Shown here: positions 1 to 20,000 of the stretch, one piece after another
Numbering within the stretch: the first letter of the stretch is position 1
Layout of the letters: the number at the start of each line of letters is the position of its first letter
IMG/VR virus record: IMGVR_UViG_3300032116_013561
DNA from: an uncultured virus (IMG/VR IMGVR_UViG_3300032116_013561)
Taxonomy: Duplodnaviria > Heunggongvirae > Uroviricota > Caudoviricetes
Direction: 5' to 3' (one strand)
Length of the DNA stretch: 20,000 nt
The notes under the pieces: generated by a model
The model's input: only the letters and a program-made list of their open reading frames with translations
Database searches by the model: none
What the model was told of the DNA's origin: nothing
Made by a program: the position numbers and the translations under genes

Positions 1-730
1 CTTCTTGCGTAATTCCATCAGGCCAAGTTGTTGCGGCTAATTTAAGTGCTTCTTCTTCGGTTAATCCGCCTGTACAAAATGTGTGATGGTGATAATCAAA
101 CACAATTGGAATTTTAATCTTATTATGAATATACATCAAATCTAATACGGAATACATTGTAGCCTTGTCATCATTCTCAACCGTCAATCGGCTACGAACT
201 GATTTAGATAAACGTTTGAAGTTGTTACAAAATCTATCCATTGCTGATTTCTTATCTCCGTAAACTCCGTTACAATGAATATTAATATTATTGAATGGTG
301 TTTTAGATAATCCCATCATATCAAATATCTTACCATGCAATTCCAAATCTGCTATTGCGTTCTTAACAACTTCTTCATTTGGTGAAGTTAATACAACGAA
401 TGGACCAGGATGCGAATTAATACGCATGTTATGGAACTTAGCAAAATCACCTGCTTTCTTTAACTCACTCTTAATCTCTTTGTAATCTTTTAGTTGGGTT
501 AAATCAATATGGTCACCCCAAGGTACGATAGCGGAAGATAATCTGAATAGTTTAATCCCATTCATTCTATTCCACTCTAATATTTTGATTATATCTTTTG
601 CATTTGCTAATGCTAATTCAGATACATAATCCAATCCTTTAGTTTGAAAAGTCCTCTTAACCATAGCTCGGTTAGTAGTAACTTTTTTACCCATACTCAT
701 ATTGATACAAGCATATCCTAAATTCATCAT
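1..730 (-). CDS. uvsE: UV DNA damage endonuclease (UvsE/UVDE), 3' end runs off the window
   Basis: Not in the ORF track. Manual translation from ATG 730: MMNLGYACINMSMG...IKLFRLSS...RINSHPGPFVVLTSPNEEVV...INIHCNGVYGDK...RLTVENDD...IPIVFDYHHH. These are the LGYAC, FRLSS, HPG, ENDD and DxHHH motifs of the UvdE family. Confidence 0.95.
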   Translation of the reverse strand, partial: MMNLGYACINMSMGKKVTTNRAMVKRTFQTKGLDYVSELALANAKDIIKILEWNRMNGIKLFRLSSAIVPWGDHIDLTQLKDYKEIKSELKKAGDFAKFHNMRINSHPGPFVVLTSPNEEVVKNAIADLELHGKIFDMMGLSKTPFNNINIHCNGVYGDKKSAMDRFCNNFKRLSKSVRSRLTVENDDKATMYSVLDLMYIHNKIKIPIVFDYHHHTFCTGGLTEEEALKLAATTWPDGITQE

Positions 731-752
731 TTTAGTATTATTTGTTGTAATA

Positions 753-784
753 CAAATATACAAAAAATGTTTGGATTTACCAAA
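753..784 (-). promoter_or_regulatory. Bacteroidota sigma-A promoter for uvsE
   Basis: Minus strand TTTG-N20-TATATTTG, matching the -33 TTTG / -7 TAnnTTTG consensus, 22 nt before the ATG. Confidence 0.85.
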
Positions 785-786
785 TA

Positions 787-2130
787 TTAATATGATTTAC
801 TTGAAAAATCGGTTGGATATTGTGAAGGTTTGATATGTTTTATCCAATAATTAACCGCATTTTGGTCATTTATCCAACTCTTACGGTCATTCCAATCAAA
901 AGTTGCTCTAGCATAATAAGGTAGTGCATTTCGTATTTCCATTGCTCTATTAGGATGTGCAGTTACTTCATTTATTATACCATCTCCATCTGTATCAATT
1001 CCATCAACAGATCCATCCCCATCAATATCAATATATCTTGGAGAATAATCAGGTTCAAGTTTTAACAAATCAGCATCAGTTATTTCTTCACTAATTATCT
1101 CATTCGTTTCCACATTTGTTGTAGTGGAATTAATTTCGTTTTTTTTTACTTCTTCGTTGTATTGAGAAGCCGCTTCTTTTAATTCTTCGTTTGGAGCCGG
1201 TGGATTTTCTATATTATCAAAAAATGTTTTTTTATCATTTTCTGATAATTCCATTGGTTCATCATACAATCCCAATTCTTGGTCATTCTTCATCATCTCA
1301 ACTAAAGCTTCTTTTTGCTTTTCTTTATCACCATATACTTCATAATCTTTACTCTCAATTTTTTCCATTATCTTTTCTTCTCTACGTTTCATAATCAAAC
1401 CATTAAACGCAATAATCAATGCTACTGCCAATGGGTCAAATACTAATACGATAATAAGGATAAAGAATTTAACAACATCATTAAGTGGAACACCAAACGC
1501 ATCTGCTACGAAACGGAATCCACCAACTTCTCTTTCTAATTCAATATTATTATTTTTAATTGAATTTATTGAATCTAAAGAAACATTATTTTGTTTTGTT
1601 AGTTCATCAATACGTTTGGATATAGAACTAATCTCTTTATCAGCATTACGAATCATTTGTGATACTCTTGCTGTTGATTTATCTTTATCAATTTGTTTAG
1701 ATAAATTTGCCTCTTGTGAGTTACGAATGTTTTGTTGATTGTTTAATTGATTAGTATATCTTTCAATTTCCTTATCGTTCTTTTCAATTTGAGTTTGATA
1801 TACTGCAATATCTCTTTCCACTTTTTGTAAGGAAAGATTTTGTTGTTGGAAGGCATTAGAAAGGTAACCAAAGATACCAGCCGATGTAATAAGCATTAAA
1901 GTTGCTACTGCTATCGTTAGATACCATTTATTAAATCCTTTAAGTGTATCCCATTCTTGCTTTAGATAAGTTGCGGCAACTAATTTTGCAGCCTCTAAAG
2001 AACCTGCCATTACCATTACTGATATAGATGCTCCTGCAAATAGAACACCCAATCCCGTTACGGAGAAGTAAGCTGCACAACCAGCAACAATAACTGCTGA
2101 TAATCCAACCAATATTTTTAACCAATTCAT
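787..2130 (-). CDS. Membrane protein with coiled coil and acidic C-terminal tail
   Basis: Three N-terminal hydrophobic helices, a ~110-aa heptad-rich Q/N/K/E stretch, a further TM segment (FFILIIVLVFDPLAVALIIAF), then an acidic tail with a DUF1778-like motif and two DxDGDG motifs. Confidence 0.85.
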   Translation of the reverse strand: MNWLKILVGLSAVIVAGCAAYFSVTGLGVLFAGASISVMVMAGSLEAAKLVAATYLKQEWDTLKGFNKWYLTIAVATLMLITSAGIFGYLSNAFQQQNLSLQKVERDIAVYQTQIEKNDKEIERYTNQLNNQQNIRNSQEANLSKQIDKDKSTARVSQMIRNADKEISSISKRIDELTKQNNVSLDSINSIKNNNIELEREVGGFRFVADAFGVPLNDVVKFFILIIVLVFDPLAVALIIAFNGLIMKRREEKIMEKIESKDYEVYGDKEKQKEALVEMMKNDQELGLYDEPMELSENDKKTFFDNIENPPAPNEELKEAASQYNEEVKKNEINSTTTNVETNEIISEEITDADLLKLEPDYSPRYIDIDGDGSVDGIDTDGDGIINEVTAHPNRAMEIRNALPYYARATFDWNDRKSWINDQNAVNYWIKHIKPSQYPTDFSSKSY

Positions 2131-2134
2131 TTTC

Positions 2135-2314
2135 TTATGATAAGTCTACTATATTTTGTGTCAACTCAACTAATCTTTCAATTTCTACTGTTAATTTTGT
2201 AGCCTCAGCAGGATTAGCTGGTCTTTCGCCTTTTAACATTTCAGAAATAACTTTTGCTCTCTTAGCAATTGCTTCTAAGTTTTCTTGAGCTCTCATTTTG
2301 TATTCAGGTTTCAT
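2135..2314 (-). CDS. Small helical hypothetical protein (59 aa)
   Basis: Not in the ORF track: MKPEYKMRAQENLEAIAKRAKVISEMLKGERPANPAEATKLTVEIERLVELTQNIVDLS*. Fills the gap, stops 4 nt before the next ATG and is preceded by the ATATTTAT motif. Confidence 0.85.
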   Translation of the reverse strand: MKPEYKMRAQENLEAIAKRAKVISEMLKGERPANPAEATKLTVEIERLVELTQNIVDLS

Positions 2315-2334
2315 AAAACTATTATTTGTTTCTA

Positions 2335-2343
2335 TATAAATAT
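2335..2343 (-). promoter_or_regulatory. ATATTTAT(A) putative phage promoter
   Basis: Sense-strand ATATTTATA 20 nt upstream of ATG 2314. The same motif precedes five other minus-strand starts. Confidence 0.6.
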
Positions 2344-2348
2344 TGATT

Positions 2349-2384
2349 AAAAATAAAAAGGGTGGATTTTGATACCCACCCTTT
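2349..2384 (-). terminator. Intrinsic terminator after hsp20
   Basis: AAAGGGTGG (2357-2365) / CCACCCTTT (2376-2384) stem followed on the minus strand by a T-rich run. Confidence 0.85.
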
Positions 2385-2400
2385 CGTTATTTTGATAGGA

Positions 2401-2880
2401 TTAACCTATTGAAATTGTTCTTTTCTTAGGTTGTTCCTTTTCTCTTTTTGGTACTGTTAGTTCTAACACACCATCTTCGAACTTAGCTTTTAGCTTATCC
2501 AAATTGAAGATTTTTGTATCGGCTGTGAATGTTCTTTGGAATGAAGAACGTTTCACTTCTCTACGAAGGTATGTACCACCTTCTTTTTCTTCAACTTTGG
2601 TATTTTTTTCACCCTTCAATGTAATGATTGAATCTTCTACATCAATGGTTATTTGGTCTTTACTTAGACCAGGAATTTCCGCAATAATCTCAATACGGTC
2701 AGCGAAATCAACAATATCACATTTTGGATATGCCGAAGCTGCGAAAGGTGTGATACCTACTTCTTTTGATAATTCAGGAAAATTTTCAGAAAATACTCTA
2801 TCTAAAAGAGTATCGAATGGCGAGAAAAACTCGTCCCTGTTAAATGGGGTAGGGAATCCCCTTTGAATTTGATTTTTCAT
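2401..2880 (-). CDS. hsp20: Small heat-shock protein Hsp20/alpha-crystallin
   Basis: YPKCDIVD...IIAEIPGLSKDQITIDVE...LKGEK...RREVKRSSFQRTF...AKFEDGVLELTVPK and a C-terminal IxI motif (TISIG). Confidence 0.95.
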   Translation of the reverse strand: MKNQIQRGFPTPFNRDEFFSPFDTLLDRVFSENFPELSKEVGITPFAASAYPKCDIVDFADRIEIIAEIPGLSKDQITIDVEDSIITLKGEKNTKVEEKEGGTYLRREVKRSSFQRTFTADTKIFNLDKLKAKFEDGVLELTVPKREKEQPKKRTISIG

Positions 2881-2906
2881 TTTTTTACCTTTTTTAAGCG
2901 TTAAAT

Positions 2907-2971
2907 CTAAATCCTCTTTTGAGCGATTTAGGGTTTGATATACCGGCCGGGTACTATCGTTATATAAATAT
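2907..2971 (-). promoter_or_regulatory. hsp20 upstream region: ATATTTATA motif plus two 5'-UTR hairpins
   Basis: Motif at 2963-2971; hairpins at 2937-2958 (GATA/TATC + TACC/GGTA) and 2907-2931 (CTAAATC/GATTTAG + CTC/GAG). Confidence 0.55.
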
Positions 2972-2979
2972 AGCGTAAA

Positions 2980-3645
2980 TTAAAATTTCACGCCATTTCT
3001 ATATTCACTATTTTCAATTCGGCAACTCATATGGTCTGCCCAATGTAATAAGTAAGGTAATTCAGTCTTTAACTGAAAGTTCTCATCGTATGATACAAAA
3101 TACTTTTTGTTTGATTCATTATATAATCCATCTGCTAACATAATACCTAACATTTCTTTTTGAGTAAAAGATATACCATAATGTTGCAATGTCCACAATG
3201 CTCTATGTGTTACATCCATATAATGAATATCAGGGTTTTGTTTGAATAAAGAACCTTGATTTTTACGATGCCAATCGCTCTCCTGCTCAACATAATAAGG
3301 TTTACCCAAATCACCCAACTTACCTAAGTCGTGATGTAATGCTGCAAACAATAATTCTTCTACTTCAAAATCAATGATACCACCATTCTCTTTGTATTGC
3401 TTCATCATTCCAATTGAATTCTTACATACATTCATAACATGGTCAATGTAACCACCAGTGTATGCTGAATGGAAATGCGCTTTACCACTTGCAGGTGCCA
3501 TCAACAACTCCATTCCTAATTGGTCTTCGGAGTACATATACAATAATTTCTCTAATCTCTCAGGTTGATTAGCGAATGCTTTCTTTACGAAGGATATGAA
3601 CTTATCGTAATTTTCCTTCAATTGTTTTTCAGTATAATTTCTCAT
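2980..3645 (-). CDS. HD-domain phosphohydrolase (YhaM-like HD domain)
   Basis: APAS...HFHSAYTGGYIDHVMNV...AALHHDLGKLG...LHWADHMS: the H...HD...D metal-binding signature. Confidence 0.9.
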   Translation of the reverse strand: MRNYTEKQLKENYDKFISFVKKAFANQPERLEKLLYMYSEDQLGMELLMAPASGKAHFHSAYTGGYIDHVMNVCKNSIGMMKQYKENGGIIDFEVEELLFAALHHDLGKLGDLGKPYYVEQESDWHRKNQGSLFKQNPDIHYMDVTHRALWTLQHYGISFTQKEMLGIMLADGLYNESNKKYFVSYDENFQLKTELPYLLHWADHMSCRIENSEYRNGVKF

Positions 3646-3650
3646 AATTA

Positions 3651-3682
3651 CAAATATACAAATTTATTCTTGATTTTCCAAA
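3651..3682 (-). promoter_or_regulatory. Bacteroidota sigma-A promoter for the HD gene
   Basis: TTTG-N20-TATATTTG, only 5 nt before ATG 3645; overlaps the end of the upstream ORF. Confidence 0.85.
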
Positions 3683-4029
3683 TTTTCTTCAATATCCTCA
3701 CCGCATAGGGCTGAATATAATACATCCAATTCTTCTTCACTACTACAAAATCCCAATCCATCCATATCACCAATCTCTATAAAAAATTGACCTTGCTTTA
3801 TACCAATCTCTTTTAGGAGTAATTGCTCATCAGTTGAGTTTGATACCAACATAGGTGCGAATTCATCATCTCTATATTTTGGAATCGGAAGTGTATAATA
3901 GTAATGTCCACTTTGTTCGTTTCCATCTTCATCCATACCATCATCTGCATTTACTTTTCTCCAACCTTGTCTTTCAAAGGTTTTTTCAGTTATAGGAGTC
4001 ATAGGTAATTTAACTTCTTTCTTTCTCAT
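3664..4029 (-). CDS. Acidic hypothetical protein (121 aa)
   Basis: Coupled to the upstream gene (TAATG overlap). The ends PMTPITEKTFERQGW and ELDVLYSALCGEDI recall, from memory, a small-protein family of Bacteroidota phages (PIPLTEE..GF / LQNLYFALTGEEL). Confidence 0.85.
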   Translation of the reverse strand: MRKKEVKLPMTPITEKTFERQGWRKVNADDGMDEDGNEQSGHYYYTLPIPKYRDDEFAPMLVSNSTDEQLLLKEIGIKQGQFFIEIGDMDGLGFCSSEEELDVLYSALCGEDIEENLENQE

Positions 4030-4577
4030 TATTCAATGACTATTTTTGTAAATAAAGTTTTATTTGAATTCCAATTGTATGCCTTAACAACCATAGTATC
4101 ACCAATCATTTCTCTTATAGGAGATATTATAGTATTAATTTCACCATTAGTACCACTGTAGCTTGATTTATTTATTGTTGGTACTAACTCATCTTTACTA
4201 GCAATCATTGGTGGTAATTGTACTATTGTATATTGGCCTGTAAAATAATTTACATAAGCTTGTGTAATAGTTGCCGTAGTATCACCACGCCTCAACCACC
4301 AATACATATTACTTTCCCAAGCTACTAATTCAGCCGGTATTGGCTCTCTACCATTCACTTTTATTCTACCAACAACTCTATGTGATTGCGGAGTACCATT
4401 TACAACAATTTTAAGATGATACAATCCATTGGTATCTTTTGGTAAGGAACGTAATCCATCTCTTGTTAGTACCGAATCAATTGTGAATGTGTACTCTTTA
4501 ATTGGCTCATAGTAATCTCTTTTCTCACAAGATACTAATACAAATAATAAAGCGATAGGGGTTAATAACTTTTTCAT
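4029..4577 (-). CDS. Putative lipoprotein
   Basis: MKKLLTPIALLFVLVS-C: basic N-terminus, hydrophobic core and lipobox Cys17, followed by charged EKRD; beta-rich mature part. Confidence 0.8.
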   Translation of the reverse strand: MKKLLTPIALLFVLVSCEKRDYYEPIKEYTFTIDSVLTRDGLRSLPKDTNGLYHLKIVVNGTPQSHRVVGRIKVNGREPIPAELVAWESNMYWWLRRGDTTATITQAYVNYFTGQYTIVQLPPMIASKDELVPTINKSSYSGTNGEINTIISPIREMIGDTMVVKAYNWNSNKTLFTKIVIE

Positions 4578-5059
4578 TATAGGAGTTTTTTAAGTATAGA
4601 ATCCCAAGTTGGGTATTCGTTAAATTCTTTTGTTTCGTAAGACCATCCGAATCTTAATAGTTCACCTTTGAATTCACCAGCACCATTTGCGGTTCTATCA
4701 TCAATAAGATAATCACCAATTAATAATCCTTTAAGGTGAGTGATTGCCATTTTCTTATGGAACAATCTACCAAAGTGTTCTTCAATCCAAAATCTTTTAT
4801 CCATAGCCGCCATCGGATTACCCCAAGGTGCTGCGGTAGCGATATACAAATTATACTTTCCACTTTCTGCTAATTTCTTAATTGCTTCAACAGCTCCTTC
4901 AATTGGTTTAGGGTTTCTGAAAATACCCGGTATGTGGTCATACCTTCCTTTATAAGCTGTTTTTAGAAATTCATTCTTTGATATAGTTTCTTCAACGTGC
5001 CCATTGAAATCAACAAGCACACCATCCATATCAATCCATACTATTTTTTTATCATTCAT
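4577..5059 (-). CDS. 5'(3')-deoxyribonucleotidase (NT5C-type HAD hydrolase)
   Basis: IDMDGVLVDF (motif I), F.N..PIEGAVEAIKKL, IATAAPW, K..WIEEHFG and GDYLIDDR (motif IV). Confidence 0.93.
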   Translation of the reverse strand: MNDKKIVWIDMDGVLVDFNGHVEETISKNEFLKTAYKGRYDHIPGIFRNPKPIEGAVEAIKKLAESGKYNLYIATAAPWGNPMAAMDKRFWIEEHFGRLFHKKMAITHLKGLLIGDYLIDDRTANGAGEFKGELLRFGWSYETKEFNEYPTWDSILKKLL

Positions 5060-5061
5060 AA

Positions 5062-5391
5062 TTAATGTGTTGAATTAAGTTCGTAATTATATTCTTTAAG
5101 ATATTCAACTTCTTTTTGGTGAGCTAGAGCTTTACCTCTAACAACTTCAACAATATAAAGTTCGTAAACATCTTTGTTAAATTTTTTCATATCTCTATAA
5201 AGAGCCCAATCTTTATCTTCCATTTTAGCTCTTGAACAATGTTTGTTAAAACGATTAACAACTGAATAATTTGTTCTTCTACCAATACAGGCCGTAATAC
5301 CCAAATAACTTTTACCATTGAAGGTATTGAAAATTTCGTAAATAATGTGGTTACGGTCAGACCTTTTCTTTCTATTAAGCATATCTATCAC
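5062..5391 (-). CDS. Small GIY-YIG-like nuclease
   Basis: HIIYEIFNTFNGKSYLGIT...RFNKH...AHQKE...LNS gives the GIY/YIG/R/E/N pattern. The start may be ATG 5382 rather than GTG 5391. Confidence 0.75.
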   Translation of the reverse strand: MIDMLNRKKRSDRNHIIYEIFNTFNGKSYLGITACIGRRTNYSVVNRFNKHCSRAKMEDKDWALYRDMKKFNKDVYELYIVEVVRGKALAHQKEVEYLKEYNYELNSTH

Positions 5392-5404
5392 TTTTATTAC
5401 ATAA

Positions 5405-5436
5405 TAAAGATACGAAAAATATCTGATATTACCAAA
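5405..5436 (-). promoter_or_regulatory. Sigma-A-type promoter with variant -7 (TATCTTTA)
   Basis: TTTG-N20-TATCTTTA ahead of the GIY-YIG / nucleotidase / lipoprotein operon. Confidence 0.7.
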
Positions 5437-5437
5437 T

Positions 5438-5485
5438 AAAAAAAGGGGTATAACCTATTGAAAATCAACAAGTTATACCCTTTTT
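5438..5485 (-). terminator. Probable terminator hairpin after phoH
   Basis: GGGTATAAC (5446-5454) / GTTATACCC (5472-5480) flanked by A and T runs. The loop carries the core of a 25-bp palindrome copy. Confidence 0.65.
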
Positions 5486-5511
5486 ATAAGTAATTGAAAA
5501 TCAATGAGTTA
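5451..5511. repeat. Two tandem copies of spaced palindrome TAA-N4-TTGA-N3-TCAA-N4-TTA
   Basis: taacctattgaaaatcaacaagtta (5451-5475) and taagtaattgaaaatcaatgagtta (5487-5511); third copy at 10821-10845. Confidence 0.85.
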
Positions 5512-6349
5512 TAAATCCTTCATTTTCAATCGTTTCTTCTTCATCTGGAAAGGGCTTAAAGTTAAAGTCCAATTCATAGGGGTTATTTTCACCTAATAAA
5601 ATTTGTTCTTCTAATTCATATCTTTCAAGCACTCTTTTAACAATACCAGAACGAATACAATCATCCTTAGTAAATTCTATTTGATAAACACCTTTTAGTT
5701 TACCCAATCGTTTCCATACATCAAAGAATCCACTTTTTGTATAAGCTGGTGAGCCGTTAGTTCGGTACTTATCACATTGAGAAAGGTCACCTTCTATGAT
5801 TAATTTAGTATCATCTGAAATACGAGTGATTAAAGTTTTTAATTGATGTGGTGATGCGTTTTGTGCTTCATCTAAAATTACATAACTCTTTTCAAAGTTT
5901 ATACCTCTAAGGAAGTTTAATACTCTGAATTCAATTTTACCTTGTTCTATTAACTTTTTAGTTTCAACCGGTCCTATAATTTTGTGCATTATAAAAAGAG
6001 ATGATTCATTATGTACGGCAATCTTCTCCATCAAATCGCCAGGCAAATGTCCTAACTTATCTTCGTTACCAACATCAACGGTTGGATTTATGATTATTAA
6101 TTTTTCAATATGTGATAAACGATGTAATAATAACTCTAAACCTTTTTGAATTGATATGTATGTTTTTCCTGCTCCTGCTAAAGCATGTCCCATTATGATA
6201 TTATGATTGGGGTGCTCAATTGCTTTGTAAAATCTTTTTTGATTAAATGTTTTGAATTTTATTTTCTTTATAACTTTTGGATAAGATAACTTATACTCTT
6301 TAACTACAACTTTTTCTACTTCTTCTTCGGAAACTCTTTTCTTAGCCAT
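5501..6349 (-). CDS. phoH: PhoH-family ATPase
   Basis: KTFNQK, ALAGAGKT (Walker A), LGHLPGDLMEK, FLRG.NF, ILDEAQN, LITRI, GDLSQCD, DCIRSGIV. Confidence 0.93.
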   Translation of the reverse strand: MAKKRVSEEEVEKVVVKEYKLSYPKVIKKIKFKTFNQKRFYKAIEHPNHNIIMGHALAGAGKTYISIQKGLELLLHRLSHIEKLIIINPTVDVGNEDKLGHLPGDLMEKIAVHNESSLFIMHKIIGPVETKKLIEQGKIEFRVLNFLRGINFEKSYVILDEAQNASPHQLKTLITRISDDTKLIIEGDLSQCDKYRTNGSPAYTKSGFFDVWKRLGKLKGVYQIEFTKDDCIRSGIVKRVLERYELEEQILLGENNPYELDFNFKPFPDEEETIENEGFITH

Positions 6350-6362
6350 ACCAATTGATTTT

Positions 6363-6713
6363 TTAGGTTTTTACTATCATAACTTTTGCTTTCGGTTTCC
6401 CTCTGGCCGCTTTTAATTTGAAGATTTTTATTTGATTATGTATATCTCTACACATTTCATATTTTTCTAATTTAATACAAAGATTAAGAAGCATTTCTAA
6501 AGCGGACATATAATCCTTCTGATATATCTTAGAAACTATATCAGATTCTTTGAAACGAAATAAAATAATGTGAGATTTTTTAGATTTAATTGCTGATGTT
6601 AATCGCTGAAATGTTTGGTGAAGAATCTCATCCCCATAATCGCTGAGATACTTATTAATAGCAGTGTTGGAACTATTAAGGTACTTCTGCCATGCAACAT
6701 TTGGATTAACCAT
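6363..6713 (-). CDS. Hypothetical protein (116 aa)
   Basis: Co-oriented with phoH and preceded by ATATTTATA (6732-6740). C-terminal CIKLEKYEMCRDI is a UVR-like helical pattern. Confidence 0.8.
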   Translation of the reverse strand: MVNPNVAWQKYLNSSNTAINKYLSDYGDEILHQTFQRLTSAIKSKKSHIILFRFKESDIVSKIYQKDYMSALEMLLNLCIKLEKYEMCRDIHNQIKIFKLKAARGKPKAKVMIVKT

Positions 6714-6755
6714 AGGCTACCTTTTATTACATATAAATATAACAAAACTTATCTA

Positions 6756-7820
6756 TTAATTCATACCTCTTGGATTTCCAATATTTCCTATTTGTGTAGA
6801 GAATCCAAATCTTCTTGGACCGTTAGGATAGTTTGATTGTGCTTCAGTTGGTGTTGAGCCTATTGGATTTGTAGTTTGTGGTGTTTGTGTATTTAATGAA
6901 GATGAACCCGTTGCTGGTGTTGATGCTGGTTTTTTATTTTTCAAATCAACAATTTGTTTTTCTATATCAGCTTTTTTAACTTTTAATTCATCTATTTTTT
7001 CTTTTAATTTAGCCTTTGCTTCTTCTTTTCTTTTTTTACTTCCTATTAATGATAATAAACTAAGTGGGAAAAATACTACCAAACCTAAAGTTCTCCATAA
7101 ATTTGTATTTCCAAAATTTTTAGAGTTTAATTCAGTTTCAGCTTGTTTAATTAAACCATTAACTTCTTTTAATTCTTTTTCTAAATTTTTAAGTTCAGTT
7201 TCATAATTTTCTAAACTTCTAGCTGCTTCAACTTCACTTTTAGCTTTAGCTTTTCCTGTTGTTGGGTCTACTTCTAATACAGTCCATGTTCCTAAAAGTT
7301 CTGCTTTGGTAACACCACCATTTTCAAAATCATTTGGATTGGGTGGTAATAAACAAGAATCAATATATTTAATCAATGATTCGTAATCAATTTCTCCTTT
7401 ATCGTTTACAAATAAATTTTTGTTCATAAAAACCAAATCTATTTCTTCTGGTTTTTTATTATCTTCTACAATTTTTAATAATTCACTTATATCAATGTTT
7501 ACGAAAAGTCTTATATCTAAAGCAGATTGTAAAAGATATGGATTTGATTCATCTATTGTTGCTAAAAAATCATTATAGAAAGGAACGGATGTGAAATATT
7601 TAGGCTCTTTATCATCTTTATTTTTTTTAACACCTAATATAAATCTAAATGAAGTTTCCGATATTGGGCTTATGTTTTTAATATCCGGATACTTAAATTG
7701 TATTCTATTAAGTTCCGGATATACACCATCAAGTATAATTTCATTTTTAATTACACTCGGTTTATAATTTCTTAGATTTGGATATTTGTTATCTAATTGT
7801 ATTAATTTTCTATACTCCAT
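6756..7820 (-). CDS. Hypothetical protein with coiled coil / hydrophobic segment / coiled coil
   Basis: 354-aa ORF. K/E heptad runs flank LWRTLGLVVFFPLSLLSLIG; low-complexity S/T/P/N tail. Confidence 0.8.
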   Translation of the reverse strand: MEYRKLIQLDNKYPNLRNYKPSVIKNEIILDGVYPELNRIQFKYPDIKNISPISETSFRFILGVKKNKDDKEPKYFTSVPFYNDFLATIDESNPYLLQSALDIRLFVNIDISELLKIVEDNKKPEEIDLVFMNKNLFVNDKGEIDYESLIKYIDSCLLPPNPNDFENGGVTKAELLGTWTVLEVDPTTGKAKAKSEVEAARSLENYETELKNLEKELKEVNGLIKQAETELNSKNFGNTNLWRTLGLVVFFPLSLLSLIGSKKRKEEAKAKLKEKIDELKVKKADIEKQIVDLKNKKPASTPATGSSSLNTQTPQTTNPIGSTPTEAQSNYPNGPRRFGFSTQIGNIGNPRGMN

Positions 7821-7849
7821 AAGGATAAATATATCCCTATAAAATTCCT

Positions 7850-8194
7850 CTACTTAGCCCACTTATCTCTTTGTACTAACTGAGCGATAATTCCATAAAC
7901 GGAAAGATCTTGGTAGGTATCTTGTACTGATTCACCTACTTCATCGGGCTGACCTAATACAACTAATTGTTTTAATCTCTGAACCTTATCGTTAATTCTA
8001 AACCATAATCCAGTTAGGGATAGCTTAACATCTTCTTTTGTTTGAAGGGAAGTTCCAACTGAAATGTTACCAGGTCCATAATTTCTTTGTTTCTTACAAA
8101 ATGTTTCATACATTTCCGCTTGAATCTTTTTGAATTCTTGCATCATTTCTGGATATACTCTTTCACAATATTGGATAGCTGTTTCTTCTTGCAT
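7850..8194 (-). CDS. DUF1599 / nucleotide-modification-associated domain 1 protein
   Basis: FCKKQRNYG...GLWFRINDKVQRL...ESVQDTYQDLSVYGIIA matches the K..DYG / RI.DK..RL / E...DT..DL.NY pattern of DUF1599. Confidence 0.85.
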   Translation of the reverse strand: MQEETAIQYCERVYPEMMQEFKKIQAEMYETFCKKQRNYGPGNISVGTSLQTKEDVKLSLTGLWFRINDKVQRLKQLVVLGQPDEVGESVQDTYQDLSVYGIIAQLVQRDKWAK

Positions 8195-8210
8195 ATAATT
8201 AATTTATATA

Positions 8211-8242
8211 CAAAGATATGAATATTTCTTGGATTTTCCAAA
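8211..8242 (-). promoter_or_regulatory. Bacteroidota sigma-A promoter for the DUF1599 gene
   Basis: TTTG-N20-TATCTTTG, 16 nt before ATG 8194. Confidence 0.85.
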
Positions 8243-8390
8243 CAAAATCATGTTTATTTATTTTTTTGAAAAATTTTTCCACATTTTCAGCTTTTTTATC
8301 AGCTGTTAGCATATATATTTACGGACACTGGACACTGGGATACTTGAAGCAGTATAAATAAAAACTTAGACAATAACCAGGAAAGCAGGT

Positions 8391-8621
8391 CTAAATGTCT
8401 GAAAAACTCCCATCCTCATTTTTTAAGGAAACTTTGTAAATACGGCCTGTTGGGTCTGAATTCATCAATTCATCTCTTTTAGCTTCTGCATCGGATAAAT
8501 TTTCAAATTCATCAATTGTATCGTTTGGATTTAATTTAAGAACCCAAATCTGTCTTTTTGCCCAATTTGGGTCACCTTGATTTGTATCAACTGGAATAAG
8601 CTGTTTATGAACGTAATACAT
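8391..8621 (-). CDS. Hypothetical protein (76 aa)
   Basis: Its ATG overlaps the TAA of the upstream ORF (TAATG); plausible alpha/beta composition. Confidence 0.8.
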   Translation of the reverse strand: MYYVHKQLIPVDTNQGDPNWAKRQIWVLKLNPNDTIDEFENLSDAEAKRDELMNSDPTGRIYKVSLKNEDGSFSDI

Positions 8622-8788
8622 TATTTTATTAATTTTTTGAATAGTACCTTTTTAATCCATACACTTTTTAGGCCGGCCCATTGATAATAACGATATTTCC
8701 ACTTTTGATTAAGAAAGAAAAACGATACGAATCCAAACACCAATAAAAATAAATTCAATACTTTCGATATGGTGATTGGAGTCCACAT
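8621..8788 (-). CDS. Small membrane protein (55 aa)
   Basis: Not in the ORF track: MWTPITISKVLNLFLLVFGFVSFFFLNQKWKYRYYQWAGLKSVWIKKVLFKKLIK*. One TM helix plus a basic tail; the stop is coupled to the next start. Confidence 0.7.
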   Translation of the reverse strand: MWTPITISKVLNLFLLVFGFVSFFFLNQKWKYRYYQWAGLKSVWIKKVLFKKLIK

Positions 8789-8853
8789 ATTATCTCCAAC
8801 CCTCCTTGGTATGTCTATAAGAAGGTTTCATTAGACATAAATATAAAATAGGA

Positions 8854-10230
8854 TTAGATTCCTATATTCTTCAACCTTTGTAATTCGGTTTGTATATGTT
8901 TATTGTAGGCGTTCCATTTTATATTATCCAACAACCAATTACGATAATAGCCCGGTATTTTACGAACTTCCACATCTTTGTACTTTCCAAAACTCATTTT
9001 AATAACAGGCCCTTGAGCGGCTAATGTATGTGGGTCTGGTTGTCCTTGTTTATGCAATCCTATTTCGTGAAGTGGAATTCCTGTTAATAACTTTTTACCT
9101 TCTCCGTATAATTTCCATAGTGGTTCTTCGTAATCAAAGTATAAATCTTCTACCTTTCCGAACTTTGGTACACTACCCACAAAATCAATTACAAGCCCAT
9201 TTAGCTTCTCAGGATGGATACGAGTTACTCTACCCACAAACTGATACCACCAACTTAAAGATGCCGTAGGTCTTCCCGTAATGATACAATCTAACTGCGG
9301 ATGGTCAAATCCTACCGAAAGAATAGTAACCTGAACAACTATTCTCAATTTGCCACTTTTGAAATCTGAAATAATCCTATCTCTGTCCGCATCTGGCATT
9401 CCGCTAAAGATTGCTTCACAACTTGGTAAGCGAGTGGACAATTCTTTTGCTTCATCAATAGAAGGTACGGCAATTAGAATAGATTTTCTTTCGGGTAATT
9501 CGGAAATCCTTTTAATTATCTTTCCACCAATATCTTGCTGCTTGTAAGCCCTCTTAATACTATCATCCGTATAATCCGCCTTATTAGAATTGTAAACTAA
9601 ATCACCAGTTTCAAAATCGTATGATTCATATTTCAATGGTGACCAAAATCCCATATCACACATCTCCTTAATTTGGGCAACGTGAATAATATCTCTAAAG
9701 AAATTACCTTTTTTACTCTTTGAAGTAAGCATTACCAATTTTGAGAAAGGTTGGCCCCATTGGTCTAAGTTAGCTTGTAGTTTAAGTGGAGTTGCGGTTA
9801 ATCCTAATACGTGAGTTATCTTAGCTGCCGTTAAAAATCTCCTTAACATACCATCCGGCTCCCTTGGAAAACGGTCACACTCATCTATAATCACTTTTCT
9901 GATACCTAATTCGTAAAATTTCCAAGCTATATTAACAATTGAACCAATTGTAGCATAAGTTACATCACCAATCTCCTTTTCATTCATAGATGCGGAGTAA
10001 ATTGATGCTTTTCCGCCTAAATTGATGAATTTGTTGTAGTTTTGCTCCAATAATTCTTTTGAAGGCTGAATAACTAATATTTTCTCACCTAAACGATGAG
10101 CTATTTCAGCAATAACGATACTTTTACCAAATGCGGTAGGAGCAACAATGATAGAAGGGTGCGGCTTCTTACTTTGAAAGAATTCCACACCCTTTTTTAC
10201 AGGTTCTATTTGATTCGGTCTTAATTCCAT
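8854..10230 (-). CDS. SF2 helicase (RadD/YejH-like) with short C-terminal DUF3820-like domain
   Basis: LRPNQ (Q motif), APTAFGKS, IIDECD, GLTATP, SVGFDHP, QFVGRVTR; tail MSFGKYKDVEVRKIPGYYRNWLL. Confidence 0.92.
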   Translation of the reverse strand: MELRPNQIEPVKKGVEFFQSKKPHPSIIVAPTAFGKSIVIAEIAHRLGEKILVIQPSKELLEQNYNKFINLGGKASIYSASMNEKEIGDVTYATIGSIVNIAWKFYELGIRKVIIDECDRFPREPDGMLRRFLTAAKITHVLGLTATPLKLQANLDQWGQPFSKLVMLTSKSKKGNFFRDIIHVAQIKEMCDMGFWSPLKYESYDFETGDLVYNSNKADYTDDSIKRAYKQQDIGGKIIKRISELPERKSILIAVPSIDEAKELSTRLPSCEAIFSGMPDADRDRIISDFKSGKLRIVVQVTILSVGFDHPQLDCIITGRPTASLSWWYQFVGRVTRIHPEKLNGLVIDFVGSVPKFGKVEDLYFDYEEPLWKLYGEGKKLLTGIPLHEIGLHKQGQPDPHTLAAQGPVIKMSFGKYKDVEVRKIPGYYRNWLLDNIKWNAYNKHIQTELQRLKNIGI

Positions 10231-10234
10231 TTAA

Positions 10235-10585
10235 TTATTTAAGATATTCCGGCCCATACACACCATATTGAGCAGTTCCATCAATAATGTTACCTCTAGC
10301 GTGCTTTGCTGGAGCTTTCCAAGTAGCTGCTTTCAACAAATCACCCTTTTTAATTGGTGAACCTTTCAAATCACCATCAACTCGGCTGATAAATCCCCAA
10401 CAAGATGTACCATGCCATATTCTGATGAATTTTGTACCAATTTCAACCACTACCGGTTTGTATTGATTCGGCATATTGGCTTTTTCGTAATACTCTTTAC
10501 GTTCTTTATCCAATTTTTCAATAAATTTAGCTACAATAGGGTTACTTTTTAGGTAATCTAAGGCTTTTTGGTCAGTTTGTCTCAT
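10235..10585 (-). CDS. Conserved phage hypothetical protein (116 aa)
   Basis: WGFI...GDLLKAATWKAPAKHARGNI motif, which I recognise from uncharacterised proteins of large phages. Confidence 0.85.
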   Translation of the reverse strand: MRQTDQKALDYLKSNPIVAKFIEKLDKERKEYYEKANMPNQYKPVVVEIGTKFIRIWHGTSCWGFISRVDGDLKGSPIKKGDLLKAATWKAPAKHARGNIIDGTAQYGVYGPEYLK

Positions 10586-10597
10586 ATTTTTTAATTT

Positions 10598-10756
10598 TTA
10601 TTGATTTTTTAATAAATTAAACGAAAATTTGTTACGAGCCCAATTTTTGCTCTCCTTCTTTTTCTTGTCAACAACGATTTTCTCACGAAATCTTCCATCG
10701 TAAGCTCCAGCTTTCACCATTTCTTGGCGTTTTAACTGATTTTCATACTTTTTCAT
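10598..10756 (-). CDS. Small basic protein (52 aa), possibly ArfA/BrfA-like
   Basis: Not in the ORF track: MKKYENQLKRQEMVKAGAYDGRFREKIVVDKKKKESKNWARNKFSFNLLKNQ*. First gene after promoter 10781-10812. The ORF is well supported; the function is a guess. Confidence 0.8.
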   Translation of the reverse strand: MKKYENQLKRQEMVKAGAYDGRFREKIVVDKKKKESKNWARNKFSFNLLKNQ

Positions 10757-10780
10757 ACAAATACAATTTTTATTACTACC

Positions 10781-10812
10781 TAAAGGTAGTAAATTTTCCT
10801 GAAACTACCAAA
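10781..10812 (-). promoter_or_regulatory. Sigma-A-type promoter with variant -7 (TACCTTTA)
   Basis: TTTG-N20-TACCTTTA. The -7 box lies within the perfect inverted repeat TTACTACC-taaa-GGTAGTAA (10773-10792). Confidence 0.7.
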
Positions 10813-10820
10813 TTTTTTTA

Positions 10821-10845
10821 TAAAACGTTGATTTTCAATTAGTTA
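10821..10845. repeat. Third copy of the 25-bp spaced palindrome
   Basis: taaaacgttgattttcaattagtta = TAA-N4-TTGA-N3-TCAA-N4-TTA. Confidence 0.85.
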
Positions 10846-10970
10846 AACCTTTAATTTTTCCTTAAAAATCCTATTTTTTGGTATTTTTACACATTTTTTG
10901 CTAAAATTGTTGAAACACTATTATAATATATTTCGGATTAATTAGACATACGAATTTTTTTTAATATTTT

Positions 10971-11002
10971 TTTGGAAAATTCAAAAACTTTCTATATATT
11001 TG
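10971..11002 (+). promoter_or_regulatory. Bacteroidota sigma-A promoter for the TonB-dependent transporter
   Basis: TTTG-N20-TATATTTG, about 200 nt upstream of ATG 11204. Confidence 0.85.
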
Positions 11003-11036
11003 TGAAAATTTTACCAAAGATTTGGGAGTTACGATA

Positions 11037-11159
11037 ATGATGGGTTATAATATTATGTTACAGTATAGAACTAAAGCGGATAGTTTTGGAAAAAACAATA
11101 TTCTTGCTACATATAACGTATTTACCTCAATTTTAGGTAAAGGAAAGGGTGTCAGATAA
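11037..11159 (+). CDS. Possible leader peptide (40 aa)
   Basis: MMGYNIMLQYRTKADSFGKNNILATYNVFTSILGKGKGVR*; the stop codon lies in the loop of the leader hairpin. Could be a chance ORF. Confidence 0.3.
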   Translation: MMGYNIMLQYRTKADSFGKNNILATYNVFTSILGKGKGVR

Positions 11160-11180
11160 ACTGAACACCCTTTTTTATTT
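11144..11180 (+). terminator. Terminator-like hairpin in the transporter leader
   Basis: AAAGGGTGT-CAG-ataaa-CTG-a-ACACCCTTT followed by TTTATTT, ending about 23 nt before the ATG. Confidence 0.7.
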
Positions 11181-11203
11181 GGTTACATATTAAACAAAAA
11201 CAA

Positions 11204-14200
11204 ATGCACATGAAAAAAGCAATGTTAATGATGTTGTTATTTATGACAACAGCGTTTATGGGGTTTGCGCAAATCACAACCTCAAACATTTCTGGTGTGG
11301 TTAAAAACCAGAAGGGAGAAACTATCCCTGGCGCTTCGATTCATGCAACACACAACCCAACTGGTACGAATTATTATTCAGTTACCAATAAGAGTGGTGT
11401 GTTTGTGATTCCAGCGGTTAGGGTTGGTGGACCTTACACAATCCACGCTTCATTCGTAGGATTTAAGAAAGGTGAACTTAAAGAAATTAATACATCTTTA
11501 GGTTTAACCGAAAACGTAGAATTTGTATTGGTTGAAGAAGCAGTACAATTGAAAGAAGTAGTTGTATCAGCAAACAAGTATGGTATTTTCTCAAAAGAAA
11601 AAACTGGTGCTGCACAACAATTCGGACGTAGAGAATTAACTACAATTCCGATTACAGGAGCTAGAACTATTGATGGTATCACAAAGTACAATCCATTTGG
11701 TAGTGGTAACTCTTTCGGAGCACAAGACTCTCGTTTGAATAACTTCACAATTGATGGTTCTCAATTCAATAACAATTTCGGTTTAGGTTCTTCCGCACAA
11801 GCGGGTGGTAGAACTGGTGCTTCAGCCATTTCATTAGATGCGATTGACCAATTGCAGGTGAACGTTGCACCATTTGATATTCGCCAAAGTGGTTTCACAG
11901 GCGCAGGTATCAATGCGGTAACTCGTTCCGGTTCAAATGAAATTGAAGGTAGTGTTTATCAAACTCAAAGAAACAATTCATCAACTTATGTTGGTGATAA
12001 CGCAAGAGGAACTACCGTAACTGCGGCTAAGTTTGATGAGAAAGTACAAGGTTTTAGATTAGGTGCGCCAATTATCAAAAACAAATTATTCATTTTTGGT
12101 AACTACGAAAGTATAGAAAGAACTGAGCCGGGTACTAACTGGATTTCAGAAGGTTCACCATTGACGGGTACACAAATCAGTAGAGTAAAATATGCTGATA
12201 TGAAAGCTCTTTCTGATTTTATGAAAGAGAAATTCAATTATGTGACTGGCCCTTGGGAAGGTTATTCTAACACAAATGCTTCTAAGAAGTTTTTGCTTAG
12301 AACTGACTGGAACATTAACGATAAGAACAAATTAACTGCTCGTTATGTTCACCATAATTCTGAAGCGGAGATTAATATTTCAAACTCTCAATCAGCAGGA
12401 GCTGGTAATAGAACTACTCAATTTAATGCAATGTCATTTAAGAACAGTGGTTATATTATTCAAGATAATACTCGTTCAGCAGTATTGGAATTGAACTCAA
12501 ATTTATCTAGCACTTTATTTAACAACTTAATCGTTTCTTACGATAAGCAAATTGAAGATAGAGCTTATATGAGTCAAATGTTCCCAACTATTGATATTAG
12601 AGATGGTTCAGCAACTTATACTTCGGTAGGTTTTGACCCATTTACTCCATCAAATAAGTTGAACTATTGGACATTCAATGTAACAAACAACGTTACAAAA
12701 TATTTGGAGAAACACACTTTAGTTGGTGGTTTTAACTTCCAAAAATATCAATCAAACAACTTATTCTACCCAGCTTCTAATGGTGTTTACATCTTTAATA
12801 GCTTGGCAGATTTCTACACTGCAGCTAATCAATCATTGGCAAATGGTGGTGCACCTTCAACATTTGTACCGGCTCGTTTCCAATTCCGTTATTCAGCTTT
12901 GACTGGCGCAGTTGAACCAATGCAAGTGTTGAAAACAAATCGTTTAGATTTATATGTTCAAGACGAATATAATGCAACTCAAAACCTTAAATTAACTTTT
13001 GGTTTAAGAGCAAACATTATTTCAATTGAAAACACAGCATTAGAAAACAAAGCAATTTCAGCTATGACTTTTGCTGGTGGTGAGAAGTGGAATACAAGTG
13101 TACTTCCTAAAAATCAATTGTTATTTGAACCTCGTTTCGGATTTAACTATGATGTAAAAGGTGAGAAGAAAACACAAATCAGAGGTGGTAGTGGTATCTT
13201 TACTGGTAGACCTCCATATGTGTTCCTTTCTAATCAAATTGGAAACAATGGTGTGTTGACAGGATTTATTGATGTGAGTGGTGCAGCAGCGGCACAATAT
13301 GGTTTCACTGCAGACCCTAACAAATATTTCATTCCTTCAACTCCAACGTTACCATCAACATTTGATTTAGCATTAACTGACCCTAATTACAAAATGCCAC
13401 AAGTTTGGAAATCAAACTTAGCAATTGACCAAAAATTACCTTGGTTTGGATTAGTAGCTAGTGCTGAATTTTTATACAACAAAACAATTAACGCAGTTCA
13501 TTATTATAACGCTAACTTAGATGCACCTGTTGGTACATTAGGTGGTGTTGATGCAAGACCTCGTTACGCTGGTACTGATGCTGGTGTAAGAGTAAACGAT
13601 AACGTATCAATGGCTGCGGTATTAACTAATAGAAATGGGGCTTATAATCGTTCAGCAACATTCAAATTAGAAAAACCAATCTCTAAAGGTTTTTGGGGTT
13701 ATGTAGCTTATACGGCTGCAAAAGCTGAAGACTTTATGGATGCAGGTTCTATCGCAAGTGGTAGCTGGCAATCAGCATTATCTACAACTAACAACAATGA
13801 TTTAGGATTATCAATTTCTTCAAACTTAGTAAGAAATCGTATTGTAGGTTTATTGGGTTATCGTTTAGATTATGGTAAGAAATATGGTGGAGCAACTACA
13901 TTCACTTTAGGTTATGTAGGTTCTCAAAATAATCCATTCTCTTACATCGTAGCTGGTGACTTGAATGGTGATAGAGTATCTAACAATGAATTAGTATTCG
14001 TACCAAACAAAGGTTCTGATATTCGTTTCTCACCATTGACCGTAGGTAGTGGAGCAACAGCGGTAACTTATACTGAAGCTCAACAACAAGAGGCTTTTGA
14101 TAAGTTCATCGCTCAAGACCCTTACCTATCAACTCGTAGAGGTCAATACGCTGAAAGAAACGCATTGGATTTACCAATGTTACATAGATTTGATTTATCT

Positions 14201-14497
14201 ATCGCACAAGATGTATTTGTAAAGATTGGTGGAAAGAGAAATGCTTTCCAAATCAGAGCAGATATTCTTAACTTCGGAAATATGTTGAATAACAAATGGG
14301 GTGTTTCTCAAAGAGCAACTAACCCACAATTGTTGAACTTTGTAAGTAGAGATGCTAACAACGTTCCAACATATAGATTAGCAACTCAAAGAGATGCAAG
14401 CGGTACTTATTTGATTAAAGATACATATCAATTCAATTCTTCAGTATTTGATGTGTGGACAGCTCAGTTAGGTATTCGTTACACATTTGGCAAATAA
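11204..14497 (+). CDS. TonB-dependent outer-membrane transporter, Oar-like, with N-terminal carboxypeptidase-regulatory-like domain
   Basis: Sec signal ending GFA-Q (Gln +1, typical of Bacteroidota); ISGVVKN..GETIPGASI.A...GGPYTI; plug motifs NNFTIDG..NNNFGL and SLDAIDQLQVNVAPFDIRQSGFTGAGINAVTRSG; barrel motifs YVQDE and PRFGFNYD; C-terminal QLGIRYTF. Confidence 0.95.
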   Translation: MHMKKAMLMMLLFMTTAFMGFAQITTSNISGVVKNQKGETIPGASIHATHNPTGTNYYSVTNKSGVFVIPAVRVGGPYTIHASFVGFKKGELKEINTSLGLTENVEFVLVEEAVQLKEVVVSANKYGIFSKEKTGAAQQFGRRELTTIPITGARTIDGITKYNPFGSGNSFGAQDSRLNNFTIDGSQFNNNFGLGSSAQAGGRTGASAISLDAIDQLQVNVAPFDIRQSGFTGAGINAVTRSGSNEIEGSVYQTQRNNSSTYVGDNARGTTVTAAKFDEKVQGFRLGAPIIKNKLFIFGNYESIERTEPGTNWISEGSPLTGTQISRVKYADMKALSDFMKEKFNYVTGPWEGYSNTNASKKFLLRTDWNINDKNKLTARYVHHNSEAEINISNSQSAGAGNRTTQFNAMSFKNSGYIIQDNTRSAVLELNSNLSSTLFNNLIVSYDKQIEDRAYMSQMFPTIDIRDGSATYTSVGFDPFTPSNKLNYWTFNVTNNVTKYLEKHTLVGGFNFQKYQSNNLFYPASNGVYIFNSLADFYTAANQSLANGGAPSTFVPARFQFRYSALTGAVEPMQVLKTNRLDLYVQDEYNATQNLKLTFGLRANIISIENTALENKAISAMTFAGGEKWNTSVLPKNQLLFEPRFGFNYDVKGEKKTQIRGGSGIFTGRPPYVFLSNQIGNNGVLTGFIDVSGAAAAQYGFTADPNKYFIPSTPTLPSTFDLALTDPNYKMPQVWKSNLAIDQKLPWFGLVASAEFLYNKTINAVHYYNANLDAPVGTLGGVDARPRYAGTDAGVRVNDNVSMAAVLTNRNGAYNRSATFKLEKPISKGFWGYVAYTAAKAEDFMDAGSIASGSWQSALSTTNNNDLGLSISSNLVRNRIVGLLGYRLDYGKKYGGATTFTLGYVGSQNNPFSYIVAGDLNGDRVSNNELVFVPNKGSDIRFSPLTVGSGATAVTYTEAQQQEAFDKFIAQDPYLSTRRGQYAERNALDLPMLHRFDLSIAQDVFVKIGGKRNAFQIRADILNFGNMLNNKWGVSQRATNPQLLNFVSRDANNVPTYRLATQRDASGTYLIKDTYQFNSSVFDVWTAQLGIRYTFGK

Positions 14498-14521
14498 TCC
14501 TTATAAACAAACGAAATAATT

Positions 14522-14548
14522 GGGAGTAGAAATACTCCCTTTTATTTT
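14522..14548 (+). terminator. Intrinsic terminator after the transporter
   Basis: GGGAGTA-GAAA-TACTCCC followed by TTTTATTTT. Confidence 0.9.
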
Positions 14549-14576
14549 GCCTTATCGTAAAAAAATCGTATATTTG
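14546..14576 (+). promoter_or_regulatory. Bacteroidota sigma-A promoter for the CpcT/CpeT-like gene
   Basis: TTTG-N19-TATATTTG, 4 nt before ATG 14581; the -33 box overlaps the terminator T tract. Confidence 0.8.
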
Positions 14577-14580
14577 TGTT

Positions 14581-15186
14581 ATGAAAAAATTACTATTAAT
14601 ACTATTCGTATTCCTGTCCATTAACTCTTTTGGACAGATGGATAAAAAAGATTTGAAAGAGTATGTAAAAAGAATTACAGGTACATTCTCAACTTACGAA
14701 CAACACAAAACTGATTCTACATTTGATGATGTTAGAGTTTATACAAAGTTAATTCGTAAAGATGTAAATGGTATCTATTGGGTTTATACTGAGCAAGGTG
14801 AAGCTAAAAACTATGTACCATATCGTCAAAGAGTTTATCAAATTGCATTGGTTGAAGATTATATTAAACTAAGAATATATTATCTAAATGATATTACAAA
14901 ACATTCTTTCTTCAAACCAGAAACAATTAAGAATATTACACTTGCTGATATTAAATTAAAACCCGGTTGTGATTTGAATATAATTTCAAGAGGTGATGGA
15001 GTATATGGTGGACAAACTGATGATAAAAAATGTGTGGCAACTTTTAGAGGTTCTACTTATACAACAACTGATTTTCTAGTATATGAAGATGCTGTTCATA
15101 GTTGGGAAAGGGGATGGAATGATAAAGATATTCAAGTTTGGGGAAGTTCAAAAGGACATTACATTTATAAAAAGATTTCTAAGTGA
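14581..15186 (+). CDS. CpcT/CpeT-family (T-type bilin lyase fold) protein with signal peptide
   Basis: GTFST.EQ, YTEQG, PYRQRVY, GCD, a second Cys (KKCVA), HSWERG..D..QVWG...GHY: the CpcT/CpeT motif series. N-terminal signal MKKLLLILFVFLSINSFG-Q. Confidence 0.88.
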   Translation: MKKLLLILFVFLSINSFGQMDKKDLKEYVKRITGTFSTYEQHKTDSTFDDVRVYTKLIRKDVNGIYWVYTEQGEAKNYVPYRQRVYQIALVEDYIKLRIYYLNDITKHSFFKPETIKNITLADIKLKPGCDLNIISRGDGVYGGQTDDKKCVATFRGSTYTTTDFLVYEDAVHSWERGWNDKDIQVWGSSKGHYIYKKISK

Positions 15187-15722
15187 GTAAGATAATAAAT
15201 TTATTTGGCGGACCATCAATAGGTAAATCCACTCAAGCAGCAGGATTATATTATGAAATGAAAAAAGCAGGATACAATGTTGAGATGCCTTATGAGTTTC
15301 CTAAATTACAAGCATGGGAAAGAAATGTATATGCGGTTAAAGACCAATTTTATATTACGGCTAATCAACATCGTAACATTTCTCGTCTTTATGGACAGGT
15401 TGATTACATCATTGTTGATTCACCAATTCTATTTGGATTAATCTATAAGGATAGGTACAACGAAGAACCAGAATATCCTTCAATGTTTTATGGATATAAG
15501 TTTGATGAATTTATTGTTGATTTACACAAACAATATGATTCTCTTAATATAGTATTAGAAAGAGAACCATCAATGTATCAAGCTGATGGTAGATTCCAAA
15601 ACTTAGAAGAAAGTATGGAGATTGATAGAGAAATTGTTTCTATGCTGGAAAGATATGAAGTTGAATATTTCAAAGTACCAATCAATAATGATACTGCTAA
15701 TATTATAATATCTCTAATATAG
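15183..15722 (+). CDS. P-loop ATPase/kinase (NadR-like AAA_28)
   Basis: IINLFGGPSIGKST, EFPK..AWE, VDYIIVDSPIL, GRFQNLEES.EID; GTGA overlap with the upstream stop. Confidence 0.88.
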   Translation: MSKIINLFGGPSIGKSTQAAGLYYEMKKAGYNVEMPYEFPKLQAWERNVYAVKDQFYITANQHRNISRLYGQVDYIIVDSPILFGLIYKDRYNEEPEYPSMFYGYKFDEFIVDLHKQYDSLNIVLEREPSMYQADGRFQNLEESMEIDREIVSMLERYEVEYFKVPINNDTANIIISLI

Positions 15723-15872
15723 AACAATATAAATAATAGGGTATCATAATATTTTAGGGGTGATAAATTGTGAATAGAAATTAAGTTAATACAATTATTG
15801 AAGATAATTATAATAACAATCGGCGCCCGTTTCTTTATAACGTTATAATTGATTAACTTAAAATAAAAGAAA

Positions 15873-15986
15873 ATGCAAGCTATTGTAGATTTCGTATTCA
15901 ATCTTCACTTCTTAGTAGGTGCAGCAGTTGGATACTTCGTACTCCCTTACTTAGTAAATTTTGTAAAGGGATTCCTTAAAAAGTAA
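15873..15986 (+). CDS. Small single-TM peptide (37 aa)
   Basis: Not in the ORF track: MQAIVDFVFNLHFLVGAAVGYFVLPYLVNFVKGFLKK*. A-rich leader, TTC/TAC/GTA codon bias and its own terminator. Confidence 0.8.
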   Translation: MQAIVDFVFNLHFLVGAAVGYFVLPYLVNFVKGFLKK

Positions 15987-16015
15987 ATTAGAATTAAGCC
16001 CAAAGATTTACAAAC

Positions 16016-16049
16016 ACCCTCATAGAAATATGGGGGTTTTTTTATTTTT
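16016..16049 (+). terminator. Intrinsic terminator
   Basis: ACCCTCATA-GAAA-TATGGGGGT followed by a long T run. Confidence 0.9.
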
Positions 16050-16065
16050 CATAATATATATTATA

Positions 16066-16143
16066 GAAACCTTGTGGTTAATCCTTTAGTGTTCTTAGAA
16101 ACATTTGAGTTGAAATTAAAACCCTCAACGAATAAAGGCTTAA
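16066..16143 (+). other. Structured 5' leader of the Zn-ribbon gene
   Basis: TTAATCCTTTA (16078-16088) / TAAAGGCTTAA (16133-16143) stem encloses two hairpins (16089-16104; TTGAG/CTCAA 16105-16128). 16066-16079 is complementary to 16994-17008. Confidence 0.55.
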
Positions 16144-16168
16144 ATAAACAAACAAAAACAAGACAATT

Positions 16169-16981
16169 ATGTACACAAACATTACGCACACATGGTCTGC
16201 TATTAAAAGACCAGAAGCCTTCATTACGAAAGGTAAAAAAAGAATCAAACAATTTGATGGACAAGTATATCTCTCCGATGGAGATGAATACGAAATTGAA
16301 TTATTCAATCCTACACAAGACGTAGTATTAGCAAAAATTAAAATTGATGGGGATTATATTGCCGGCGGTGGTATAGTTCTTAGAAGGGGTGAAAGAGTGT
16401 TTTTGGAACGCTTTTTGGACTCGCCTAACAAGTTTAAGTTCTCAACCTATGTAGTTAATGGAAACAATACAGAAGTTCAGGATGCGATTGTAAATAACGG
16501 ATATGTAGAGATTGAGTTCTATTCAGAATACAAACCAACTTGGAATAGTGGATTCCTTACAACAGGAACAACCAATATGCACACCATTAATGGTAATCCG
16601 GTAAATTTTACCACTACATCATCGGGTGGAGCTACTTTTACATCATCTACATGTACCAATACATTCTATAATGTTAGTTTAACTTCTAATACAGTTGAAG
16701 GTCCAAACATTAGAGCATATTCGGATAAACAATTAAAATCCGTAAAAAGACATGTAGAAACAGGTACAACTGAAATGGGTAGTAATTCGGACCAAACATT
16801 CAAACATACAAACAAAACATTCAATTCGTTTTCGTTTTGGAATGTGGCTTGGCAAATTCTACCAACATCACAAAAACAATATACAGCAGAAGAAGTAGGT
16901 GTAAACTATTGTGGAAATTGTGGAGCTAAGAGAAAGAAATCATCTTTTAAGTTCTGCCCACACTGCGGAAATAAATTCTAA
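16169..16981 (+). CDS. Hypothetical protein: beta-rich N-domain, T/S/N linker, C-terminal zinc ribbon
   Basis: EYEIELFNP...LAKIKIDG...VFLERFLD...KFKF...NGYVEIEFY; ends CGNCG-x9-CPHCG. Confidence 0.9.
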   Translation: MYTNITHTWSAIKRPEAFITKGKKRIKQFDGQVYLSDGDEYEIELFNPTQDVVLAKIKIDGDYIAGGGIVLRRGERVFLERFLDSPNKFKFSTYVVNGNNTEVQDAIVNNGYVEIEFYSEYKPTWNSGFLTTGTTNMHTINGNPVNFTTTSSGGATFTSSTCTNTFYNVSLTSNTVEGPNIRAYSDKQLKSVKRHVETGTTEMGSNSDQTFKHTNKTFNSFSFWNVAWQILPTSQKQYTAEEVGVNYCGNCGAKRKKSSFKFCPHCGNKF

Positions 16982-17010
16982 TAAGTTATAATAAATCACA
17001 AGGTATTCAA

Positions 17011-17045
17011 AAGAAAAAGGGAGTGTAATAACTCCCTTTCTTTTT
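17011..17045. terminator. Bidirectional terminator between convergent genes
   Basis: AAAGGGAGT-gtaata-ACTCCCTTT with an A-rich left flank and a T-rich right flank. Confidence 0.88.
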
Positions 17046-17066
17046 ATAAGAAATTATATTAAAAGA

Positions 17067-17609
17067 TTAATTAGGTTCTACTAAAACAGTAGCATCAGGT
17101 TGATTTTCAATTTGAGCCTTATTAACTGCCAACGCTGTATTCAAATTTTTCACCATTTTATGAAAAACAAAAGGAGCGGTATTTGGTATTGGTACAGTAA
17201 CTTCTTTTACTTTTTCAAAACCTCTGGAAACAAACATATGTGCAGCTACACCAGTCACTTCGGAAAATAGTTCTACAACACCACGATCTTTGGCAAATTT
17301 TTCAATGAAATCTAACATTTCAAATGCAATACCATTACCTTTATGGTTTGGATGAACATAAACATATTTGATATTAGAATTAAATAATCCAACAAATCCT
17401 ACTATTTGCTCATTTTTAAGATAAACAAAAACGTTGTAATTTTCAATTACCCATTCCCAAGATTCAATTTTAGAACCACTCTCCAACCAAAAGTTTTTTT
17501 GTTTAGGATTTATATCCGCCCTTTGTGGAATATCAGTAATTGCAGCTTGATAAATATCTCTAAGAGATTCGGCATCTGATAAAGTTGCTACTCTAATATT
17601 ATTACTCAT
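17067..17609 (-). CDS. GNAT-family N-acetyltransferase
   Basis: IRVAT.SD...IVGFVGL...YVYVHPNHKGNGIAFEML (acetyl-CoA motif A)...FVSRGF; preceded by ATATTTATA (17625-17633). Confidence 0.9.
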   Translation of the reverse strand: MSNNIRVATLSDAESLRDIYQAAITDIPQRADINPKQKNFWLESGSKIESWEWVIENYNVFVYLKNEQIVGFVGLFNSNIKYVYVHPNHKGNGIAFEMLDFIEKFAKDRGVVELFSEVTGVAAHMFVSRGFEKVKEVTVPIPNTAPFVFHKMVKNLNTALAVNKAQIENQPDATVLVEPN

Positions 17610-17653
17610 TTATAATTATTTTTTTATAAATATCTGATTAATAGATTTCTATA

Positions 17654-17980
17654 TTATCCATTATAGGCTAATATTCTTTCAATCTTACCATCATCATTCC
17701 AATCTATTAGGTCTACAACTTTTAGAATGGTATCAGAAATATGTAAATCAAATTGTACAATTGTGGTAACATCCGCCTGTTTTATTTCGATATTATCAAT
17801 CTTAAATTCGTTCACAAATAAATTTTCATTCATTTCTAAAACGGCTTGTTTCCCCTTCCATTCACCATTCCAATCCCTTAGATGGATGTTATCCGAATAG
17901 ATTTCGTTCTCCAAACCTTTTACGTTTTTAGATGCGAATAGTTCAAAATATCTTTCTGCTTTAGGTATTAAGTTTTCCAT
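17654..17980 (-). CDS. SnoaL-like / NTF2-fold protein
   Basis: YFELFASKNVKGL...YSDNIHLRDW...GKQAV...VVDLIDWNDDGKIERILAY. Confidence 0.85.
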   Translation of the reverse strand: MENLIPKAERYFELFASKNVKGLENEIYSDNIHLRDWNGEWKGKQAVLEMNENLFVNEFKIDNIEIKQADVTTIVQFDLHISDTILKVVDLIDWNDDGKIERILAYNG

Positions 17981-17996
17981 ATAGTCTTTTTTATAA

Positions 17997-18302
17997 TTAT
18001 ATTGTATTCAAATAATGTACTAAAGATTCACCAAATAATTGCATATCTTCTAAGGTGTTTTTATAAACAATATCATCTATTGTCTCACCAGTGGCATCTT
18101 TTGAAACTTTTATATTATAAGTAATCTCACCCCATTCCGTATCAAATATACCCTCTCTGATTATTACCAATGTTACCGTATCTTTTCCGTTTTTATGCCG
18201 TGCTTGCAGAGCATAGTGTTGTTTACCCTCATCAGTTCTACCAATCTGCCAATCACCATACCATTGATTTTGTATCTTCTTAAAATTTTGTATTGTTAGC
18301 AT
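17997..18302 (-). CDS. Hypothetical protein, paralog family member
   Basis: N-terminus LTIQNFKKI....GDWQI...E...Y is shared with neighbours. Confidence 0.8.
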   Translation of the reverse strand: MLTIQNFKKIQNQWYGDWQIGRTDEGKQHYALQARHKNGKDTVTLVIIREGIFDTEWGEITYNIKVSKDATGETIDDIVYKNTLEDMQLFGESLVHYLNTI

Positions 18303-18610
18303 TACATATATTCTTTTAATCTCTCCCCAAACGATTTTACGGCATTATCAAATGTGAAATAATCCGCAGATACAAAGTGTCTATTATCTTGAATTCGGTA
18401 ATACCACTTTTGGTCCTCTACATCCCATTTAGCAAACTTACCAACTTCAATCCATATTATTCTAACGGATGGTGATTCAGTATCCTTAAATTGGAATCGG
18501 TAGTTCACTTCGGTTTCATGTGCTTGTGAACATACAAACCGAGCGTTCCAAAATATTTGACCAACCATCTTTTGGTAATTCTCTATCACTAGGGTTTTAC
18601 TAGCTTCCAT
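18302..18610 (-). CDS. Hypothetical protein, paralog family member
   Basis: LVIENYQKM...ETEVNYRFQF; TAATG coupling to the next gene. Confidence 0.8.
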   Translation of the reverse strand: MEASKTLVIENYQKMVGQIFWNARFVCSQAHETEVNYRFQFKDTESPSVRIIWIEVGKFAKWDVEDQKWYYRIQDNRHFVSADYFTFDNAVKSFGERLKEYM

Positions 18611-18953
18611 ATTTTTGAACTCCTTTTTCTTTAATGATATTAACTATACCTTGCCACAATATATCTTTTGTTTTGAATAGGTTTAGATATACTTCTTCTA
18701 AATGGATAGTGTTGGAAAGCGTTTCGTACATTATACTCGTCTTAATACACTTACCACCATATTCACCCATAGCAGGTGCATCAATCATTTCTTTTTCAAA
18801 TATTACACCAGCGTGTTTGGCATCTTCCCAATCCCTTTCAGGTCTTAACTTAAAGAAATACGTTGTTTCATTTTCTTCAATGTGATAGATTTCCCATCCA
18901 TTCACTTCGTATCCTTTTAAGTTATGGATACCACTAATTTCTAATTTGTTCAT
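18600..18953 (-). CDS. Hypothetical protein, paralog family member
   Basis: LEISGIHNL...VNGWEI..IEENETTYFFKL. Confidence 0.8.
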   Translation of the reverse strand: MNKLEISGIHNLKGYEVNGWEIYHIEENETTYFFKLRPERDWEDAKHAGVIFEKEMIDAPAMGEYGGKCIKTSIMYETLSNTIHLEEVYLNLFKTKDILWQGIVNIIKEKGVQKYGS

Positions 18954-19005
18954 CGGAGTCGGTTTTTTGATTTTATAAATTTTTTTGGTTTGTTTATATT
19001 GATAG

Positions 19006-19542
19006 TTACTTAGCTGCCTTCTTAGCCCTCACCGCCGGTTGTGGTGGTGGTACATACCAATTTGGTGCGGAACTTCCATTACTCAACCTTGTCATCCTAT
19101 TCGGTCCACTACGTGTTCCCCTTCCCATATTAGGTATAGGGTGCTTTGGATAACCGTTCATCATATCGTTTATGTACGGGCCACCGCTCGTAGTATGTAT
19201 AGCCGGTGGGTTTGGGTTTACATATATTTGAGTATTACCAAATGATACGTTTGGTTGGGCTGGCTTCGGTTTCCAACGGGCTTTGATGGATTGTACCCTT
19301 TCTCTAATCCAATTACGGGCTTGGTATGGAGTGATTGTACCTAACCATCCTAAAAAGAATATTGTGGATACTATTGGTGCTAGGAATGTACCAAATATCC
19401 ATGCTCCTAAGTATGATAGGAGTGTCAGCTTACCTTCATACTTCCATATGTGTAGTAGTATGTTTGCTGAGATGATAGATAGTACTCCCCATACTAGTGA
19501 TAGGGATACTTGCCATAGTTGTAGTTGTAATAAGGTTTGCAT
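19006..19542 (-). CDS. Membrane protein with Pro/Gly/Asn-rich disordered tail
   Basis: Two hydrophobic segments followed by a P/N/G/R-rich C-terminal half; co-oriented with the flanking genes and fills the gap. Confidence 0.7.
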   Translation of the reverse strand: MQTLLQLQLWQVSLSLVWGVLSIISANILLHIWKYEGKLTLLSYLGAWIFGTFLAPIVSTIFFLGWLGTITPYQARNWIRERVQSIKARWKPKPAQPNVSFGNTQIYVNPNPPAIHTTSGGPYINDMMNGYPKHPIPNMGRGTRSGPNRMTRLSNGSSAPNWYVPPPQPAVRAKKAAK

Positions 19543-19562
19543 GTCCGCAAATTTGTTTTATG

Positions 19563-19868
19563 TTACATTAATAATAGGTTTATTGTTGTCAATGCCCTAT
19601 CCATTGTACTCAAGTTTCCTTTACTTACCATCAATCGTTCCGCCACCGAATTGGGTAAAGGCCCAATTGTACCAACAGGTTTCCAACACCACATTTCGTA
19701 TTCATCACCAATTGGATTCCTTTCTATATTCAATTGGTGCCTTTCTCCACCTGGTTTTAATAGGTGAATGATATATGCGCTTGGTATGGTTTCAACTCTA
19801 CTTATCCGCCATCCACCTACATCTTTCTTATAAAGTTTTTCTATGTTTACTATCTCAAGCATGTCCAT
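19563..19868 (-). CDS. Hypothetical protein, paralog family member
   Basis: LEIVNIEKL....VGGWRI..VE....YIIHL. Confidence 0.8.
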   Translation of the reverse strand: MDMLEIVNIEKLYKKDVGGWRISRVETIPSAYIIHLLKPGGERHQLNIERNPIGDEYEMWCWKPVGTIGPLPNSVAERLMVSKGNLSTMDRALTTINLLLM

Positions 19869-20000
19869 AATATTTTTCCAATACTCCTTCTATAAGAGCT
19901 AAAAAATATTTATAATCCTTTACATCATCATCATTTAACCACATCCGTTCAGTCCATTCCATCTTCTCATCGGTCATATACAATTGATACCTTTGTTCGG
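19855..20000 (-). CDS. C-terminal part of a hypothetical protein (start outside the window)
   Basis: ...EQRYQLYMTDEKMEWTERMWLNDDDVKDYKYFLALIEGVLEKYYGHA*; overlaps the next start. Confidence 0.7.
   Translation of the reverse strand, partial: EQRYQLYMTDEKMEWTERMWLNDDDVKDYKYFLALIEGVLEKYYGHA

Follow-up and report, generated by a model that had tools for sequence, protein, structure and literature searches.

The transporter gene and its surroundings

The window, meaning the whole 20,000-nucleotide stretch analyzed here, carries on its plus strand an intact ORF without internal stops (11204..14497) that encodes an Oar-type TonB-dependent transporter (TBDT) of 1097 residues, as the initial annotation had proposed. 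A signal peptide, predicted by reading of the sequence, occupies residues 1-23 (11204..11272) and consists of MHMKKAMLMMLLFMTTAFMGFA followed by Q, with cleavage expected after GFA and before the Q; the junction at this site, ...G(F/Y)(A/G)Q(I/V)T, follows an identical pattern in all relatives. The mature protein would begin with an N-terminal extension (residues 24-110; 11273..11533) in which the CarboxypepD_reg family, PF13620, matches residues 29-109 (E = 1e-16). At the other end, a β-barrel spans residues 246-1097 and the stop codon (11939..14497), with the barrel family PF25183 (OMP_b-brl_4) matching residues 239-1029 (E = 1.5e-52). The protein terminates in ...GIRYTFGK, where Y1093 and F1095 are invariant across 58 relatives.

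Between extension and barrel, residues 111-245 (11534..11938) comprise a TonB box and a plug-like domain. The TonB-box-like sequence LKEVVVSA (residues 116-123, nucleotides 11549-11572) aligns with the box of canonical TBDTs, which we take to be defined by L-x-E/P-V-x-V-T, and its L-x-E-V-V-V core is conserved in nearly all 23 phage copies. The Pfam Plug model PF07715 has no match in the transporter, with E allowed to rise to 10, and nothing was found when PDB sequences were searched by profile. Nevertheless, the plug that had been claimed was recovered by hhalign, which aligned residues 27-243 in a profile of the 58 relatives with residues 30-237 of six canonical TBDTs picked by their PF07715 matches (probability 98.4, E = 1e-14); the canonical target region consists of N-terminal extension, TonB box and Plug, the extension supplying part of the score.

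The SusC/RagA transporters of polysaccharide utilization loci are likewise Bacteroidota TBDTs of about 1000-1100 residues with a CarboxypepD_reg extension. Unlike them, the phage transporter matches no NCBIfam SusC/RagA model, has a PF25183 rather than a PF00593 barrel, and is without a SusD partner: no SusD Pfam family occurs anywhere in the window. The gene 3' of the TBDT encodes an SPI signal without a lipobox cysteine. With a CarboxypepD_reg extension, a PF25183 barrel and no adjoining lid lipoprotein, the protein is of the Oar, or lid-less, type. Neither ExbB nor TonB was found to be phage-encoded in five records; coupling would be to the host TonB-ExbBD.

Upstream of the gene, a Bacteroidota-type promoter-like site lies at 10971..11002 (+), where TTTG (10971-10974) is separated by 20 nucleotides from TATATTTG (10995-11002). 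It resembles TTTG / TAnnTTTG, presumably the Bacteroidota consensus, and is conserved in a related contig (L006). ATATTTG occurs in 23 of the 254 upstream regions of a 160-kb relative, compared with 4.6 expected. The site is followed by a structured 5' leader (11010..11186, +) that folds with an MFE of -43.8 kcal/mol (z = -3.74; equalled by none of 200 shuffled sequences). This leader contains a 40-codon upstream ORF (11037-11159), open in the window, L006 and L007. A hairpin resembling a terminator (11147-11170), with a T run behind it, has the stop codon of this ORF in its loop. The upper stem of the hairpin varies among these three sequences with pairing preserved, and no Rfam family matches the leader. 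In nearly every phage copy a terminator-like hairpin precedes the start codon by ~25 nucleotides, and low transporter expression is a possible effect. The host-type promoter put forward in the initial annotation thus survives as a motif match only, and the hairpin between site and start codon complicates the picture of a gene with its own promoter. The terminator claimed at the far end agrees with a second terminator-like hairpin, GGGAGTAGAAATACTCCC (14522-14539), which with its T run extends over 14522..14549 (+).

The phage-type genes said to flank the transporter are also present. Upstream are UvdE, Hsp20, NT5C, a GIY-YIG endonuclease, PhoH, DUF1599 and an SF2 helicase (phrog_16); downstream are small ORFs of unknown function, some of them shared with the 160-kb phage contig. 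3' of the hairpin that follows the transporter gene, a second TATATTTG box (14569-14576, +) stands just 5' of a gene for an exported CpeT/CpcT-like (DUF1001) protein of 201 residues with a signal peptide (14581-15186, +; PF06206, E = 4.4e-32). The stop codon of this gene is overlapped by the GTG start of an AAA_28 P-loop protein (15183..15722, +; PF13521, E = 7.7e-9; phrog_2107, E = 1.6e-13) with the motif GGPSIGKST. Searches with the latter against solved structures returned nothing significant, the best being NadR (1LW7, E = 0.79).

Phage location, origin and selection

The transporter gene is located within a phage genome and has phage genes to its left and right. Over 18,334 bases, the window and an IMG/VR record (G001) are 100% identical, and the syntenic 160-kb contig encodes a T4-like replisome and associated functions (PolB, clamp, clamp loader, UvsX, SSB, DnaB, RNR, ligase and tail fibre), with 245 of its 254 ORFs phage-like and on one strand. 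The succession helicase-DUF7717-TBDT-CpeT-AAA_28 has the same junctions in independent contigs (L004, L006, L007 and L033), and TerL and gp23 capsid genes occur in two other TBDT-bearing records. In one of these, a complete 179-kb genome with terminal repeats (G003), the TBDT lies mid-way, at 84 kb, followed by TerL (101 kb) and gp23 (110 kb). The stretch 9000-17000 was also traced in sequencing runs: 20 runs from 14 studies were positive, RNA included, one of which may be the source of the window; 17 DNA runs contain 0.84-0.97 of the sampled words, and three RNA runs contain just 6-9%.

That the gene is not a phage gene, and that the window stems from a host chromosome, from DNA flanking a prophage or from chimeric assembly, is extremely unlikely. 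Such a reading could point to four MAG contigs in a genome collection that bear 74-83% identical copies, two of them (L046 and L047) with cellular-looking neighbors, alcohol dehydrogenase and alanine dehydrogenase, and to the 12 of 39 viral contigs that terminate within the transporter gene. However, the MAG labels (Gammaproteobacteria, Cyanobium) are mutually inconsistent, the gene clusters flanking the TBDT in the other two MAG contigs (L044 and L045) are shared with phage loci, and the complete genome, the phage-like ORFs on one strand of the 160-kb relative and the identical junctions in several contigs and in runs of many studies all speak against it.

In a phylogenetic tree, 22 phage sequences and two nested cellular-looking ones form one clade (support 97-98) within Bacteroidota TBDTs. 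The nearest cellular transporters are 66-70% identical to the phage clade, and its sister lineages are cellular genes of Cyclobacteriaceae, Sediminibacterium and Odoribacter/Prolixibacteraceae, with housekeeping neighbors at the sister loci examined (L054, L057 and L060). Most likely, the transporter was acquired once from a Bacteroidota host and has been retained since, and would serve a large T4-like phage infecting freshwater Bacteroidota as an auxiliary gene; phage-flanked, host-derived and maintained by selection, it is a candidate phage auxiliary metabolic gene that would be expressed during infection.

Decay in related genomes, which the initial annotation had named as grounds for rejection, was not observed: besides the 12 loci cut only by contig ends, the 39 close IMG/VR loci include 26 that are intact and one that is frameshifted. 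Three of the checks it proposed, namely viral identity of the contig, phylogeny against Bacteroidota homologs and dN/dS, support a retained phage gene. The phage copies are under strong purifying selection centered on the plug. Across 249 usable pairs of 253, the median dN/dS is 0.137 (range 0.06-0.20) at a median dS of ~1.06. By domain, dN/dS is lowest in the plug (0.092; core 0.03-0.05), followed by the barrel (0.136), the N-terminal extension (0.188) and the signal peptide (0.34). No 40-codon stretch exceeds 0.25, and hence the loops give no hint of an arms race.

Gene neighborhoods and known systems

A gene for a DNA/RNA non-specific endonuclease (PF01223) lies at most two genes downstream of the TBDT in 13 of the 32 phage relatives with downstream sequence. 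These 13 neighbors occur in three distinct genomic contexts; all carry an SPI-type signal peptide, and their motif reads either DRGH or DKGH; we take the nuclease to be a small one of the ββα-Me type. For the lineage of the window itself, no nuclease was found in any of the window, G001 and G002 (79% complete). P-loop genes also recur, with AAA_28 within three genes 3' of the TBDT in 9 of the 32 relatives as well as the window, and a Zeta/AAA_33 P-loop protein 3' of it in two of the 32. NT5C and PhoH lie near it in the window.

Cellular relatives have phosphorus-related neighbors as well. Among 40 further Bacteroidota loci whose TBDT is 41-60% identical, an exported PF01663 nucleotide pyrophosphatase/phosphodiesterase lies within 5 kb in nine, directly adjacent in six of these, and PhoD is immediately upstream in two. 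At one locus (L084, 48% identity) GDPD and PF01663 genes come next, and over 53 contexts PF01663 was found in ten, PhoD in two and GDPD in two, the relatives concerned being 41-48% identical. In the tree, loci with such neighbors lie to either side of the split bracketing the phage clade. Among the nearest cellular orthologues, 15 were examined (53-70% identity), and within 7 kb of them no phosphodiesterase, PhoD or nuclease was found; in the window, too, the TBDT is not linked to an exported phosphohydrolase. It is thus the more distant relatives that supply the phosphorus link. A 57-60% identical orthologue is present in 14 of 121 Flavobacterium genomes, with no PPK-like gene near it in the five genomes examined. 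NAD precursors were considered as cargo on account of nadA and nadB-nadC beside two orthologues, and were dropped when none of the 40 further loci had such genes nearby.

TonB-dependent receptors of phages have been published previously, including the 'SusC' of Mar_Mega_1 (PMC9723777) and a 22-stranded TBDR of Lak phages, part of a set of 1,603 outer-membrane proteins from phages (bioRxiv 10.64898/2026.10.24.761521). As these sources describe them, they resemble the window in having a full-length TBDT gene in a large phage genome with a predicted Bacteroidota host, and they are likewise interpreted, putatively, as auxiliary uptake genes or receptor modifiers. There the genes are listed or annotated; added here are an Oar-type, lid-less, freshwater clade of single origin, a measure of purifying selection, and recurrent nuclease and P-loop neighbors.

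Two cellular systems bear on the cargo. Fjoh_3841 of F. johnsoniae is an orphan, pf13620-only TBDT induced by phosphate depletion (PMC8115612, Table 1). It shares Pfam signature, orphan position and phylum with the phage protein, a likeness of description rather than of sequence. The two differ in regulation: Fjoh_3841 is cellular and Pho-controlled, whereas a separate promoter-like site and leader precede the phage copy. In the ddbABCDEF system of B. thetaiotaomicron, as reported, a TBDT is joined to SPI/SPII nucleases for DNA use and is taken to import nucleic-acid fragments (PMC12478041), comparable in gene neighborhood to the TBDT and SPI-nuclease pairs of the phage relatives. However, DdbC is described there as partnered by a lid, DdbD (DUF5689), and by several nucleases, whereas the phage module has no lid gene and a single small nuclease, which the window lacks.

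Functional interpretation

We favor, at about even confidence, the explanation that the phages carry a working transporter, acquired from a host, that imports phosphorus-bearing organic matter during infection. Its parts differ in strength. To judge from the constraint on plug and TonB box, the protein is probably a functional importer; that its cargo is phosphorus or nucleic acid, as the neighborhoods suggest, is plausible but tentative, falling somewhat short of an even chance. In the lineage of the window, the gene would be transcribed from the host-type promoter, the protein exported by the host Sec system, inserted by the host BAM and energized by the host TonB-ExbBD, providing extra import capacity for a scarce nutrient over a long infection. 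The most likely cargo would be nucleotides, nucleic-acid fragments and other phosphodiesters; exported nucleases and phosphodiesterases could cut such substrates and thereby supply replication of a genome of at least 160 kb.

It is rather unlikely that the transporter imports another cargo (iron, haem or bilin, a vitamin, a peptide or a glycan), with the phage boosting uptake of whichever nutrient limits it and the phosphorus link, drawn from distant relatives, being coincidental. The closest cellular orthologues are orphans with uninformative neighbors, and the marine megaphage TBDR is interpreted in PMC9723777 as a carbohydrate importer; on the other side, no SusD or glycoside hydrolase is nearby. 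Another cargo would also suit the pairing in the window with an exported CpeT/CpcT-like, lipocalin-type protein, the haem oxygenase adjoining a ferredoxin-dependent bilin reductase in the syntenic G002 and another phage context that places the TBDT amid IscU, IscA and ferredoxin genes. However, haem oxygenase is found in just one of five TBDT-bearing records and is missing from the complete genome, and the CpeT-like gene is retained 3' of the TBDT only in the lineage of the window (L004 and L006, two of the 32 relatives, plus the window). Of 301 Bacteroidota genomes sampled, 23 have an exported CpeT-like homologue (26-34% identity), but no TBDT lies within 1.5 kb of the cellular gene at the 12 loci examined.

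TBDTs are common phage receptors, and the phage copy might alter the receptor landscape or compete for TonB or BAM, acting as a decoy or in superinfection exclusion, while the exported nuclease adjoining it in many relatives destroys incoming DNA in the periplasm. This we consider unlikely. In related phage backbones the slot is occupied by another Oar-type TBDT, just 36-40% identical, a turnover expected of surface-interaction genes, and receptor interference has been proposed, with lambda Lom-LamB as the cited precedent, in the preprint on outer-membrane proteins of huge phages (10.64898/2026.10.24.761521). Yet constraint is strongest where the protein faces the periplasm, in the plug and the TonB box (dN/dS 0.03-0.09), a box that a decoy would not need to conserve; the loops show no diversifying selection, and PADLOC defense families match none of TBDT, CpeT and AAA_28. 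Between the two roles suggested in the initial annotation, importer and decoy, this pattern fits the former and leaves the latter unsupported. Very unlikely, finally, is an exporter, in which the barrel would release the adjoining Sec-exported protein of ~200 residues, a nuclease in many relatives and the CpeT-like protein in the window. The model is Oar of Myxococcus xanthus, namesake of the group and likened to the phage protein by domain build (a TBDT with a CarboxypepD_reg extension and no lid), which PMC6434023 reports as needed for secretion of the protease PopC; the gene directly downstream does encode a small SPI-signal protein in 15 of the 32 relatives and in the window. Against this, 17 of the 32 have no exported neighbor, a single case of export by a TBDT is known, and, whereas Oar is tied to export, cellular relatives of the phage protein adjoin periplasmic or exported phosphodiesterases, as expected for importers of their substrates.

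The import of phosphorus-bearing matter that we prefer also has a quite unlikely extension, by analogy, in which one barrel serves both senses of extracellular nucleic-acid harvest. The neighboring protein, the non-specific nuclease in many relatives or the CpeT-like protein in the window, would pass out across the outer membrane, much as PopC does with Oar, and digestion products would re-enter through the Oar-type barrel or through host transporters. If so, the infected cell would feed on DNA and RNA left behind by cells that the same epidemic had already lysed.

The transporter and its phage genome

The gene for the TonB-dependent transporter (TBDT) is the first of the plus-strand block of the window and spans 1097 codons (11204-14497, + strand). 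In Pfam, residues 29-109 match a CarboxypepD_reg domain and residues 239-1029 an outer-membrane barrel family (PF25183); the N-terminal sequence resembles a signal peptide whose last residues are GFA, before Q. The segment LKEVVVSA (residues 116-123) lies in the same place as the TonB box of canonical TBDTs, and the C-terminus, GIRY(T/I)FG(K/R), is conserved. The Pfam Plug model gives no match to the protein even at E up to 10; in a profile-profile comparison, residues 27-243 align with the extension, TonB box and plug of canonical TBDTs (probability 98.4, E 1e-14), the targets being six such transporters from one Dyadobacter genome picked by their PF07715 matches. The signal peptide, plug and barrel predicted in the initial annotation are therefore correct as judged from the Pfam barrel and CarboxypepD_reg domains, the N-terminal sequence and the plug-region alignment. 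The TBDT has no match in PHROGs, NCBIfam or PADLOC, and neither the protein nor the profile of 58 relatives reaches a solved structure among the PDB sequences.

The contig is viral, as the initial annotation supposed. It is identical over 18,334 bases to a 41.7-kb IMG/VR record, and its genes include the phage-typical neighbours UvdE, Hsp20, NT5C, a GIY-YIG endonuclease, PhoH, DUF1599 and a phrog_16 helicase. The entire gene order is common to the window and a syntenic 160-kb relative (L006, IMG/VR record G002; CheckV 79%), with protein identities of 41-94%. This relative encodes a family-B DNA polymerase, sliding clamp, clamp loader, UvsX, a gp32-like SSB and DnaB, together with ribonucleotide reductase, thymidylate synthase, ligase, Mom-like proteins and a tail fibre; one strand carries 245 of its 254 ORFs, and the nine on the opposite strand include the TBDT block. 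Two further TBDT-bearing records, G003 and G005, contain TerL and the T4 capsid protein gp23 (E 2e-78 and 7e-63, respectively), and the G003 genome, complete at 179 kb and bounded by direct terminal repeats, has the TBDT gene at 84 kb. From freshwater and related sources, 17 DNA runs contain 0.84-0.97 of the words between 9000 and 17000 of the window; counting RNA, the 20 matching runs span 14 studies, and one of them may be the source of the window. Three RNA runs contain only small shares of the words of this stretch and give no evidence of expression. The apparent continuity of the TBDT with phage DNA rests on independent contigs, and an assembly artefact or a host origin of the window is very unlikely.

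The GIY-YIG ORF, which resembles homing endonucleases, lies between NT5C and PhoH (5062-5391). In the close relatives L006 and L004 the space between these two genes is too short for it, and a copy (51% identical) occurs only in L040, a contig with the window's backbone; from this comparison, the ORF is probably a recent insertion.

Origin, constraint and movement of the gene

In trees of 108 proteins (FastTree) and 34 proteins (IQ-TREE), the window copy and 21 other phage rows, with the nested copies of L046 and L047, form one clade (support 98 and 97, respectively), and phylogeny against Bacteroidota homologs places this clade inside Bacteroidota transporters in both trees. Sister to it are Cyclobacteriaceae, Sediminibacterium and Odoribacter/Prolixibacteraceae genes (66-70% identity), and enolase, LptD, PEP carboxylase and NadA are among the housekeeping neighbours of those examined; next come Flavobacterium orthologues (57-60%), found in 14 of 121 genomes. 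L046 (102-6816) and L047 are short MAG contigs whose copies are 74-75% identical to the window and lie at the end of a long branch. The genes beside them, for a zinc alcohol dehydrogenase and an alanine dehydrogenase, look cellular, and the two copies may represent transfer from phage back to bacterium. Two MAG contigs labelled Gammaproteobacteria and Cyanobium carry 81-84% identical copies within flanking gene clusters common to phage loci and are probably misbinned.

The gene is under strong constraint. Pairwise dN/dS among 23 copies of the clade (21 in phage context, L046 and the window; 249 of 253 pairs usable) ranges from 0.06 to 0.20, with a median of 0.137 at a median dS of about 1.06. 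The value is 0.34 for the signal peptide, 0.19 for the N-terminal extension, 0.136 for the barrel and 0.092 for the TonB box and plug; in 40-codon windows it reaches a maximum of 0.25 and falls to 0.03-0.05 in the plug core. The few variable parts of the protein are residues 84-143, 304-363 and 804-883. This pattern is that of a protein still having to open and close on TonB, and fits neither an inert barrel nor an arms-race surface. The initial annotation had also considered that the phage TBDT might act as a decoy or in superinfection exclusion, a role to which the selection pattern lends no support.

Relatives occur at 43 IMG/VR loci, 39 of which have a copy 72-91% identical on contigs of up to 179 kb. 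Of these 39 copies, 26 remain intact, 12 run off a contig end without an internal stop and one (L036) is frameshifted, near residue 302-324; decay in related genomes, which the initial annotation had named as evidence against its reading, is thus not seen. The contigs ending within the gene are L007, L012, L013, L017, L027, L031-L033, L035 and L037-L039, and co-existing variants may break assemblies at this point. Of 7999 candidates scored in a large protein collection, 4771 are relatives; these include more than 120 protein clusters from public metagenomes at 83% identity or above, the best 120 of them all being 83-99% identical. INPHARED phage genomes contain no DNA match to the TBDT, and tblastn recovers from them only two short unannotated faecal contigs (32% and 46% identity).

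The flanks of the gene fall into about seven different arrangements. The gene seems to move between related phages, because the window copy is nearer to that of L005, from another arrangement (89%), than to that of L004, from the same one (81%). In L040-L043, contigs with the window's backbone, the slot after the helicase (about 9500-13260) is occupied by another Oar-type TBDT only 36-40% identical, and the sole full-length copy of this alternative (L041) groups with Prolixibacteraceae genes. On sequence comparison, this looks like cassette replacement.

Two other arrangements have distinctive contents. At 6400-15700 of L001 and L005, the TBDT lies among IscU, IscA, ferredoxin and a histone-H1-like Hc1 gene, together with a heptose pathway (GHMP kinase, SIS and RfaE-like adenylyltransferase). 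In L015 (13417-16865), the Oar-type TBDT is followed by a 750-residue TBDT (Plug and PF14905) and a 399-residue lipoprotein, which recall the phosphate-induced Fjoh_0545/0546 pair in a likeness of build alone.

Promoter-like site, leader and downstream genes

The window is AT-rich (about 27-40% G+C) and its coding is almost entirely on the minus strand, the exception being the plus-strand block at 11.2-17.0 kb. Upstream of the TBDT on this strand are TTTG (10971-10974) and TATATTTG (10995-11002), which match the Bacteroidota -33/-7 promoter pattern; the host-type promoter of the initial annotation is thereby found as a pattern match. In the 160-kb relative, the heptamer ATATTTG is five-fold enriched 5' of ORFs (23 of 254 versus 4.6 expected). 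In the same record (L130-L137), the motif TTTTCGTATATTT(A/G) shows 6-8-fold enrichment ahead of ORFs, which makes it a likely phage promoter class read by the host sigma factor.

The 190 nt between the promoter-like site and the ATG hold a structured leader (11010-11186, + strand; folding z -3.74) with an upstream ORF of 40 codons (11037-11159, + strand) that is open in the window, L006 and L007, another TBDT-bearing contig. The 3' end of the leader forms a strong terminator-like hairpin with a T run, leaving just some 25 nt to the ATG, and the stop codon of the upstream ORF falls within the hairpin loop. Nearly all phage copies have a hairpin and T run at this spot, irrespective of the upstream gene, and none of the cellular orthologues has one before its start codon. 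The leader is a candidate attenuator. A riboswitch in the leader was considered and rejected, as an Rfam search at E up to 1 returns no family and the leader is not common to cellular orthologues.

A terminator-like hairpin follows the TBDT (14522-14539, + strand), in line with the terminator proposed initially, and a second TATATTTG box lies on the plus strand between it and a gene for an exported CpeT/CpcT-like protein with a signal peptide (14581-15186, + strand). Directly after it on the same strand is an AAA_28 P-loop gene, whose GTG start overlaps the CpeT-like stop codon. Searches of solved structures with the AAA_28 sequence and its profile give nothing significant. PADLOC assigns no defence family to the TBDT, CpeT-like or AAA_28 proteins; its one weak match (E 7e-5) is to a relative's nuclease.

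Candidate cargo

In 13 of the 32 phage relatives with downstream sequence, a PF01223 non-specific endonuclease is encoded no more than two genes downstream of the TBDT, in three different arrangements, and each nuclease carries a signal peptide of the SPI type together with a DRGH or DKGH motif. AAA_28 is encoded downstream in 9 of the 32 and a Zeta/AAA_33 P-loop protein in two; the window's own lineage has no nuclease. The ddbABCDEF locus of B. thetaiotaomicron (PMC12478041) shows that the pairing of a TBDT with signal-peptide nucleases acting on DNA does exist. For cellular relatives, an exported PF01663 phosphodiesterase/nucleotide pyrophosphatase (E 1e-91 to 1e-99) lies within 5 kb of a 41-44% identical TBDT at 9 of 40 newly fetched loci, PhoD is directly upstream of the TBDT at two of the 40, and a 48% identical TBDT at locus L084 is followed by GDPD and PF01663 genes. 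In the tree, the cellular loci with phosphohydrolase neighbours fall on both sides of the split bracketing the phage clade; no such phosphohydrolase or nuclease neighbour occurs at the 15 nearest cellular orthologues examined. The orphan, pf13620-only TBDT Fjoh_3841 is about 2^7.7-fold induced by phosphate depletion (Table 1 of PMC8115612), and a search of five Flavobacterium genomes for a PPK-like gene near the TBDT orthologue, as synteny with Fjoh_3841, found none. The phage and cell neighbourhoods, as two independent lines of genomic context, point the same way, towards organic phosphorus as a putative cargo.

Outer-membrane transporters are usually regarded as phage entry doors, not as phage-borne tools. 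Phage-borne TBDTs are already known and the window is a further case: a 2026 preprint (10.64898/2026.10.24.761521) describes a transcribed 22-stranded TBDR in Lak phages among phage outer-membrane proteins, and notes that genes for phosphate acquisition lie close to proteins of this kind in aquatic phages. New here are the single origin, measured constraint, cassette-like movement and replacement of the TBDT, the nucleases and P-loop proteins encoded with it, and the phosphohydrolase genes around its cellular relatives. Since selection holds the TBDT under strong constraint in a large number of big lake phages, uptake by infected Bacteroidota cells probably differs from that of healthy cells. 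Should organic phosphorus or nucleic-acid debris be the cargo, these phages would shortcut lake phosphorus recycling, and nuclease-transporter pairs would offer a compact, testable model of substrate choice by lid-less Oar-type transporters, a very large, uncharacterised group.

Export in place of uptake would account for the next gene so often encoding a small exported protein. This role would rest on one precedent, the export of PopC by Oar (PMC6434023). Uptake of NAD precursors was considered as well: nadB-nadC immediately precede the Cloacibacterium orthologue (L053:3043-9267) and nadA is divergent from the Odoribacter orthologue (L057:4565-9279), all as NCBIfam equivalogs above cut-off. 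It was rejected, as nadA, nadB and nadC are within 7 kb of the TBDT at 0 of 40 further cellular loci. Nor do the phage genes lead to NAD, because the AAA_28 protein, a member of the Pfam family to which the kinase domain of NadR belongs, matches NadR (1LW7) with only E 0.79, and the phage cytidylyltransferase/nucleotidyltransferase is nearest to RfaE domain II.

In the 160-kb relative (L134:8084-9221), a haem oxygenase (PF01126) adjoins a ferredoxin-dependent bilin reductase (PF05996). Haem or bilin uptake as a general role was rejected, since haem oxygenase occurs in one of five TBDT-bearing records; like the CpeT-like neighbour, it and the bilin reductase are restricted to the lineage of the window. 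Of 301 Bacteroidota genomes, 23 carry a cellular CpeT-like gene, and at none of the 12 loci fetched does a TBDT lie next to it. A trio of haem oxygenase, bilin reductase and CpeT/CpcT-like protein is known from cyanophages; in the Bacteroidota phage one member, the CpeT/CpcT-like protein, is exported, with a signal peptide.

Follow-up and report, generated by a model that had tools for sequence, protein, structure and literature searches.

Gene Content and Predicted Transcription Unit

The window, by which we mean the whole stretch of 20,000 nucleotides that was analysed, belongs to a very large phage, whose host is probably one of the Bacteroidota; the initial annotation had not recognised this phage origin. 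It contains a gene (16169-16981) with a terminator-like hairpin on each side (16016-16037 and 17016-17039), in support of the view taken in the initial annotation that the gene is insulated by terminators at both ends, and it looks monocistronic. The features of the cassette are as follows.

16016..16037, plus strand: upstream terminator-like hairpin (9-pair stem, 4 G-C pairs, T tract)
16051..16064, plus strand: putative AT-rich promoter-like box ATAATATATATTAT, judged from the sequence
16066..16079, plus strand: 5' arm of the long-range helix P0, GAAACCTTGTGGTT, right after ATAATATATATTAT; pairs with the 3' arm
16079..16142, plus strand: structured leader domain P1-P3 (RNAalifold consensus, covariation, covariance model)
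16079-16081 and 16084-16088 with 16133-16137 and 16140-16142, plus strand: helix P1
16089-16093 with 16100-16104, plus strand: helix P2
16109-16113 with 16125-16129, plus strand: helix P3
16143..16168, plus strand: A-rich leader with ACAAG (16158-16162), which can pair with the 5' arm when the 3' arm is absent
16169..16981, plus strand: open reading frame of 270 aa (beta-sandwich, disordered Thr/Ser/Asn-rich insert, C-terminal zinc-ribbon-like CxxC...CxxC)
16994..17008, plus strand: 3' arm of P0, AATCACAAGGTATTC, between stop codon and terminator; A17005 bulged
17010..17045, plus strand: intrinsic-terminator-like hairpin with T tract, immediately next to the 3' arm

The upstream hairpin is the putative terminator of a small upstream ORF (15873-15986) and insulates the 5' side of the cassette. 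The downstream terminator also reads on the minus strand, for the convergent GNAT gene (17067-17609, minus strand), and a hairpin with a T tract follows the stop codon in 95 of 107 distinct relatives. By position counts over 89 distinct upstream regions, an ATATnTAT-like box is kept 5-13 nt upstream of the 5' arm; further upstream the sequence varies from locus to locus. A Shine-Dalgarno sequence is absent from most genes of the window.

The gene and both untranslated regions are covered by contigs from four RNA libraries, which as contigs carry no information on transcript start, end, strand or level. One contig stops at 17047, and the contig 16786-17047 links the coding sequence to the terminator. 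Another (15866-16105) crosses the 5' arm from the upstream gene, so read-through RNA or DNA in the library is possible. No circular or back-joined forms were found among the RNA-library contigs listed. Covariation of the leader (see below) implies that RNA is present from at least 16079 onward. A canonical promoter inside the leader was also considered, as the stretch CATTTGAG resembles the Bacteroidota -7 motif (TAnnTTTG). It was rejected: the helices upstream of CATTTGAG covary, and the RNA start must therefore be further upstream.

The Encoded Protein

The reading frame ends with TAA at 16979-16981, followed by a second TAA. The match to Pfam PF13240 (Zn_Ribbon_1), at E 0.002 and 18.3 bits, is below the cut-off of 25. 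Across 32 diverse relatives the cysteines C248, C251, C263 and C266 do not vary. In some relatives a SHOCT-like end takes the place of the zinc ribbon. The protein also has basic stretches.

No PHROGs family was found for the protein, NCBIfam returned one weak, meaningless match only, and a Foldseek search against the PDB gave nothing at E <= 0.001. VIA-align retrieved generic Ig-like sandwiches (Z <= 7.0), and the ESM Atlas matches were "hypothetical protein" clusters from viruses only. In its predicted fold the protein is similar to uncharacterised proteins from large DNA viruses of eukaryotes. The gene is single-copy and common to huge phages of 270-735 kb; neither the protein nor profile A1 retrieved a relative from the genome-collection contigs.

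Pairing between the Two Untranslated Regions

The complementarity of 16066-16079 with 16994-17008, first noted in the initial annotation, is established. RNAduplex gives a helix of 14 bp with one bulged A (17005), one G-U pair (16077/16996) and an energy of -17.0 kcal/mol, a value reached by 0.15% of shuffles when both regions are shuffled and by 1.45% when only the 3' region is. When the whole 980-nt transcript is folded, P0 is part of the MFE as well as of the centroid structure (z -4.39). The distance from the 5' arm to the ATG is 90-103 nt. P0 shares nucleotide 16079 with P1 and abuts the terminator stem on its other side. The perfect 8-mer within the helix is ordinary in the window (13.1% of shuffles; 320/1000 with wider regions), so the window alone is no proof of the pairing; the relatives supply it.

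The alignment comprised 99 non-redundant homologous cassettes; about 120 loci overall give natural covariation support, and 80 of the roughly 500 IMG/VR relatives were taken in. The conservation is established: in 98 of the 99 cassettes the arms are found at the same positions and can still pair. Over the 14 pairs, 90.6% of cells are paired, compared with 37-47% in controls with the partner shifted by 1-3 columns. Covariation is established as well, with both-sided changes at 7/14 pairs (44 cells), the clearest compensatory pair being G-C in 73 rows and U-A in 21. None of these conservation and covariation measures was reached in shuffles (0/500). The initial annotation had proposed that homologous loci be searched for conserved complementarity with compensatory changes, and the alignment contains both.

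The loci come from related phages, so alignment rows are not independent, and changes were also counted on a tree. There, P0 shows 8 both-sided events, 14 one-sided events (Watson-Crick to G-U) and 35 events from paired to unpaired; the compensatory changes, 8 of them independent, are all natural ones and not laboratory mutants. In the core family the CCTTGT/ACAAGG core is almost invariant and these 8 events fall mostly near the helix ends. The bulge shifts the register, which gives the outer three P0 columns poor scores in the fixed alignment.

The layout persists in distant subfamilies whose arm sequences are quite different. L072 has the arms TCTCACTTTGTT/AACAAAGTGAGA (1/1000 shuffles) and L076 the arms TTTATAGCTGTTCG/CGAACAGCTATAAA (0/1000 shuffles). 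Longer perfect arms are found in L070 (15 bp), L140 (12 bp) and L057 (10 bp), reached by 0, 0 and 5 shuffles per 1000, respectively. The subfamily with the SHOCT-type end has 14 distinct loci plus L076 (14 bp) with arms of 10-14 bp that covary among themselves; in L175 of this type 13 of the 14 arm positions are paired and in L077 the helix has 8 bp. P0 was absent or not evident in the L174 lineage, L179, L073, L074, L075 (Lak-B4), L078, L079, L186 and L187, and it is absent or unclear in L009 and L169, where the leader is replaced and the 3' arm kept. By duplex energy, 55 of 103 loci fall under the 5th percentile of their own shuffles; this test discriminates poorly because wide regions and the G+C-rich terminator parts give low-energy chance duplexes. 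A Smith-Waterman scan for arms was likewise often captured by terminator-to-terminator matches.

A Covarying Three-Helix Leader

Directly next to the 5' arm, the 5' untranslated region contains a structured leader, which is certainly an RNA structure. Its cells are 98.3% paired, 13 of its 18 pairs show both-sided changes, and on the tree there are 50 independent both-sided events. The unpaired positions are also highly conserved, with invariant columns. The covariance model R1 scores 109.7 bits at 16058-16171 and also matches the leader of very distant homologs (L078, 39.5 bits; L073, 28.5; L072, 22.1). Leader and gene are each present in one copy in all four near-complete phage genomes (274-324 kb). 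The leader is probably a binding site for a protein or other factor.

In Rfam 15, no family reached its gathering score in 15800-17300; there were 17 matches with E up to 10, each far short of its gathering score, the best at 32.7 bits against 65. The papers listed by full-text literature search, judged mostly by title, included none on this leader or on pairing of untranslated regions in huge phages. The leader beside the 5' arm was absent from the initial annotation.

RNA or DNA Level

A conserved inverted repeat could in principle act on DNA, as recombination or inversion sites or as the ends of a mobile cassette, or the arms could be two independently conserved motifs that are complementary by chance. 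The variable surroundings of the cassette (9 upstream and 24 downstream flank clusters among close relatives), the near invariance of both arm cores and the ordinary 8-mer match within the window alone would suit such explanations. The mismatches do not: the non-Watson-Crick cells of the inner helix are 89 G-U and 25 A-C, and all of the A-C cells fall in two columns close to the end of the helix, at the point where it terminates in one clade. Since P0 mismatches are mostly G-U, a sense-strand RNA is favoured, as the initial annotation had argued from the single G-U pair. Against a DNA element also stand the orientation of the cassette relative to the upstream AT box, identical in all 98 leader-bearing cassettes, and the continuity of the arm with the leader. 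A scan of 30 window ORFs revealed no recombinase or transposase domain, and no strand-changing joints were listed among the contigs of the four RNA-library runs. The distant subfamilies that keep complementarity and position with other arms argue against these explanations too. We consider a DNA-level repeat or chance complementarity highly improbable.

Proposed Role of the Helix

It is quite likely that a sense-strand RNA helix closing the mRNA of this gene into a loop is real, and the message most likely closes on itself. The loop of about 900 nt proposed in the initial annotation gains support from the full-length folds and from the covariation in the relatives. As we picture it, the gene would be transcribed as its own unit, beginning at the AT-rich box that immediately precedes 16066 and ending at the 17010-17045 terminator. 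The predicted first 14 nt of the transcript (16066-16079) would pair with 16994-17008, directly before the terminator hairpin, clamping the 5' end to the 3' untranslated region with the coding part as the loop. P0 would then be flanked by the P1-P3 leader on one side and by the terminator stem on the other, and both transcript ends would be buried in helices. With its ends buried the mRNA may be shielded from end-dependent and leader-directed RNases, by analogy with the hbs mRNA of Bacillus subtilis (see below). Such stabilisation is our working candidate for the main role of P0, put forward tentatively.

A rather unlikely alternative, which could also act together with the clamp, is a translation switch. 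The nascent 5' arm (CCUUGU) would pair with the ribosome-binding region that directly precedes the start codon, closing the leader, until the 14-bp match from the 3' untranslated region frees the start region; we propose that only complete transcripts would then be translated. In the window, the 5' untranslated region folded by itself pairs CUUGU with ACAAG (16158-16162), and the full-length fold leaves the start region open. Among 98 core-family leaders, 81 form this pairing in their MFE structure, compared with 28.5% once the 20 nt preceding the ATG have been shuffled; a pairing of 4-8 bp is on offer at -8 to -16 from the ATG in 98/98 leaders, and L057 alters both partners (arm CTCGT, leader ACGAG). 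Long-range anti-RBS pairing is reported to be effective in B. subtilis (PMC12697547). However, the alternative helix is short at those 4-8 bp, its median p against mononucleotide-shuffled leaders is 0.08, and AAGG-type ribosome-binding sequences complement CCUU anyway. The SHOCT sister subfamily keeps P0 but has the alternative pairing in only 3/14 leaders, and the scarcity of Shine-Dalgarno sequences in the window also speaks against a switch of this kind.

The remaining alternatives make P0 a means to another end. We regard it as doubtful that P0 is a processing stem, akin to the stems that flank rRNA and to the 5'/3' duplex of icaR. The whole coding part is flanked by pairing here, just as processing stems flank the processed rRNA, and P0, which adjoins P1 (through the shared 16079) and the terminator stem, could be part of a longer quasi-continuous helix. 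RNase III sites typically span about two helical turns, and P0 alone, with 14 bp, a bulge and a G-U pair, is shorter; moreover, RNA-library contigs run through the leader and the 3' untranslated region to the terminator. The icaR pairing creates an RNase III substrate (PMC3868564). It is equally doubtful that the encoded zinc-ribbon protein or a host factor uses leader and P0 as a binding platform, with autoregulation as the purpose and the pairing only shaping the site. The single copies of leader and gene travelling together in the near-complete genomes, the leader matches upstream of the very distant homologs, the conserved unpaired positions and the basic stretches and zinc-ribbon-like end of the protein would fit such a platform. 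RNA binding by the protein is, however, hypothetical; its fold is a beta-sandwich of a generic kind, none of its solved relatives is informative, and P0 is kept in subfamilies where the SHOCT-like end replaces the zinc ribbon. We find it very improbable that a small RNA consisting of the 3' arm and terminator is released and base-pairs in trans with the 5' ends of further transcripts of the gene. A strong terminator does follow the 3' arm directly, as is usual for small RNAs derived from 3' untranslated regions, and cis and trans pairing are indistinguishable in sequence data, but neither a separate promoter nor a processing site was seen, proximity favours intramolecular pairing, and contig 16786-17047 joins coding sequence and terminator.

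A bolder reading, conceivable but on the whole unlikely, is that clamp and leader make up one RNA device dedicated to this gene, a hallmark of huge phages of Bacteroidota. Such a device may detect that the transcript is complete, translation being licensed when the 3' arm draws the 5' arm away from the start region, or it may bring stop and start codons together for re-use of ribosomes, with the leader as a specific ligand- or protein-binding domain. If true, it would be the first closed-loop architecture of an mRNA in a bacterial virus to have phylogenetic support. The strongly covarying leader matches no Rfam 15 family and is tied to a single-copy gene of 270-735 kb phages, and the system could help show how phages of low-Shine-Dalgarno hosts control mRNA stability and translation.

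Comparison with Known Systems

Complementary ends close a long RNA into a loop in rRNA processing stems and in the panhandle and cyclisation sequences of RNA viruses. Those are rRNA precursors or RNA genomes, whereas here a 14-bp stem is found in the mRNA of a DNA phage. The P1-P3 domain is like the cis-regulatory leaders and riboswitches of Rfam in being a covarying multi-helix element of the 5' untranslated region tied to one gene family, and differs in falling below every Rfam 15 gathering score in 15800-17300. An invertible segment or mobile element with terminal inverted repeats is highly improbable, given the single orientation in 98 cassettes and the lack of a recombinase domain in the 30 ORFs.

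The initial annotation knew of no described system with this layout. This is contradicted by two bacterial mRNAs, hbs of B. subtilis (PMC5737220) and icaR of Staphylococcus aureus (PMC3868564). In icaR, the 3' untranslated region pairs with the Shine-Dalgarno region (PMC3868564; Ruiz de los Mozos et al. 2013); it thereby masks the ribosome-binding site and represses translation, whereas the phage 3' arm has its partner some 90 nt before the start codon and would, if anything, free the start region. Shine-Dalgarno pairing of the icaR type is not seen in the phage gene: the partner of the 3' arm is 90-103 nt from the ATG, and folding at full length leaves the start region without pairs.

The closest likeness is to hbs, in which a 14-nt segment of the 5' untranslated region pairs with a segment just upstream of the terminator (PMC5737220). 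The phage cassette has this layout, a 5' segment complementary to a 3' segment with the terminator from 17010. Both helices have about 14 bp, with energies of -19 kcal/mol given for hbs and -17.0 for the phage, and the phage gene, like hbs, would have a short monocistronic mRNA with a structured 5' untranslated region (PMC5737220). The 5' partner in hbs lies inside the leader, downstream of two hairpins, whereas the phage arm precedes the leader domain, at what is predicted to be the very 5' end. The arms of the two systems are unrelated in sequence, and the host of the element here is a huge phage. For hbs the support is experimental: a mutation and its compensatory mutation showed the pairing in vivo, with an effect on RNase cleavage and decay (PMC5737220; Braun, Durand and Condon 2017). 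For the phage helix it is natural covariation over about 120 loci. Very few cases of pairing between 5' and 3' untranslated regions are known in bacteria, and each was studied in a single species. The layout described here extends across a wide radiation of very large phages in which the arm sequences change while complementarity and position stay, which is evolutionary evidence that end-to-end pairing is selected.

Complementarity of the Transcript Ends

The initial annotation had described the two ends of one transcript, encoding a 270-aa protein with a C-terminal CxxC...CxxC, as pairing with each other. This observation was confirmed, with both arms at the coordinates it had proposed. The long-range helix (P0), the leader helices (P1-P3, from RNAalifold), and the rest of the cassette, from AT-rich box to terminator, lie in the window as follows.

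16016-16037, terminator-like hairpin on the 5' side of the cassette
16051-16064, AT-rich box ATAATATATATTAT, directly 5' of the 5' arm
16066-16079, 5' arm of P0, GAAACCTTGTGGTT, directly 3' of the AT-rich box
16079-16081 and 16084-16088 with 16133-16137 and 16140-16142, leader helix P1
16089-16093 with 16100-16104, leader helix P2
16109-16113 with 16125-16129, leader helix P3
16169-16981, open reading frame, 270 aa
16994-17008, 3' arm of P0, AATCACAAGGTATTC, between the stop codon (16979-16981) and the terminator-like hairpin
17016-17039, terminator-like hairpin, readable also as a minus-strand terminator for the convergent GNAT gene

The arms form 14 bp with a bulged A (17005) and a G-U pair (16077/16996) at -17.0 kcal/mol (RNAduplex), and P0 is present in the minimum-energy and centroid folds of the entire 980-nt transcript (z -4.39). 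The duplex energy was reached by 0.15% of shuffles of both regions and by 1.45% when the 3' region alone was shuffled; a perfect 8-mer is frequent by chance (13.1% of shuffles, 320 of 1000 with wider regions). Taken by itself, the window shows a pairing that exceeds chance only weakly, and it is little proof because the pair had been picked after a scan of 20 kb. Immediately 5' of the cassette, a 37-codon ORF (15873-15986) with 16016-16037 as its own terminator encodes a hydrophobic peptide that had no match in Pfam or PHROG; this upstream context is shared by 17 of 46 close relatives.

Conservation and Covariation in the Core Family

A protein search gave 999 relatives. Metagenome contigs supplied 58 loci with flanks and IMG/VR 13, an IMG/VR profile search reported 507 relatives, of which 80 were taken in, two distant subfamilies contributed 19 and 3 further IMG/VR loci, and 8 GenBank phage stretches were included. 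Start and stop codons were assigned by script, which gave 141 genes with both ends, 7 of them with insufficient flank. Collapsing identical UTR pairs left 106 loci; 7 distant GenBank loci were analysed separately and 99 core-family cassettes were aligned from ATG-125 to stop+45.

The conserved and compensated complementarity that the initial annotation had suggested looking for in homologs was found: the arms keep their positions in 98 of the 99 cassettes (5' arm 80-105 nt before the ATG, 3' arm 6-30 nt past the stop), and 7 of the 14 window pairs show both-sided changes (44 cells). The sole exception, L009, has another leader and retains the 3' arm. Standard pairs fill 90.6% of cells, as opposed to 37-47% with the partner slid by 1-3 columns, and none of the P0 measures was reached in 500 shuffles (0/500). 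As clear examples of covariation, 5' GTG faces 3' CAC in 73 rows and 5' GTT faces 3' AAC in 21; arm variants are GAAACC/GGT[A]TTC, GAAACC/GGTTTC without the bulge, and AGACC/GGTCT, with GTGCT and AGCAC in L050 and CCTCGTGTGG and CCACACGAGG in L057. Perfect pairs number 12 in L140 and 15 in L070, and the core CCTTGT/ACAAGG is nearly unvarying. The outer three columns score poorly in the fixed alignment because the bulge shifts the register. When changes in P0 were mapped by parsimony onto a phylogeny of the coding part, 8 independent events altered both sides of a pair and 14 altered one side (Watson-Crick to G-U); another 35 led from paired to unpaired, mostly in the columns close to either end of the helix. 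On duplex energy alone, the 5th percentile of shuffles is surpassed at only 55 of 103 loci.

The three-helix fold of the 5' UTR directly adjoins the 5' arm. In the same alignment 98.3% of its cells are paired versus 37-44% when slid, 13 of 18 pairs show both-sided changes (295 cells), and parsimony counted 50 independent both-sided events. An Rfam 15 scan of 15800-17300 found no family at threshold. A covariance model trained on 98 leaders matched once in the window (16058-16171, 109.7 bits) and, in 4 near-complete phage genomes, exactly once per genome, every time upstream of the single gene copy; weaker matches precede the very distant homologs L078 (39.5 bits), L073 (28.5), and L072 (22.1). 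Since nucleotide 16079 is common to P0 and P1, and the extended terminator stem begins at 17010, next to the P0 end at 17008, the three helices could stack.

Several observations favour an action of P0 as sense-strand RNA pairing, in support of the RNA-level reading of the initial annotation. Among non-Watson-Crick cells of the inner helix, 89 are G-U versus 25 A-C, the latter confined to two columns close to the helix terminus at which the pairing of one clade ends. The G-U pair of the window is retained in 79 of 99 rows, all 98 leader-bearing cassettes are oriented alike with respect to the upstream AT box, and no recombinase domain was found among 30 window ORFs scanned. The conserved unit runs from AT box to terminator; beyond it, sequence differs between close relatives (flanks of L001-L047 and L059-L065), and k-mer clustering gave 9 upstream clusters (46 loci) and 24 downstream clusters (51 loci). 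The cassette either sits in a variable genome region or is mobile as a unit.

Predicted Transcript Boundaries

The 5' arm is preceded, at a distance of 5-13 nt, by a conserved ATATnTAT-like box, and farther 5' the loci have entirely different sequences. Of 107 distinct 3' regions, 95 have a T-tract hairpin after the 3' arm. This fits a predicted start at about 16064-16068 and a predicted end near 17045. Because P1 and P2 covary, RNA must be present from at least 16079 onward, and a start inside the leader is excluded. In 4 RNA libraries, contigs from relatives, which cannot show starts, span gene and UTRs; one stops at 17047, and another extends out of the upstream gene across the 5' arm (15866-16105).

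Distant Subfamilies

The strongest evidence comes from the distant subfamilies, because there the arm sequences have been replaced and the layout kept.

P0 in distant homologs (locus; arms or helix; support)
L072, 462-kb phage, sequence identical to IMG/VR locus L185; TCTCACTTTGTT / AACAAAGTGAGA, 12 bp; shuffles 1/1000
L076, 642-kb phage; TTTATAGCTGTTCG / CGAACAGCTATAAA, 14 bp; shuffles 0/1000
SHOCT-ended subfamily, L076 and 14 distinct loci; 10-14 bp in the same places; covariation within the group
L077, SHOCT-ended subfamily; 8 bp; weaker

The SHOCT-ended subfamily (L076:1804-2865, L077:1771-2790, L166-L184) carries a SHOCT-like helical end (...ELLSKI) in place of the zinc ribbon and retains the N-terminal domain, the ETGRxEKG block, and the UTR pairing. 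Its arms include AGCTGTTCGCT/AGTGAACAGCT, TAGCTGTTAT/ATAACAGCTA, ATAGCTGTTCAA/TTGAACAGCTAT, and TAGATGTTCGC/GCGAAAATCTA, and 13 of 14 positions are paired in L175. The arms have decayed in the L174 lineage, L179 has its terminator immediately 3' of the stop, and L169 retains the 3' arm without a leader. L009 (264-1198) and L169, both with 3' arm and terminator and both missing the structured leader and 5' arm, form a natural comparison pair for the role of the UTR pairing.

A convincing P0 was not found in L073, L074, L075, L078, L079, L186, or L187. In L075 (Prevotella phage Lak-B4, about 1435-2325), where a search for 5'/3' pairing found none evident, the reading frame of the homolog contains an in-frame TAG, in keeping with the alternative coding that an excerpt of PMC8346664 reports in Lak phages.

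Taken together, the alignments show a conserved, covarying, apparently sense-strand pairing of the first predicted leader nucleotides with the 3' UTR beside the terminator, adjoining a folded leader. P0 is very probably a real RNA feature of this phage group; that it closes this particular mRNA as described is likely, with somewhat less assurance.

The Encoded Protein, the Phage, and Its Host

The C-terminal CxxC...CxxC matches Pfam Zn_Ribbon_1 below the cut-off. An AlphaFold2 model (32 relatives, mean pLDDT 73.8) has a beta-sandwich formed by residues ~14-120 and 196-234, a disordered Thr/Ser/Asn-rich insert (127-180), and a zinc-ribbon-like C-terminal end. Solved structures gave generic Ig-like matches alone (Z <= 7.0). 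In Foldseek the fold matches a marine-phage SHOCT-domain protein (E 8.7e-22) and BFVD models of uncharacterised proteins of large eukaryotic DNA viruses (E 1e-9 to 1e-4), namely Yasminevirus, Marseillevirus, Pithovirus, iridoviruses, nudiviruses, a granulovirus, and nimaviruses; the product may belong to a widespread viral beta-sandwich family.

With tblastn, relatives turned up in 22 phage records of GenBank, all between 460 and 735 kb long, among them those of Prevotella Lak phages. Near-complete IMG/VR records carrying the gene measure 274-324 kb, and the nearest virus record (41.7 kb) is rated 12% complete. Window ORFs have UvdE, Hsp20, NT5C, GIY-YIG, PhoH, helicase, and DUF1599 domains; further genes encode a SusC-like outer-membrane barrel, CpeT, AAA_28, GNAT, and SnoaL. 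The barrel gene, a 1097-aa ORF (11204-14497; CarboxypepD_reg and outer-membrane beta-barrel, SusC/TonB-dependent-receptor-like, E 1.5e-52) followed by the CpeT-like and AAA_28 genes, is uncommon phage cargo. TAnnTTTG-like boxes (TATATTTG, TATCTTTG, TGTATTTG) stand a few to ~20 nt 5' of several start codons, at the following gene starts.

2980, gene start with TAnnTTTG-like box
7850, gene start with TAnnTTTG-like box
10598, gene start with TAnnTTTG-like box
14581, gene start with TAnnTTTG-like box

Most window genes have no Shine-Dalgarno sequence. This combination is typical of promoters and initiation in Bacteroidota, the phylum to which the host therefore probably belongs.

Possible Roles and Known Systems

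By analogy with a bacterial mRNA, we tentatively propose stabilisation as the main role of P0, at rather less than even confidence. Both mRNA ends would be held in helices, which would hinder RNases that depend on an exposed 5' end, an unpaired site in the leader, or an exposed 3' tail. A second, less likely reading makes P0 a translation switch, in which the 5' arm pairs with the start region until the 3' arm displaces it, so that the start region would be freed in complete transcripts alone. When the 3' arm is missing, the 5' arm is predicted to pair just 5' of the ATG (in the window, CUUGU with ACAAG at 16158-16162); 81 of 98 core leaders show such pairing versus 28.5% with shuffled leaders, and in L057 both partners have changed together. 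However, this alternative helix is short, its significance is modest (median p 0.08), and the SHOCT-ended subfamily, which keeps P0, has it in only 3 of 14 leaders. P0 may also be processed by RNase III, the case compared being icaR (in an excerpt of PMC3868564), P0 and leader may form a putative binding platform for the encoded protein, or the 3' UTR may give rise to a small RNA.

For stabilisation, the mRNA of B. subtilis hbs is a direct precedent of the predicted end protection, and the initial annotation's claim of an undescribed layout is not supported. According to an excerpt of PMC5737220, a 14-nt segment of the hbs 5' UTR forms a duplex (-19 kcal/mol) with a sequence just before the terminator; mutants and their compensated counterparts showed that this duplex restrains cleavage by RNase Y and makes decay slower. 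A full-text literature search brought up no paper describing this leader or UTR pairing in huge phages. The phage element belongs with the hbs-type 5'/3'-UTR pairings. Unlike hbs as described in that excerpt, it occurs in huge phages and involves what is predicted to be the very 5' terminus of the transcript; its evolutionary support is wide, and it is coupled to a leader that matched no Rfam 15 family.
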